The notes: a model not told the origin generated them from the letters alone. DNA of 56,154 nt from an uncultured virus (IMG/VR IMGVR_UViG_3300034072_001506) (IMGVR_UViG_3300034072_001506); one strand, 5' to 3'. Shown: positions 1 through 56,154, counted from the stretch's first letter. Numbers and translations: made by a program.

Positions 1-103
1 TGAATAGTAGGACCACTCGCCACCACTTCTCCTGCTTCATCGATCGCCTGATATTCAAGTTCAACAATCATAGCCTTCATGGTGTTTCTCCTCATGTTGA
101 TAT

Positions 104-562
104 TCAGGTGATAGCACGATTCACCAGTTTGTCAACTAGATCCTGGAGGCTGATTTGTTCCTGAAGTTCAGCGTAATCGGAATGGAAAACAACCTGCGCG
201 TTACCTTTGCGAACCTTGTGATGCGGCACTTTATAGACCGACATGAACATCACTTCTTTGAAGCGTTCCGCTTTGGCCTGCATTTTAATCAAGCCCTCAA
301 CAGGGAACCAAGCCTCCAATTGCTCAATGCTTTCAAAAGCACAGAACCATTTCTTACGCTCACCAATTTGCCAACGATAACGCTCGTATCCAGGGAGGTG
401 ACGTCCTGCCCAAAACTTTTGGAGATTGCCATCATATTCCGGGCTGGGGTGCCAGTTATCACCAGAATTGTCACCAATCAATGTTTGGCGGGCGCAATCT
501 GTCCCAAAGCCGAGGGTATAACAACCCTCGGCCATATCGTTTTCAAGGCGATAAACGAGCAT
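104..562 (-). CDS. hypothetical phage protein
   Basis: Start trimmed to MLVYRLEND, whose ATG overlaps the stop of the upstream ORF (translational coupling). Confidence 0.65.
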   Translation of the reverse strand: MLVYRLENDMAEGCYTLGFGTDCARQTLIGDNSGDNWHPSPEYDGNLQKFWAGRHLPGYERYRWQIGERKKWFCAFESIEQLEAWFPVEGLIKMQAKAERFKEVMFMSVYKVPHHKVRKGNAQVVFHSDYAELQEQISLQDLVDKLVNRAIT

Positions 563-846
563 TAAAGCTTGTGAACCAGCTTGGTGAGAGCAATAGCTTC
601 GTCCAGCGTCTTCACCGAACCCACTTCCCAACCCTCGATGTTTCCAGAGGTGAGAACCAGCGCGTCCCGGTCCGTAAAGTCGATCCGGACAATCGGGGCA
701 GTCCATTCATAAATCGAAACATGGCGCGCCGTCCCGGCCTTTTCAAAATAGGACCGGATCATAAACCTGAGAGCAGCCGGAACAGTCTTGAATTCCCGAT
801 CGGACGAATTCCCATACGGGCTGTTGGGTTCTGCGAGAATCTGCAT
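562..846 (-). CDS. hypothetical early protein
   Basis: AGGAGATCGAAC-ATG RBS and promoter module directly upstream. Confidence 0.75.
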   Translation of the reverse strand: MQILAEPNSPYGNSSDREFKTVPAALRFMIRSYFEKAGTARHVSIYEWTAPIVRIDFTDRDALVLTSGNIEGWEVGSVKTLDEAIALTKLVHKL

Positions 847-870
847 GTTCGATCTCCTTTTTGCTGCCTA

Positions 871-906
871 CTCACCAGTTCTAACAGAAACTGGTGAGCA
901 GTCAAC
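871..906 (-). promoter_or_regulatory. type example of the repeated early promoter: TTGACT-N16-TAGAAC with inverted repeat CTCACCAGTT-N8-AACTGGTGAG around the -10
   Basis: Read directly; related copies precede dozens of minus-strand genes and are followed by an AGGAGATCG RBS. Confidence 0.8.
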
Positions 907-913
907 CAGAAAA

Positions 914-1252
914 TCAATTAACAGAGTTAGCCGTCACCTGTTCGCTACCCAGTTCATTTTCCATAAAACGGATAATATGCCGGGTGGCAGTTTCGAACTG
1001 TGATTGGGTCGCATAGGGGCCCAGCATGACCCGAATATCAAAGCGGTCATTGCGCATATGGTTGCGCTCTACGGTGCTTCCTTGGACTTTGTCACCAAAT
1101 CGAGACCGCGCAAGGTCCTCAATCACCTGCCTGGTCTTTTCCTCAAAGCCCTCGGGAATGTTGCCAACCGTCAGCACGACTTCTTCAGGGCTACCGGACA
1201 GGAAGAATACCGGATCATTGGCATTCTTCAATTCAACGTAACTGCGATTCAT
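914..1252 (-). CDS. hypothetical protein
   Basis: GGAGG RBS; tiles the minus-strand array. Confidence 0.65.
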   Translation of the reverse strand: MNRSYVELKNANDPVFFLSGSPEEVVLTVGNIPEGFEEKTRQVIEDLARSRFGDKVQGSTVERNHMRNDRFDIRVMLGPYATQSQFETATRHIIRFMENELGSEQVTANSVN

Positions 1253-1271
1253 TTTATTCCTCCGGTTTTAA

Positions 1272-1667
1272 TCAAGCAACCTGAAGGCGACCTGAGATGT
1301 CAATCCCGCGGCGGTGCTCTCCACTGAGCAAACCCTGCTCAACTGCCGCGTCCAGGATAATCTGATCCATGATGGGCTCAACAACCTTATGGACTGCGGT
1401 CCAGTTGATACGCCGCTCGCGTCGGCCACCGACATCAAACGAGCCAACACTGATGTTGAAGATCCGACGAATCAGAGGTCCGCGATTTCCACCACCGTTG
1501 TTGAAAATGTCGTAGTAGGCGTTGGAGGCCTGACGGAACTTCTCGAGCCGGCGATTGCGACCACGGGGCGATTCAACCGCGCCTTGTTCCGGGATCATGG
1601 CGTTGAGGCTTTCAACGAACTCCTGATGCGTGCCGTTGTGACCCCAGTAGGAATTGATTTTTTCCAT
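1272..1667 (-). CDS. hypothetical protein
   Basis: AGGAGATCG RBS plus promoter module at ~1693-1727. Confidence 0.7.
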   Translation of the reverse strand: MEKINSYWGHNGTHQEFVESLNAMIPEQGAVESPRGRNRRLEKFRQASNAYYDIFNNGGGNRGPLIRRIFNISVGSFDVGGRRERRINWTAVHKVVEPIMDQIILDAAVEQGLLSGEHRRGIDISGRLQVA

Positions 1668-1732
1668 TGCCGATCTCCTTGCTACTTTCTATCCACGGTT
1701 TTAGCAGAACTGGTGGAAGAGTCAACCAGTTT

Positions 1733-1903
1733 TTAGTAGCTTTCCCGACGGGCATCACGAGCCCCTGCCAGATAGGCTTCCTCAAGAGCTTCTTTGATCT
1801 GCCAGACCGACAGTTCATGGAAGTCAAGCGAGTCGCTGTTGCGCGCTTCCAGGGTATCGAGTTCCAGGTGCTTCTGTGCGATCTCTGCCAAAATTTCGTC
1901 CAT
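1733..1903 (-). CDS. small DUF6900-like protein
   Basis: IAQKHLELDTLEARNSDSLDFHELSVWQIKEALEEAYLAG matches my recollection of this family; AGGAGATCG RBS. Confidence 0.65.
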   Translation of the reverse strand: MDEILAEIAQKHLELDTLEARNSDSLDFHELSVWQIKEALEEAYLAGARDARRESY

Positions 1904-1994
1904 GTGCCGATCTCCTGCTGGGTTTTGCCTATAGACCAATCATAACAGAACAGGTGAAGATGTCAACCAGTTTTGGCACCCAAAATTTTGGTTC

Positions 1995-2219
1995 CTATTC
2001 TGCCCGGCGACGATCAATCACGCCATCGACCATCTTGGTGGCATAATGAACAGGACGTTCGTAAAAACCATTCTCGTCCCTGTAGACGCTGATAAAGCGT
2101 CCCTGGCTGGCAAGAGATACCGTCTCACCGTAATTGATATTCACACCCAAGGGCCAGAGGGCAACAAGACCCTCGGCATCCAGCGCGTCATTGAGAGTTC
2201 CAAAACGATTGATCTTCAT
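1995..2219 (-). CDS. hypothetical protein
   Basis: Start trimmed to MKINRFG; tiles the array. Confidence 0.6.
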   Translation of the reverse strand: MKINRFGTLNDALDAEGLVALWPLGVNINYGETVSLASQGRFISVYRDENGFYERPVHYATKMVDGVIDRRRAE

Positions 2220-2352
2220 GCGTCCAGTTCCTCTTCCAGCTTGTCTGCTGCCGCTGCCCATGCCCGGCCACCGCCGTGGTCATCGATGCTCCAGCAATAT
2301 TCGGACTGCTCGCGCCATTCAGCAATGAGGCGCAGGATTGTTTCCCGATCCA

Positions 2353-2625
2353 TTAGTAGGGCACCTTGTCGCAGTCCGCAATCGGAGCACAAAACGGCTC
2401 ACCATCATCACCCAGACCGTAGACAATACCGTCAATCACCGCTTCGACGACCACAGTTTCGACCAGACCGCGCGAATATTCCATGAGGATCATGTCACCC
2501 ACATTGATGTCGCGGTGATCGACTTCGGGAAGGCCCTGGTCATTCTTGGGATTCGATTCGCTTCCCTTGCGGCCCAGGAGTCCGATAATTGCTGCGATCT
2601 GGCTTACGATTTTCGACTTAAACAT
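2353..2625 (-). CDS. hypothetical protein
   Basis: AGGAGATCG RBS and promoter module at ~2652-2679. Confidence 0.65.
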   Translation of the reverse strand: MFKSKIVSQIAAIIGLLGRKGSESNPKNDQGLPEVDHRDINVGDMILMEYSRGLVETVVVEAVIDGIVYGLGDDGEPFCAPIADCDKVPY

Positions 2626-2684
2626 CTCGATCTCCTTGCTGTTGTCTCCACAATAGCAGGACTGGTGAGGTAGTCAACCAATTT

Positions 2685-3800
2685 TTAAACCAGTTCGAAG
2701 ATTTCCCCAGTAATAAGGTCTTCGCAGATGATGATAAAATCATCGACGATTTTTTCAGCAACCTTAGTCACCGCATTTTCAACAATGGTATCCACTTCAT
2801 CGTCGCTCACGAATGCCCCGTGGACCCGACGAACTGTTGATCCGTTGCTGATCAGCATATCACCCCAGCCAAGGAGGTTCTGTGCGCCACCCTGTCCCAG
2901 GGCCGTGCGGCTGTCAATCTCACTGCTAACACGGAAGCAGATACGTGCAGGGAAGTTGGACTTGATGACACCGGTTACAACGTCCACGGAGGGCCTCTGA
3001 GTAGCCATCACAACATGGATGCCCGCTGCCCGTGCCTTTTGCGCGAGACGCTGTACGAGCCCTTCCAGGGTCTTTCCACCAGTCTGCATCAGGTCAGCGA
3101 ATTCGTCGATGAACACCACAATATAGGGCAGGTCGTTACCAGCTTCCCGGTAGGCTTTGATATTGCGAACGCGGGCGTCAGCGAGCAGTCGATAGCGCCG
3201 CTCCATTTCCTCAACCATGTCCTCAAGCGCGCGGATGGATTCGCGCGGATCGGTGATTACCGGCTGAACCAAATGAGGAATGCCGTTGTAAATGGACAGT
3301 TCCAGCATCTTTGGATCGATCATGAGAAACTTACAATCGTCCGCAGATAGTGCGGTCATGAGGCTGATGATCATAGCGTTGATACCAACGCTTTTACCCG
3401 ATCCCGTCGTGCCACTAACCAGCACATGGGGCATGGTAGCGAGGTCGGTGATGACCACCTCGCCCATTACATCCAAGCCTAGAGCAAGGGGCAAAGCGGC
3501 GGTGGTGGTCTTGAATTCCTCACTGGCGAGGACGCTATTGAGCAGGATGGTTTCTCGCTGCTCATTGGGAATTTCAACTGCCAGCGTGGGGCTACCTGGC
3601 ATCACATTGATCTGAACGCTAGCCACACCAAGTAGGCGAGCCACATCCTCACTGAGCTTGATGATCTGCGATGCTCGAGTGCCAGCAGCGATTTCGATTT
3701 CGTAAACGCTGACTAGGGGGCCTTGCTTGGTATCGATGACGCGGACGCGATGCCCAAATTCATCAAGGGCGCGTTCCAGTGCGGAAGCAATATTCTTCAA
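2685..3800 (-). CDS. FtsK/SpoIIIE-family DNA translocase motor domain (no N-terminal membrane anchor, no evident gamma domain)
   Basis: PHVLVSGTTGSGKS Walker A, IDPKMLELS, IVVFIDEFADLM Walker B, LAQKARAAGIH, ATQRPS, DSRT; TTG start after AGGAGATCG. Confidence 0.9.
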   Translation of the reverse strand: MKNIASALERALDEFGHRVRVIDTKQGPLVSVYEIEIAAGTRASQIIKLSEDVARLLGVASVQINVMPGSPTLAVEIPNEQRETILLNSVLASEEFKTTTAALPLALGLDVMGEVVITDLATMPHVLVSGTTGSGKSVGINAMIISLMTALSADDCKFLMIDPKMLELSIYNGIPHLVQPVITDPRESIRALEDMVEEMERRYRLLADARVRNIKAYREAGNDLPYIVVFIDEFADLMQTGGKTLEGLVQRLAQKARAAGIHVVMATQRPSVDVVTGVIKSNFPARICFRVSSEIDSRTALGQGGAQNLLGWGDMLISNGSTVRRVHGAFVSDDEVDTIVENAVTKVAEKIVDDFIIICEDLITGEIFELV

Positions 3801-3858
3801 AGCCGATCTCCTCTTGATGCCTCACACTAGCAGGATAGGTGACCCTGTCAACCAGTTT

Positions 3859-4143
3859 TTAATCGTCCCAATGCGCCACACCAAGAATTAGACCTCGATA
3901 GCAGGCAAAACCTTTGACAGATTTGCCACGCAATTTTGCGGTGTATTTGTAGATTTCAGCCTTGCGGCACTGGATAGGTGCTTGGTTGACAAAAGCTTTG
4001 CTGATCGAGATGTTGCGATAACCTTGGGTCTTGAGCGCACTTTCGACCTTTGATTTGCCATAAACATGATCAACAATTCCGGCCTGTGCAGGCGTGGAAA
4101 GAACGCTTGTCACGAGGACCAAGGCCAACACCATCTTCCGCAT
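3859..4143 (-). CDS. hypothetical exported protein
   Basis: Signal peptide MRKMVLALVLVTSVLSTPAQA; GGAG RBS; promoter module. Confidence 0.7.
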   Translation of the reverse strand: MRKMVLALVLVTSVLSTPAQAGIVDHVYGKSKVESALKTQGYRNISISKAFVNQAPIQCRKAEIYKYTAKLRGKSVKGFACYRGLILGVAHWDD

Positions 4144-4213
4144 TTTATATCTCCGCATTATCTATGCTTCACCATAACAGAACTGGTGATACTGTCAACC
4201 AAAATCACCAGTT

Positions 4214-4513
4214 CTAGTCGACGGCTTTGAGATACACCACCTCGCGGGCAAACCCTTTTTTGCGGACTCCTCCGATATAACGGGCGCGTTCAACACGAAT
4301 ACCCAGCTGGCGACAATCGTCGCCATCCAGTCGGTAACCCGAAACGCCGCCCCAGCCAGCCTTCACCATGTCGCCCTTGGCTTCTTCAAGCCTGCGACCA
4401 ATGAACACTTCGCCTTGTTCGGTTTCATACCTGGAAGACCACTGCTCGACCGCCTTCAGAATCGCATCCTTGAGGTTCTGCTTCTCCTGAGCCGTCATTC
4501 TGCGAATTTCCAC
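4214..4513 (-). CDS. hypothetical protein
   Basis: GTG start after AGGAGACCG RBS; promoter module 4536-4571. Confidence 0.65.
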   Translation of the reverse strand: MEIRRMTAQEKQNLKDAILKAVEQWSSRYETEQGEVFIGRRLEEAKGDMVKAGWGGVSGYRLDGDDCRQLGIRVERARYIGGVRKKGFAREVVYLKAVD

Positions 4514-4565
4514 GTTCGGTCTCCTCGTTTCCTGTTCACCTGTTTTAACATAAACAGGCGACGAG

Positions 4566-5021
4566 TCAACCAGTCTTTGAGACCTGACGGATCTTTTCTA
4601 GAATTTCGTCTGTCTTAGGGTGAGGTGTTACCTCTTTTCGAGGCAGGGCATAATAGCCATTTGGCCTGATTGCTGCCAATGCCTTTTTCAGGCATGAGCC
4701 TTGATTCTGGTCTTCAATGAACGCAATGACTTCGACTGGCCCCCAGAAGTTTTCGACCATATATCGGATGTCATCCCTGAACACGAACCCTTCCGGGGCT
4801 GGTTCAAAAGCATTCGCGCAATATTGACTACGATCATAAATCGTATCATCAAATACAACTTGTTGAAGCCGGGTTGCTTCACGTGCGGGGGAAAGTTCTT
4901 TCCCCCAAAAGGATTTCTTTGCGGGCTTGGCAGGAATATCACGGACCCAGACATTAAGTCCTTCATCAACGGGTTCACATTGCGCGACCCCTCGATAGTC
5001 CTTGAAAACTGCCCAACGCAC
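4566..5021 (-). CDS. hypothetical protein
   Basis: Tiles the array; TGA stop lies inside the next promoter's TTGAC. Confidence 0.6.
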   Translation of the reverse strand: MRWAVFKDYRGVAQCEPVDEGLNVWVRDIPAKPAKKSFWGKELSPAREATRLQQVVFDDTIYDRSQYCANAFEPAPEGFVFRDDIRYMVENFWGPVEVIAFIEDQNQGSCLKKALAAIRPNGYYALPRKEVTPHPKTDEILEKIRQVSKTG

Positions 5022-5238
5022 TTATTCTTCAATCCTGTAATTGACCACGTTGTTGAAGAGGGCCTTCTTGGCCGAAATTGCGCTGGCCCGCTTTGCGGGA
5101 TCAGTGGCCGTTTCCTGATCGATCACAAATTCGTGATCCTTGCGGTGACGGCCATTCTTGGTTGTGATGATCAGCTTTGCCATCGTCAGTCTACCCCTCA
5201 GGGGAGGGGAGGAGAGTTAAACCCCTCCCCCTCCTTGG

Positions 5239-5559
5239 TTACTTCGAGATCGAAGCGGCCTTTTCCAGGTTGTCGTTGGCGACGGCCAGGTTGAACCAGC
5301 CATACTTGGCGGGGACCAGCTTGACGGCGGTGCCGGGTTCGGGCAGGTGTTCGGCGACTTCGCTGGGCAGACCCAGGCGACGGCCAGCGCCCTTGACGCC
5401 GAGGTCACGGAGAAGTTCGGTCTTGGGCATGTTCACGGTCGAGGTGCGGTCGGTGAAGCGGACCTGGATCTGGTTGTCGACGACACGGACGCGGGCCTTG
5501 GTCGAGGTGCCGATCACATTGGCGGTCACGCTGGCGATGAAATTCACAGTCTTGTACAC
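5239..5559 (-). CDS. small protein, KYGWF paralog family (copy 1)
   Basis: AGGAGATCG RBS; shares RxTDR and KYGWF motifs with 40869-41219 and 42799-43092; hairpin at ~5201-5230 downstream. Confidence 0.75.
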   Translation of the reverse strand: MYKTVNFIASVTANVIGTSTKARVRVVDNQIQVRFTDRTSTVNMPKTELLRDLGVKGAGRRLGLPSEVAEHLPEPGTAVKLVPAKYGWFNLAVANDNLEKAASISK

Positions 5560-5694
5560 GTTTCGATCTCCTTTTTGGCACAGGGCACCATTGCTCTGTC
5601 CATACTCTGGGTTTATACTCTGGTTTCATGATGTCAACCAGAAAAATAACCTAATTCCAAAAAATCTCATAAGTATGATAAAGGCAGGTGGGAT

Positions 5695-6237
5695 ATGGAC
5701 GACTTCAATAAGATTGCCCAGGAACTCTTAGCAGAAACCAAATCACTGTCAGAGAAATTGAGGTCTGATCAAGCAAGAAAAATTCTTGATAGAATTGGTG
5801 AGCTCCCAGAGCAGGCTTATCTGGATCTAGCAAGTCTAGCAGCCCTTATTACAAACTCGCCTGTGGCAGCAGTCAGTCTAATAGATGAGGATACTGCCTA
5901 TTTCAAAGGGATTGTAGGCGGTAATGATTCCTGGTCTTCAGAAACGTTTATCCAGGCCCCTCGCCATATCTTGATCTGTAATGAGACTATAAAGGATCCA
6001 AACCAGAATTGTATCATTTATGATGCCAAGAGCGACGACAGAGTAAAGAATTTGCCTTTTGTGGATGGCACCTATGATTATGTTCGATTCTACTTTGGAC
6101 TTCCTCTGGTTTCTGGAGAAGGAAATGCGGTCGGAACCTTATGTGTGTTCGACCGCATTCCTAAAAATTTAGAAAAAGAACAAGTCAACGCATTAGAGCG
6201 ACTTCGTCGCCTGGCGATAAACCTATACCAGGTTTAG
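5695..6237 (+). CDS. stand-alone GAF-domain protein
   Basis: LAALITNSPVAAVSLID...FKG...ICNETI...DAKSDDRV...VRFYFGLPL...GNAVGTLCVFDRIPK is a typical GAF pattern. Confidence 0.85.
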   Translation: MDDFNKIAQELLAETKSLSEKLRSDQARKILDRIGELPEQAYLDLASLAALITNSPVAAVSLIDEDTAYFKGIVGGNDSWSSETFIQAPRHILICNETIKDPNQNCIIYDAKSDDRVKNLPFVDGTYDYVRFYFGLPLVSGEGNAVGTLCVFDRIPKNLEKEQVNALERLRRLAINLYQV

Positions 6238-6581
6238 ATATATTCCCCAAAGATCTCGCGGTCACTTCTCTGATCGGGGAGCATCATCTTTGAAAGGGCA
6301 TGAAGATAGCTGAACCTAACAGCTTCTCTCCAAGCATCCATGGGGTTGATGTCCACGACAAAACGCTTGGCAACCGCGTTCAGGTCTTCCTCGTCATTGT
6401 CATCAAGTCCGATGCCGTTGTAAACCACGAATTCATCGGGTGAATCAGGACTGGGGCTGGCGCTCACGGTGACGAGCACGTTTTCTCCGCAATGGATCTG
6501 TAGAAAATAATCTTCGTCAAACGTGTGAGCTTCAAGGGCATAAAATTGCCGAGCTCGTTCGTTTGTATCAATATCTGACAT
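6234..6581 (-). CDS. hypothetical protein
   Basis: Start at MSDIDT after AGGAGATTCCG. Confidence 0.65.
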   Translation of the reverse strand: MSDIDTNERARQFYALEAHTFDEDYFLQIHCGENVLVTVSASPSPDSPDEFVVYNGIGLDDNDEEDLNAVAKRFVVDINPMDAWREAVRFSYLHALSKMMLPDQRSDREIFGEYI

Positions 6582-6642
6582 CGGAATCTCCTGGTGTTTG
6601 TGACACCAGCCATAGATAAAACGATGCTTTAGCGTCAATATG

Positions 6643-6861
6643 TTAGGTGAATTTTTCTGCTATCAAGGCTTCCATGGTTGCGATCTTGTGATCAAGCAAA
6701 TCCAAAGTTGCCTGGCCGTATTTTGCCATAGTCTCAGGCGAGTAATCCTCGACCAACGCTAGATATTTGAGCCGGTCGGCCTGAAGGTGTTGAAGGAGGA
6801 GCCGGCTCATCTTCTCGTTGAGCCGGTCCCGTCCCTCCCATGCTTTATGCAGGTTGATCAT
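6643..6861 (-). CDS. hypothetical protein
   Basis: Start MINLHK overlaps the upstream stop (ATGA). Confidence 0.6.
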   Translation of the reverse strand: MINLHKAWEGRDRLNEKMSRLLLQHLQADRLKYLALVEDYSPETMAKYGQATLDLLDHKIATMEALIAEKFT

Positions 6862-7208
6862 CGAAGGCTGGGATCCTCGTCCCGTGCGGCCGCCTCGGCC
6901 CAGCCAATATAGTGGTCGAAAACCTGTTCGACCAGATACGCTGCTGCCTCGGCCGGCGTCCGCTTGGTTTCGCCAAAGCCCAGGATCGACATGACGAATT
7001 CTTCGGTCAGCCGCATCTTCATCTGCTTCCATTCTTCGGCGTTCTGGCCAAAGGTCGGGAAAATCAGCTTGGCGTTTTCATTGGCATCCTGCGCAGCCAC
7101 CATGACCAGGTGTCCTGCCAGGGGACCGAGGCCGCGAAAGTTGGTTCCCGAGCAAAGCTCGTTGATGACCAGTTCAGCGGCATAAATCTTGGTTTCTTCA
7201 AACTTCAC
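6858..7208 (-). CDS. hypothetical protein
   Basis: GTG start after AGGAGATCG; promoter module 7236-7270. Confidence 0.7.
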   Translation of the reverse strand: MKFEETKIYAAELVINELCSGTNFRGLGPLAGHLVMVAAQDANENAKLIFPTFGQNAEEWKQMKMRLTEEFVMSILGFGETKRTPAEAAAYLVEQVFDHYIGWAEAAARDEDPSLR

Positions 7209-7264
7209 TTTCGATCTCCTCTGTGTCTGCCTATACCCTGGTTCTACATTCTGGTGAGGAGAAG

Positions 7265-8266
7265 TCAACCAGAATTTTTCAAATAACCTGATTTGGTGTT
7301 TTCATAATATTTTTCAACGTGATTAGTGGCATATCCCTTGTAATAGAGTTCCTTGGATGGGGCCTTGGTTTTGGGCTTATTGTGGAGATTTTCGATCTCT
7401 TCGATAACATTATCAAGGGTCAGTTTCTTGGGCTTTTCCGGAGCCCTCAGGCTTTTAGCCACCACATCGTTTTCAACAATCTGGGCGACATGCTTCTGGA
7501 CCACACTCTCATACCTTTCCGGTGGGGTCCACCATTCAGGTGCAGGAGTAGGATCTGCCAATAGTCCATGAGGATTGAGCCAAAAGGCCGAAAGGCTATC
7601 AGTCATCCAGTAGAGATCATTTTGAGCTCTCTGTTTTTCTTCCGTCCAATTGCTTTGAATAATCGGCGGTCCTTGCTCGACTAGTTTTCGAGCCACTCGC
7701 TGCTCACTGGTTGCGATCAGATCCAGGGTCTGGTCGAGTTCCTTAGTGTCCGTTTTTAGATGATCCAGGAAATCCCGAGTCTGTTGCTCTTTGATCGCAC
7801 TGCGATTCTTAAGAAGCCACAAGATTTTTCCACAAGTAGCTAGCAAGCCGTCACGAGACAGGTTGATATCCATGTTGAAATCAACACTGTTTATATCCTT
7901 GCCTCGAACATAAATGACTAGTAGAGTTTCCCGGAACAGGGAACCAGTTTCAGTGAGGATATATGACCCTCCACCGGTTACATCAACCAAACCCAGCTTG
8001 CGCAGATTACGGACAGCTTCAGTGTCAATCAACCATTTGTCGTCCTGTTTTGTGGATAGGACCCATTCGTATTTTGCCCCGGTGGATCGGATCAACTTGC
8101 GCGGTTGGCTTTCAAGAATGAGGTGAATCTGATACTCAGTCAGACCTCGCTCTTCAAGTTCTTTGAATGCCTGTTTCCAATTCATACCTCGGATGAGTTC
8201 ATGAAGCGGGCTTTGCGATTTTAAATCTTTCTTCACCGCGTCTATCATTCCGAATATCATCTCCAA
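7265..8266 (-). CDS. hypothetical protein, possible winged-helix segment
   Basis: 333-aa ORF; VRNLRKLGLV...YILTETG resembles a wHTH wing. Confidence 0.65.
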   Translation of the reverse strand: MEMIFGMIDAVKKDLKSQSPLHELIRGMNWKQAFKELEERGLTEYQIHLILESQPRKLIRSTGAKYEWVLSTKQDDKWLIDTEAVRNLRKLGLVDVTGGGSYILTETGSLFRETLLVIYVRGKDINSVDFNMDINLSRDGLLATCGKILWLLKNRSAIKEQQTRDFLDHLKTDTKELDQTLDLIATSEQRVARKLVEQGPPIIQSNWTEEKQRAQNDLYWMTDSLSAFWLNPHGLLADPTPAPEWWTPPERYESVVQKHVAQIVENDVVAKSLRAPEKPKKLTLDNVIEEIENLHNKPKTKAPSKELYYKGYATNHVEKYYENTKSGYLKNSG

Positions 8267-8302
8267 CCTCTTTCGCCAAACCTATATTACTTTGAATGAT
8301 TG

Positions 8303-8965
8303 TCAATCAAAGAACACCAGGTCTAACCGGGAGACAAGATCTTCATGCCCGATTGCTTTGATCAATTCAATGACCTTGGTTTCAACTCCCTCATACTTTC
8401 TATGAAGAACACTTACAACTCTCTCACCAGTCACAGGTGCTTCAGTGAGACGGACTATTGAATCCTCAGGGAACTCACAGATGCCTGCCCTGCAGAGTGA
8501 CCATGCGGCACTTAGCAGCGCGCAGGTATGTTCCTCTCGGTCCTCATAGACGCTCTTAAGCCCTATACGAGCCCCAGTGTCGCCTATATAACTGAGCACT
8601 CGCTTGTTGGCTTTGCGAAAAGTTTCCCATACGAGCTGATCAGCAGGGAGACTGTGAATAATGGTCTCCGCTACAGGAGCCAGCTTGCCTTCAAATACCA
8701 CATGGTCGGGTGCCAACCCCCGCCTCAGAATACAGCGAATGAATTCATTGACATCTAGGGTATGGTGTTCAACGTGTAGGTCGTCGATCAATATAGCGGC
8801 AACAACCAGACTATCGGGGCTGGACTCTCGATCCAGATATTCTTTCATGACTCTGAGGCTATTGTCTTGCTCATCGCCAAACATGGAGTCCGCGTAGATA
8901 TGAGCGAACTCTACAAACATTTGAGGCGTCGGAAGATCCGGCCGGTCAGGAAGATGTGAACCCAT
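8303..8965 (-). CDS. hypothetical protein
   Basis: 220-aa ORF with protein-like composition. Confidence 0.7.
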   Translation of the reverse strand: MGSHLPDRPDLPTPQMFVEFAHIYADSMFGDEQDNSLRVMKEYLDRESSPDSLVVAAILIDDLHVEHHTLDVNEFIRCILRRGLAPDHVVFEGKLAPVAETIIHSLPADQLVWETFRKANKRVLSYIGDTGARIGLKSVYEDREEHTCALLSAAWSLCRAGICEFPEDSIVRLTEAPVTGERVVSVLHRKYEGVETKVIELIKAIGHEDLVSRLDLVFFD

Positions 8966-8995
8966 GTGTGTTTTCTAGCATAAAACCAGAGTGCG

Positions 8996-9295
8996 TCAAT
9001 TGATTTCAGGTAACCGAATTTGATTCAGTTCGTCGGACCAAGTCAGCTTGAACAGGAGAGCGTCTGATTTTTCTTTTATCAAAAACACCTGATAGCAATT
9101 ATAATGAACAATGGATTCAGACCATTTGCCCTTGAGAGTATTCATACACCAATCTTCAATATCCTCCCGAGTGTGTATGATCCTCCTATATTGGAATGAA
9201 AACTTGGAAACCCGAATAGAGGACTTAAGAGTGTTGGTTCTAAACTGATACCAGAAAAGCTGGTTACTTTGTCTAGAAACTGGCAAATTTAGCAT
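8996..9295 (-). CDS. small protein, AxxFKLxW family
   Basis: C-terminal DALLFKLTW; start trimmed to MLNLPV. Confidence 0.65.
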   Translation of the reverse strand: MLNLPVSRQSNQLFWYQFRTNTLKSSIRVSKFSFQYRRIIHTREDIEDWCMNTLKGKWSESIVHYNCYQVFLIKEKSDALLFKLTWSDELNQIRLPEIN

Positions 9296-9528
9296 AGGTG
9301 CTGACTCCAAACCAGTTTGAAAACCATTGCCTCCCGACGGTCTTTTATGAACAAAGGAGTATGATCTTTGGCGCTCATAATACCCCAATCGCCCTTTAAC
9401 ACAAGATAAAGCCACATGAATAAGCCATCGGGTAGATCCCAAAATTCTCTTTGGCCGTCGTCTATCAGTTGTCCTCTTATCGTGAACTGATTCCAGGAAT
9501 AGCAGACAGGAGTGATGTCGACTTTCAC
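9289..9528 (-). CDS. small protein, AxxFKLxW family
   Basis: C-terminal EAMVFKLVW; coupled to neighbours. Confidence 0.7.
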   Translation of the reverse strand: MKVDITPVCYSWNQFTIRGQLIDDGQREFWDLPDGLFMWLYLVLKGDWGIMSAKDHTPLFIKDRREAMVFKLVWSQHLC

Positions 9529-9743
9529 TTTTTATCCTTGAGAAAATCGTGCCATGCCAGCTTGAAAAGCATGGCGTCTTTGTCTTCCTTGATAAAGAAG
9601 GTAACTTCGCCATATTCAGCAGTGAACGTCCACTGACCGGTTATCATCTCCTTACACCAACGACCAGCTTCACCACCTTTGGGATTTCTAACACCAAAGG
9701 TGTGCCAACCCAGCTTTTCAGCTGGGTTGATTCGACTTCCCAT
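9525..9743 (-). CDS. small protein, AxxFKLxW family
   Basis: WCKE...GQW...DAMLFKLAW. Confidence 0.7.
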   Translation of the reverse strand: MGSRINPAEKLGWHTFGVRNPKGGEAGRWCKEMITGQWTFTAEYGEVTFFIKEDKDAMLFKLAWHDFLKDKK

Positions 9744-9781
9744 TAGCAGTTGACCAACTGCTCCTAAAGGATCGGGCTGGC

Positions 9782-10186
9782 TCACAGGGTGCCGTGCTCC
9801 CATGCTTCAATAAAGGGCAGGGGCGAACCGCGGCGGGCGAACTCAGCTTTGAGATCAGCCTCTGCCTTGCGAGTAGCTTGCTCAGCTTCCCAAGCTTCCT
9901 GCTCCTTGGCCTCCTTGACCTGGTAGAAGTGGTTCCAGGAGGTATACTTGATGCCATCCCGCTCGGAACGATAGGCCAGGGCGGCATCCTCTTCCGCCTG
10001 GTGGCGCTCGAACTCTTCTTCATAGGTGTCGAAGAAGTGGAGCATGGTTTCCACCGAGTGACCGCGAGGACGGATACCATACAGGCCCTTGTAAAGGTCA
10101 CTGTAGGATTCCTGGAAAGCCGGAGTCGCCATATCAGCGAGGGTGAGATTACGGATGTTGCCGTTGTCGTTGAAAGCGAGACCCAT
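9782..10186 (-). CDS. hypothetical protein
   Basis: GAGGAG RBS, promoter module 10218-10251; YSDLYKGLYGIRPR motif. Confidence 0.7.
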   Translation of the reverse strand: MGLAFNDNGNIRNLTLADMATPAFQESYSDLYKGLYGIRPRGHSVETMLHFFDTYEEEFERHQAEEDAALAYRSERDGIKYTSWNHFYQVKEAKEQEAWEAEQATRKAEADLKAEFARRGSPLPFIEAWEHGTL

Positions 10187-10275
10187 CTGCGTAACTCCTC
10201 TTTGTTGCTGCCTATGTCCTGGTTGTAACAGAAATAGGTGAGGAGTCAACCACTTTTCCAACCAGAGTTGAAAAA

Positions 10276-12033
10276 TTATCCTACGGCCGATTCTAGTAGA
10301 ATATCCACATGCCACTGACAGAATTCTTCCATAGTCGTCAGGAGACTGAATCCTTGTCGTAGAGCAAATTCACGGAAGTCCATATCACAATCGTTTATTG
10401 TGATATTGAGGTCTTTGAAAAATCTCACATTGGCTTGCCATATGATACGGCTGAATTCCATTTCTAGATCAGCCGGAATCTTCGCCCTTGCCCTCAAGCT
10501 AACATAGGGCAAAGCATACGGAACACGGGTAGAATTTGGGGAATATCTGGATGACACGCTGAGACCACCATACAGGGATCCTACAATAAAGTCTCGTAGG
10601 TCAACCACGTCATAATAGTCAGTGCCCATGTAATCGGAAAAATCCGATAGGATCACTTTGTCAACGATTTTGACGCCTTTGGGCAGAATAGCAATGGCAC
10701 TGGCAATAGTCCCACCAGTCACGCAATCGTCTTCCACCAAAACATATTCACCATCGGGAATATTTTTGGCCTGATCCTTTAATAGCGGGGTACTGGCTCG
10801 ATTTGCTCTATAAAGTGGCTTCAGCTGACTATCGCTGAGAGCAAAAACCCTCGTGGAATCAATCCGATAATCCCCTTCAAAGAAAGGGTCTAGACTGATG
10901 GTGGCCCGGTTACCCACTGCCTTTTTGGCTTGTTCAATCTGCTCGGTGACTGATACAAAATGGACCTTATTCTTCTGTCCCGCTTTCTTGAACAGCTGAG
11001 CAATACCAAGTCGGATGGCACTCTGGAGTTGAATACGACGCTTTTCCAGTTCCTCCATGGAGGGAAAATGAGCTGTAAAGCTATCACCTAGACTCTTCCA
11101 CAGGTCAATGGTAAGGTTTTCTTCATTGCGAATCAAGTAAGGAAGATCACCAGTGTCCAGCTTGTCCCAGGAAAGCAGATAGTCACGCACGGCTGGGTCC
11201 AAGTGATCGTGATTTCCCTCACGCGCCAACTTACTGGAAATATTGCTGCGCGGCACACAAACATGATTGTCAGGGAGGGCTTCCTTAAAGCCCTCATTGT
11301 CAGATCCAAAGACATAGACAACTTTGGCGTTTACTGGTAATTCTAGCATTGCTAGTTTTAGGCGAGAAATCACATCGGTGAAATTGATTTCAGCTGGCAT
11401 ATAGCGAGCAGCCCAAGGATCGCATGCCAGCCAATCGCTATCCTGAGTTGCTAGTTCTACCATTGCGCAACGGTGAACCGCTGGGATTGCGGCAGTGCCA
11501 CCATACTTTTGTCCCACATAGCTGTCATGACCGGGCGCAAAGAAACCAGCAACAACTGCTGATTTGCCGTCTTGTTCAATTATTTCACGGGCCGCTTCCA
11601 TCATGGCGATGTGCCCGTTATGAATGGGGGCCATACCACCGGTGGTAACAAGAACAACCAGCTCTTTACTGGACTTGGCGTTCATCACGCTCTTATAGTT
11701 TTCCAGCAGCTTGTGGAAAGGTGTGGTAGCGAATTTGGGGTTGTAGGCTTTGTAATCCCTAGCCAGCTTTTCAAGACCATCATCAAAGAAGCCTGCCCTG
11801 TAGAGGGCTTCTGTGCTCCGATGATTGTGGTAAATGCTCCAATAGAAGGGATCACTCAGTGCCTTCCAGGCATATCGCTGGTCAGCAGTAAAAGCCTTTC
11901 CAACGCGATTCTGAAGCTGATAACCATGTTTGGCTATCTCTTCAGGGCTGTCAAAGGAATGGACCCCTAGGAGTTTGAAAAGATCCCCCAGAGGTCTATC
12001 CATTGTTATACCACAGGCGTAAGTATCTGTCAT
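10276..12033 (-). CDS. nicotinate/nicotinamide-nucleotide adenylyltransferase (NadD/NMNAT-like) fused to a phosphoribosyltransferase-like domain
   Basis: TTGGMAPIHNGH (HxGH), HDSYV..K, YVFGSDN, ISSK nucleotidyltransferase motifs; C-terminal VLVEDDCVTGGT PRPP-binding loop. Confidence 0.75.
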   Translation of the reverse strand: MTDTYACGITMDRPLGDLFKLLGVHSFDSPEEIAKHGYQLQNRVGKAFTADQRYAWKALSDPFYWSIYHNHRSTEALYRAGFFDDGLEKLARDYKAYNPKFATTPFHKLLENYKSVMNAKSSKELVVLVTTGGMAPIHNGHIAMMEAAREIIEQDGKSAVVAGFFAPGHDSYVGQKYGGTAAIPAVHRCAMVELATQDSDWLACDPWAARYMPAEINFTDVISRLKLAMLELPVNAKVVYVFGSDNEGFKEALPDNHVCVPRSNISSKLAREGNHDHLDPAVRDYLLSWDKLDTGDLPYLIRNEENLTIDLWKSLGDSFTAHFPSMEELEKRRIQLQSAIRLGIAQLFKKAGQKNKVHFVSVTEQIEQAKKAVGNRATISLDPFFEGDYRIDSTRVFALSDSQLKPLYRANRASTPLLKDQAKNIPDGEYVLVEDDCVTGGTIASAIAILPKGVKIVDKVILSDFSDYMGTDYYDVVDLRDFIVGSLYGGLSVSSRYSPNSTRVPYALPYVSLRARAKIPADLEMEFSRIIWQANVRFFKDLNITINDCDMDFREFALRQGFSLLTTMEEFCQWHVDILLESAVG

Positions 12034-12072
12034 ATCACCTATTTGCTATAGAAGAGGTGATCTGTCAACCGA

Positions 12073-12462
12073 TCAATAGCCAAAAACCCCAGCGCCGCTC
12101 AGGCAATCGATCTCTTCATCTTGCGGTTCTTGTCCCACCCTTTCCAGGGCTTCATTCTTGTTGTAGATGAGCAAAGCTTTCTCGCTGAGTTCCTGAGCCT
12201 TGACATCGAGCTCATGGACTTCCTTGGCCGTGAGCTTGCGATCCGAGAGGGCCTTGGCAAGGTCCATCTTCAGCGCATTACATTTGCCCCCAGAGTAGCC
12301 ACCTTCAACTATCTCACTGGCCTGTTCGTATTCCGAGCGCGATGCTTCCTGATTGGGACGAACCCAATGATCAGGAAGCATATGCCAAATCCCAGCGAGG
12401 CCAGCGCCCACACTCAGGACCATAATGGAAGTGGTGAAAACGGTATTTGGGCTTTTAGCCAT
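12073..12462 (-). CDS. hypothetical membrane-anchored protein
   Basis: N-terminal hydrophobic helix; coupled to the upstream ORF. Confidence 0.65.
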   Translation of the reverse strand: MAKSPNTVFTTSIMVLSVGAGLAGIWHMLPDHWVRPNQEASRSEYEQASEIVEGGYSGGKCNALKMDLAKALSDRKLTAKEVHELDVKAQELSEKALLIYNKNEALERVGQEPQDEEIDCLSGAGVFGY

Positions 12463-12856
12463 TCAACATATCCCATTCCAAAGCCAGATTGGCGTAAAAG
12501 GCATTTTCTTCTGCCTGCATGAAGTTGCTGGTGACGCTGGTCGAACGCTCAACGTGAGCGTTGCCGCGAATGGCCTGGCGAAGGATGCTGTCGTAGATGA
12601 ACTTGACTGCTGCCTCTTCGGTCTGCGGCTGAGCTTCGCTCAGTTGGCTAGCATCTCGAGCGCTCTTCCAGTTCGTGATGGAGACCAGATAGTGCCGAGC
12701 CACTGCTGCTTGCGCGGTGGACCGCATCACGCCCTCCATCCAGGTAAAAGCATGGACAGGGTGCTCTTCCAGTTGTTCCTTGAACTTGGACAGTTCCTCG
12801 TTATTGCGGTTGACCACATTGTTGAAAAACCGTTCGACTTCATCCAGCTTGAGCAT
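12455..12856 (-). CDS. hypothetical protein
   Basis: AGGAGATCG RBS before MLKLDE. Confidence 0.7.
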   Translation of the reverse strand: MLKLDEVERFFNNVVNRNNEELSKFKEQLEEHPVHAFTWMEGVMRSTAQAAVARHYLVSITNWKSARDASQLSEAQPQTEEAAVKFIYDSILRQAIRGNAHVERSTSVTSNFMQAEENAFYANLALEWDMLNG

Positions 12857-12881
12857 TTCGATCTCCTCTAAATTGTTCATG

Positions 12882-12916
12882 TCACCAGTTCTAGCAGAAC
12901 TGGTGAATATGTCAAC
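12882..12916 (-). promoter_or_regulatory. early promoter module TTGACA-N16-TAGAAC with TCACCAGTT-N7-AACTGGTGA inverted repeat
   Basis: Read directly; -35 overlaps the TGA stop of the upstream gene. Confidence 0.8.
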
Positions 12917-13136
12917 CAGAAAACGCTTTGAGCATCAAACGATAGATGCGAGCCTCAGGTGTCTGGTCTTCGGGAAGAAACCCGCGTCCACAACGTCCGG
13001 TGGTATGACAGAGCGCTGACCAAGTGCTGTCATAGAACCTGCGGATCATTTCCTCGTAGGACAACTGACCCGCAAATCCTGCATTCTCATGAAGAGCATC
13101 AACAAGCTCTTCACGTTCTTCCTTGGTCAGGCTCAT
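12912..13136 (-). CDS. hypothetical protein
   Basis: Start MSLTKEE after AGGGGAAG. Confidence 0.6.
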   Translation of the reverse strand: MSLTKEEREELVDALHENAGFAGQLSYEEMIRRFYDSTWSALCHTTGRCGRGFLPEDQTPEARIYRLMLKAFSG

Positions 13137-13146
13137 GTCTTCCCCT

Positions 13147-13401
13147 TCAGCCCAGGATCTTCTTGCCGGCTTCGTCAGTCCACAGGGGGCTGAGCGTGTC
13201 CCGGATGGTAGCAATCCGCTGGCACTGGTCGTCCGACAGACCGGTCATGCCCTGAATGTCGCTCATGCTTTCGCCGTCCAGGACATCGCAGAGTGCGTTG
13301 ATGAGTTCCTGAACACTGACACCGCTGCCGGTGTTGGCATCCAGCATGATTTCGGTCCGGTCGGTCATCGAAGGCGCGATCTTTACATCGAGAGTCATCA
13401 T
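13147..13401 (-). CDS. hypothetical protein
   Basis: AGGAG RBS; promoter module 13431-13464. Confidence 0.65.
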   Translation of the reverse strand: MMTLDVKIAPSMTDRTEIMLDANTGSGVSVQELINALCDVLDGESMSDIQGMTGLSDDQCQRIATIRDTLSPLWTDEAGKKILG

Positions 13402-13458
13402 GTCTTTTTCTCCTTTGTTGCTGTTCATGTTCTCGTTTTAACAGAACAGGTGGAGACG

Positions 13459-13806
13459 TCAACCAGATTTTTTCGCACTGATGATTTTCTGGGCTAGGTC
13501 ATTGTAAACCACTACATCACCCCAAATTTCTTCGGCCACCCAACCTCTTCTGAGCAGAAACGCTTTCAAATGCGGATTGTGTGGATGTTCAACACCGAGG
13601 GCGAACTTGTCTTCCCAGGTGTTGAGGAATCGCGTGAAATATCCCTGGCGTTCTTCAACTGCCTGGATGTTGGCCATGATGATAACGCCGGGATAGCGGA
13701 TAGAGCGCCTACAATAGATCTCGAGTCCCTCGGCTGCTGTCCATTCGCTCCGCAAGCGAGTAGGGTTCTGAGAAGCTTCTAGGGCATATTCTTCAAAGCT
13801 TCTCAT
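13459..13806 (-). CDS. putative GNAT-like acetyltransferase
   Basis: MANIQAVEERQGYFTRFL and N..LKAFLLRRGW resemble GNAT motifs A/B. Confidence 0.5.
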   Translation of the reverse strand: MRSFEEYALEASQNPTRLRSEWTAAEGLEIYCRRSIRYPGVIIMANIQAVEERQGYFTRFLNTWEDKFALGVEHPHNPHLKAFLLRRGWVAEEIWGDVVVYNDLAQKIISAKKSG

Positions 13807-13810
13807 CGAC

Positions 13811-14269
13811 CTATCCTAGCTCTACAAAGACCTCAACAATTTCGCGATCACCCGGTAGATTGTTTTCGTCTACCTCCATGACCTCCCACCAGTCAGGCGT
13901 GTCACTGAAGCTATACTTCTTGGAGGAGTAGGTGTCAACCTGCCTGGTCAGTGGATCAGCCATCCGATGTTTGATGATCGTCTCAAACAAAGACTGAACG
14001 TAGGAGAGATTGAAGCTTGTGATTTCATCCAGCTTCTCGGTATCGAGAAAGGCTCGATAGTCGCGCAGGTTGATAGGCTCGAAATCGAATTCGTCACCCT
14101 CACCTTGGATGGTCAATGTTTCACTGACTTTCAGGATTGGATAAAAGCCAAACACTTCCAGGAACTTGGCCTTGATATCGTGGCCCAGATTTTCCTCATC
14201 AGAATCCTCGAACATTGGACGAGTGCCAATAACATGGAGGCCACCCTTGCTGATATAACCGCTGAACAT
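13811..14269 (-). CDS. hypothetical protein
   Basis: Coupled to upstream ORF; GGAGG RBS. Confidence 0.6.
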   Translation of the reverse strand: MFSGYISKGGLHVIGTRPMFEDSDEENLGHDIKAKFLEVFGFYPILKVSETLTIQGEGDEFDFEPINLRDYRAFLDTEKLDEITSFNLSYVQSLFETIIKHRMADPLTRQVDTYSSKKYSFSDTPDWWEVMEVDENNLPGDREIVEVFVELG

Positions 14270-14454
14270 CAGTTGGCCTCCACGCTGAATGTGTCGAAAT
14301 CGTCGGCGATTACTTCCCCGTCCAGATAAACTTCGACCGCGACCTGATAAGTGTTGGTGTTGGAAAACGGTTCCCAGCTTTCGCCGGCCTTGACCCTGAT
14401 AGAAAGGTTTTCCTTGAGATATGCCTTCAAGGCGCTGATCATTTCAGGATCCAT
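14269..14454 (-). CDS. hypothetical protein
   Basis: AGGAGATCG RBS; promoter module. Confidence 0.65.
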   Translation of the reverse strand: MDPEMISALKAYLKENLSIRVKAGESWEPFSNTNTYQVAVEVYLDGEVIADDFDTFSVEAN

Positions 14455-14508
14455 TGCCGATCTCCTTATCTTGTTAGAACCAAAGCTTTAACAAAAACTG
14501 GTGAATTG

Positions 14509-14784
14509 TCAACTGGAAATCTTCAACAGATACCGACGCTTGGCTTCCTTGTGGATAGCAGCGGAGAGCCCACAAAGAAGCTCGTCATACGCTTTGTCCT
14601 CAAAGGGTTCCCATGTAGCTTTGTGATCATCACCAAGGCTACAGGGAAGCCCAGCTAGCGTCTCCCAAAAGACTACTAGATCAAGCTGGGTCTTGCGGTT
14701 TGGTCGCTCTCCCTTATTGAGATTGGCAACCGCAATAGTCAGAAAATTGAGAAAGTCCTCATCCGTCATATCCCTGAATAGCAT
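14509..14784 (-). CDS. hypothetical protein
   Basis: GAGGAGG RBS. Confidence 0.6.
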   Translation of the reverse strand: MLFRDMTDEDFLNFLTIAVANLNKGERPNRKTQLDLVVFWETLAGLPCSLGDDHKATWEPFEDKAYDELLCGLSAAIHKEAKRRYLLKISS

Positions 14785-15166
14785 GAGGACCTCCTCAGAT
14801 TAGTTGGAATTCATGTGGTCGACAGCCACATAGTTGGGATTGCTCAACATGGCATAACATTGATATGCCTTGTGCCCGTCGGCGCGGCATTCCTGGTACA
14901 ACATAAAGTTCCAGATCAACGCGGCGACCATGAGCAGAGGAACGATAATGAACATTCCACTAAAGATACGCGGCATTTTATACTCCTCGCTTGTAATCTG
15001 CGAACAACTTGATCCGCAGATTTTCAGGATCAGTGTTACGATTTTGGATAGCTTCGATCATGGTGTCAGCATGGGCAAGCACCTTGTTGGCAAGGTTGAC
15101 TACTACATAGAGTGGTTCGCGCTTTGTGATCTGCTTTGCCATTTTCGATCTCCTTGCTGTTTCCTA

Positions 15167-15202
15167 TGACTCTGGTGTAGCAGATTCCACACCAGAGTCA
15201 AC
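15167..15202 (-). promoter_or_regulatory. early promoter module with 12-bp inverted repeat TGACTCTGGTGT-N10-ACACCAGAGTCA
   Basis: Read directly; followed by AGGAGATCG-ATG at ~15140. Confidence 0.75.
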
Positions 15203-15208
15203 CACATT

Positions 15209-15538
15209 TTAGTGGTTGGTGTTCAGCTTGCCCCGCGCCATCGCGCTGAAATACTGGCTGGGCATATCGGTCGCGAGTCGAGGAGCCAGGATCGCGCGGT
15301 AGTTGTTGCCCATGACTTCATAGCCCTTGGCGAGCTTTTGGCGGAGCAGATCAGCAGGGACACCGTTGATCTCGGTCTTGAACTTCAGTTGACCGTTACG
15401 GCGACCCCAAAAGCGCACCAGGGTGGTGCCGACCTTGGCGAGACCCCAGACCTTGTCATTTTGTGCCGCACCGCCACGAGCGCCGCGTTCGCCTTCCTTG
15501 AAGAAATGAGCTGCGGTGATGATTTCAACCTGTGCCAT
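15209..15538 (-). CDS. WGR-domain-like protein
   Basis: DKVW...VRFWGRR...QLK...KLAKGY pattern; AGGAGATCG RBS. Confidence 0.65.
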   Translation of the reverse strand: MAQVEIITAAHFFKEGERGARGGAAQNDKVWGLAKVGTTLVRFWGRRNGQLKFKTEINGVPADLLRQKLAKGYEVMGNNYRAILAPRLATDMPSQYFSAMARGKLNTNH

Positions 15539-15822
15539 GTTTCGATCTCCTTGCTAGTGTCTGCCTATATCCTGGTTTTAACACAAATAGGTGATACGTC
15601 AACCAGTTTTGAGATTATCGGGTGCTGGAAAGAACGCCCCAGGCGGAAATGGCACCCATTGCGAATAGCGGCAATGCCCAGTGGGGCGCGCCAGCTAGCA
15701 TACCCACCGCCGGCGCGATCGTTATACACCCGATAAGTTCTCGAAGAGTGATAAGCGACTTTTTGGTCGGAGTCGTTTCGCTATTGTTCACGATTTTGCC
15801 CTTTATGTTGGCCTACTGGTGC

Positions 15823-16137
15823 TTAGGAGCACCAGTAGGTTTCGCTTGCTACGCTGCAAGTAAAGGGAAGGTCGATGGGTTCTTCGACCAGCTTGCCGGT
15901 CAGGGCGTTCTCCACCAGCTTGTAACCTTCGCGTGGGGTGGGGATCTTCAGCGCCGACTTGATGAACTGGTGAGCAGCCTTCGCAGTGCGGAAAGTGTTG
16001 ACCCAGCAACGTGCCGCCTTGGGCACATAATAGCCGTCTGCGAGGATGATCGAGACCTGCTCATTGTCCGAAGTGAGGCTCAGGCTCTTTACGCGCTTGT
16101 CGAGAGCCAGCTTTGCGAGGACCTTACCGTTCTTCAT
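15823..16137 (-). CDS. hypothetical protein
   Basis: AGGAGATCG RBS before MKNGKV; promoter module. Confidence 0.7.
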   Translation of the reverse strand: MKNGKVLAKLALDKRVKSLSLTSDNEQVSIILADGYYVPKAARCWVNTFRTAKAAHQFIKSALKIPTPREGYKLVENALTGKLVEEPIDLPFTCSVASETYWCS

Positions 16138-16194
16138 TTCCGATCTCCTGTTTGCGTTTCCGATAAACAAGAGATAGCAGAAACTGGTGAAAGG

Positions 16195-16614
16195 TCAACC
16201 AGTTTTTGTGAACAGGTTGATAATTTCATCCCAATCGGTATCCGGATCAAAGCCGGCTTTGTCATCCAGGAGGATGCTGAAGTAGAACTTTTTCTCAAAG
16301 TTGCCCGAGGGCGTATTCTCAATCTCGGGGTTCTCGTTGAAATAGTCTACCTTGATACCATGGCTAGCAAGAAAGCCAACGATAGCAGGATATTCCGCAG
16401 GATGGCACGATGACCAGAGGATCAGCCGATGGTCAGGAATCGAGGTTATCAGCCTCAAAGCTTCCACGGCCTTTGGGGTCGTGAAGGTATATCCACCCTG
16501 CTCGTAGTTTGAGCGGAACACCACTCCGTGGAGATCAACCGCCCAGTAAATCAGTGGCTCATTGCGATCAACTGATACCTGCAGGGCTCGCTTAATGGCT
16601 TTGATGATGCTCAT
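16195..16614 (-). CDS. HAD-superfamily-like phosphatase (phage type)
   Basis: AVDLHGV motif I variant, ILWSS motif II, LLDDKAGF motif IV. Confidence 0.7.
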   Translation of the reverse strand: MSIIKAIKRALQVSVDRNEPLIYWAVDLHGVVFRSNYEQGGYTFTTPKAVEALRLITSIPDHRLILWSSCHPAEYPAIVGFLASHGIKVDYFNENPEIENTPSGNFEKKFYFSILLDDKAGFDPDTDWDEIINLFTKTG

Positions 16615-16623
16615 TTTGACTCC

Positions 16624-16651
16624 AATTGGGGAGGCAGTAACCTCCCCAATT
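16624..16651 (-). terminator. hairpin AATTGGGGAGG-cagtaa-CCTCCCCAATT
   Basis: Perfect intergenic inverted repeat after 16657-17019. Confidence 0.55.
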
Positions 16652-16656
16652 CTACC

Positions 16657-17019
16657 TCACTTTTTGAAGAATGCCTGGAGACGTTCATCGGCCTCAATGA
16701 GGTCGAGGATGCCCTTTTTGTTCATATAGCCCACCGTTCGGGAGTGGTATCCGTCACCGTAGGGCAAGTGGATCAGGAAAAACTTGTGCTTGGCATTAGT
16801 GCCGCGCGGCGCCTCGACGACCATGTAGACTGCCTGACCATCGGCCACGCTTTCACGATAGATCCGACCGGTGTTCTTTCCCGTATAGCCCAGGTCGGTG
16901 AAATACTTCTTCACCGCTTCCTTGTGTTCATCCTCGTCCTTCTGGACCTTGTCGAGATCGAAGTTGCGGTAATCGACCGTCGGGACGGGAACTTCGTTGG
17001 GAACAGTAAAAACCTTCAT
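16657..17019 (-). CDS. hypothetical protein
   Basis: AGGAGATCG RBS before MKVFTV; promoter module. Confidence 0.7.
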   Translation of the reverse strand: MKVFTVPNEVPVPTVDYRNFDLDKVQKDEDEHKEAVKKYFTDLGYTGKNTGRIYRESVADGQAVYMVVEAPRGTNAKHKFFLIHLPYGDGYHSRTVGYMNKKGILDLIEADERLQAFFKK

Positions 17020-17453
17020 TTTCGATCTCCTGTTTGCTTCCGATAAACCAATCATAGCAGAACAGGTGATGCTGTCAACCTATTTCACCAGCTTTTTTCG
17101 CCCGCTGGTATTCTTCCCAGGGATCCTCAAACAAAGCTGCAGGACAGATATCATCTTCATAATACTTACAGGCGTGTCGCGTAGTATGGTTTCCAGGTTG
17201 GATGTCATCATCGTAAATCAGACCATAACAATGAGTCATATGAGCCCAATAACTGGGATGATCTTTTGTTAGGCGCTGATCGCGAGTTAGTTCTGCCATT
17301 ACCACTCGCCGCTTGTTGGCAACTTCTTCCTTTTTTGCCTCCAGCTGACTAATCAAGTATCCAAGAGCTTCCTCTTGGATACCCAATGAAGACGAGTCTG
17401 AACTCTCGGCGACTGCCCCCAGCGCAATAAGAATCTGCTGGAGAAGCTGGCGA

Positions 17454-17966
17454 TCAGTCAAGCCACACTCCAAGCTCAGGAGCCGCTTCGGCATAGGCAG
17501 CTTGGAAGGTATCTACCTCCATGATGGGATGGCGCAGGATCACCGTATCCACACAAACCGGCTCACTTTCATAACCAGTCAAAAAGCCAATGAAAGTGTT
17601 GGCCCCCTTGCCGTCAACTTCCCAGCGACGACGGGTCACCACCACAAAGTTGCCCTTTTTGCGCACATAGTAATAGGACTGGTCACCCGAGCGATCACGC
17701 TCATACCAGAAGTATTTGCCGCTAGAGCAAAAGCTTTCCAGCAACTTTCCTGAATTCTGTCCCATGAAGTTATCCATGAGATACATGAAGGCGGTCTTGG
17801 GATCGCGGACCTTTTCCCGTCGTTTCCAAAACGTATGCTGATGAGTATACCGACGATTCCAACTCCCAGAGACAGAGAAGCCTGCCTTACGCAAAGCCCT
17901 ACGCCGCTTGCGTTCCATGTGTTCCTCGGTCAGAGGGGCACGACCATAACCATACTTCTTAGCCAC
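17454..17966 (-). CDS. hypothetical basic protein
   Basis: GTG start after AGGAGATC. Confidence 0.6.
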   Translation of the reverse strand: MAKKYGYGRAPLTEEHMERKRRRALRKAGFSVSGSWNRRYTHQHTFWKRREKVRDPKTAFMYLMDNFMGQNSGKLLESFCSSGKYFWYERDRSGDQSYYYVRKKGNFVVVTRRRWEVDGKGANTFIGFLTGYESEPVCVDTVILRHPIMEVDTFQAAYAEAAPELGVWLD

Positions 17967-18103
17967 GTTTGATCTCCTTGGGCGCAGTGAGCGGAAGACT
18001 GTTGCGCACGAACTCTCGGAATTCAGCGTCACTAAGCTTGCTGTTGTTGACGTTGGCCCTGAGAGTGGCGCAGAGGCTCACTGCCATCTGTTCGGGTGTA
18101 GGA

Positions 18104-18688
18104 TTAGCCATTCTGAAGCCACTCCCTGACTTCGGTCCGCACACCAAAACCGTTGTCAGGTTGGTAGGCCCGATAGCGGCGCTCGAACTCGTCCATGTCA
18201 TCGCGATGGATGCGGATGCTGTGATAGTTGCCGCTATCTTCGTTCTGGAAGCGGAGCCCTTCACCAAGCGCGGGGTAGCCCTCGATCCGTCCGGTGATAT
18301 AGCGAGAGCCATACTGACATTGCTGACCCAGTCGCGACCGGCAGAAATCACCGAACAGGCTGTAACCGCCGTCATTGAAGTCGGGATGGATGATGTTGCA
18401 GAGTACCGCCGCGTTGTTTTCGCTTTCGTCGCACTCTTCCATAACCATGTTGGGACCGTCCATCACGGGCTCCACAATGCCGGCCTGCCGGAATATCGAG
18501 AAGAACTCCTGGAGAAGCCAGGTCTGATTGTGCCCCGTGGCATCGAGGCGTCGGGCCGAGCAGTAGGCTTCGATCTCGCCCTCGCGAAACTTGCGAGTGG
18601 ATTCGAGAGTGAACATCTTGCCGTTCTCATTGAATCCAACGGTCACCGTGGCGTCATCATACTGGATCTGTATGTTCGATCTCCTCAT
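18104..18688 (-). CDS. hypothetical protein (true start uncertain, possibly ATA at 18673)
   Basis: 194-aa ORF; the AGGAGATCGAAC RBS is followed by ATA rather than ATG. Confidence 0.65.
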   Translation of the reverse strand: MRRSNIQIQYDDATVTVGFNENGKMFTLESTRKFREGEIEAYCSARRLDATGHNQTWLLQEFFSIFRQAGIVEPVMDGPNMVMEECDESENNAAVLCNIIHPDFNDGGYSLFGDFCRSRLGQQCQYGSRYITGRIEGYPALGEGLRFQNEDSGNYHSIRIHRDDMDEFERRYRAYQPDNGFGVRTEVREWLQNG

Positions 18689-18735
18689 TGCCTATACACC
18701 AACATTAGCTAACTTTGGTTAGAAGTCAACCAGAA

Positions 18736-19020
18736 TTAGCTGTCCTGTCCCGCTTGATCAAAGCCCTGATCGAAAGCAGAACTTCTACCCAGCCACTCGT
18801 CTTTCCGAGGAACACCATCCATGTGGAACTCTGTCCCTGCTCTGTAACCCTCACAGTAATCATTCTGCTCTTCGCGAAGCCGATTGAGCTCTGCCTCCAG
18901 TTCGTCGATATCTTTTTGGTGATCTTTGGTTTCTTGTTCAGTGAGGTTCCCGAACATGACCGCAAAACGCTTTTCCTCGAGTTCTTCCCGAGTCTGCTCA
19001 ATGGCCTGGTAGTGAATCAT
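18736..19020 (-). CDS. hypothetical acidic protein
   Basis: ATGA-coupled to the upstream ORF. Confidence 0.6.
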   Translation of the reverse strand: MIHYQAIEQTREELEEKRFAVMFGNLTEQETKDHQKDIDELEAELNRLREEQNDYCEGYRAGTEFHMDGVPRKDEWLGRSSAFDQGFDQAGQDS

Positions 19021-19252
19021 GCGGTGATCTCATCCTTGCGTTCGTAGAGCCATCCCATGATGAGCTCAATGTCGATATTTTTGAAGCCTTCCATGCCCAG
19101 GCTTCCCTTGAGGTAGTCGAGGAACCGCACCTCGTCTTCGAAAATGTCCGGAATCTGTCGGAGACCCAGGAGGATGCTGTTGGCCTTCCATGCCTTGAGA
19201 AAGCCAAAGTCAAAGGAATTGGCGTAGTTCTGAAATGCGGTCGACAATTCGT

Positions 19253-19558
19253 TCATGCTACGATCTCCGGGGTTGGGCAAGGATTGGTCCAAATTCCCCG
19301 CATCAGATAGGGCAGACGTTCGTCATCACCCTCGAGATAGCAAGAAATCAGACGAATAATTGCCTGGAAGTTGGAATGGGCATAGGCAGTTTGGTTAGCT
19401 AGCCCCCAGGCCTCGTTGCGATTGCGGACGAGTTGGGCGTTCCAGCGACGATCGGTTCCCCGGCTCAACGTTCCAACCTGCTCACCTTCGCGCAGGATCG
19501 CATAGTGGCGATATACCTGCACCGGAGAGTCTTTGGTTACTTTGAGCTGGATCTTCAT
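19253..19558 (-). CDS. hypothetical protein
   Basis: GGGAGATCG RBS; promoter module 19581-19616. Confidence 0.65.
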   Translation of the reverse strand: MKIQLKVTKDSPVQVYRHYAILREGEQVGTLSRGTDRRWNAQLVRNRNEAWGLANQTAYAHSNFQAIIRLISCYLEGDDERLPYLMRGIWTNPCPTPEIVA

Positions 19559-19620
19559 TTCCGATCTCCCTATTGTCTATACTCTGGTTGTAGCACCAGA
19601 GTTGACAACGTCAACCAGAA

Positions 19621-20025
19621 TTATTCAATACGTTTATGGAACTTGAGCCAGTTCTGTCTCTGCTGATATCCCATAGACGCAATGCGATGCGCAGGCACGT
19701 CAACAAACTTCCTTCGATCTAGGCTCTTTAAAATGATATATTTGCTACCATCCCATTGCCCAAGCGACCATTTGCTTTTGTTGGTAACTTTGCGATCAGT
19801 TGGGCAATGGATTTCCCCATTGCTGCGAAAATTCCAATGATCACTTATTCTCAAAGAACCAAGTGGTGTATGTTTCCATCCTTTTTCGCCCGGTTTTAGA
19901 TTATAGTAGGAGTGACCATATGGAGACTTACACCCAACCTTCCAAGACATAATTTCCAAGATCAACTCCTCGGGCATATGCCACGGAATATTGTTCTCAT
20001 GAATAATTTGTTTTGGGTTATTCAT
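19621..20025 (-). CDS. hypothetical phage protein
   Basis: KSPY..SYY...LRISDHWN motif; promoter module upstream. Confidence 0.7.
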   Translation of the reverse strand: MNNPKQIIHENNIPWHMPEELILEIMSWKVGCKSPYGHSYYNLKPGEKGWKHTPLGSLRISDHWNFRSNGEIHCPTDRKVTNKSKWSLGQWDGSKYIILKSLDRRKFVDVPAHRIASMGYQQRQNWLKFHKRIE

Positions 20026-20627
20026 AGTTGTTCTCTCTTTGCCTATATAAATCTTAACAGAAATAGGTGAGTAGTCAACCAGAATTATTCGTCAGCGTGA
20101 TCGCCCCAGTATCGGTCTTCTATGGTCTCATTGGTGAATTTACAATAAAGCCTTCGGGCCTTGACCATCATCTCCCAACCTTCCCAGGTCAGGTCAAGCT
20201 CAAGATAATCACCAAAACTGTCTTTGTCGGTGGTACTGCGCGTTAAGATATGACGCTCGTCGCACTCGATGACCTTCATGTCGTGATTGGGACCACTAAG
20301 ACTTGCTTCCCGCCAAATCTGGCCAACGGCGGGTTCAACTTCCTCGGCATATCGCCATTCCCACAGACGAATAGGAACTCGCCAATATTGCCAAACTATG
20401 CCTACCGCAGTGGCAATGGTCCCAGCAGTAAATAATGGCATCAGTCTAGAATGTCCAATAGCTCGCCGCCAGACCAGATCAATAGACCCAGGACGACTCC
20501 AACGATAGTGGGGAGCCAGTACCAAAAGCTGGCAGTGGCGATGGTAACACTACTCAGACCAATAACAATCAGACTTACTACTAGGCCTAGGACCATACAA
20601 GCCAGACCACTAAGAAATTCAACCATT

Positions 20628-21380
20628 TTAGACCCTTTCAAACATAATATCGGTCCTAATAATTAGCTTACCAGGCGACCTAGGCCCAAGTGGCTGTCCA
20701 TCATGTAACAGTCGGTGATTGAAAAGCAAAGCTGAACCGGCTTTGGGATGATTGGTATAGATGACTTCGTCATCATTACCTGCGCGATTCCAGTCACTAA
20801 AGTCCATCTCATCCATGCGCTTACCAAGCTGCGGATCCTTGAGAAAGCGAGTGGCCCCACCGTTTGAGTTATTGGTGAGATAGATGACTAGACTCATGAG
20901 AGTCCGATGATTGTCGTCCTTGACATATGCGGCATCATAGTGGCCGACTAGCTGACCGCCCTCATCATAGCGGATAAATCGCATAAGCGGATTGATGCCA
21001 ATTGGCTTCCACTTCAGATGGTTGTCGTGATCCGTTGGGGTGTAGGGATCATAGTCCCATACTTCAGCCATAAAGGGCTTTAGACGCCTCCACAGGGTCT
21101 CGGCAAGTCCTTCATTGTAATTACTCAGCCGATAGTTACCTATTGTGTCAAAGGCTTTGTCCGCGATACCATCGAGGCCAACTGCCTGCCAGGTCAGATT
21201 CCGAAACTTTCTGAGGAAGATTTCCCTGATATCCCAAGGAACCAAGTTGTCGATCTTTGAAACTGAATGAACATCATTCAGTTTATCGGTTTGAAACTGT
21301 GTGACCGGAAGGCTCCAATCACTAGCCAGGGTTGTGTTGTCGGCTTCGCTGAATTCAAATGCGTTGACGAAGCCGTTCAC
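20628..21380 (-). CDS. 2OG-Fe(II) oxygenase (prolyl-4-hydroxylase-like)
   Basis: RFIRY..G..L.GHYD (HxD), SLVIYL, GGATRF, LLHDG (distal His), K.IIRTD; GTG start after GGAGG. Confidence 0.85.
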   Translation of the reverse strand: MNGFVNAFEFSEADNTTLASDWSLPVTQFQTDKLNDVHSVSKIDNLVPWDIREIFLRKFRNLTWQAVGLDGIADKAFDTIGNYRLSNYNEGLAETLWRRLKPFMAEVWDYDPYTPTDHDNHLKWKPIGINPLMRFIRYDEGGQLVGHYDAAYVKDDNHRTLMSLVIYLTNNSNGGATRFLKDPQLGKRMDEMDFSDWNRAGNDDEVIYTNHPKAGSALLFNHRLLHDGQPLGPRSPGKLIIRTDIMFERV

Positions 21381-21531
21381 TCGCCCAACCCTCCAATAGG
21401 GGCAACCGAACCACAGAGACGAAGCCATGCTTGATGGTCGCGCTCCTCTTGCTCTTGCTTGGCCTTGAGCCGGTTGGCAGCAAGCCGCTTGTTAGCGTCT
21501 GCTCGCTGCTTGTAATATTCAGCATAATCAC

Positions 21532-22566
21532 TCATTCCGGTCTCCATGCTGGGTTGTTCCATCCAGTTTTAACACCACATGGCATGATGTCAAGGTGAAC
21601 CGCTGGACTCCTGCCCAGATATTTGTGGGCATTGTAGCGGTGCATCCGCTCAAGATTCTCACGGTATTCATCCAACTGTCTGACAGCTGAATCATCCCCG
21701 GTATCCACGAAATGTTCATGAGCCAGCTGCTCCACCATGGTCCGGCAATCGGTATCCCAAAGCATATGGGTGAACAGTTCTACGAAATCGTAGGGAGCAC
21801 CGAATACAACCTCGTCAGTGGTCGCATCAAACATATCGCCAGTCGGGGCACGTTCGAGGATTTCATCAGGAACACCGAGTTCGCGACCCAGCGCATAGAC
21901 CTCGGACTTGAACAGGTCGCTGATCAGCTGAACGTCGACCATACCGTCGCTGGCCTTGCCAAAATAGCCCAGGTAGCCACCCTCCGAGAGGTTGGTAGTG
22001 CCGATGACCAAGCCCGGCCGTCCCTGTGCTGAGAGAACGCTGGTGATGTAATAGTAGGTTGGAGTGCGGGCGTAGCTGACAGCCTGACCTCGGGCCCAAA
22101 TGGGCTTGGGATCCGCGGTGCCGATATTCTCGGGAAGACCAGGGTGACCCAGTTCATGTTCGACCGCATTGATGATCGACTCAACAATTGGTCCCACGTT
22201 GATGCGCAAAGGCTCGACACCAAATGCCTCACAAGCCTGTCGAGCAAGTCGAGTCGCCGTGTCTTGTCCAGTTACGCCTTGGCTCAGGACGGCAGGGAGG
22301 GTGACGGCAACGATATGCCGGATCGGGCTGTTGGGTTGCTGGCTCGCATATTTGACCATACCGAGGACCACAGCACTGTCAATGCCTCCCGACACCGCGA
22401 TGACTGCGCTGGAGAGACCTGCCTGCTCATAGTAGGCATTCAGCAGTTCAGCCTTTGCCTGGAGAACTGTCTGGACGTCGAAGGCTCGTTCCTGTCGGGC
22501 ATATCCAAGAGCCTCAATGAGCTTGGGATGGACCCGCATATCAGTTGCGTGGTTACGAATTTCCAT
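21532..22566 (-). CDS. nadE: NH3-dependent NAD+ synthetase
   Basis: SGGIDSA PP-loop, GTTNLSE, GYFGKASDG, DLFKSEVY, APTGDM, TDE. Confidence 0.9.
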   Translation of the reverse strand: MEIRNHATDMRVHPKLIEALGYARQERAFDVQTVLQAKAELLNAYYEQAGLSSAVIAVSGGIDSAVVLGMVKYASQQPNSPIRHIVAVTLPAVLSQGVTGQDTATRLARQACEAFGVEPLRINVGPIVESIINAVEHELGHPGLPENIGTADPKPIWARGQAVSYARTPTYYYITSVLSAQGRPGLVIGTTNLSEGGYLGYFGKASDGMVDVQLISDLFKSEVYALGRELGVPDEILERAPTGDMFDATTDEVVFGAPYDFVELFTHMLWDTDCRTMVEQLAHEHFVDTGDDSAVRQLDEYRENLERMHRYNAHKYLGRSPAVHLDIMPCGVKTGWNNPAWRPE

Positions 22567-22575
22567 GGTAATGCC

Positions 22576-22779
22576 TCAGAAAGCTGCGGTGCTGTGGGTA
22601 ACCTGTTCGCCGTCCTTTTCACAGAGGACGACCGTGACATCATAAGACTTGCGCGCCTTGAAATGAGCGGCCGCTGCCAACTGTGCCTTATAGCTGGAGG
22701 GTGCGTATACTTCGACCGACTTGCCCTTGAAGAAAGCCTGGTATCCGTTGTCTCCGGGGGTCCGCTGATTGATCGCCAT
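22576..22779 (-). CDS. hypothetical protein
   Basis: AGGAGAT RBS before MAINQR; promoter module 22799-22834. Confidence 0.65.
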   Translation of the reverse strand: MAINQRTPGDNGYQAFFKGKSVEVYAPSSYKAQLAAAAHFKARKSYDVTVVLCEKDGEQVTHSTAAF

Positions 22780-22840
22780 AAAATCTCCTATTGCTTGTAG
22801 GACTGGTTTAACACCAGTCCTGTCCCTGTCAACCAATAGC

Positions 22841-23524
22841 TTAAAAAGCCGCCAGTCGTTCTTCATAAAACTTCAGATTTTCAATAGCAGCATCCAAATG
22901 CCAGTTTTTCAGACTCTTCAGATGGCCCTCATAATTTTCTTGGCGCTTTCCGGACTCGATCTGTTCGATATCCTTTTTGATCACGTCGACCTTCTTTTGC
23001 GCAGCTTTGACCTGCTTTTCAATATATCCCCGGCGGGTCCGCTTGCTTTCAAAAGGAACGCCATCCGGCCAGTTGAGTTCCTTGCGCTGACCCGAACCGT
23101 TGCTCCAGCTGTTAATGGACATATAGAGGATGTCTTCTTCCTCTTTGCCGTTGCTGAGCAGCACAAAGAGCTTGATGGGGTTGAAAAGCGTAACGACCTG
23201 CATGATCTTGTAGGTGCCCTTGCCGTTTTCCTCGAGGCTTTCGATCATTTCCTGGACGATTTTGGTCTGTGCCTTGAGGCGCTTTTCAGTCAGCAAGGTC
23301 GACTGGTCCAGTGCTTTGGTCGCTGTTCCGATGCCACTGTAGCGACCCCGACGCGCCTTGAGGTCGATACGTTCCAGTTCGCCCTTGGGATAGGTCACGT
23401 TGCTTTCCGAAGCACCATAGTGATAACCCTGGCTGAGCTTGGGGTATGCCTCCAGACTGGTTTCCCGAAGGTCATCCAGTTCCAGCGTTCCGATAACTTC
23501 AGTGCTGAAAGTCAGTAGCGACAT
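22841..23524 (-). CDS. hypothetical protein with C-terminal coiled coil
   Basis: AGGAGATCG RBS before MSLLTF; promoter module. Confidence 0.7.
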   Translation of the reverse strand: MSLLTFSTEVIGTLELDDLRETSLEAYPKLSQGYHYGASESNVTYPKGELERIDLKARRGRYSGIGTATKALDQSTLLTEKRLKAQTKIVQEMIESLEENGKGTYKIMQVVTLFNPIKLFVLLSNGKEEEDILYMSINSWSNGSGQRKELNWPDGVPFESKRTRRGYIEKQVKAAQKKVDVIKKDIEQIESGKRQENYEGHLKSLKNWHLDAAIENLKFYEERLAAF

Positions 23525-23620
23525 TTTCGATCTCCTCTGTGCTTGCCTATGTTCTGGTTGTAGCAGAAACTGGTGAGGAGTCAACCAGTTTCTGCCAAAA
23601 TGCTATAGATCAAGCTGGTT

Positions 23621-24388
23621 CTATCGACTCAATTTCAGCAACATCGCGGTGTCCCTGAGACTGTTGGGCATACGCATAATCTTTTTGGTTGAGTTGTTTT
23701 CGAGTGCGATCCGATCCCGCTCGCCAGTTTCCATGCTTTCAATTACTACCCGGCGTTCGTCAGCAAAGCCCTTAACCATACAGACATCCAGACCTGCCCC
23801 ATAGTTCAAAGCGACCACGACTAGATCGCCTATGGTAACTTCCTGATTCAGACGATCAATAAAGGTTAGCGGCCGGACTTTTTCGTTGATTTTGAAAACG
23901 CGGTCACCCTGATAGTTGAATAGGATACTCAGATTCTTTTCCACATCACTACCAAAGAACTCGGGGTAAATGGTGGCTTCTTTGAAAACAATGGGAAGAT
24001 TGCCACTTGAAGCATGAATCCAAGCCGCTTGCTTGGTCCAAGTCCAACCCTTGGGCTGATCATATTTCTTCCTAACGACCAAACCTGGAGCGCCACTTCC
24101 GGCCATACGTATGTCATTTCTGGGTTCAATGGCTATTGAAAAAGCCGGTCCTTGATCGTCACTGTTGTCGTCAAAACCATCAATCACGGCAGGGAAGATA
24201 GATCCTTTGAAAATGCCGGTGTTGATCTTAAACCAGGCGTTGTCCTTGAAGTTTGACAAGAGATTCAAAAGATCATCGCGATCGTTTATCAGTTTGATTT
24301 CTTTGGGCGTGAGATTCGTCGTAGGCACAACATTGGAGCTCACATGCCACCAGTGATCTAGGTCCAACAGACGACGGAACTCAATCAT
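23621..24388 (-). CDS. hypothetical protein, possible C-terminal SH3/KOW-like domain
   Basis: 255 aa; DRLNQEVTIGDLVV motif; ends TAMLLKL. Confidence 0.65.
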   Translation of the reverse strand: MIEFRRLLDLDHWWHVSSNVVPTTNLTPKEIKLINDRDDLLNLLSNFKDNAWFKINTGIFKGSIFPAVIDGFDDNSDDQGPAFSIAIEPRNDIRMAGSGAPGLVVRKKYDQPKGWTWTKQAAWIHASSGNLPIVFKEATIYPEFFGSDVEKNLSILFNYQGDRVFKINEKVRPLTFIDRLNQEVTIGDLVVVALNYGAGLDVCMVKGFADERRVVIESMETGERDRIALENNSTKKIMRMPNSLRDTAMLLKLSR

Positions 24389-24783
24389 ACTGTAAACTCC
24401 ATTTTAGCCTCAGAATATCGTCTTAGCATAACTGAGTCATCTGTCAAACCCAGATAGTTGCGAACTGATTGCTTTCCGTCAAGCGCCTTCTTTAATTTGC
24501 TAGCTGGCAGACAACTAAGAAAACCCTTGCTTTCTTTACAATACAGGGCAAGGATCTGAACCTCTCGATATCTGACAATCCACCATGTCTTGGATTTTGA
24601 TTTGCGTCCCACGAAATAGTTCTTGTGGCCGTTTGATATCTGGGCCCTGAGATCTAACCATTCACTATGTAGCAAGTTTTCCAAGCCATAGCGTTCTCGC
24701 AATCTCTTGCGGAAATGATTGAAGGCTTTTGCCTGTCGGATCATCTGGTCTGTCATACTTTGGTCTAACAGAATATTAGTCAA
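24385..24783 (-). CDS. hypothetical protein
   Basis: HFRKRLRERYG motif; real start probably MTDQ. Confidence 0.6.
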   Translation of the reverse strand: MTNILLDQSMTDQMIRQAKAFNHFRKRLRERYGLENLLHSEWLDLRAQISNGHKNYFVGRKSKSKTWWIVRYREVQILALYCKESKGFLSCLPASKLKKALDGKQSVRNYLGLTDDSVMLRRYSEAKMEFTV

Positions 24784-24847
24784 CTTTCAAGCCAGCTAGA
24801 GCTTCCAAAAAGTGACATCAGAGTTGGCAATCTGTTAGAATAGGTGA

Positions 24848-25387
24848 ATGGAACCTTGGCAATATATCCTCTTTGATCTAGAATGCGACGGGTTTAAACC
24901 CAAGAGGATCTGGTGTATCTGTATGGTGGATTTGATCACCAGACAAAGGGCGAGCTTTTCAGGACCAGAAGGAATCGCAGAGGCAATATTCAGGATCCAA
25001 TCAGCTAAAATGGTAGCCGGGCACAATATCAAAACCTTTGATATCAGAGTGATTGAGAAGGTCACCGAAGGGGCAGTTCAGATTGACCGCGCCAAGGTTC
25101 TCGATACCCTGTATCTCAGTAAGGCTCTGACCACCATGGACAGCCACAAACTAGAGGATTGGGGTGAGATACTTGGCGTACCCAAACTGGATACACCATT
25201 CTCATTCTACAGGTTTGACCCTCGAATGATCCCTTACTGTGAGCGCGATGTTGAGCTCAACCTGCAGGTGTTCTTGGCACTTTGGTCATTGATGGAAAAC
25301 CGACATGGTGAAAAGATTCCACCCAAATGGCAAATGCTGAACGAATATCGGGCAGCTCTTCCTACCATTCCTCTGCTTAAGGAATGA
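24848..25387 (+). CDS. stand-alone DEDDy 3'-5' exonuclease (DNA polymerase A exo-like)
   Basis: FDLECDG ExoI, GHNIKTFD ExoII, DTL, HKLEDWG, YCERDV ExoIII. Confidence 0.85.
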   Translation: MEPWQYILFDLECDGFKPKRIWCICMVDLITRQRASFSGPEGIAEAIFRIQSAKMVAGHNIKTFDIRVIEKVTEGAVQIDRAKVLDTLYLSKALTTMDSHKLEDWGEILGVPKLDTPFSFYRFDPRMIPYCERDVELNLQVFLALWSLMENRHGEKIPPKWQMLNEYRAALPTIPLLKE

Positions 25388-25922
25388 TCTCCACAAAGGC
25401 CCGCTTTTTCTTGGGACCAAGTTCGTGGCGGCCGAGTTCAAGAGGCTTGTCCCAACCGTTCTTGCGAGCTTGACCCACACTGGGGAAGAAACCGAGGTCA
25501 ACCATCAGGTGAGCCATCAGAGTCTTGTTTTGTGCGGCCATCTCCGCAATACTGATCTTCTGAGCTTTTTGCTGGGGGTTACCATCAGCACCAATGTCCC
25601 ACCAACCGAGGTCAGCGCCCCGCTGGATACCTTGGCGATTGCGTTCCTTTACCGCTTCGAACCATTCGGCTTTGGTCCGACCACCCCAAAATTCGAGATC
25701 ATCATCCCGAACGATAGTAAAGGCACGATCAGCAAACAAAAACGTACAACGATTTCCTGCACCCGGATCAGGCACATTGACCCCATGTATTTCCTCGATC
25801 TTGTGGATCTTGGTCTCAATGTGGTGTCCCATCACCCAGATTTCCTCTTCCTCCTCACGAACCGTGTGGATCTGCTGGAAACCAGGGCCTATGAACCGAC
25901 CAGTTGGGAAAATTACTTTCAT
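25377..25922 (-). CDS. hypothetical protein with a possible C-terminal S4-like RNA-binding motif
   Basis: LMVDLGFFPSVGQARK resembles the S4 helix-turn of TyrRS C-termini. Confidence 0.5.
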   Translation of the reverse strand: MKVIFPTGRFIGPGFQQIHTVREEEEEIWVMGHHIETKIHKIEEIHGVNVPDPGAGNRCTFLFADRAFTIVRDDDLEFWGGRTKAEWFEAVKERNRQGIQRGADLGWWDIGADGNPQQKAQKISIAEMAAQNKTLMAHLMVDLGFFPSVGQARKNGWDKPLELGRHELGPKKKRAFVEIIP

Positions 25923-25953
25923 AAAACACCTTTATGTTGATATAGGTGTTTTG

Positions 25954-26247
25954 TCAAGCAAGACATTCAAGCTGGCGAGCAATCAGGATCTTACCAGCCT
26001 GGCGCGAGCGACGCTTGGCTTCGCGACCATTCTTCTTGCCAGGACACTCGCTCCAGGTATCCAGCTTGAAACCGCCCTCGGAATCGATATGAGCAGTCTG
26101 ACACTTGTTGGAACGAATCGCACCGTCATCGCCGCGAAGAACACGAGCAGCAAAACGGCGACCACGATCGCTGCCACCGGTGTCCTGGAGCGCACGAGTG
26201 CTCCAGCGAATATTGCGGGGATCAACCTTGCGGATCGTCTTGCTCAT
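25954..26247 (-). CDS. hypothetical basic protein
   Basis: Coupled to 26251-26469; stop in the promoter -35. Confidence 0.55.
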   Translation of the reverse strand: MSKTIRKVDPRNIRWSTRALQDTGGSDRGRRFAARVLRGDDGAIRSNKCQTAHIDSEGGFKLDTWSECPGKKNGREAKRRSRQAGKILIARQLECLA

Positions 26248-26250
26248 ATC

Positions 26251-26469
26251 TCAGACTCCCTGAAGTTCAGCGCGCTTTGACGCAATATAATCGGAACGGC
26301 TTTCATACCGCCGAATTGCGGCTTCGGCCTTTGCCTTGGAATCATAACCCATCCGATTGTTGGCCGGGCTATTGAAGCCACAGAAGCCGGAACGAATATA
26401 CCAGCGACCGGGAATGCTCTGTTCAACCGCAGTATCTTCGAACTTGTCGGTATGACAATTGTAGAACAT
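26251..26469 (-). CDS. hypothetical protein
   Basis: AGGAGATCG RBS; promoter module. Confidence 0.65.
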   Translation of the reverse strand: MFYNCHTDKFEDTAVEQSIPGRWYIRSGFCGFNSPANNRMGYDSKAKAEAAIRRYESRSDYIASKRAELQGV

Positions 26470-26524
26470 ATTCGATCTCCTGTTTGCTGCCTATAAATCA
26501 GCTCTAGCAGAACAGGTGAGAATG

Positions 26525-27031
26525 TCAACCAGAAAGTCTAACCAACAATTCAGATATTGGTTTCATGTCCTCAGCGGTCAAGTCAGTTTCATCGCCTCTG
26601 GGCTTGAGACAGAATTTGGTTCTAATATGGGTTTGGGTTTCACCGTAGATTTCACGACCTTGCGAAATCTGCATTGCTTGACTTATCAGATTCCTGCGAT
26701 TGAACCCAGAGAGGAAGACATCATAGTCCCCGCTTTTTCTCCAACGGTTCACACAAGTTTCCCAGATAAATCCATAGAGGCCTAACCTCCGCCAACTTGG
26801 GCGTGTATAGGCCCCAATGCTGTAGATTTTTCGCTCTGCAAGAATAGGAGCGTAGAAGAGAACTGACAAAGCTTCCCCTTCCAAGAACAGGGCAGCATAT
26901 TGATAGAGACCACTATCAGGCCAAGACGACGGCATTTGTCTCCGCGACATTTCCCGATTGTACATGGTGAACAACTCTCTGAGTTGATCATCGTCGGATA
27001 TTCGTCCGATCTTAAATGAAACCTCTTTCAT
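26525..27031 (-). CDS. GNAT-family acetyltransferase
   Basis: AYTRPSWRRLGLY acetyl-CoA motif A; NLISQAM motif B. Confidence 0.7.
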   Translation of the reverse strand: MKEVSFKIGRISDDDQLRELFTMYNREMSRRQMPSSWPDSGLYQYAALFLEGEALSVLFYAPILAERKIYSIGAYTRPSWRRLGLYGFIWETCVNRWRKSGDYDVFLSGFNRRNLISQAMQISQGREIYGETQTHIRTKFCLKPRGDETDLTAEDMKPISELLVRLSG

Positions 27032-27454
27032 GCCTACTTTGTAACATTAACTGGTTTGATGTCAAAGTATATTAGTCAACAAAGTCACTGGCTTGGTTGA
27101 TTTTCATCCTTTTCATCTTACCAGTAGATGAAGTTAATCTCATCCACATTGCGTTTCTTCTGCTCAGAAGGATATAAAACAAAACGGTAACTGACTGGTA
27201 ACCAGTTACCTCGTCAGTAATCCGATTATGATAATGTCTAAAGGCTGCCTCTTGGTGAGGATTGATTTTCCAGCAAATGCCTTGGATCATCTCATGGTCC
27301 AAGGAAGATATGTTTCTAGGATAACTGCCTTGACACAAGGCAGTTATGTTTCCCAATATTCCATCTTTATTTTTGGAAAGAAGTCGCCACACTTTCCTGT
27401 TCAGTTTCTGACCAGGATGAAAAAATACACTTTTCTTGAAGATCGGGAAGGCAA

Positions 27455-27823
27455 CTAAATCCACGGATTTAGACCCTTAAGAATCGTTTCCCTATCATTT
27501 ATATTGATAGGTCCAATCCCCAAAGCCGTAATCATCGGCCGAGGAAAAACTGTCAATCCGGCATCCTTTACTAAGAAGACACCGCACTTGTCCTGATAGA
27601 GGCGACTCAGATGATGAAGAATAGCTTCATCAGCTTTAAGACAAACTTTGGCCACCACTCCGGAGTCCAAATAAGCTTTGGCTTGATCAGGAAAACGAGT
27701 CAGAGAGTCCACAAAAGCGTGAACATAGGCATGGCCTATCTGAGCGCCCATTTTGCCCCGATTGCCCTTGCTGGCCGCCACTGCTTCGTTGCTTACGATG
27801 GCATAAAGTTTTATATCAGACAT
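27455..27823 (-). CDS. peptidyl-tRNA hydrolase, Pth2 family
   Basis: GKMGAQIGHA, KVCLK, VKDAGLTVF, TALGIGP. Confidence 0.9.
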   Translation of the reverse strand: MSDIKLYAIVSNEAVAASKGNRGKMGAQIGHAYVHAFVDSLTRFPDQAKAYLDSGVVAKVCLKADEAILHHLSRLYQDKCGVFLVKDAGLTVFPRPMITALGIGPININDRETILKGLNPWI

Positions 27824-29427
27824 TACATCTCTTCAACAGTTTCGATGCCTAGAAGGCCCAGCCCGGTACTCAAATAGGCATGTAGATAATAGATCAACCC
27901 AACTCGGGCTGGATCAGTTGAAATTTGATACTTGCCATAATATGCGGAAAACTTCTGAGCAAGACTATATAGGTAATCAGCAAGAAGATGCGGACTTAGC
28001 TGGTTTTCAACTCGATCTAGAAGATCATTAAACGCTAAAAGGTCCAGGACAATTTGTCGTTCCTCATCATTTGTGATCTTGACAAAACCAACACCAACTT
28101 CCTGCTTTTCCAAGATGCTCTTCATCCGCACCAGCTGATAGAGAAGATACGGGCCGGTCTTTCCCTCATGCGCGAGCGCACGGTCTATGTCGTAGGCGTA
28201 GTCGTTGGTTCGCTTGTTCTGCAGATCGTTGAATTTGATAGCAGCCACCGCAATCTTTCGAGCAATCTCCAGATTGGCATTCTTCTCCAAGGCCTTGTTA
28301 ATAGCTTCATCCAACAAGTCACGAAGCTTGGGAACACCACCTGCGCGAGTCTTGAAGGGCTTACCATCGAAACCTTGAATTGTTCCAAAGCCCGAATGTG
28401 TCAATTTGACCTGATAGCCGAGTTGTTTGGATACTTCAAAGACTTGCTGAAAATGAAGACCTTGGCGCTGATCAACCACATAGATGATCTCGGCGGGTGT
28501 CATAGCTAGTCGCTGTTTGATAGTAGCAAGATCAGTGGCGGCGTAGAGATAAGCCCCTTCACTGTTCTTAAACATCAGCGGGGGTTGATCCTCCCCCAAA
28601 CTGACAATCTTAGCACCATCGCTGATTTGTAGTAGACCAAGGCTAGAAAGCTTGTCTTCCAAGATAGGCAATTCTGCCGCAGTGTCGCTTTCACCCTTAT
28701 AAAGATCAAACTCAACGCCTAGAGTCTTGAGATCCTCCATTACACTATCTTGGGTAGCTTTTAGGACCTTTTGCCACATAGTAATCAGACCAGGCTCTAG
28801 ACTCTGAAGACGCCGGGTTAGATCTTGCGCGTCTTTGCGAAACTCTTCGTTTTCCTTGGCCCATTGCGCAGCCAAGGGATAGATCTTTTGGAGATGCTCG
28901 ATTGAATAGTTGCTACCATCGAGAGCCTGGAAGCCATCGCTCATGAGCGCACAAAGGACAAGACCCATCTGGTATCCCCAGTCTCCCCAATGTATATCAG
29001 TTACTACACTGTATCCCTGGAAGGACAGGATCTCGCGCAGGCTGTGTCCGATCACCAATGAGCGCAGATGTCCAACATGCATCGCTTTCGCAACATTGGG
29101 TCCACCAAAGTCAAGAATTTTAACTTGGTTTTTATAGGTGCGACGGAGTGGCAAACGTAAAGCCACTTCCAAGATGGAATTGTCCACACGAGCGTTGATA
29201 AATCCCGGCCCGGCAATGGATAGTTCAAAGCGTGGATCGTCAAAGGCGTCAATTACTGCCTTGGCCACATCTCGAGGTGCTTTGCCTAACTTTTTGGCAG
29301 CAACCAGCGCACCGTTACACTGGAAATCAGCCAAGTCAGGACGGTCACTTCGCGCCACAATGGCGAGATGTTCAGGGACGCCTGTGGCTTGGAACGCCTT
29401 TGCGAGAGAATCGGATAGAATTTTCAT
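27823..29427 (-). CDS. argS: arginyl-tRNA synthetase
   Basis: ADFQCN, AGPGFIN, GPNVAKAMHVGHLRS (HIGH), GDWG, YAATDLA, YVVDQRQ..HF, KPFKTRAG, GKTGPYLLY, DALR-type C-terminus. Confidence 0.95.
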   Translation of the reverse strand: MKILSDSLAKAFQATGVPEHLAIVARSDRPDLADFQCNGALVAAKKLGKAPRDVAKAVIDAFDDPRFELSIAGPGFINARVDNSILEVALRLPLRRTYKNQVKILDFGGPNVAKAMHVGHLRSLVIGHSLREILSFQGYSVVTDIHWGDWGYQMGLVLCALMSDGFQALDGSNYSIEHLQKIYPLAAQWAKENEEFRKDAQDLTRRLQSLEPGLITMWQKVLKATQDSVMEDLKTLGVEFDLYKGESDTAAELPILEDKLSSLGLLQISDGAKIVSLGEDQPPLMFKNSEGAYLYAATDLATIKQRLAMTPAEIIYVVDQRQGLHFQQVFEVSKQLGYQVKLTHSGFGTIQGFDGKPFKTRAGGVPKLRDLLDEAINKALEKNANLEIARKIAVAAIKFNDLQNKRTNDYAYDIDRALAHEGKTGPYLLYQLVRMKSILEKQEVGVGFVKITNDEERQIVLDLLAFNDLLDRVENQLSPHLLADYLYSLAQKFSAYYGKYQISTDPARVGLIYYLHAYLSTGLGLLGIETVEEM

Positions 29428-29473
29428 ACCTCTTCTTAACTTAGAAGTGGCTGAAGATCAAGCCTTTAGGTAG

Positions 29474-29752
29474 TCACTGACGCTGTAACTTAAGGAACAT
29501 GGCAGACTTTAAGCCATGTTCCTTGGCGTGATAGTAAATCTCTCCCGCCCGATGGAAATTGATCATATGAGCAGGGATTTTCATAAGATCGCTGCTTTCC
29601 AGGAAAGGTTCAATTAGTTCCCGGTTCTTCTCCCATGCTTGTCGCATGTTGAGTCCTCGGAAACGATGCGGCCAAGATAACGTATCTTGCTCGCGAGTGA
29701 TTTTGTAGGTTTTCTTGGTTTGTTCCCGGAGATCGTTCAGAGTGACTGTCAT
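29474..29752 (-). CDS. hypothetical protein
   Basis: Ends SAMFLKL; tiles the array. Confidence 0.55.
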   Translation of the reverse strand: MTVTLNDLREQTKKTYKITREQDTLSWPHRFRGLNMRQAWEKNRELIEPFLESSDLMKIPAHMINFHRAGEIYYHAKEHGLKSAMFLKLQRQ

Positions 29753-29753
29753 T

Positions 29754-30209
29754 TTATTCAGACGCCAGGCCGCCTACGCACCACATCGTCTTGGTGGACT
29801 TAGCCGCCTGAGCCGATTCAATGGCCTTGGCCTTGGCGATAGCCTTGTCCCGACGGGCCAACAAAGCCTTCAAAGTCCTGGGAGGACACGAAGGGGCGCG
29901 GGCCCTCCATATTTCCTTGGAGATGGAATTGATCTTTTCCCGGGCAGCAAGTAACGGTTTGGTCACCCGAATGATTTTGACCTGCGCCCAGTAGGCCTGG
30001 TCCTTGGGCTTATCTCCGAGAAACTCCTCGAAGTCTTCAATGCTATTGAAGACATGGGAAGTTACCCGACCGCTATTCAGCATGCCGATCGCACCGCTGT
30101 AGCTGTGTCCGTCTTCATAACGGCTCTGCTCACAGTCCTTGTCCCAAAGCTTTTGGGCTTGGGCCAGCGTCTTACCAGGATAGTTGCGTCCTACCAAACA
30201 AGCGCCCAT
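29754..30209 (-). CDS. hypothetical protein
   Basis: AGGAGATCG RBS; YEDGHSYSGAI motif. Confidence 0.7.
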   Translation of the reverse strand: MGACLVGRNYPGKTLAQAQKLWDKDCEQSRYEDGHSYSGAIGMLNSGRVTSHVFNSIEDFEEFLGDKPKDQAYWAQVKIIRVTKPLLAAREKINSISKEIWRARAPSCPPRTLKALLARRDKAIAKAKAIESAQAAKSTKTMWCVGGLASE

Positions 30210-30230
30210 CTTCGATCTCCTTGATGCTGT

Positions 30231-30269
30231 CTATTCACCTGTTTTAACAGATTCAGGTGAATAGTCAAC
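30231..30269 (-). promoter_or_regulatory. early promoter module with CTATTCACCTG-N12-CAGGTGAATAG inverted repeat
   Basis: Read directly. Confidence 0.75.
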
Positions 30270-30483
30270 CAAAAATCAAAGCTGACTCACCGCTTCGCAA
30301 CCGTCGCAGTTTCCGTTGGAATAGCAGATGGGATGGACCCCGCAGTCGCCACAAAGACCTCGGGCATTGCGTTCGCGCATGAGCTCTAGCTCAGCTTCCC
30401 TGAGAGCCCGCCTATGAGCCCTCCAGTTGTCCCAACGCTTCAAGAGTGCTGTAAACATAAAACCTCCTCTTTGGGCTTGAAAC

Positions 30484-30768
30484 TCAAGCCTCAGGGTTGT
30501 TGGATTTGTCTTGGGCCTTTGCTTCTTTATTTGCTTTTATTGCGGCCAGAATAGCATGATAGAGAAACTTCTCCAAGGATTCACGACTTGCTCCCTTGAA
30601 CCCTTCTTCAATGGCTGCTGCGACGCCTTCAGCAAGACCTCGCTTACTAGTCTGTGCGCCATTTTTGATCCATGCTGCCATATCTAGCTGGGCGATCGCA
30701 CAGGTCAGGAGGGTGTCATCGGGAAGATCCCTGAAGCCTTCCAGAAGAGGATGATCAGCATAGTTCAT
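30484..30768 (-). CDS. hypothetical protein
   Basis: ATGA-coupled chain of small ORFs 30484-31210. Confidence 0.6.
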   Translation of the reverse strand: MNYADHPLLEGFRDLPDDTLLTCAIAQLDMAAWIKNGAQTSKRGLAEGVAAAIEEGFKGASRESLEKFLYHAILAAIKANKEAKAQDKSNNPEA

Positions 30769-31194
30769 TGGTTTACCTTGTTGGCTTCGGCGAACTCACC
30801 CCGAAGAGCAAGCTCAGCAGCCCGTTCATTGTTCCAGGGGCCGCTACCAAGCTCGCCCGGATTGTGAACGGCAAACCATCCACCGGTGCCCTTGATGATC
30901 TTTGGATATGGACGGTCGTCCTCGGTCCATTTGATATCCTGAATCATCAGTAGCCCGCCGCTTTCATTGTTTTGATCACATTACAGCCGCGACGTTGGGT
31001 CCAAGCAATGGTCTCCTTTACGGATTCCAAATACCCGGCCAGGATCCCTGGATCTCGCTTGTCTTCAAAATGTCCAAGACGAGGCCAGGGGTCCTGCGGA
31101 TCCAACTGCTCAGCAAGCGATTCCGTGACCACATGGAGGTATTCCTCGGGGTCTCGTCCACCACGTGTGGTATGGATGATCACAACATTTATCA

Positions 31195-31830
31195 TCAGAC
31201 CAAATCCCAATCCGGATCTTTTACATCCTGTCGAGCGTCAAACTTCTCGAACATGCGACGCATATCCTCATAGAGCTTGGGATCACCCTGGGTGAATCCT
31301 GCCCACTGCTCCTTCTTTTCCTGAACCCACTTGCGAGCGAATCCCGGGTCATTGGCCACGATGCTGGGCATGTTGGACTTCATATCAGCCAGCTTGACCG
31401 TTTGACGACCGGGCGAAGCATTCCAGGAATGAAGCTTGTCCATTTCCTTACGAACCTTGCGATTGCCATCTTCGGGTTTGCTGACATCGGAGACTTCAGC
31501 AACACCTGCCACGATTTCAGCCGCAACATCATTGCCAAATCGCTTGCCGAAAAATTCCCGAATGTGACCAAGGCCACGCTTGGTGTCCTCTTCGCAGTCG
31601 TGAAGGATTGCCACTGCTACATTGATAGCATCGTTGTGGATGGACTTGGCCACCATCTTGGCCACCTGGATTGGGTGAACCTCATAATGGGCCTTGGAAT
31701 ATTTGCGACGCTGACCGCCCAGAACGGGATCAGGCTTGAGCGCATGGTTGCGATGCGCGTCCATCATGAATTCCATTGCCGCAAGGACAATAGGATCCTG
31801 CATTACATCATATGTTGTTTCTTGGTTCAT
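31195..31830 (-). CDS. HD-domain hydrolase, RelA/SpoT (Mesh1/small alarmone hydrolase)-like
   Basis: AH..Q.RK...YEVHP..VA, AILHDCEED, VKLAD..SN. Confidence 0.8.
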   Translation of the reverse strand: MNQETTYDVMQDPIVLAAMEFMMDAHRNHALKPDPVLGGQRRKYSKAHYEVHPIQVAKMVAKSIHNDAINVAVAILHDCEEDTKRGLGHIREFFGKRFGNDVAAEIVAGVAEVSDVSKPEDGNRKVRKEMDKLHSWNASPGRQTVKLADMKSNMPSIVANDPGFARKWVQEKKEQWAGFTQGDPKLYEDMRRMFEKFDARQDVKDPDWDLV

Positions 31831-31860
31831 ACACCCGTGATAACACAGGTGTTCAGGTTG

Positions 31861-32142
31861 TCAAGCCCAAGTTAACTTGAACAACATAGCGATCTGTGGA
31901 TCTAGAAAGAAAAAGGAGGCAGTTCCCCCTTTCCAATCATCCCAACAGGTCCAATCATTGCTCATGGTATCATTTGGGAGACCATTCCCAGAGATCCACT
32001 CCAAGACCTCATCCTTGAGAACCGCCCTATCCACTAGAGAGTTTTTGCGCCAAATATCGTGGGTGTTTTCCAGAGGAATATCAAAGACAGGATACATCTG
32101 CACCCCTCGTCTGATTGTCACTGGTTGAGCCGTCAGCCCCAT
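31861..32142 (-). CDS. small protein, AxxFKLxW family
   Basis: Ends IAMLFKLTWA; alternative start at 32097. Confidence 0.65.
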   Translation of the reverse strand: MGLTAQPVTIRRGVQMYPVFDIPLENTHDIWRKNSLVDRAVLKDEVLEWISGNGLPNDTMSNDWTCWDDWKGGTASFFFLDPQIAMLFKLTWA

Positions 32143-32393
32143 AGAAGTTTGAACTCCATGGCTATTTCTGGATCTTTGAACAACCAAAATCCTGCAACTG
32201 GGATCAGATAGTCGTTGCGTGACTCTTTGGTACCGCGGACTAAACCTCTGGCAAGGGCCCAAGCTTGTCGTTCCGCAGCGGCTTCGGAGGTAACTTCAGC
32301 ACATTGAACTGGTGTCCAATGTGCTGTCTCTTCGTAAAGTGGAAACCTTTCCACTATTTGTCGATGTTTGATTTCACTCCGACTGGGCATCAA
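32133..32393 (-). CDS. small protein, AxxFKLxW family
   Basis: Ends FKDPEIAMEFKLLWG. Confidence 0.7.
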   Translation of the reverse strand: MMPSRSEIKHRQIVERFPLYEETAHWTPVQCAEVTSEAAAERQAWALARGLVRGTKESRNDYLIPVAGFWLFKDPEIAMEFKLLWG

Positions 32394-33046
32394 ACGTTGA
32401 CCAAAATCTCATCAGGGCAATCTTCAAGGATCACACGCTCAAGTTCCAAGTTGGCTCTGGCAATGCGCATCTTCTTTCGCGCCTGATGTGTATGGAAAAT
32501 GGTCCTATAGTCGATGGACGAAAGAAATGCTTTGCGGCCAGCAAGATATTGCTCACGTCCAAACTTGGAATATTCCCGCCAGATGTTTCTGGAATATTCC
32601 AGATAGTGATGATCAGGGCAGAGGAAAACGTGCATATCAGCATCGTTCATCATCTTGAACTGGTAAGAAAGGTTATCGTCCACCTTATGGTTCGCAGTCA
32701 TGCGAATCATGTTGGCAACATTGAGAATTGACGTAGCACAGGCCACCTTACGCCTTTTGGCATAGTTCAGCCAAGCTTGTGCTGACATCTCTTCGTTATC
32801 CTTTCTATCCACGTCATAGACGGAATCGTGATAGAAAAGAGCAATTACAACCTGGGCTTGCCATCCATAGTGGATATGGACAAACTTAACACATTCGTAA
32901 ATGTGTTGCCATGTGTGGTAATAGCGGCCGGGTTCGCTGTAGGCTTTGCGGAGTCTGAAGTATTCACTCCAGTCAGGCCAAAGACCAAGTTCCTTGTGGG
33001 CAAAGAACCAGGCCGGGGCCAACACCATGTCAAATTTCAGACTCAT
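32390..33046 (-). CDS. HD-superfamily metal-dependent phosphohydrolase
   Basis: YSEPGRYYHTWQH, FYHDSVYD, DNEEMSA, DAD, EY...Y..GR..FL. Confidence 0.85.
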   Translation of the reverse strand: MSLKFDMVLAPAWFFAHKELGLWPDWSEYFRLRKAYSEPGRYYHTWQHIYECVKFVHIHYGWQAQVVIALFYHDSVYDVDRKDNEEMSAQAWLNYAKRRKVACATSILNVANMIRMTANHKVDDNLSYQFKMMNDADMHVFLCPDHHYLEYSRNIWREYSKFGREQYLAGRKAFLSSIDYRTIFHTHQARKKMRIARANLELERVILEDCPDEILVNV

Positions 33047-33069
33047 TTGTATAACCTAACGCAATTTAC

Positions 33070-34659
33070 CTATGAGTCAATATCGTATTGACGTAGCAGG
33101 GCAATTGTATTCTTGAGGCCGTATGCCTGGGTGAAGGCACCGAACCTTGGACCGTCACTTGATCCCAAGAGACATTCATACAGCGACTGGAACCAAGCTC
33201 GCAGGGGCGTGAAGCCATGGCGCTTTCCAACTTCGTAGACCTGATATTGGTAGTGCTCGGCCGTCATATTTTCCAACATTCCGGAGAATCGCGCAGCAAG
33301 TTCGTTGAAAGCTTCTCGCTCCTTGGGCGTAGGCTGGCGTCGCTCTCGATTGAATAGGCCCTTGGAGTTGGCATAACTGATGACCTTGGGTGCCATTTCC
33401 TCCACATATCCAACAGTTTCGGCTGAAAGATTCCGATCCTGCATCAAATAAGACAGCAGCTTGTCTGGCTCCTTGGTCTGAGCCACAATGGCTAGATTGA
33501 GCAGGAGGCTATAGGAGATGTCGGGATCAAGCCTTATGGGATCCTTGACCTGAAAATGCCAGATCGGATCATCAGCAGTGATTTCTTCCTTCTGACAAAG
33601 CTTGATATACTGGTCTTCAAGCTGGGGAACCAAGTCCCTATAGAGCTTCTTAGCAGAGCGAGGATTCTGAAACATCAATAACATGAGCGAACCGTGTGAC
33701 CCATAGGTCATCCAATCCTCAATAGAGAATCCGTTGCCCTTGCTCTTGCTGATCTTGGCTCCTTGTTCGTCGAGGAACAGTTCATAGGTCAGATTGAGCG
33801 GAGGAGTCCCGCCGAGAACACGGCAGATCTGACTAGAGGCCCGGACGCTATCAATGAGATCCTTGCCGGACATTTCATAGTCCACATCAAAGTAGACCCA
33901 GCGCATTGCCCAGTCGACCTTCCACTGAAGCTTGACTGTGCCATTGTGAATTCCGCTGATAACGTCGTCGTTGAGATCTTCCCGCCAATAACGAATCATT
34001 CTGTGCTGATCTTCGACCAATTCCAGACGGATGGGAACATCTTGATTGCGAAGAGTAACTGGCATGAAAGGACTATAGGTGGCACGACGATCCGCCCCTA
34101 GCGTGGGAAGCATGATATCAAGGATAGCCTGATTATTGTCCCATACTCGATCAAGCATATCGTTAAATGCGCCCAGCCAGTAGTATTCACTAGAGCTCAC
34201 CATGCCAAAGCGAGCACCCTTGGCCGTGTTACCTAGTGAACTGCCATCAAATGACTGAAGAAGTGGCTCAACGAACCTGGCAAGCTTTTCGTTATTCGCC
34301 TGCCCAAAGCTAGAATCAGGTAAATTAATATATGGGTTGGGAACATTTGACAAAGGGCAACCCAAGTAGTCATTCATCCACTCAGGCATATCATCGGGAA
34401 CCTTACGAAGCGCGTCGTAATCGTCCGAGAACATGATAAGGCGAGTTCGATAAGCATAGTTGGTGAGCTTGTCAAAGGCCCGCATTACCCAAAGGGTGCG
34501 GACAACTTCACCAAAGGTGCCAATATGAGGAGCGCCCGAGGGACCATAGCCGGTCTCGAATGTTACGATGTCACCGGGCTTCTTGCCCTTCTTCTCAATA
34601 TGAGCGAGAAGACTCCGGGCTTCCTGAAAGGGCCAAGATCGAGCATCGGTGGGGTTCAT
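33070..34659 (-). CDS. lysS: lysyl-tRNA synthetase, class I
   Basis: WPFQEAR, ETGYGPSGAPHIGTFGEV (HIGH), DDYDALRKVP, KLQWKVDWAMRW, GKDL, KISKSKGN (KMSKS), GPRFG. Confidence 0.95.
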   Translation of the reverse strand: MNPTDARSWPFQEARSLLAHIEKKGKKPGDIVTFETGYGPSGAPHIGTFGEVVRTLWVMRAFDKLTNYAYRTRLIMFSDDYDALRKVPDDMPEWMNDYLGCPLSNVPNPYINLPDSSFGQANNEKLARFVEPLLQSFDGSSLGNTAKGARFGMVSSSEYYWLGAFNDMLDRVWDNNQAILDIMLPTLGADRRATYSPFMPVTLRNQDVPIRLELVEDQHRMIRYWREDLNDDVISGIHNGTVKLQWKVDWAMRWVYFDVDYEMSGKDLIDSVRASSQICRVLGGTPPLNLTYELFLDEQGAKISKSKGNGFSIEDWMTYGSHGSLMLLMFQNPRSAKKLYRDLVPQLEDQYIKLCQKEEITADDPIWHFQVKDPIRLDPDISYSLLLNLAIVAQTKEPDKLLSYLMQDRNLSAETVGYVEEMAPKVISYANSKGLFNRERRQPTPKEREAFNELAARFSGMLENMTAEHYQYQVYEVGKRHGFTPLRAWFQSLYECLLGSSDGPRFGAFTQAYGLKNTIALLRQYDIDS

Positions 34660-34675
34660 ACTTCTTCCTCTTTAA

Positions 34676-34714
34676 TTCTCGGGGTCATGATACGTGATGA
34701 CCCCGAGAAGTCAA
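34676..34714 (-). promoter_or_regulatory. promoter TTGACT-N16-TATCAT with 13-bp inverted repeat TTCTCGGGGTCAT-N8-ATGACCCCGAGAA around the -10
   Basis: Read directly upstream of lysS; could also act as a terminator hairpin. Confidence 0.6.
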
Positions 34715-34718
34715 TCAG

Positions 34719-35108
34719 TTAGGTAAGAACATAGGTAACGGTTGTCTCGGGCTTGACCCGTCCATACTGGATCAGCACCGGAAGCCAGCTGTTGTCGATC
34801 TTCGGCGCAGTTTCGGGCTTGACTTCGTTCCAGTGACGAAACCGTTCCACCTGCAGATCAATCACCGTATCAAGGAGGTTTTCGAGATGGAGAACCTGGG
34901 ACAGGACATTGTATCGACCCTCGATGATGATCTGAAGCTGGGGCCAACCGGCGTCGCGGATCGAAATCTGTCCATCCTTGTAAAAGCCGCTCAGCTTGAG
35001 CTCAAAGCCCTTGGTTTCATCATAGGAAATTTCATTGGGAATCATACCCAGGATGGGCGACAACGCCGTCAAAATCGAGGCGAAAATTTGAGCACGAGCT
35101 TCGATCAC
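34719..35108 (-). CDS. hypothetical protein
   Basis: GTG start after AGGAGAT; promoter module. Confidence 0.65.
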   Translation of the reverse strand: MIEARAQIFASILTALSPILGMIPNEISYDETKGFELKLSGFYKDGQISIRDAGWPQLQIIIEGRYNVLSQVLHLENLLDTVIDLQVERFRHWNEVKPETAPKIDNSWLPVLIQYGRVKPETTVTYVLT

Positions 35109-35164
35109 TAGATATCTCCTTGTTTGCTACTATGCTACCAGTTGTAACACGTTCTGGTGACTTG

Positions 35165-35635
35165 TCAACACCAGAATAGCATTCTAGGTTTCCGTCGTCT
35201 TTTCTGCTTGTTCAAGATCTTCCCAACCACCTTGATATCTGCTCTCTTGCGAAGGGCAGTCGGATCTAGATCAAGTTCAGGCCATTTTTGGATTTTGGTT
35301 TCGAGGCGCTTCTTGTGCTTTTTGAGATAAAATCTCATACCCATAACACTCTGGTTATAATCTTTTGACCGTTTTATGCTCAGCATGAACAATCGCTTGT
35401 CAGTGGCTTCACCAGGATTACGTCCACACTTGGGATTATAGGGCACTCGCTCCTGTTGCTCGGCTTCAGTTCGATTCCTGAGAACACGCTTAAGATGCCG
35501 TTCAACAGACCAATACTCACAGATATCTACCATGATGCCCATGACTTTGGCATGGGCATTTTCTAATCCAGCACGTTCTAGCGCCTCTATGATTTTAAAA
35601 GGATCGTTATAAATTTGCTTCAGACTGGGACGCAT
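35165..35635 (-). CDS. hypothetical basic protein
   Basis: 156-aa ORF; stop in the promoter -35. Confidence 0.6.
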   Translation of the reverse strand: MRPSLKQIYNDPFKIIEALERAGLENAHAKVMGIMVDICEYWSVERHLKRVLRNRTEAEQQERVPYNPKCGRNPGEATDKRLFMLSIKRSKDYNQSVMGMRFYLKKHKKRLETKIQKWPELDLDPTALRKRADIKVVGKILNKQKRRRKPRMLFWC

Positions 35636-35683
35636 GGTTTGACCTTGTTGGGGAATTTGATCTTATTCCCGTAGTCAACCAGT

Positions 35684-36175
35684 TTATAGACAACTGCGCC
35701 TAACGTCAAGATTAGAAGCTCTGTTGCTTTCGGCCAAAATGTTCAAAACTGCCTGCTTGATGTTTTCGTTGGTTTTGCCTTCACTTATGATGGTTGTCGA
35801 AAGAACCGTCAGATAGAATTCATGATCGTCCCCATAGCCATACGGGGGTCTATTCCGAAACGTCTCCTTTACCAAACCAGCACATTTAAGGAGATCAATT
35901 GCCCTTTTGACGTCTACTTTCTGAAGCCAATAAATGGCATAGCTGTTGGTTTCACCAGTAACAGATTCCCGAACCTCTTGACCATTGGCCATGGTGTCGG
36001 GTTCTTGACCCGACAACTTTTTATAGACGCACAGGTCCTTTATCGCCATAAAAATTGATAGGGCAAGACTATGATCGCACAGTTGCCTTTGACCTACCAT
36101 CCAAAGGGAATCTGAATAGAGGTATCTCTTGGTCCCGATCATACGCTTGACGAATTGAGCTGTGGTTTCTGTCAT
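35684..36175 (-). CDS. hypothetical protein
   Basis: 163-aa ORF. Confidence 0.6.
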   Translation of the reverse strand: MTETTAQFVKRMIGTKRYLYSDSLWMVGQRQLCDHSLALSIFMAIKDLCVYKKLSGQEPDTMANGQEVRESVTGETNSYAIYWLQKVDVKRAIDLLKCAGLVKETFRNRPPYGYGDDHEFYLTVLSTTIISEGKTNENIKQAVLNILAESNRASNLDVRRSCL

Positions 36176-36282
36176 AAGAAATGTCTAGCATAGGTTTATT
36201 TTTTGTCATCTGAATATTGAAAACGCGAATAAGTATATCATACAATGGAGTTTGGTCGCGCAATTAAGGATAATTTAAAGTA

Positions 36283-36585
36283 ATGTCTGGTCTGAAAATC
36301 AAACAAATCAGCAACTCAGGATCACCCCCTGATTCTTACATTGCGTTTAATGGCGCAATGAACGTGTGGCAGAAAATTCGGCATGTTGTAGAATTCACTT
36401 CTGCTGATCTCGTAAATGGTGTCCTAACAGTCCAGCATGATCTTGGTCGTAAATATGTTGTGGTCACGGTTTATGATGAAGATGACTTCCAGATAGTAGC
36501 GGACCAGGTTAAAGTTTTTGACGATGTGGTTGAGATCTATTTGAACAGTTTCAACGTCACCAATTGGGTAGCTATTATTTCCTAA
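36283..36585 (+). CDS. putative virion structural protein
   Basis: VQHDLGRKYVVVTVYDE...IVADQV domain also present at the C-terminus of 36647-37774. Confidence 0.65.
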   Translation: MSGLKIKQISNSGSPPDSYIAFNGAMNVWQKIRHVVEFTSADLVNGVLTVQHDLGRKYVVVTVYDEDDFQIVADQVKVFDDVVEIYLNSFNVTNWVAIIS

Positions 36586-36646
36586 CAAACAGTCTGACCC
36601 CCAGGAAACTCGCTAAATATAGCGACTGTTTCTGAGGGGGTTACGC

Positions 36647-37774
36647 ATGAAGACTGGTATCATAACACAAGTAGGCGCAATTACCACGTCTTCAGGTTCT
36701 GTGAGTGGCGCTGCTGGTAGTAACCTTTCTATAAATCTAGGATCTGGAAATGCTGCTGGCAATTCTGCTGGTGGATCTCTCCGTATCAAACCTGGCGCAT
36801 CTTCTGGTAGTGGTTCTGGCGGTGGTGTTGATATCTTGCCCTTCAACAGCACGGCTGGATCAACCTCTGCTATTCGCTTTTTTGGAACCAACTCCACAAA
36901 CTATGTTGCCCTAAAGGCTCCTGATTCCCCAACCAATTCAGTGTGGACGCTCCCAGACGCCGACGGATCAATAGGACAAATTCTTCAGACGAACGGATCT
37001 GGAGTTCTGAGTTGGATTGATCCGCCTCTTTTAGCTTCTTTTGATGGTAATTCTGGTTCTATACCTATAGATTTCTCTGTTGATACATTGAAGATTGCAG
37101 GTGTAGTAGGTATCAACACTGTTGCCAGTAGCGGTGGCACGAATGGCAACGCCGTTGATATTAGCATTTCACGAAACGGTCTAAACCTAAACGCCACCCC
37201 CGTTGGCCCAGATCAGGTTTTGATTTTCAATAGCACATCAAGCAACGCGCCAGCTTATGCTACCTTGACCTCCGTGATCAGCAATTTGAACATCGTTACA
37301 GCTTCTACCAATGGATTTTTGGTTCGCACGGCAGCTAATACCTATGCTTCTAGGACAATTTTTGCCAGCTCTACTGCTGGTCAACAAGGCATCGTATTAA
37401 CAAACGGAAACGGGGGAGTAGGCGACACCCTAGTCGGTTTGAACATCAACAACCTATCGGCTGGAAGCGTCAATTCATCGACCACCGTGCCATCTTTTGA
37501 TGGCACCAACAATGTCAAGATAACTCCAACCCAGATCGTCGCTGCCCGCATAGTCAGAGGCACTTTTCAAAATTCTACCATTTCAGGTGCTGGTGGGGCA
37601 TTGGCTGTTACACACAATCTAGGGGTCTCGAACGTTCTAGTTCAGGTGTATGATGAAAACAATCGCCAGATACAACCAGACGAAATCACGCTGACCAGTA
37701 ATAACACAGTAACTATTGATTTGAGTTCGTTTGGAACCATTTCTGGTACTTGGTCCTATATAGTTTTTGGATAA
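36647..37774 (+). CDS. putative tail-fibre-like virion protein
   Basis: G/S/N/T-rich; WTLPDADGSIGQILQTNGSGVLSW fibre repeat motif. Confidence 0.7.
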   Translation: MKTGIITQVGAITTSSGSVSGAAGSNLSINLGSGNAAGNSAGGSLRIKPGASSGSGSGGGVDILPFNSTAGSTSAIRFFGTNSTNYVALKAPDSPTNSVWTLPDADGSIGQILQTNGSGVLSWIDPPLLASFDGNSGSIPIDFSVDTLKIAGVVGINTVASSGGTNGNAVDISISRNGLNLNATPVGPDQVLIFNSTSSNAPAYATLTSVISNLNIVTASTNGFLVRTAANTYASRTIFASSTAGQQGIVLTNGNGGVGDTLVGLNINNLSAGSVNSSTTVPSFDGTNNVKITPTQIVAARIVRGTFQNSTISGAGGALAVTHNLGVSNVLVQVYDENNRQIQPDEITLTSNNTVTIDLSSFGTISGTWSYIVFG

Positions 37775-37783
37775 GGAGAAAAC

Positions 37784-39139
37784 ATGCGCGTAGGAAGAGA
37801 GAACGGTCTTCTTTTTCCAAACACAAACGGCAGCACTGGCCAAGTTTTGTTTAGTCAAGGAAATGGCAATGTATCATGGGGCACTCCAGATCCGGAGGCT
37901 ATTGGCGCGGTTACCTTGACGACCACACAGACCGTATCGGGTCAGAAGACTTTTTCAGCGTCACAGACGAACTTTGGTTCTTCTGGGCCAACAACCCTCA
38001 ATACTTCAGGAAGCCAGATCATTTTCCAGCAGACTGGATCAGCAAGTGGCACTTCCCGTTTGACTTTGACAAATGATTTTCAAAGAAATGGTGCGGTATT
38101 TGAACAGGTGACTGGTCCTGATCTGGTCGATTTTGCCTTCTTAACGCCTACGGGCCAAGCGAACGTCCGTTATGAACGACGTCCTATCTTTTTTAAAGGC
38201 GAGGGTTCTACTTTTGAGTTTCAGATCGGAACACCAGATACTCCTGAGCTTATAGTTGCCAACAATGGGGTTCTAGTAAAAGCTGGTATTCCCTTGAAGG
38301 CTGGAAATATCAGACTTGACGAAGAAGTGCCTACTTCATCAGCTGAAGGTTCAGTAACCCTCGGTGCGAGATCACTGGCTGGTAGGATGACACCAGTTTT
38401 TGTTGGTCCAAGTGGTCTGGATGCTACTATTCAGGCACATATTGGTAGAAATAAGATCAGTATGCTGATGCCAATCGTAGGTGCCACTGCCCCTAGCCTA
38501 TGGGGCTTGGCCGCCCAGACAGTGATAGGCACTGCTCAGACTAGAACGGTATCAGGAACGAGTCTGCTTTCAAGTCTGAGACGTATTGGTTATGTGAGCG
38601 GGACATCAACAACATCAGGTGCAGGATACCGAAACCCAACTCTACAGTGGTGGCGAGGTAATTTCGCCAATGCCGGTGGTTTCCACTTTCATCACACATT
38701 TGGTATAGTTGACTCAACGGTAAACGGAAACAAGCGAATGTTTGTTGGTATGGTCGGGTCAACTGCTGCTCCAACAAACGTCCAACCCAATACTGTTTTG
38801 AACATCGTTGGAGTCTGTAAAATGGCCGGCTCCAACAACATGCAGATGGTTTGTAACTCAGGCACTGGCACCGGAACATTGGTTGATCTTGGCTCCAATT
38901 TCCCCGCCACCGGAAGCAATCTTGTCTACACCTTATCACTATTCTCACCACCAAATGGTAGCTTCATTGGGTGGAGGCTTGATCGACAAGATCAGGTCTT
39001 TACTGCGTCTGGAATATTCAACTCAAATATTCCGGCCTCTGATCAATTTTTGACTACATCAGCTTGGGCAGTGACAAACACAGCCGGTCCAACGGTTTCT
39101 ATTGAACTGATCAACTTTTACGTTGAAACTGACAACTAA
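37784..39139 (+). CDS. putative tail fibre / receptor-binding protein
   Basis: FPNTNGSTGQVL...GNGNVSW and QTVSGQKTF fibre motifs; beta-rich C-terminus; AAGGAG RBS. Confidence 0.7.
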   Translation: MRVGRENGLLFPNTNGSTGQVLFSQGNGNVSWGTPDPEAIGAVTLTTTQTVSGQKTFSASQTNFGSSGPTTLNTSGSQIIFQQTGSASGTSRLTLTNDFQRNGAVFEQVTGPDLVDFAFLTPTGQANVRYERRPIFFKGEGSTFEFQIGTPDTPELIVANNGVLVKAGIPLKAGNIRLDEEVPTSSAEGSVTLGARSLAGRMTPVFVGPSGLDATIQAHIGRNKISMLMPIVGATAPSLWGLAAQTVIGTAQTRTVSGTSLLSSLRRIGYVSGTSTTSGAGYRNPTLQWWRGNFANAGGFHFHHTFGIVDSTVNGNKRMFVGMVGSTAAPTNVQPNTVLNIVGVCKMAGSNNMQMVCNSGTGTGTLVDLGSNFPATGSNLVYTLSLFSPPNGSFIGWRLDRQDQVFTASGIFNSNIPASDQFLTTSAWAVTNTAGPTVSIELINFYVETDN

Positions 39140-39142
39140 AGA

Positions 39143-39167
39143 CAATGGCGGGCAAAGCCCGCCATTG
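39143..39167. terminator. hairpin CAATGGCGGGC-aaa-GCCCGCCATTG between convergent genes
   Basis: Perfect inverted repeat; near-identical copies at 53786-53804 and 54686-54712. Confidence 0.7.
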
Positions 39168-39192
39168 CTCTATCAGCTTGTCAAAGGGCCAG

Positions 39193-39573
39193 TTATCCCT
39201 TTTGCGATTTCACATACACAAGCTTGGCATAGGCGCTCTCGAGACCCCGCAGGGTTTCTACGGCACCTTCGATATGCTCCAGACATTCAGCTTCATCAAA
39301 GATGATGACGCCGCCCCTTTTGTTGACATAATCCTTTATCTCAAGGGAATCTCGAAAAAGGGATGCGTTGACAACGTTCACGGGATACTTGTGCCGCGCG
39401 ATGCCGCGCAACGTAGTCGCAGCTTCATAGACCATCGATGTCACGTCGTGACTGGAATGCTTGAGGATATACAGGCACTGATTCTCCAACGGGCCGTATA
39501 TCAGGTCGATAAGAGAAGTCTTGATCGACACCCGATTCAATACTTTGTCATCAGTCGTGTTGAGCAAAATCAT
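39193..39573 (-). CDS. hypothetical protein (degenerate P-loop fold?)
   Basis: AGGAGATCG RBS; VIIFDEAE Walker-B-like, no Walker A. Confidence 0.6.
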   Translation of the reverse strand: MILLNTTDDKVLNRVSIKTSLIDLIYGPLENQCLYILKHSSHDVTSMVYEAATTLRGIARHKYPVNVVNASLFRDSLEIKDYVNKRGGVIIFDEAECLEHIEGAVETLRGLESAYAKLVYVKSQKG

Positions 39574-39673
39574 TCCCGATCTCCTTGTGTCTGCCTATAA
39601 ACTGGTGATAGCATCAATACCAGAAGAGTCAATCAGAATATGGAAGGGGAGGTAGCATTACCTCCCCTTGTCA

Positions 39674-40198
39674 TCAGTATTCACGATCAGTGTCAGCATA
39701 CACCCGGTTGGTGTTAATCTCCGCACGATAGATGCCAGGGGTGCCACCGGAAGATATGAAGGAAAACTGATCATCTCGGGTGGTGTGGCGACCGGCGGGG
39801 AGATTGAGCGTGATGATATGGTCTTCGCGCCGAATATAATCGCAACTCTGCAGGGGCTGGTCATAGGTGTCACAGCGGTAGAGGATACCGGTGAGCTCTG
39901 CAGTTTCCACCAGATATTCCGAATTGTTCACGAACTTCCAGTTGATTCGGAACATGGGACTGATGTCAGCAGGTCGATTGCCTTCCATTTCATCCAGCAT
40001 TGGCGTGCTGACGGAAAATTCATATTGGTCTTCCGTGAGAACCTTGGACGTCCACCACGAGTCCCAGAGAAAAGCCGAAAGGGCGATCGAGACCACGATC
40101 AGGAAGAGAATCCGGAAGGTCTGGAAGGTTGACAAAAAGCCAACGAACAATCCAACGGCAATTGCCGATCCCCAACCTTCATTCTTTGTCTTGGCCAT
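39674..40198 (-). CDS. hypothetical membrane protein
   Basis: Two N-terminal hydrophobic helices; AGGAGATCG RBS. Confidence 0.7.
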   Translation of the reverse strand: MAKTKNEGWGSAIAVGLFVGFLSTFQTFRILFLIVVSIALSAFLWDSWWTSKVLTEDQYEFSVSTPMLDEMEGNRPADISPMFRINWKFVNNSEYLVETAELTGILYRCDTYDQPLQSCDYIRREDHIITLNLPAGRHTTRDDQFSFISSGGTPGIYRAEINTNRVYADTDREY

Positions 40199-40385
40199 AT
40201 CGATCTCCTTGTGTCTGCCTATAAACCAGAGTTAGCACAAAAAGGGTATCTGTCAACCAGAAAGGAGAACCCTGCCTTTATAGCAGGGTTCTCATCCTCG
40301 GGATGGGAGGGCGAGGATTGGGGTTGTCAACAAGGAGAATCGACAGCAGTTTGTCTGCACTCAGCAGACGGGCCTGTCAACAGCC

Positions 40386-40751
40386 TTACACGTTCAGCGT
40401 GAACTCAACAGTGATGTAAAGGTCGGCTGATCCCTGAATCTTAACGTTGGATCCAATGCTATTGGCCGCCAGCTCGTTGGCAAATCGTAGAAGGAGAGCC
40501 AGAGGTATGCCAGAACCGGTATCAATCTTCACTTCAACAATGTTTGCTTCGTCGATATAAATGGGATAGCTATCCCAGAGGTCAATACCAATCTTGTGAG
40601 CAATACTCTTGATATTCTGCTCAACATTCTTTTCCCAGGCTCCGGAATCTTTGTCCGAATTAATATCTCCTGAGGTGACCTTGGCTTGCGAATCCTCGAC
40701 CAAACAGGTCTTCAATCCAGCAAGTTGTAGCAGTCGGTTATGGTCTGACAT
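40386..40751 (-). CDS. hypothetical protein
   Basis: GGAG RBS; N-terminal RLLQLAGL; inverted repeat 40758-40797 upstream. Confidence 0.7.
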   Translation of the reverse strand: MSDHNRLLQLAGLKTCLVEDSQAKVTSGDINSDKDSGAWEKNVEQNIKSIAHKIGIDLWDSYPIYIDEANIVEVKIDTGSGIPLALLLRFANELAANSIGSNVKIQGSADLYITVEFTLNV

Positions 40752-40824
40752 AATATTCTCCGTTCACCAGTTTGTTCTACTTATCTGGTGAACGGAGGTC
40801 AACACCTATTTGGAATTCAAGTCA

Positions 40825-40856
40825 AAAGAAAGGCGGGCTTTTGGCCCGCCTTTCTT
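40825..40856 (-). terminator. intrinsic terminator AAGAAAGGCGGGC-tttt-GGCCCGCCTTTCTT
   Basis: GC stem with U-tract on the minus strand after 40869-41219. Confidence 0.7.
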
Positions 40857-40868
40857 GGTCCTGGCTGA

Positions 40869-41219
40869 TTACTCGGCCGCGTCAGAAACTGCGACTTCAG
40901 CGCCTTCGATCACAGTCGTGTCGCCCTCGGCAGCTTCACCGGTGGTCATTGCGAACCAGCCGTACTTGTCCGAGCGCAGACCGAAGGTGCTCGCATTGGC
41001 CAGCTCAGCAGCCACACCCAGCTTCTCGAGCTGCTTGTCGGTGATCTCGACCTTGGCCGTCTTGCCGCTGGTCACGATCTCGGTCAGAACGTGCGGGCCG
41101 GCCTTGCGATCAGTGGGGCGAACCATGAGGGTGCCGTCCTTGACGTCCAGACGAAGCTTACCGCCCGTGCGGCCCTGGATAGCAGCAGTTGCCTGAGCAT
41201 TGAAATTCAGAATTCGCAT
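40869..41219 (-). CDS. small protein, KYGWF paralog family (copy 2)
   Basis: GGAGATCG RBS before MRILNF; VRPTDRKA, GLRSDKYGWF. Confidence 0.8.
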   Translation of the reverse strand: MRILNFNAQATAAIQGRTGGKLRLDVKDGTLMVRPTDRKAGPHVLTEIVTSGKTAKVEITDKQLEKLGVAAELANASTFGLRSDKYGWFAMTTGEAAEGDTTVIEGAEVAVSDAAE

Positions 41220-41415
41220 ATCGATCTCCATTACAAAGTTTGCGCAACAGCAAAAGCATGTTGTCTGGATCACATTAGCTGAACTGTCCTAAACGTCAAT
41301 ACCTAGGAGTAGGATTTTTTCATTCTTTTTAAGTAGGTTACACCTAAGTTCCACAGAAATGCTTGTTTTTCGGGCTGATTTTTAGATTTTATTGAAACCA
41401 AGAAGAGGAAAAATA

Positions 41416-41444
41416 TTGCCCTAATAACACAAAACCTCTATAAA
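41416..41444 (+). promoter_or_regulatory. sigma70-like promoter TTGCCC-N17-TATAAA
   Basis: Read directly, immediately upstream of a structured non-coding region. Confidence 0.6.
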
Positions 41445-41449
41445 GAGAG

Positions 41450-41710
41450 CATGGAAGGGTAGAAATATCCTTCTAGACTAGCATCCCCGCTAAGTGGGAC
41501 CTGACTACCGGGAGTTCGGGGTAGGGCATATGACACGTGCCATACGAGTGTCAGCGATAGTGGACGTTGCCAAGGCTCCACCTCGGCTGCTGAGTAAAAA
41601 CGCGGAAGGATGCTGATCCCCCTAAAAATAATCAGCACGGGGAAATCCGTCGAGGTCAACGAAGCCTCAAGAGCCCGGAACCAGCCTAGTCAACTGGAAC
41701 CGGGCTCAAT
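41450..41710 (+). ncRNA. candidate structured ncRNA (~260 nt)
   Basis: GAAA-tetraloop hairpin 41453-41474; multibranch closed by AGCATCC 41480-41486 / GGATGCT 41608-41614; hairpin 41671-41707; no credible ORF. Confidence 0.55.
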
Positions 41711-41726
41711 TGTGGTAAATATAGAT

Positions 41727-41820
41727 GACGGAGACGCCTAATGGGTATGGGCGCTCACTCACATGGGCAGGCGTATCCAGAGTGAGAGTGTAGAGGGTTC
41801 AAATCCCTTCCACGTCACCA
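41727..41820 (+). tRNA. tRNA-like RNA with enlarged anticodon arm (identity undetermined)
   Basis: D-arm CGCCT/GGGCG, 7-bp stem CTCACTC/GAGTGAG with 19-nt loop, T-arm GAGGG-TTCAAAT-CCCTT, 3' ACCA; imperfect acceptor stem. Confidence 0.6.
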
Positions 41821-42752
41821 TTAAGAAACAAAGTCACCTTTGGGAACCCAAGAATTTCTCCAATCAATCCCTGGTTCCAGTGATAGCATTACCTCTGGAG
41901 CAGAGTAATTGTCGTCTTCTGGCAGGCGGACCGACCACGTTACATTTTTGATGATATAGCTTTGGCCGTTAACAAACAGATGCCTTCCTTCGTCAGGCAC
42001 CTGTGACATTATCATTTTACCCATCAGCACGAATTTATCAGGTTTGATAATGCCAGATTCCGTATCCGCTCTGTGTTCATCACTCGACTTATATCGCCGG
42101 AAATGAACCATTACAGAATGTTCAGAATTCATGAAGCGTATCCTGGATCCATTGCCGGTGGTGACTCCGCACTGGCTTCCCAACCCATACGGTAATCTGC
42201 TGATCCATTCTCGTATTTGCTCAACAGTTCCAAATGACCATCGGCGCGATATCGCGTCCCGTCCATGAGTCCAGTCTGATATTCAGATTGGTTAACGGGC
42301 TGAGCGGTTTGTGAGATAAGCTGTTTCATAGTTTGAAACTAACGGTCGAGTCTTTTTAGTCAAGACGTTTGTCGACTATCATCTCGCCTTTTCTGTTTCC
42401 TCGCATGATCATCCCATAATAGCTGATCTCAAAGTGATCCCACATCCGCTTACAAGGATTGTTTGGGATTTCAAATCCAGTGTTTTGGGATTGGCGGTCA
42501 ACTATTTGGGCAAACGCCAATTTGAAAAGATCAAGGCTTTTTACAAAACGACTATCAGTTGCCGCAAAGGAAAACTGACCCACCATGTGATTATTGCTGA
42601 AAAGGTAAACCACGTGATCGGGCATTGATATCTTTTGCTTATATCTGCCGTTTATTGCTACCATCCTAACCTCCTGTTATAGCTTCTTTAACCTGATTTT
42701 ACATCTTAGGTGTTAAAGAAACGTAAACAGGTGGTATTTCTATCACAGACAG

Positions 42753-42780
42753 AAACGGCGGCCCCTACGACCGCCGTTTC
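42753..42780 (-). terminator. hairpin AAACGGCGG...CCGCCGTTT
   Basis: Inverted repeat after 42799-43092. Confidence 0.6.
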
Positions 42781-42798
42781 CGCCGAATGGCTATTCGA

Positions 42799-43092
42799 TT
42801 AGTCGGCGATCTTCACCGACGCGCCACGGCCGGTGTGACCCGGGGTCAGCGCGAACCAGCCATACTTGTCGGCCCGCAGCCCGTAGGCGCCGGCGGTCAG
42901 GTCCTGGCCTTCGATGGTTGCCTTGCCGCCCGATAGGTCGACCAGGAGTTCGTCCTTCTTCAGATTCACACGCGCCTTGCGATCGGTGGGGCGAATGAAC
43001 ATGACGCCGTCACGCACCTGGGTGCGAAGCTTGGTGGCTGCCGAAAAACGATCCAGACCGCGAGCCGCGGTATTCAGGGTAAGAGTTGACAT
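42799..43092 (-). CDS. small protein, KYGWF paralog family (copy 3)
   Basis: Start MSTLTL after AGATCG; IRPTDRKA, GLRADKYGWF. Confidence 0.8.
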   Translation of the reverse strand: MSTLTLNTAARGLDRFSAATKLRTQVRDGVMFIRPTDRKARVNLKKDELLVDLSGGKATIEGQDLTAGAYGLRADKYGWFALTPGHTGRGASVKIAD

Positions 43093-43384
43093 TTTCGATC
43101 TTTCTACGTTGCTGTTCACTTCAATGAGTAAAAGGTTACTCAGGGTTGTGAACAGCGGGATTGCCGTCCACAGCCCAGAAGATAAACGTTGATGTCTAAA
43201 AGTCAACCGAAGAATCGCTGTTTTTATTGAATTCTATATACCTTTTGAGTGTGTCAAGTGAAAAATTCGCAGATTTCTGCGATTTCTTCTACCAAAATAG
43301 TTCAATTTTTTCTTGCCCTAATTGCCAAAGACACTACGTTATCTGGCGTGAATGAGATAATTTGAAGCATTTATTGGATTCCAA

Positions 43385-43915
43385 ATGACCCAAGCGCCCA
43401 AAATTCAAGATGGTTCTCGTCTCCCTGGTCTGATGGGAGAATACACCGATGAAGAGCTGAATGCTCACACGATAAAGCATGCCAAATACTTTACGGTGGT
43501 ACAAATTACCAGAGGTGGATTTGTCGGCGGAGGTCAAAACTATGATCGTCATCAGGTAGAATCTCTGGAAGAAGCCAATACGTTGGCCGAAAGCCTATAT
43601 AAAGATGATCCCAAGAAAAGAGGCATCATCATCTATGCTGTTGCTGATTTCGCCGGTGCCAATGGTTTCAGCAGACCAGTGGGCAACTATCCGCCGACAA
43701 CTTATATGAGCAAAAGCGATCGGGCACGAGAGGAAAAGAAGCGCAAAGCAGAAGCCCGTGAGAAGCTTCGCGCAGCACGTCTTAGCTTGGGCGAGGGCAG
43801 GATTAGCCCTAGCTGTAAAACCCCTGCAGAACCCGTTGCTGAAGCTTCTCAGATGTCTTCTGCTGCTTGGCTAGATGCAGATGTTCCGCTAGCTTTTATT
43901 TCGGAAGATGATTAA
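43385..43915 (+). CDS. hypothetical protein
   Basis: 176-aa ORF with a TTGCCC-type promoter upstream. Confidence 0.65.
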   Translation: MTQAPKIQDGSRLPGLMGEYTDEELNAHTIKHAKYFTVVQITRGGFVGGGQNYDRHQVESLEEANTLAESLYKDDPKKRGIIIYAVADFAGANGFSRPVGNYPPTTYMSKSDRAREEKKRKAEAREKLRAARLSLGEGRISPSCKTPAEPVAEASQMSSAAWLDADVPLAFISEDD

Positions 43916-44349
43916 AGCTTTGCCAATTTGGTAGCAGCTTCCCAGTCTCGACGCAGTTGAAGCATTTCATCCTTGTCAGCCTGCGTCAGCTTACCAGCGC
44001 AATTCAGATCTCTACAATGATCCAGCGCCTTTTGATACTTTTCATAAAGAGAGTATTGAAGGACCTCATCTTCACTGGGACGTTGCTCCAGAAGTAGGCT
44101 AGAACCCTTGATTACATTATACCAAGGAACCCCGATCAGATCAGATCCCAGGAGTCCCTGGTCAATTATACTCTGCATTGCTCGGTCGATTCTGAGGTCG
44201 GCAGCAGACCCCAGTTCATTCAAGGTGAATGCCTGATCACCAATGAAAAGAAAGATTCTGTCATCTACTGGTTTTCTGGTCATTGGCTTACCTAAATTGA
44301 CTGTTAGGCTATTATGAGCATAGGATTGTCCTATGTCAAATAGTCGCAC
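43912..44349 (-). CDS. hypothetical protein (start probably MTRKP)
   Basis: Fills the gap between + strand genes. Confidence 0.5.
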   Translation of the reverse strand: MRLFDIGQSYAHNSLTVNLGKPMTRKPVDDRIFLFIGDQAFTLNELGSAADLRIDRAMQSIIDQGLLGSDLIGVPWYNVIKGSSLLLEQRPSEDEVLQYSLYEKYQKALDHCRDLNCAGKLTQADKDEMLQLRRDWEAATKLAKL

Positions 44350-44659
44350 AAGTATTTACGTTATAGGCCCAGATGGTGGCCCCTATAAAATAGGTTATAG
44401 CGCGACGCCTCAAAGCCGTCTGTCATCCCTTCAAACAGGAACAACCCAAAAGTTGATCCTGCATTATAGTGAAGAAACAGATACAGAAATTGCCAAGGTG
44501 ATTGAAAAGCTAATTCATCGTCAAATTGGCCACAAAAGAATTCGCGGCGAATGGTTTGATGTCAGCTTGGATGAAGCAATAGGGGAAGTAAGGTTCGCCT
44601 TTATCCGTTGGGAAGACGAACCTCACTTAGCATCCAAATTTAAGAACAAGCTTCTTTAG
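44333..44659 (+). CDS. GIY-YIG / T5orf172-type nuclease-domain protein
   Basis: IYVI...YKIGYS..P.SRL..LQTG...E..IH....RIRGEWF. Confidence 0.85.
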   Translation: MSNSRTSIYVIGPDGGPYKIGYSATPQSRLSSLQTGTTQKLILHYSEETDTEIAKVIEKLIHRQIGHKRIRGEWFDVSLDEAIGEVRFAFIRWEDEPHLASKFKNKLL

Positions 44660-45105
44660 GCAAGAAGCGACTTCACAATGGCACTGGCCTTGCCCTTGTC
44701 AAGCGAGGTGCCAAACACCTGGACCAGTCCGGCCATGATGCCGCCCATCTGCTTCATGTTCTTTTCCGGCAAAGCGGCAATCAGACTCTCGGCTTCGCCA
44801 CGGATCTCATCCTCGCTTGCCATCTGAGGCAACAGACTTTCCAGGATTGCGAGCTCCTTCAACGAAGCCTCATGGTCGGGCTTGTGGCTCAGCGTGTCCT
44901 TGACTTGCTTGATGCCCTTCTGAATGGCCCGAAGTGCGTCTTCGTCATTGGCACTCACGGCAGACAGGTCAACCCCGTCCTTGATAGCGCGTTCCTTGGC
45001 ACTGGCCGTGGCACCGCTCTGGACTGCCAGCAGCGCACCGGCAAGCGGATCACGCGACTTGCGCAGTTCGAGGGTTTTGGCATTCAAAGCGGCAAGCACA
45101 CTCAC
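44656..45105 (-). CDS. GatB/YqeY-domain protein
   Basis: ELAILESLLPQMASEDEI...MKQMGGIMA...DKGKASAIVKSLL. Confidence 0.8.
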   Translation of the reverse strand: MSVLAALNAKTLELRKSRDPLAGALLAVQSGATASAKERAIKDGVDLSAVSANDEDALRAIQKGIKQVKDTLSHKPDHEASLKELAILESLLPQMASEDEIRGEAESLIAALPEKNMKQMGGIMAGLVQVFGTSLDKGKASAIVKSLLA

Positions 45106-45581
45106 TTGGATTCTCCCTTAACAATCTTGATCGTCACCTTGACGTCTAAGCCTTCATAACATTTTCTGAGTCGTTCGCAAGCGGAGATCACCTTGTTTTT
45201 GTTCCTATATTGCTTGGCAAGATCAAACTCATCAACCAACTTTGGGGACTTTCGCCCGGTGATTTCGTTTTTGATCGTTGGATCAGGGCGTTGGGTTGGC
45301 TTCATATAGGCAGGGACTGTGCCCTTACGATGATTTCGTGCCGAACAATTACCGCGCCGCCAAGAACTTGAAAAGTATCCACGCCGATAAAGGAGATCAC
45401 TATATTCTGGTGTTTTTGTGCCGTCCTTTTCGAAACGACTCAGACAGGGCTCGTCATTGGAAACCTTGACTTCTACGGTTTCAGCAACTTCACCGGCGTA
45501 GAAACGATGACCCACCTGTATATAGAAGTAGGAGCCTCTTGGAAGCTTTTCATCGCTACGTAGAATAGGTAGATCAACCAC
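45102..45581 (-). CDS. hypothetical protein
   Basis: Coupled to flanking ORFs. Confidence 0.6.
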   Translation of the reverse strand: MVDLPILRSDEKLPRGSYFYIQVGHRFYAGEVAETVEVKVSNDEPCLSRFEKDGTKTPEYSDLLYRRGYFSSSWRRGNCSARNHRKGTVPAYMKPTQRPDPTIKNEITGRKSPKLVDEFDLAKQYRNKNKVISACERLRKCYEGLDVKVTIKIVKGESK

Positions 45582-45894
45582 GGAAGGTATACCCCCAGGT
45601 TTGACAGTTCTCAGGGGTCCATGACAATTTGGCTTTTATTATATCACGCCCACAGGATAACCAACAAGCCAACATGCTCATAAAGTTGTTTGACAACAAA
45701 ATATCACATACTTCGTCACCAACATTGTCTGGATTATCATTAGCGGCCAGATTACGTTGTTGGATATATTCGAAGATGTCGTTATGAGACATGCCCTGCA
45801 GTATAGCTGACGCTATCGAGAGAGCTTCTTCACTGAATTCTTGGAATCGTCTGAATGTATCTTCTGATTCATCGTATCCCATACGACCCCTCAT
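45574..45894 (-). CDS. hypothetical protein, AKLxW-ending
   Basis: Coupled chain; IKAKLSW. Confidence 0.55.
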   Translation of the reverse strand: MRGRMGYDESEDTFRRFQEFSEEALSIASAILQGMSHNDIFEYIQQRNLAANDNPDNVGDEVCDILLSNNFMSMLACWLSCGRDIIKAKLSWTPENCQTWGYTFRG

Positions 45895-46214
45895 CAGTAA
45901 TCCTCATGCCAAGCAAGCTTGGCAGCTATCATGTTACAACTATGATCTACATAGCATCGAACCATTCGACAGCAAACTGGGCAACTAACAAACTCGTTTA
46001 GTTTTTCAATTAGCTCACCAATAGCTAGATATTGTCTGTTGCTGTAATTGGAAATGATGTGACGAGTCACATCACGTATACCACATTCCAAGCCTGCGGC
46101 CTGTTGCTTGGTAGCCCAAGCCAAAGCAGAACGGATCAGGATAGGCAGATCCTGAAACCGTTTGAAGCTATAGTCGGCAGGAGGAAGATGAGCTTGTGAT
46201 ATGAATCCTATCAA
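45894..46214 (-). CDS. hypothetical protein, AKLxW-ending
   Basis: Coupled chain; MIAAKLAW. Confidence 0.55.
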   Translation of the reverse strand: MIGFISQAHLPPADYSFKRFQDLPILIRSALAWATKQQAAGLECGIRDVTRHIISNYSNRQYLAIGELIEKLNEFVSCPVCCRMVRCYVDHSCNMIAAKLAWHEDY

Positions 46215-46768
46215 TCATTCCTCCTGCCGTTCCAAGTCTTCAACTTAAAGCGATCATCCCGAACCCCCAGCCAGTGATCACGAACCTTGCCGATCGTCAG
46301 ATGAAGCCCAAAGTCGTAGGGAAGATCAAATTCCTTGCGGATTTCCAACAACCAAGGGCACTTGACCTCAACAAAGAAAAACTCACCCTTGGCCAGCTGA
46401 ACATTGGGGCTATAGAGGAACTCAACCTCACGTCCCTGATACTTGCCCCACATCGCTTCCTTTTGCCACTTGGGCACCTTGCGCAGATCGTTGCGGCCAC
46501 GAATGACGCTGACATGAGCATCACCACTGGGCTGAAGCAACCCATGACCGGCGGCGTCAGTGACGTTAACGAGATTGCGATCAACAAACCACCGGAACAG
46601 TCGAGTGATTTCACGATCAACCTCAAGGACAAGCCAGTCCTCGGTATTCCGCTTGTTCTTGCGCTTGGGGTCATAGACCAACACACCTCGGCCCTTGAGC
46701 CAACCGGTCTCACCAAGCATTAGCTTGGGTTTGAGCGCTTCTCGCCGTGCAGGTGTTAACGTGTTCAT
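46211..46768 (-). CDS. 2H phosphoesterase family protein
   Basis: Two HxS/T motifs, AHVSVI and LHLTIG, about 70 aa apart. Confidence 0.75.
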   Translation of the reverse strand: MNTLTPARREALKPKLMLGETGWLKGRGVLVYDPKRKNKRNTEDWLVLEVDREITRLFRWFVDRNLVNVTDAAGHGLLQPSGDAHVSVIRGRNDLRKVPKWQKEAMWGKYQGREVEFLYSPNVQLAKGEFFFVEVKCPWLLEIRKEFDLPYDFGLHLTIGKVRDHWLGVRDDRFKLKTWNGRRND

Positions 46769-46807
46769 GCAGATATTCGTAACACCAGTTTTTATTCTGT
46801 CAAGGAA

Positions 46808-46833
46808 AAAGGGTCGGATTTTTCCGACCCTTT
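46808..46833. terminator. hairpin AAAGGGTCGG-attttt-CCGACCCTTT
   Basis: Inverted repeat with A/T tails. Confidence 0.65.
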
Positions 46834-46859
46834 AACTTTGGTGCGACCCAAAAGGCTTA

Positions 46860-47234
46860 TTAGGCGACTTCGACAAATTTCTTCTTAGCGGAGTCCCAAT
46901 CATAGGACTTTCCGGCCATCCTGAGACCGACCAGCGCATCAAGATTGATGTTGCGGAAGGCTCCCTTTTCCATATCTTCAACGCTCTTACCTGCGTTGTA
47001 GGGAGCCTTGGGATCCATCTTCTGCATGTCGAAGACGGTCAGGAGATTCTTGCTGGCCGGATCATAGGACTGTCCAACACCCTTGACTCCCTTCTTGACT
47101 CCGCGACGGCAATTCATCGTGCGAAGCGAGGGTTCGCCTGGCTTGGCCGTGCGCTTGACGAAGTCCACGGTGAACAACTGGCCACCCTTGGTATTCTCGA
47201 GGAACTGTTCCAGGGTCATTTCGTTTCGTGCCAT
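46860..47234 (-). CDS. putative SH3/WYL-like beta-barrel phage protein
   Basis: FTVDFVKR...RTMNCR...VFDM...FRNINLD pattern; GGAGATCG RBS. Confidence 0.6.
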   Translation of the reverse strand: MARNEMTLEQFLENTKGGQLFTVDFVKRTAKPGEPSLRTMNCRRGVKKGVKGVGQSYDPASKNLLTVFDMQKMDPKAPYNAGKSVEDMEKGAFRNINLDALVGLRMAGKSYDWDSAKKKFVEVA

Positions 47235-47299
47235 GTGCGATCTCCCTAAAAGTTGATACATATCAAATAGCAGGGAAATCGCACCTTGTCAACCGTCCA

Positions 47300-47635
47300 T
47301 CAAGCTTTTTTACGACTTTTTGATTTTTTCGTAGTTTTCCGCGGAGGCATCTTGATTCCACCATAGCCAATGCGTTGGACTTGTGCCCCATTCTTGGCTG
47401 TTACGACAAGGTCATGGTCACAAGCGTTGAGAAGCGCCCTCACAGTAGCAAGCTGTGGAAAGCGCGTTTCCCTGTAAAGCCACTTGCTGATGGTCTGCGG
47501 GGTCGGTCCTCCCCGCTCGTGGACCCTCTTGAGCGACTGGCCACTGTTGATCATTACCGCGATACTATCGTCTCGCAGGTCCTCGAGATCAACCAGTGGT
47601 TTTCTGGCTCCTGCTTCGCCTATCTTCTTTGCCAT
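47300..47635 (-). CDS. XRE-type helix-turn-helix DNA-binding protein
   Basis: SLKRVHERGGPTPQTISKWLYRETRFPQLATV; AGGAGATCG RBS. Confidence 0.75.
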   Translation of the reverse strand: MAKKIGEAGARKPLVDLEDLRDDSIAVMINSGQSLKRVHERGGPTPQTISKWLYRETRFPQLATVRALLNACDHDLVVTAKNGAQVQRIGYGGIKMPPRKTTKKSKSRKKA

Positions 47636-47647
47636 ATTCCGATCTCC

Positions 47648-48967
47648 TTATAGACTTGGCAATTCCCATTTGATACGGATGCCACGAATATTCTTGTTCT
47701 TTCTAAAGGCCATGAACCCTCGGAAGAGAACTTCTACTTTCTGCTCACGCACCAAAGAACTGAATTCCATCAGCTTCTCGCGAGTAACGTAGGCAGGGCT
47801 ATCAGCAGATATGTTCACGCCAGTGATCACTTGATCCAGAAATGTCTGAGCCATAACAGGATCAGCTTTGCTCATTATATAATGGCAGAATGATATCACA
47901 CTGGGAGGAGCGAGTCTCTTGCTCTTGTTGCCATGCTTGTATGGATACTGACTAGAGATATCCAATAGCGGGTCAGCAGTTGCCCTTTCATAAATCTCAC
48001 TCGCCGTGACTCGATTCATGTTGGAGAAATTCTGCCCTTGGTTTCGCTCATAAGCAAGGACAAAACGAGTAAGAGCAGCAAGCGTGGTCGGTTGGGTGTA
48101 ACCGTCCACACTAAGGTGGTCATGAGCCCCGCGATTAGCGCCAGTATCAACTGTCTTCCGAGTGCTACGTTCTACACCAAACACAAAGAGAACTGGTATG
48201 CTCTTGTTGGTTTCGATAACAGCAAGACTACGGTGCTGGCCATTATTGACCAACCCTTCCTTGCTGATGATAATAGTCTCGCCATTGAAATCCCAACGAT
48301 CTGCGTTGATATCGCTGATATATTGATTGAGCTTGGCCTGGCGGACTGGACGATTGCCGTCATTGTGATTAACGAGAACACGAGCCAAAGCTGGAGTCAT
48401 ATCGACCTGCTCGGTTACGACTCTTTCCTTGCTTCTTGCTACCCGTTGTTCATACCAGAGTGCGGCCCCCTCATCAGTGGTCAGATCCGCATGATTGGCC
48501 TCAATTTCCTTGATGTCCTCTACGAAATGAGTGCCAGGGAAATGAGCTTCAACGGAAGTTTCCTCCTTCAAAGCTTCGATATCCAGGAATGTGCTGATCA
48601 CTGCGGCAGGCAATTCGCTTGTGAACTCAATAGATTCATGATGGGGATTGAACTTACCCTGGAGGTGAAGAGATTTTATCTCTGCCTCCGGAGTGGTCAT
48701 CCCAGTCAGATGATGTTCACCCAGGCTGTTAGCATAAGCAAAGCGTCCTCTCACGCTCATTGAAAGCTTTACGCCTTCTGTTCCAAGGTTCAAACTAAGA
48801 ACCCCGTTTTTGTGCGACATCTTGATTCGCTGGTGGTCTTCGGGTACGTGAGAGAGGAATTCTTTGCTGACACCAACACACCAGACTAACCTGGATCGCG
48901 TCTTGCTTCCCATTCTCAGACTGCTGAGTCTGAGTTCGATTGGTGACTGAAGTGGACTGTTAGTCAT
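47648..48967 (-). CDS. ParB/Srx-like domain protein
   Basis: NRPV......Y..DI....W..NGETI......VNNGQHR..A motif. Confidence 0.7.
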   Translation of the reverse strand: MTNSPLQSPIELRLSSLRMGSKTRSRLVWCVGVSKEFLSHVPEDHQRIKMSHKNGVLSLNLGTEGVKLSMSVRGRFAYANSLGEHHLTGMTTPEAEIKSLHLQGKFNPHHESIEFTSELPAAVISTFLDIEALKEETSVEAHFPGTHFVEDIKEIEANHADLTTDEGAALWYEQRVARSKERVVTEQVDMTPALARVLVNHNDGNRPVRQAKLNQYISDINADRWDFNGETIIISKEGLVNNGQHRSLAVIETNKSIPVLFVFGVERSTRKTVDTGANRGAHDHLSVDGYTQPTTLAALTRFVLAYERNQGQNFSNMNRVTASEIYERATADPLLDISSQYPYKHGNKSKRLAPPSVISFCHYIMSKADPVMAQTFLDQVITGVNISADSPAYVTREKLMEFSSLVREQKVEVLFRGFMAFRKNKNIRGIRIKWELPSL

Positions 48968-49202
48968 TTACTGGTTCCGATCTCATAGTTGATATTACTG
49001 TTGTGACGAATGCCTTTTCAGCAGCTTGTTTGTCAGTTTGAAATTCATCCAAAGCTCGTCTAAGAGATGGATTGGTTTCTGGGTCGAAGAACAATTTGAT
49101 AACTGTGCTGGCAAGATAAAGCTTGCTCATCCCAGTTTGTTTGGCAATAACATCAAGGGCCTGACTGGCTTCCTTGGTTATCGCAACGCTCGTGTGGCTC
49201 AT
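48960..49202 (-). CDS. ribbon-helix-helix-like DNA-binding protein
   Basis: TSVAITKEASQALDVIAKQTGMSKLYLAS. Confidence 0.6.
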   Translation of the reverse strand: MSHTSVAITKEASQALDVIAKQTGMSKLYLASTVIKLFFDPETNPSLRRALDEFQTDKQAAEKAFVTTVISTMRSEPVND

Positions 49203-49211
49203 AGTCGTCTT

Positions 49212-49622
49212 TCAATAAATGGATATTGCTGGGACGGAGAGACGCATTGGCGTCATAAAGCCCACCGATGAATGAGGCTTAAGGTAAAACGCCTTTCTCG
49301 AGTGATCAACTGATTCCAAAGTATACCGGGTGCGACGATATAGACCAAGCTGATCAAAATCTTGCGAATTTATACTGAGTCCGCCGAGAACCAAACGCCG
49401 GTAACGATAGGGAACCTTGTGGTTGGTCAGCTTGGGATTTTTGGAAAAGCGGATGTAATCGTTGCCTTTGATGTGCTCAAAGGCAACATTCTCCCCAAGC
49501 GTCATCATAAGATCATTACAATGGATGTTGAGGTGAATCTTGACCCAGTTGGAATTTTCAGTTGGGTCAAGTTGACGGGCGACAGTTTTTCGCCAGTCCC
49601 AATTCTTATAATCTACGCCCAT
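49212..49622 (-). CDS. hypothetical protein
   Basis: First gene of the 49622-47300 operon. Confidence 0.6.
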   Translation of the reverse strand: MGVDYKNWDWRKTVARQLDPTENSNWVKIHLNIHCNDLMMTLGENVAFEHIKGNDYIRFSKNPKLTNHKVPYRYRRLVLGGLSINSQDFDQLGLYRRTRYTLESVDHSRKAFYLKPHSSVGFMTPMRLSVPAISIY

Positions 49623-49697
49623 GCTGGTCCGATCTATAAGTTGGCGTTACCTGCTAACTTATAGATTTGCTATAGCTTGTCAAGAACTTGCTTATAG

Positions 49698-50135
49698 CTA
49701 GATTATAGATTTGATCTGGGTCGCCAATACCTCATCAACAATCGCAAAAAGCATTGCTTTTTGAACGAGTTGTAGAGCCATGGTATTTCTATTGGATCTG
49801 TTTTTGAGTTCTAGAAAAACACCACACGTCTGGTAACTGAATAGGTCCAGCGATTCGATATTTTCAAAGTTGACGGATATATGCAGGGCTTCGAGCCTAG
49901 AAAGATTAGCCTCTAGGTTCTTCTTAAACGTGCGAATAAACCATGGACCGCCAGATATTGCGATCATGTTCTTATCAGCAAAAAATCGACCCTTGGCCTC
50001 ACGTTTGTGGATCTCAAAAGCAAGGTAAGGAGTTGACAGACACACTACCTCATTGACGTCACTGAACTTTCCAGTGAAGTCACACCCTCTAAAAATTCGG
50101 GCGGTATCGGTTATGTTTCGTGTCAGCTTGCTCAT
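49698..50135 (-). CDS. hypothetical protein
   Basis: 145-aa ORF. Confidence 0.6.
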   Translation of the reverse strand: MSKLTRNITDTARIFRGCDFTGKFSDVNEVVCLSTPYLAFEIHKREAKGRFFADKNMIAISGGPWFIRTFKKNLEANLSRLEALHISVNFENIESLDLFSYQTCGVFLELKNRSNRNTMALQLVQKAMLFAIVDEVLATQIKSII

Positions 50136-50146
50136 GTTTCACTTTA

Positions 50147-50357
50147 TAAAATAATGACGGGGAGAACAAGCCAAAGCCATTCTCCCCGTCATCGTTAGCC
50201 TGTCTACTCGGAATTTGATCCCTTATCGGGTCGCAAGTCAATACGAGAACCAAACTCCAAACCACACGCCCATTGCCAAGCCTAAGAATCTATAAGAACC
50301 CCAGATTAGCCTGTTCCTGCTGCTAAGGCTACAACAGAAACCCCTCAACAGGCCACT
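50147..50357 (-). ncRNA. candidate ~210-nt sRNA with own promoter and terminator
   Basis: TTGCAC-N17-TATGAT promoter 50390-50362; 13-bp terminator stem 50154-50192 followed by U-rich tail; no substantial ORF. Confidence 0.45.
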
Positions 50358-50422
50358 TCTTATCATAATCTTTTAACATCAAGAGTGCAAGAAGTTCATA
50401 TAGGTTTACCTATGAACTGCGC

Positions 50423-50920
50423 TCAAGCGTGCTTTTTGGCTGACGAATGTGTGAAAAACGCAACACCAGAAAGGGTGACGCCCATTAGAGGTATTGAAAT
50501 CACCAAAAATTTCATGGCATATATGAATACCATGCGTCTGGTCAATGGATGAATGAACTCTGCTAATTCCGAGAAAAAGGTAAAAACGAGGACCGAAAAT
50601 ACCAAGGCAAAAGGAACAACAATAGCTGTTAACCAAGCAAAGACTAGATCATCCAGTAATGAATCAGGTGTATCTTCTACCGATGCTTCTGAGACTTTCC
50701 ATCCCATCCTTTGGATTAGATCATCTTCATATCTATCGGCTGTTGCTTTATTCTGGGTGTGCCAGGTAACTTGGATGTGAACACCCTCTGGTGTTTCCAA
50801 GAAGGAATTGAAGCTATCAGGAGTAGCAGTCCCGGAAGGAACAACCATTGTGCCCACTTGGACACCTTCACTGCCAATAGATGGCCCAAATACGAGTCTT
50901 GTCATGTTCCTAAGATACAC
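50423..50920 (-). CDS. hypothetical membrane protein
   Basis: Two C-terminal hydrophobic helices. Confidence 0.6.
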   Translation of the reverse strand: MYLRNMTRLVFGPSIGSEGVQVGTMVVPSGTATPDSFNSFLETPEGVHIQVTWHTQNKATADRYEDDLIQRMGWKVSEASVEDTPDSLLDDLVFAWLTAIVVPFALVFSVLVFTFFSELAEFIHPLTRRMVFIYAMKFLVISIPLMGVTLSGVAFFTHSSAKKHA

Positions 50921-50941
50921 TTTGGAACTACAGTGTCAATA

Positions 50942-51241
50942 TCACATAAAGGTGATACGCAGATAATTGGCTGTCTGTGACTTGCTTGGTCCTTCTTCAA
51001 CAAGAGGACCACTTATACTCTCAATTCGTTCAAAGACATAACCACCCTCTTTGTCGCAAATACGGGCACTCATTATCTTTTTGAGTTCGTCAACTGAAAG
51101 ACCACTGTCAACTATCATACGAAACATTCTGATATCATGATGCTCGTTGAATTGAGCAACATGGACATAGATACCAAACTGCTTGGCTACCACTTCTGTG
51201 AAGATATGATCTCTTGGGTATTCGCGAATATCTATTATCAT
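50942..51241 (-). CDS. hypothetical protein
   Basis: GAGG RBS. Confidence 0.6.
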   Translation of the reverse strand: MIIDIREYPRDHIFTEVVAKQFGIYVHVAQFNEHHDIRMFRMIVDSGLSVDELKKIMSARICDKEGGYVFERIESISGPLVEEGPSKSQTANYLRITFM

Positions 51242-51249
51242 TTGGACCT

Positions 51250-51995
51250 CGTAGGATTCTCTCCTACTTATCCTATTTGTAACCCACTGGTCAGGTTTCC
51301 CACTTTCCTGACACCATCCTCCGCGTTTAGACCATTCGGTCTCCCCGTTTCAATGGACTTCCACGCACCATGTTTTACCGATATGGGCGCGCACCTGTCG
51401 GCTAAACATCAGTGGGTTCTATCTGCTGGAAGGTCTCCTCATTCCTTCACCGAAATATACATGCCTGACTAATGACGAGGCCCGTATATTTCAAAGCACC
51501 AGACGTTATGAGATTTCTCTCAGACGACTCAGCAGATATCATTTAACATAAAGCTTTTGAGACACAAGGCCAGTTTCCCCTATTCTCTAGCACCGCCCAT
51601 ACAGGGCTTTAAAGCGACCTTGCTTCACATCTAGGCGTTGTTCTACCCAAGCTATGGTGTCACCAATTGTGAACTCTTCAACCGCGCCTGGGTTTCCATC
51701 CCACTCATCAATATGAGATCTATATCATGCTAGCAACTTGTGACTCAAAGCTGTCATATGTCTGGCACCCACATCGCCAGCACCGGTTTTAAGAGGCTTT
51801 ACAAGGAGCCCCGGCCCACTAGGGCTTCACCTTCAGCACCATGAGCGGCATCAACGCCTGAGAAGGAATCGCACCCTCCACCGCTTGAGGTTCTACCCTT
51901 GCTTCCGGCCGGAAAGCTTCACAGTGTTACAAAGGTGTATTCCACCGCTGTAACCCAACTGCTTTAGGTAGGGCCACGGTCTCATCATATGACGT
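51250..51995 (-). ncRNA. candidate large (~750 nt) multidomain structured ncRNA
   Basis: Four adjacent multibranch domains each closed by a long helix; upstream TTGACA-N17-TATAGA promoter; no credible ORF. Confidence 0.7.
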
Positions 51996-51999
51996 CTAC

Positions 52000-52028
52000 T
52001 CTATATTACCGCTTTTCAGATGTGTCAA
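52000..52028 (-). promoter_or_regulatory. sigma70-like promoter TTGACA-N17-TATAGA driving the large ncRNA candidate
   Basis: Read directly; no RBS/ATG follows. Confidence 0.7.
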
Positions 52029-52060
52029 ACTAAATAGGACATATAGTGAGGTAATCCATT

Positions 52061-52786
52061 ATGATTGTGAGACTCCTATCTCTAGTTACCGTTCTCCTGT
52101 TTTTTACAGGGGATAGCTTACCAGAGATAGGAAAGCTAGGACAACCTGAAAGTGTTGTAATTGAATCTGTTCCACAACAAATTTTGAATAAGATCGATCC
52201 TCCCCAGCCAAGAGAACTATCCTGGGAACAACATCAAAAAGCTTTGGAATATGGAAGAGAAGCTCTTAAGGATCAGTGCCGAGAGCAGCCTGATGCCCTT
52301 TGGTGTTCCAAACAAAAACTTCCAGAAAAAACGCTTACTCCTTGGCAAATCATGGATATCAGCCTGAAGACCAAGGATAATTTCCGTTATGTTTCAGACT
52401 TGGTTGATATATGGAGAATACATAGCAGTTCAGTTTTAGAAAACAAAATCTGGAGGGGAGATTGCGACGATCTCGTCTCAACAACCAATGATATTATGAT
52501 CAGGAATGGTCAGCCTCGTTCCAAGGTTTGGTTTGCGCTGGTAAATGTCAACCATCAGAAAATACTGGATCATCTAGTCGGAATCGTTGAGGATGCGGAT
52601 GGTCGATTCTGGGTAGTAGGCGATACATCACAACAGAACGCCTATCCAATCGAGCATATGAAATATAGAGTGGTGGCGGTAGCCAAAGCTTCTGACGTTC
52701 TAGTATGGTTTGACCCTAGAGATGCCAAATTCTTCCCTGAGAGGGTCTTACAGAACCAGCCTATTGTAGATCCTTCTACACTATAG
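52061..52786 (+). CDS. transglutaminase-like cysteine peptidase (BTLCP-like), exported
   Basis: N-terminal hydrophobic signal; FRYVSD...W, GDCDD catalytic Cys, HLV, GD. Confidence 0.7.
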   Translation: MIVRLLSLVTVLLFFTGDSLPEIGKLGQPESVVIESVPQQILNKIDPPQPRELSWEQHQKALEYGREALKDQCREQPDALWCSKQKLPEKTLTPWQIMDISLKTKDNFRYVSDLVDIWRIHSSSVLENKIWRGDCDDLVSTTNDIMIRNGQPRSKVWFALVNVNHQKILDHLVGIVEDADGRFWVVGDTSQQNAYPIEHMKYRVVAVAKASDVLVWFDPRDAKFFPERVLQNQPIVDPSTL

Positions 52787-52791
52787 ATGGC

Positions 52792-52819
52792 AACGGGGTG
52801 GCTGTTTAGCCACCCCGTT
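52792..52819 (+). terminator. terminator AACGGGGTGGCT-gttt-AGCCACCCCGTT
   Basis: Perfect 12-bp stem just after the 52061-52786 stop. Confidence 0.75.
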
Positions 52820-53134
52820 CTCTACTAACAGATGCCTATTAGACTGTCTGCGACCGAATCCTTTCCAAGAGCTTTGAACTCAGGTCTTCGATATTCTAAA
52901 CCTATTCGAGTCCAAAGCTAGTAGAGCTTGGAGGCTTTCTTCTGGGACCCACGGCTTGGTAGCTACTCCTGCCACGAGAGGTCAACGGCCAGGTGAAGTG
53001 ACGACTAACAGCAAATTAGTCCAAAGCTTCTATTCTGGTCCCGTCCCGCTTTAAATAAGATCTTCCCCCTAGAGCCTAGCATTTGCTCATCAACAGAAAA
53101 AATCCGAGAACTCAGCTTTGCCACGCTGAGTAAA

Positions 53135-53725
53135 TCAACCGTTTAGCTGCGATTTCTCATCAGTGTCAATTTCAACCTTGGCGGTCAGATAGATTTTCTC
53201 ACTCTGACCCAGTCCACCTCCCAGAACAGATTCCAAAGAATAGGATGCCGCCATGCGCGCACCCCCGTTGAACCCGTCACGAGCACCGAGCTCTTTGAAC
53301 TCAATGGAAGAGATAACTCCGCCCAGCTTCTTTGCTTCGCTCCGGGCCTTTTCGATAATGGAAAGACGCAGATCCGATTCAGCATCGCGCTTCTGGAAAA
53401 GAGGAATGCTGGTATCAATGTTGAAGATCTGAAGTGTGAGAATGCCGCGCTCGTTTAGATCAGCAGCCTTCTGTTCAAGCTGGTCGTTGAGCGAGGCATC
53501 AACTCGGGTCGACGCTTGGACGCCAAACGTGAACCCATCAGGCTGGAAGGTAAAGTTGCTGAATGCCCAATTGGCCCCAGGAAAGAACTTGTTTGCCAGA
53601 TCAAGAGCTGAACTCTCAAGAGCCGGTCGTTCCTGTCCGTTGATAACACCAGTGATATAGATGGTGACTTTCACGGTGGTGTTGGTGATTGTGACCTCGT
53701 CAGTCAGGTCAAACTTAATTTTCAT
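53135..53725 (-). CDS. SIMPL (DUF541)-like protein
   Basis: Topology ending AxxKARSEAKKLG...I...A.V.I is reminiscent of SIMPL; start MKIKF after GGAG. Confidence 0.5.
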   Translation of the reverse strand: MKIKFDLTDEVTITNTTVKVTIYITGVINGQERPALESSALDLANKFFPGANWAFSNFTFQPDGFTFGVQASTRVDASLNDQLEQKAADLNERGILTLQIFNIDTSIPLFQKRDAESDLRLSIIEKARSEAKKLGGVISSIEFKELGARDGFNGGARMAASYSLESVLGGGLGQSEKIYLTAKVEIDTDEKSQLNG

Positions 53726-53809
53726 AGAAGGCTCCCTCATGCGGAAGCCTAACTATGAGCTGTTACAATCATTCTGTCAAGATAATGGCGGGCAATGCCC
53801 GCCACTATA

Positions 53810-54106
53810 TTACTTTTTGATTTTACCACCGCAGCCGATGATTCCTGCTTCTAAAGCAATAATATACGACTTCTGTTGAGCAATAGTTTCGCGCATTGCC
53901 GCATTTTGCTCTTCCAGTGGACGACCTTTTTCCATGGTGTCCAGTTTTATTTTTGCTCGTTCCAGCTCAACGGTGCAGAGTACTGGAACAGGGATATCTT
54001 GAGTGATAACTTCAGTATTCTTGGGAGGAGGTGGAAGCTTGAGATCGTCTTTGCCACCACAGGCCGCAAGAGCAAACGCACTAGCCAGGATTACAAATTT
54101 CTTCAT
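53810..54106 (-). CDS. outer-membrane spanin (Rz1-like lipoprotein)
   Basis: Lipobox LAAC after MKKFVIL..., Pro-rich N-terminus, ATGA overlap with the i-spanin. Confidence 0.75.
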   Translation of the reverse strand: MKKFVILASAFALAACGGKDDLKLPPPPKNTEVITQDIPVPVLCTVELERAKIKLDTMEKGRPLEEQNAAMRETIAQQKSYIIALEAGIIGCGGKIKK

Positions 54107-54639
54107 TGTTCTGCCTTCTTCCATTCGCCTATGAACGCGTCGTTGGTCTGTTCTTCTCTTTCAATTCTTTCTTCAGGAGTTCCTTGAGAAGAATTGGCCC
54201 TACCAAACTGTTCTGCTAGGTCGTTATATCGCTGCTGGTCTCTCTTGGCTGCTTGACCGGCCGCTTTTGCCTTGGCCAAAGCTTCATCAGCAACTCGCTT
54301 GAGACGAGCCACAGCCTCATTGCTGCGATTCACCGAAGCCACATGATTTTGCTTTTCAACCTTAAGAGCGGTAACGTATTGTTTCAGGACTCGATCCTGA
54401 CCTTTGATGAAGAGAACCTTCTCTTCAACAATCTGCTGAGTTTCAACCAACTGTTTCTTTGTGTTAAAACCATACCAGGCAGCACCAATCAAAGCCAGCG
54501 ATAGTGCGATTGTCAAAAACTGAAAAGGCTTAGCCATAGCAAAGCTGGCAATACCCTTGATAATATCCCATACCCATCCCAGCAGCATTTTACCGAAGCC
54601 GAAACCTTTGAGCAGGAAACTTAGAGCCAAACTTAGCAT
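54103..54639 (-). CDS. inner-membrane spanin (Rz-like)
   Basis: N-terminal TM helix followed by Ala-rich coiled coil; directly upstream of a lipoprotein. Confidence 0.7.
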   Translation of the reverse strand: MLSLALSFLLKGFGFGKMLLGWVWDIIKGIASFAMAKPFQFLTIALSLALIGAAWYGFNTKKQLVETQQIVEEKVLFIKGQDRVLKQYVTALKVEKQNHVASVNRSNEAVARLKRVADEALAKAKAAGQAAKRDQQRYNDLAEQFGRANSSQGTPEERIEREEQTNDAFIGEWKKAEQ

Positions 54640-54729
54640 GGCTATCTCCTAAAAGAAGTTCATTTGATACTCCTATTTAGTCATAGGAATGGCGGGCAAA
54701 GCCCGCCATTCCCCAATATAGCGTTCGGA

Positions 54730-55155
54730 TTAACGAGCCAGGACTTCCATCTCACCCCCATCTTCCGAGGCCCAATACTTCATCTGAGAATCAAAGCTGT
54801 CGGGATTGAGGAACCGGCTGATGAAGCCACGCGACGGATCGACCACCTGACCATTTTCTCCGAGGTTATCAGCGAGGGCGGTGGCGTGGGTGATCGCGTC
54901 GACCACATCCTCAAAGATAAAGCTCTTGCTCTTCATGGGATTGCCGCAGTTGCCAGTCGTCCGATACAGGAAACCATCATCGGAAGCCAGAATGTGACCA
55001 CCCACCGGACCTTCAACCATGACGCGCCATCCGCTGAGATCATCATGTCGGCTAGCCTTGACGACCTTGACCTTGGGACCAAAGCGGAGTTCGGTGACAT
55101 TTGCGGCATACTTTGCCATGAAAGCTTCAGTTGCCGAGTCGATCTTCACGTTCAT
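54730..55155 (-). CDS. hypothetical protein
   Basis: AGGAGA RBS; promoter module 55186-55218. Confidence 0.7.
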   Translation of the reverse strand: MNVKIDSATEAFMAKYAANVTELRFGPKVKVVKASRHDDLSGWRVMVEGPVGGHILASDDGFLYRTTGNCGNPMKSKSFIFEDVVDAITHATALADNLGENGQVVDPSRGFISRFLNPDSFDSQMKYWASEDGGEMEVLAR

Positions 55156-55223
55156 CTATTTGTCTCCTTGCCTGTGTGCCTATAAACCTGTTCTAGCAGA
55201 AACAGGTGAGGAGTCAACCAGAA

Positions 55224-55808
55224 TTATGCGAGAAGTGACCTGAACGTCAGAGAAATTCTCGACTTGGACTGGAATCCAGCTTTGGGAATACGATGCTGGT
55301 GAGTTGCCTGGAAGCCCGCGGGCATCAAGCAAAGCGATCCCTGTTCCAAAGGCTGATCAACCACCGGGCCATAAGTCATCTTGCCGTCAACTTCACCCAG
55401 CTTTTCCCGGAACTGAATACTCCGCGGTTTGTTGGATCCATCGCCACCATACAGTGTGACGATCGCGATGGGCTTGGTGTGGTCGATGCCAGGGTCGTCA
55501 TCTTCATGCCAGCCCAGCCAGTCATGCGCACCTTCATAGCCGTTCAGAAAACAGCCTTCGAAGTAGGTGTTGATGAGCATGAGAATGCGACCTCTGATAT
55601 CCAAGATATCGAGAGTAAAGGGCTGATGCTGGTAGGTCCTCAGACCCGCGCCGCGACCATAGGAATAATCTCGCTCGAAATCGTTGGCCCAGTACTCGCG
55701 CCGGGGAGCATCGCTGCGACGTTCCCAGGTGAGCTCATTCCAGAGACGATCAAATGATTCCTCTGAGCTCTTAGGGTCAATCAATTTGGGGATATAGATT
55801 GCGCTCAT
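55224..55808 (-). CDS. AlkB-family 2OG-Fe(II) dioxygenase
   Basis: LNGY...WHEDD (HxD), IAIVTL, GSL..M...Q....H.IPK, RISLTFR; AGGAGATCG RBS. Confidence 0.9.
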   Translation of the reverse strand: MSAIYIPKLIDPKSSEESFDRLWNELTWERRSDAPRREYWANDFERDYSYGRGAGLRTYQHQPFTLDILDIRGRILMLINTYFEGCFLNGYEGAHDWLGWHEDDDPGIDHTKPIAIVTLYGGDGSNKPRSIQFREKLGEVDGKMTYGPVVDQPLEQGSLCLMPAGFQATHQHRIPKAGFQSKSRISLTFRSLLA

Positions 55809-55868
55809 GTCGATCTCCTTTAAAAAGAGGAGTAACATGAAAACAGGATATGTCAACCAGTTATGAGT

Positions 55869-55909
55869 TGGTAGGCCCACCGGGAATCAAACCCGGACCA
55901 TCCGCTGAT
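55869..55909 (-). pseudogene. 3' half of a tRNA (T-arm + acceptor 3' strand + ACCA)
   Basis: CCGGG-TTTGATT-CCCGG-TGGGCCT-ACCA on the minus strand; no matching 5' half. Confidence 0.6.
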
Positions 55910-56002
55910 TGGTGGAAGTGCCCGGACTTGAACCGGGATCGTCGCCTAATCTGGGCTTTCGCGAGGTATAAGCTCGCCCGCTCTACCTTGAGCTACACTT
56001 CC
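55910..56002 (-). tRNA. tRNA with UAU anticodon (nominal Ile) and long variable arm
   Basis: Acceptor GGAAGTG/CACTTCC, D-arm GCTC/GAGC, anticodon stem GCGAG/CTCGC with loop CTTATAC, ~23-nt variable region with GCC/GGC stem, T-arm CCCGG-TTCAAGT-CCGGG, ACCA. Confidence 0.85.
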
Positions 56003-56154
56003 ATTTTAAAGTATCTTAGGCCCATAAATCAGAATATATAAGAAGCCTGTTTGGCTATCTCATACCAAAGTGGCTTGAGTTCATCAATTATGATGTCAAC
56101 TTGGTATTGACAGATTTCGTCTGGTATATTCTGCATCATAGCATCTCGAAGTTC

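Follow-up and report, generated by a model that had tools for sequence, protein, structure and literature searches.

A modular structured RNA, probably of a new family, directly upstream of a small conserved gene in giant phages

Only a small number of large ornate RNAs are known, among them GOLLD, ROOL and OLE, and any further class that comes with an evident genetic partner would provide a handle on function. In the case of OLE, the gene for the partner protein, oapA, adjoins the RNA in one operon. RNAs of the type III toxin-antitoxin systems (ToxI-like) are built from tandem direct repeats upstream of a protein gene, and the known regulatory 5′ leaders are mostly shorter than about 250 nt. 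OLE has been described as a large ornate RNA that works together with the protein OAP (PMC3413148), and GOLLD and ROOL as RNAs encoded in phages or prophages, often in the vicinity of tRNA islands (PMC12286853). In GOLLD, the 3′ region is universally conserved and the 5′ region less so, and the large ornate RNAs were found to form RNA-only homo-oligomers via kissing loops and A-minor contacts (PMC12286853). In the present study, we analyzed a locus from an uncultured virus which very probably encodes a real, conserved and structured minus-strand RNA of a new family.

The window, by which we mean the whole stretch of DNA that was analyzed, comprises 56,154 nucleotides (IMGVR_UViG_3300034072_001506). 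It is a phage-like contig with FtsK-like, NAD-synthetase-like and AlkB-like genes, next to many genes of unassigned function. A preliminary description of this DNA had pointed out a gap of ~800 bp without a credible open reading frame, and this was borne out by our analysis: the gene-free gap measures 819 bp (51242-52060), contains no coding signal, and harbors minus-strand open reading frames of 31 aa at most. The nearest credible gene on one side is a minus-strand gene of 99 aa (ORF99; 50942-51241), and on the other side a plus-strand gene of 241 aa (52061-52786) that is divergent from ORF99. A plus-strand open reading frame of 111 aa (51137-51472) has no PHROG match and is mostly located in DNA that is absent from the complete relative introduced below.

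Homologs of the RNA were collected from two sources, resulting in a comparison set of three sequences, one of which is partial. The first relative (L001) is an IMG/VR contig of 435,856 bp with terminal repeats that is rated as a 100% complete phage, and it was found via the downstream 99-aa protein. The partial one (L019) is a metagenome contig of 1,199 bp, which was retrieved with a pattern from the most conserved block of the RNA. L001 was the only true relative in the scans of IMG/VR viral contigs, where L003-L008, L010, L011 and L012 turned out to be chance 17-mer matches. The metagenome scan returned 15 loci, of which only L019 was real; the other 14 were dismissed upon BLAST for lack of extended similarity, and inspection by eye showed P-loop coding sequence in L025 and L029 at least. 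Genome contigs yielded nothing, either by alignment of the 99-aa protein or by a DNA pattern, and the gap had no blastn match among 50,697 phage records. With a covariance model of the RNA (R1), a single copy was detected in the window and likewise in the complete 435,856-bp relative; the model found no second copy and did not recognize domains 3 and 4. Self-BLAST of the gap revealed no internal duplication, only matches of 9-15 nt. A further lead came from a 166-nt contig of the RNA-library run X11 (record 1), which matches the window only at 51565-51597. Its flanks are unlike the window, and only CAAGGUCGC is kept in them (by eye), which points to a possible fourth and more distant member of the family. 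Our literature search retrieved no description of this RNA; the catalogue of candidate phage RNAs in PMC10690425 could in principle list it.

The element is preceded on the minus strand by a sigma-70-type promoter (52000-52028) with TTGACA at 52028-52023, a 17-nt spacer and TATAGA at 52005-52000, exactly as previously claimed, and with a predicted transcription start near 51993. The orthologous site in L001 is TTGACA-17-TATGAT, which has 11 of the 12 consensus matches and lies in a region conserved in the alignment. The promoter scan did not list the site of the window because the final base of its second hexamer is A rather than T; the site was read directly from the sequence. The missing final T of the −10 hexamer is a point against the reading proposed below.

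Downstream of this site, the minus strand can be divided into four closed domains. Domain 1 (D1; 51753-51993) is closed by an 8-bp helix (51986-51993/51753-51760) and contains 11 predicted helices, and domain 2 (D2; 51552-51752) is closed by a helix of 14-15 bp with one bulge and one mismatch (51737-51752/51552-51568). Perfect 9-bp helices close domain 3 (D3; 51420-51538, with the helix 51530-51538/51420-51428) and domain 4 (D4; 51281-51418, with the helix 51410-51418/51281-51289). These four long-range helices had been proposed before; direct reading confirmed all of them, and all recur in the minimum-energy folds. It should be borne in mind that, by our own estimate, about one 9-bp helix is expected by chance in 800 nt. 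The hairpins that the preliminary description had named were found as well, including a T-loop-like hairpin and a terminal hairpin at 51251-51267. The T-loop-like hairpin, GGAGGG-UGCGAUU-CCUUCU (51861-51879), is located inside D1 and represents consensus helix 7. Two of its six stem pairs are changed on both sides and two on one side, and the loop reads UUCGAUU in L001. Helix 6 is a hairpin (51901-51917) with the pentaloop CGGCC (51907-51911), in which the self-complementary GGCC is contained. Its loop is identical in the window and L001, while the stem has two of six pairs changed on both sides and one on one side. A role of this loop as a kissing loop is a prediction and, for the time being, only a lead.

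Three blocks are invariant across the window, L001 and L019, namely GCGGUUGAAGAGUUC (51671-51685), GACACCAUAGC and AUAGGGGAAACUGGCCUU (51566-51583). Consensus helix 21 is the hairpin GGU-GCUAG-CUGGC with the 13-nt loop AGAAUAGGGGAAA between GCUAG and CUGGC (51566-51598). The 3′ junction of the element (51241-51273) comprises the 9-mer GGAUAAGUA (51265-51273), the terminal hairpin, a Shine-Dalgarno sequence GAGG (51247-51250) and the first base of the ORF99 start codon at 51241. All three loci retain this 9-mer, which is unique in the window when no mismatch is allowed. In addition, the minus strand of the gap holds eight of the 48 copies of the motif GGUGC that were counted over all 56 kb of this strand, and the complement GCACC is missing from the gap. 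Three of the eight copies are kept in L001, and L019 has another in its accessory domain. In the consensus structure, two of those shared with L001 stand at the start of a stem with a G-rich hairpin loop; in local folds, such a stem was not seen for every copy.

The three loci differ in the 3′ part of the element. L001 aligns with the window from the promoter through 51566 at ~73% identity, then skips ~266 nt, corresponding to D3 and D4, and resumes at the 9-mer GGAUAAGUA, which is followed by the hairpin and the Shine-Dalgarno sequence. In place of D3 and D4, L019 carries an unrelated closed domain of 216 nt with a 14-bp closing helix, which folds with a z-score of −4.23 (0/200 shuffles). The number of accessory closed domains on the 3′ side of the core is thus zero in L001, one in L019 and two in the window. 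Since L001 lacks D3 and D4 and L019 has a different domain at this position, D1 and D2 (~440 nt) form the conserved unit; D3 and D4 are specific to the lineage of the window and extend the core from ~440 nt to ~750 nt. The earlier idea of a four-domain unit of ~750 nt therefore had to be narrowed down to D1 and D2. For D3 and D4, which are without a homolog, the fold is a prediction from energy. A pairing of GGAUAAGUA with the segment that immediately follows D2, by which the accessory domains would be enclosed, was considered as well. It was dropped because, judged by eye, it is plausible in L001 but weak in the window, and the fold of L019 does not show it.

The evidence for the fold comes from single sequences and from the comparison. 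The suggested folding check gave a mixed answer: with the whole stretch, the minus strand did fold better than its dinucleotide shuffles (z −2.88; 0/20), but the effect was modest and the plus strand performed better (z −5.58; 0/20). Taken separately on the minus strand, D1 reached z −2.48 (4/200 dinucleotide shuffles as good), D2 z −2.05 (5/200) and D3 plus D4 z −3.79 (0/200). As single sequences beat their dinucleotide shuffles only moderately, the case for the fold rests on the relatives. RNAalifold, applied to the window and L001, predicted 115 pairs in 21 helices, and 17 of these pairs were changed on both sides and were still paired, nine of them in the D1 helices 1-11. None of 500 partner shuffles on this 115-pair structure reached 17 double changes, and sliding the partners by one to three columns left 0-3 double changes and 39-47% of the pairs. 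This control is a lenient one because the structure was derived from the same two sequences.

L019 offered a comparison with a structure predicted in its absence. For D2, the window and L001 together gave 55 pairs, of which 52 could be evaluated in L019 and three fell on gaps. No fewer than 47 of the 52 were paired in L019, with seven changed on both sides and five on one side, and five were broken; the controls with slid partners had 15-24 of 52 paired. The closing helix of D2 illustrates this conservation, as it reads GAGUCACAAG/CUUGUGUCUC, GAGUAGUAAG/CUUUCUACUC and GGAUUGCAAG/CUUGCAAUUC in the three sequences and is kept in each. Covariance model R1 scored L019 at 82.8 bits (E 3.5e-21). The alignment of L019 was anchored by hand on the shared motifs. 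MAFFT and the covariance-model alignment both misplaced the 5′ strand of L019, the latter because of a 60-nt insertion in this sequence, and the anchor-based alignment was used instead. Compared with column shuffles on the minus strand, the consensus energies were z −5.4 for D1 and z −5.6 for D2 (0/200 each). The number of sequences, three with one of them partial, is too small for statistics of R-scape grade. Within this set of three, the homologs and the covariation that had been called for were indeed obtained. Together with the coding and Rfam tests presented below, these findings show a non-coding, single-copy RNA without an Rfam family, the fold of which is kept by compensatory changes.

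The assignment of the RNA to the minus strand is based on its G-U pairs, which would be A-C mismatches on the other strand. Counted by hand, 34 of 230 paired cells (~15%) are G-U. The argument from G-U pairs, which had been brought forward earlier, is thus upheld by this count and by D1, where the column-shuffle score was z −1.9 (10/200) on the plus strand as opposed to −5.4 on the minus strand. It is not upheld by D2, which did not discriminate between the strands when all three sequences were used (z −7.1 for plus, −5.6 for minus), nor by the single-sequence scores of the whole stretch, which favor the plus strand. The minus strand is in keeping with the conserved promoter and with the orientation of ORF99. 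Taken as a whole, the covariation, the promoter and the tests for coding potential presented below support the claim that a promoter on the minus strand precedes a real structured non-coding RNA.

Directly downstream of the RNA lies ORF99 (50942-51241, minus strand), a conserved gene of 99 aa. It follows the RNA in all three loci, including L019, which was found through the RNA and not through the gene. In these loci, the RNA is always positioned directly in front of ORF99, and it is common to a small group of giant phages. The ORF99 family is small: eight proteins were found among 5.8 billion clusters, and the contigs that encode them measure up to 470,746 bp. The protein could not be placed in a Pfam or PHROG family, and the ESM Atlas gave no usable match. 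Its AlphaFold model (pLDDT 71.9) has the order alpha-beta-beta-alpha-beta-beta and matches generic two-layer alpha/beta sandwiches (best Foldseek E 0.01, TM ~0.45; best VIA Z 7.0), among them permutants of ribosomal protein S6, PilO/EpsM and phage neck proteins. These matches are too generic to assign the protein to any family or to exclude any.

In none of the three loci does the region between the RNA and ORF99 contain a terminator-like or a separate promoter-like site. ORF99 of L019 is followed by an 18-bp terminator, and in the window and L001 a promoter-like site after ORF99 precedes the next gene. Given the missing terminator and the promoter-like site that belongs to the next gene, RNA and ORF99 would make up one dedicated unit. 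Judging from this anatomy, the simplest reading is that promoter, RNA and ORF99 are a single transcription unit. The preliminary description had envisaged a free-standing RNA gene behind a promoter without a ribosome-binding site. That view could not be maintained, since the lack of a terminator ahead of ORF99 in three of three loci implies that the transcript probably carries a ribosome-binding site and an open reading frame at its 3′ end. At the junction itself, a GGAU/GUCC helix brackets the hairpin and adjoins the Shine-Dalgarno sequence in the folds of the window and L001. The fold of L019 pairs the start-codon region instead, showing that the pairing at the 3′ junction differs between loci.

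Parts of the stretch were also encountered in sequencing runs. Of 24 listed runs, 20 contain part of it, and these are from 14 studies; two of the runs may be where this DNA came from. Four RNA-library runs, which belong to three studies, contribute seven contig pieces to the region 51345-52065; being contigs, for which carry-over of DNA is possible, these pieces give no strand, ends or level. One of them (X11 record 3; 51871-52065) extends ~70 nt upstream of the predicted start, which weighs against the reading proposed below. In the 4.7 kb of flanking DNA there was no coverage by RNA-library contigs, and we do not count this as differential expression.

Several other explanations of the conserved gap have to be weighed. 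It could be a protein-coding gene that has decayed or has been recoded. The relative has an amber-suppressor tRNA (anticodon CTA), so that recoding of stop codons would be conceivable in this clade. For this reason, the gap was translated with TAG read as Q and with table 4, but neither opened a frame that spans it. TAA, TAG and TGA are each present in all six frames, and the 31-aa minus-strand reading frame at 51893-51988 stops after ~14 codons in L001 (by eye). Moreover, the mismatches between the window and L001 show no three-base periodicity in the RNA core, where they are distributed 46/33/34 by position modulo 3 (p 0.25), as opposed to 9/7/50 by codon position in ORF99 (p 2e-12) and 42/21/110 in the 241-aa gene (p 5e-17); the nucleotide identities are similar, with 73% for the RNA core, 78% for ORF99 and 76% for the 241-aa gene. 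A coding function is thereby already refuted at the level of periodicity, stop-codon and recoding tests, and its remaining probability is practically negligible. We regard it as very unlikely, too, that the conserved feature acts as DNA, for instance as a divergent promoter or regulatory region, a replication origin or a packaging site. This would suit its position between divergently oriented genes, the high conservation of the first 70 bp, which include the promoter and the start of the 241-aa gene, and the enrichment of GGTGC. Yet that motif is confined to one strand (eight copies versus none), tandem repeats or iterons are missing, RNA-library contigs cover the element, and compensatory changes keep the 115 pairs, many of them via G-U pairs, which are strand-asymmetric. 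The RNA might alternatively be a divergent member of a catalogued family, that is, GOLLD, ROOL, OLE, RNase P RNA, tmRNA, T-box or a group I/II intron. Its size and phage setting fit, a T-loop-like hairpin is present, a tRNA is located 3.9 kb away, the relative has its tRNA cluster and GOLLD close by, and there are a few short motifs that we take to resemble those of RNase P or T-box RNAs, for which Rfam gave no support. Searches with 4227 Rfam models over the whole window produced no match in the gap at gathering score, in line with the earlier statement that no known family was recognized. Even at E ≤ 10, the region and the cores of the window and L001 attracted only unrelated and mutually inconsistent matches, and no model match to GOLLD, ROOL (RF03087), OLE (RF01071), RNase P RNAs, tmRNAs, T-box or group I/II introns was obtained. 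ARAGORN detected no tRNA or tmRNA in the gap, its only find in the window being the tRNA-Ile at 55910-56002, 3.9 kb away. The search was evidently able to detect such RNAs, as GOLLD was found at 164.1 bits (gathering score 150) in the neighboring 40 kb of the relative (L034), which served as positive control. In addition, the polarity of conservation is opposite to that of GOLLD. Membership of a catalogued family is therefore already largely refuted and hardly tenable; of the two options left by the preliminary description, a GOLLD/ROOL-class RNA or a new one, it is the second that stands.

A different matter is the possibility of a giant cis-regulatory 5′ leader, which would sense a protein, an RNA or a metabolite, control the translation of ORF99 via the 3′ junction and play no part beyond that mRNA. 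Such a function is favored by the lack of a terminator and by the helix beside the Shine-Dalgarno sequence in the window and L001, for which L019 substitutes a pairing of its start-codon region. It would also match the constant position of the RNA on the same strand directly upstream of ORF99, the missing separate promoter-like site, and the retention of GGAUAAGUA in all three loci. An ordinary leader is nevertheless disfavored by the size of the RNA, its invariant loops and the insertion of whole domains between core and Shine-Dalgarno sequence: the core of ~440 nt with its 21 helices is far above the usual leader size, the presence of zero, one or two complete domains at this place would be odd for a coupled expression platform, and the junction is not paired in the same manner in every locus. 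On balance, we consider the leader function possible but rather unlikely.

We lean, with limited confidence, toward the reading that the minus strand at 51242-52028 encodes a new modular structured RNA which forms a unit with ORF99 and serves as an ornate scaffold working with the 99-aa protein. For the functional part of this reading, namely that the RNA works with the ORF99 protein or as a scaffold, the prospects seem evenly balanced. By analogy to OLE and OapA, the RNA would be a functional molecule in its own right, with the scaffold and the 99-aa protein both deriving from the same transcript. On that transcript, the sigma-70-type promoter would be followed by the D1-D2 core, then the accessory domains and finally ORF99. 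The recurrent hairpins with a GGUG-C stem and a G-rich loop, together with the invariant loops, are the predicted contact sites. More tentatively, and with less confidence, the RNA may represent a hitherto undescribed ornate RNA class, confined to a clade of GOLLD-carrying phages of 0.4 Mb, in which closed domains are strung together and are gained and lost at the 3′ side and which acts in trans, be it with ORF99 or as an RNA-only particle. It might then form a multimer through the invariant self-complementary loop, or a particle with the 99-aa protein, and may act during infection on the translation apparatus that is served by the neighboring phage tRNAs.

Whichever mechanism applies, the locus has practical merits. 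As the RNA is tied to one small gene, probably on one transcript, the 99-aa protein is the obvious candidate partner. The natural gain and loss of accessory domains, zero, one or two, marks out a minimal functional core. Because both RNAs co-occur in one genome, GOLLD and this RNA can be compared in one system. Lastly, the phage itself is uncultured, but with a promoter of the host sigma-70 type its RNA probably lends itself to expression and study in a laboratory bacterium.

Among the described systems, the large 5′ leaders, such as T-box and ribosomal-protein leaders, share with this RNA the same-strand reading frame directly downstream, the absence of a terminator and a helix beside the Shine-Dalgarno sequence. 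The present RNA is about two to three times larger, however, has accessory domains between its core and the Shine-Dalgarno sequence, and has no T-box or leader match in Rfam. A ToxI-like RNA was considered and rejected, as the gap holds no tandem repeats at a minimum score of 30 and matches itself over 9-15 nt only. By the informal description of a large ornate RNA, the element qualifies in being several hundred nucleotides long, non-coding and of covarying structure, the latter in three sequences only. ROOL (RF03087) likewise belongs to phages or prophages, measures several hundred nucleotides, has many helices and is without a known partner (PMC12286853); unlike ROOL, the present RNA is not matched by the corresponding covariance model.

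With GOLLD (RF02032), the RNA has in common that it is large, ornate and phage-borne, with a conserved and a variable part and a position near phage tRNAs. Its genomic context is indeed of the GOLLD/ROOL type, with a phage-like contig, a tRNA-Ile at a distance of 3.9 kb, and tRNAs and GOLLD nearby in the relative. In this relative, GOLLD and four tRNAs occupy the region 4-17 kb upstream on the same strand, with GOLLD itself among the tRNAs at a distance of ~12 kb. The GOLLD of the relative has no similarity to this RNA and lacks the GGUGC motif, and we conclude that the RNA lies at the edge of the tRNA/GOLLD region but is a different molecule. Nor are the two substitutes for one another, since both are present in one genome. 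The polarity is also reversed, as this RNA is conserved in its 5′ core and varies in, or lacks, its 3′ part. Furthermore, this RNA, other than GOLLD, runs into a protein gene without a terminator. The present RNA differs from OLE in having no match to its model, in belonging to phages rather than extremophile bacteria, and in its neighboring 99-aa protein, which is without a family and for which RNA binding is a supposition. What it shares with OLE is its ornate build and the association with a small gene, which is seen here in three of three loci.

Within the conserved domain D1 (51753-51993) of the structured minus-strand RNA, one hairpin was found to be exchanged between the window (51938-51968) and L001, the homologous locus of a related complete phage of 435,856 bp (~3556-3580). 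The hairpin of the window is long and is built on GUUACA/UGUAAC, while its counterpart in L001 is shorter by 18 nt and carries GCCCAU/AUGGGC instead. The swapped hairpin is a variable-length stem, of the kind that is typical of structured RNA families.

The second conserved domain, D2 (51552-51752), was matched by one contig of 166 nt in run X11 (record 1), an RNA library prepared from wastewater. This match was confined to a block of 33 nt, corresponding to window positions 51565-51597, in which we observed 2 differences. The flanks of this block differ from those in the window, and one flank motif is repeated in the contig, once on each side of the block. The contig represents either a remoter member of the new RNA family, in which units may be repeated, or an assembly loop.

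On the far side of the gap that holds the RNA, a divergent neighbouring gene (52061-52786, plus strand) encodes a protein of 241 aa, which starts with a hydrophobic stretch and shares 78% identity with the L001 counterpart. For this protein, we obtained a sub-threshold match to the transglutaminase-like cysteine peptidases BTLCP (PF06035, scoring 23.7 bits where the cut-off is 27; phrog_12671, annotated as 'peptidase'). On the other side, a sigma-70-like site is conserved in the window (50912-50939, minus strand; TTGACA-16-TATCTT) and in L001 (4303-4330, plus strand; TTGACT-16-TATCAT). It is located immediately past the stop codon of ORF99, the 99-aa gene directly downstream of the RNA, and precedes a 165-aa gene, the product of which has a hydrophobic stretch.

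The tRNA-Ile(TAT) of the window (55910-56002, minus strand) is unusually long with 90-93 nt, and this long form is conserved in the relative, where the gene is located at 4008-4100 of L034, a neighbouring stretch of ~40 kb. The relative's tRNA cluster also includes an amber suppressor tRNA with the anticodon CTA (L034:5259-5334, minus strand; labelled 'Pyl' by ARAGORN), which adjoins tRNA-Ile(TAT) and two tRNA-Ser(TGA). The presence of this CTA tRNA suggests that TAG codons may be read through or recoded in the phage clade. TAG recoding did not open the window gap 51242-52060 as a reading frame.

A position matching the relative's GOLLD RNA would fall past the window end in the window's phage. 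In the related complete megaphage, a true GOLLD RNA (RF02032; 164.1 bits against a gathering score of 150) was found at L034:11656-12085 (minus strand; ~299.7-300.1 kb in the phage record G001), within a 1.1-kb ORF-free gap. This GOLLD shares its strand with the relative's copy of the new RNA and is located ~12 kb upstream of that copy.
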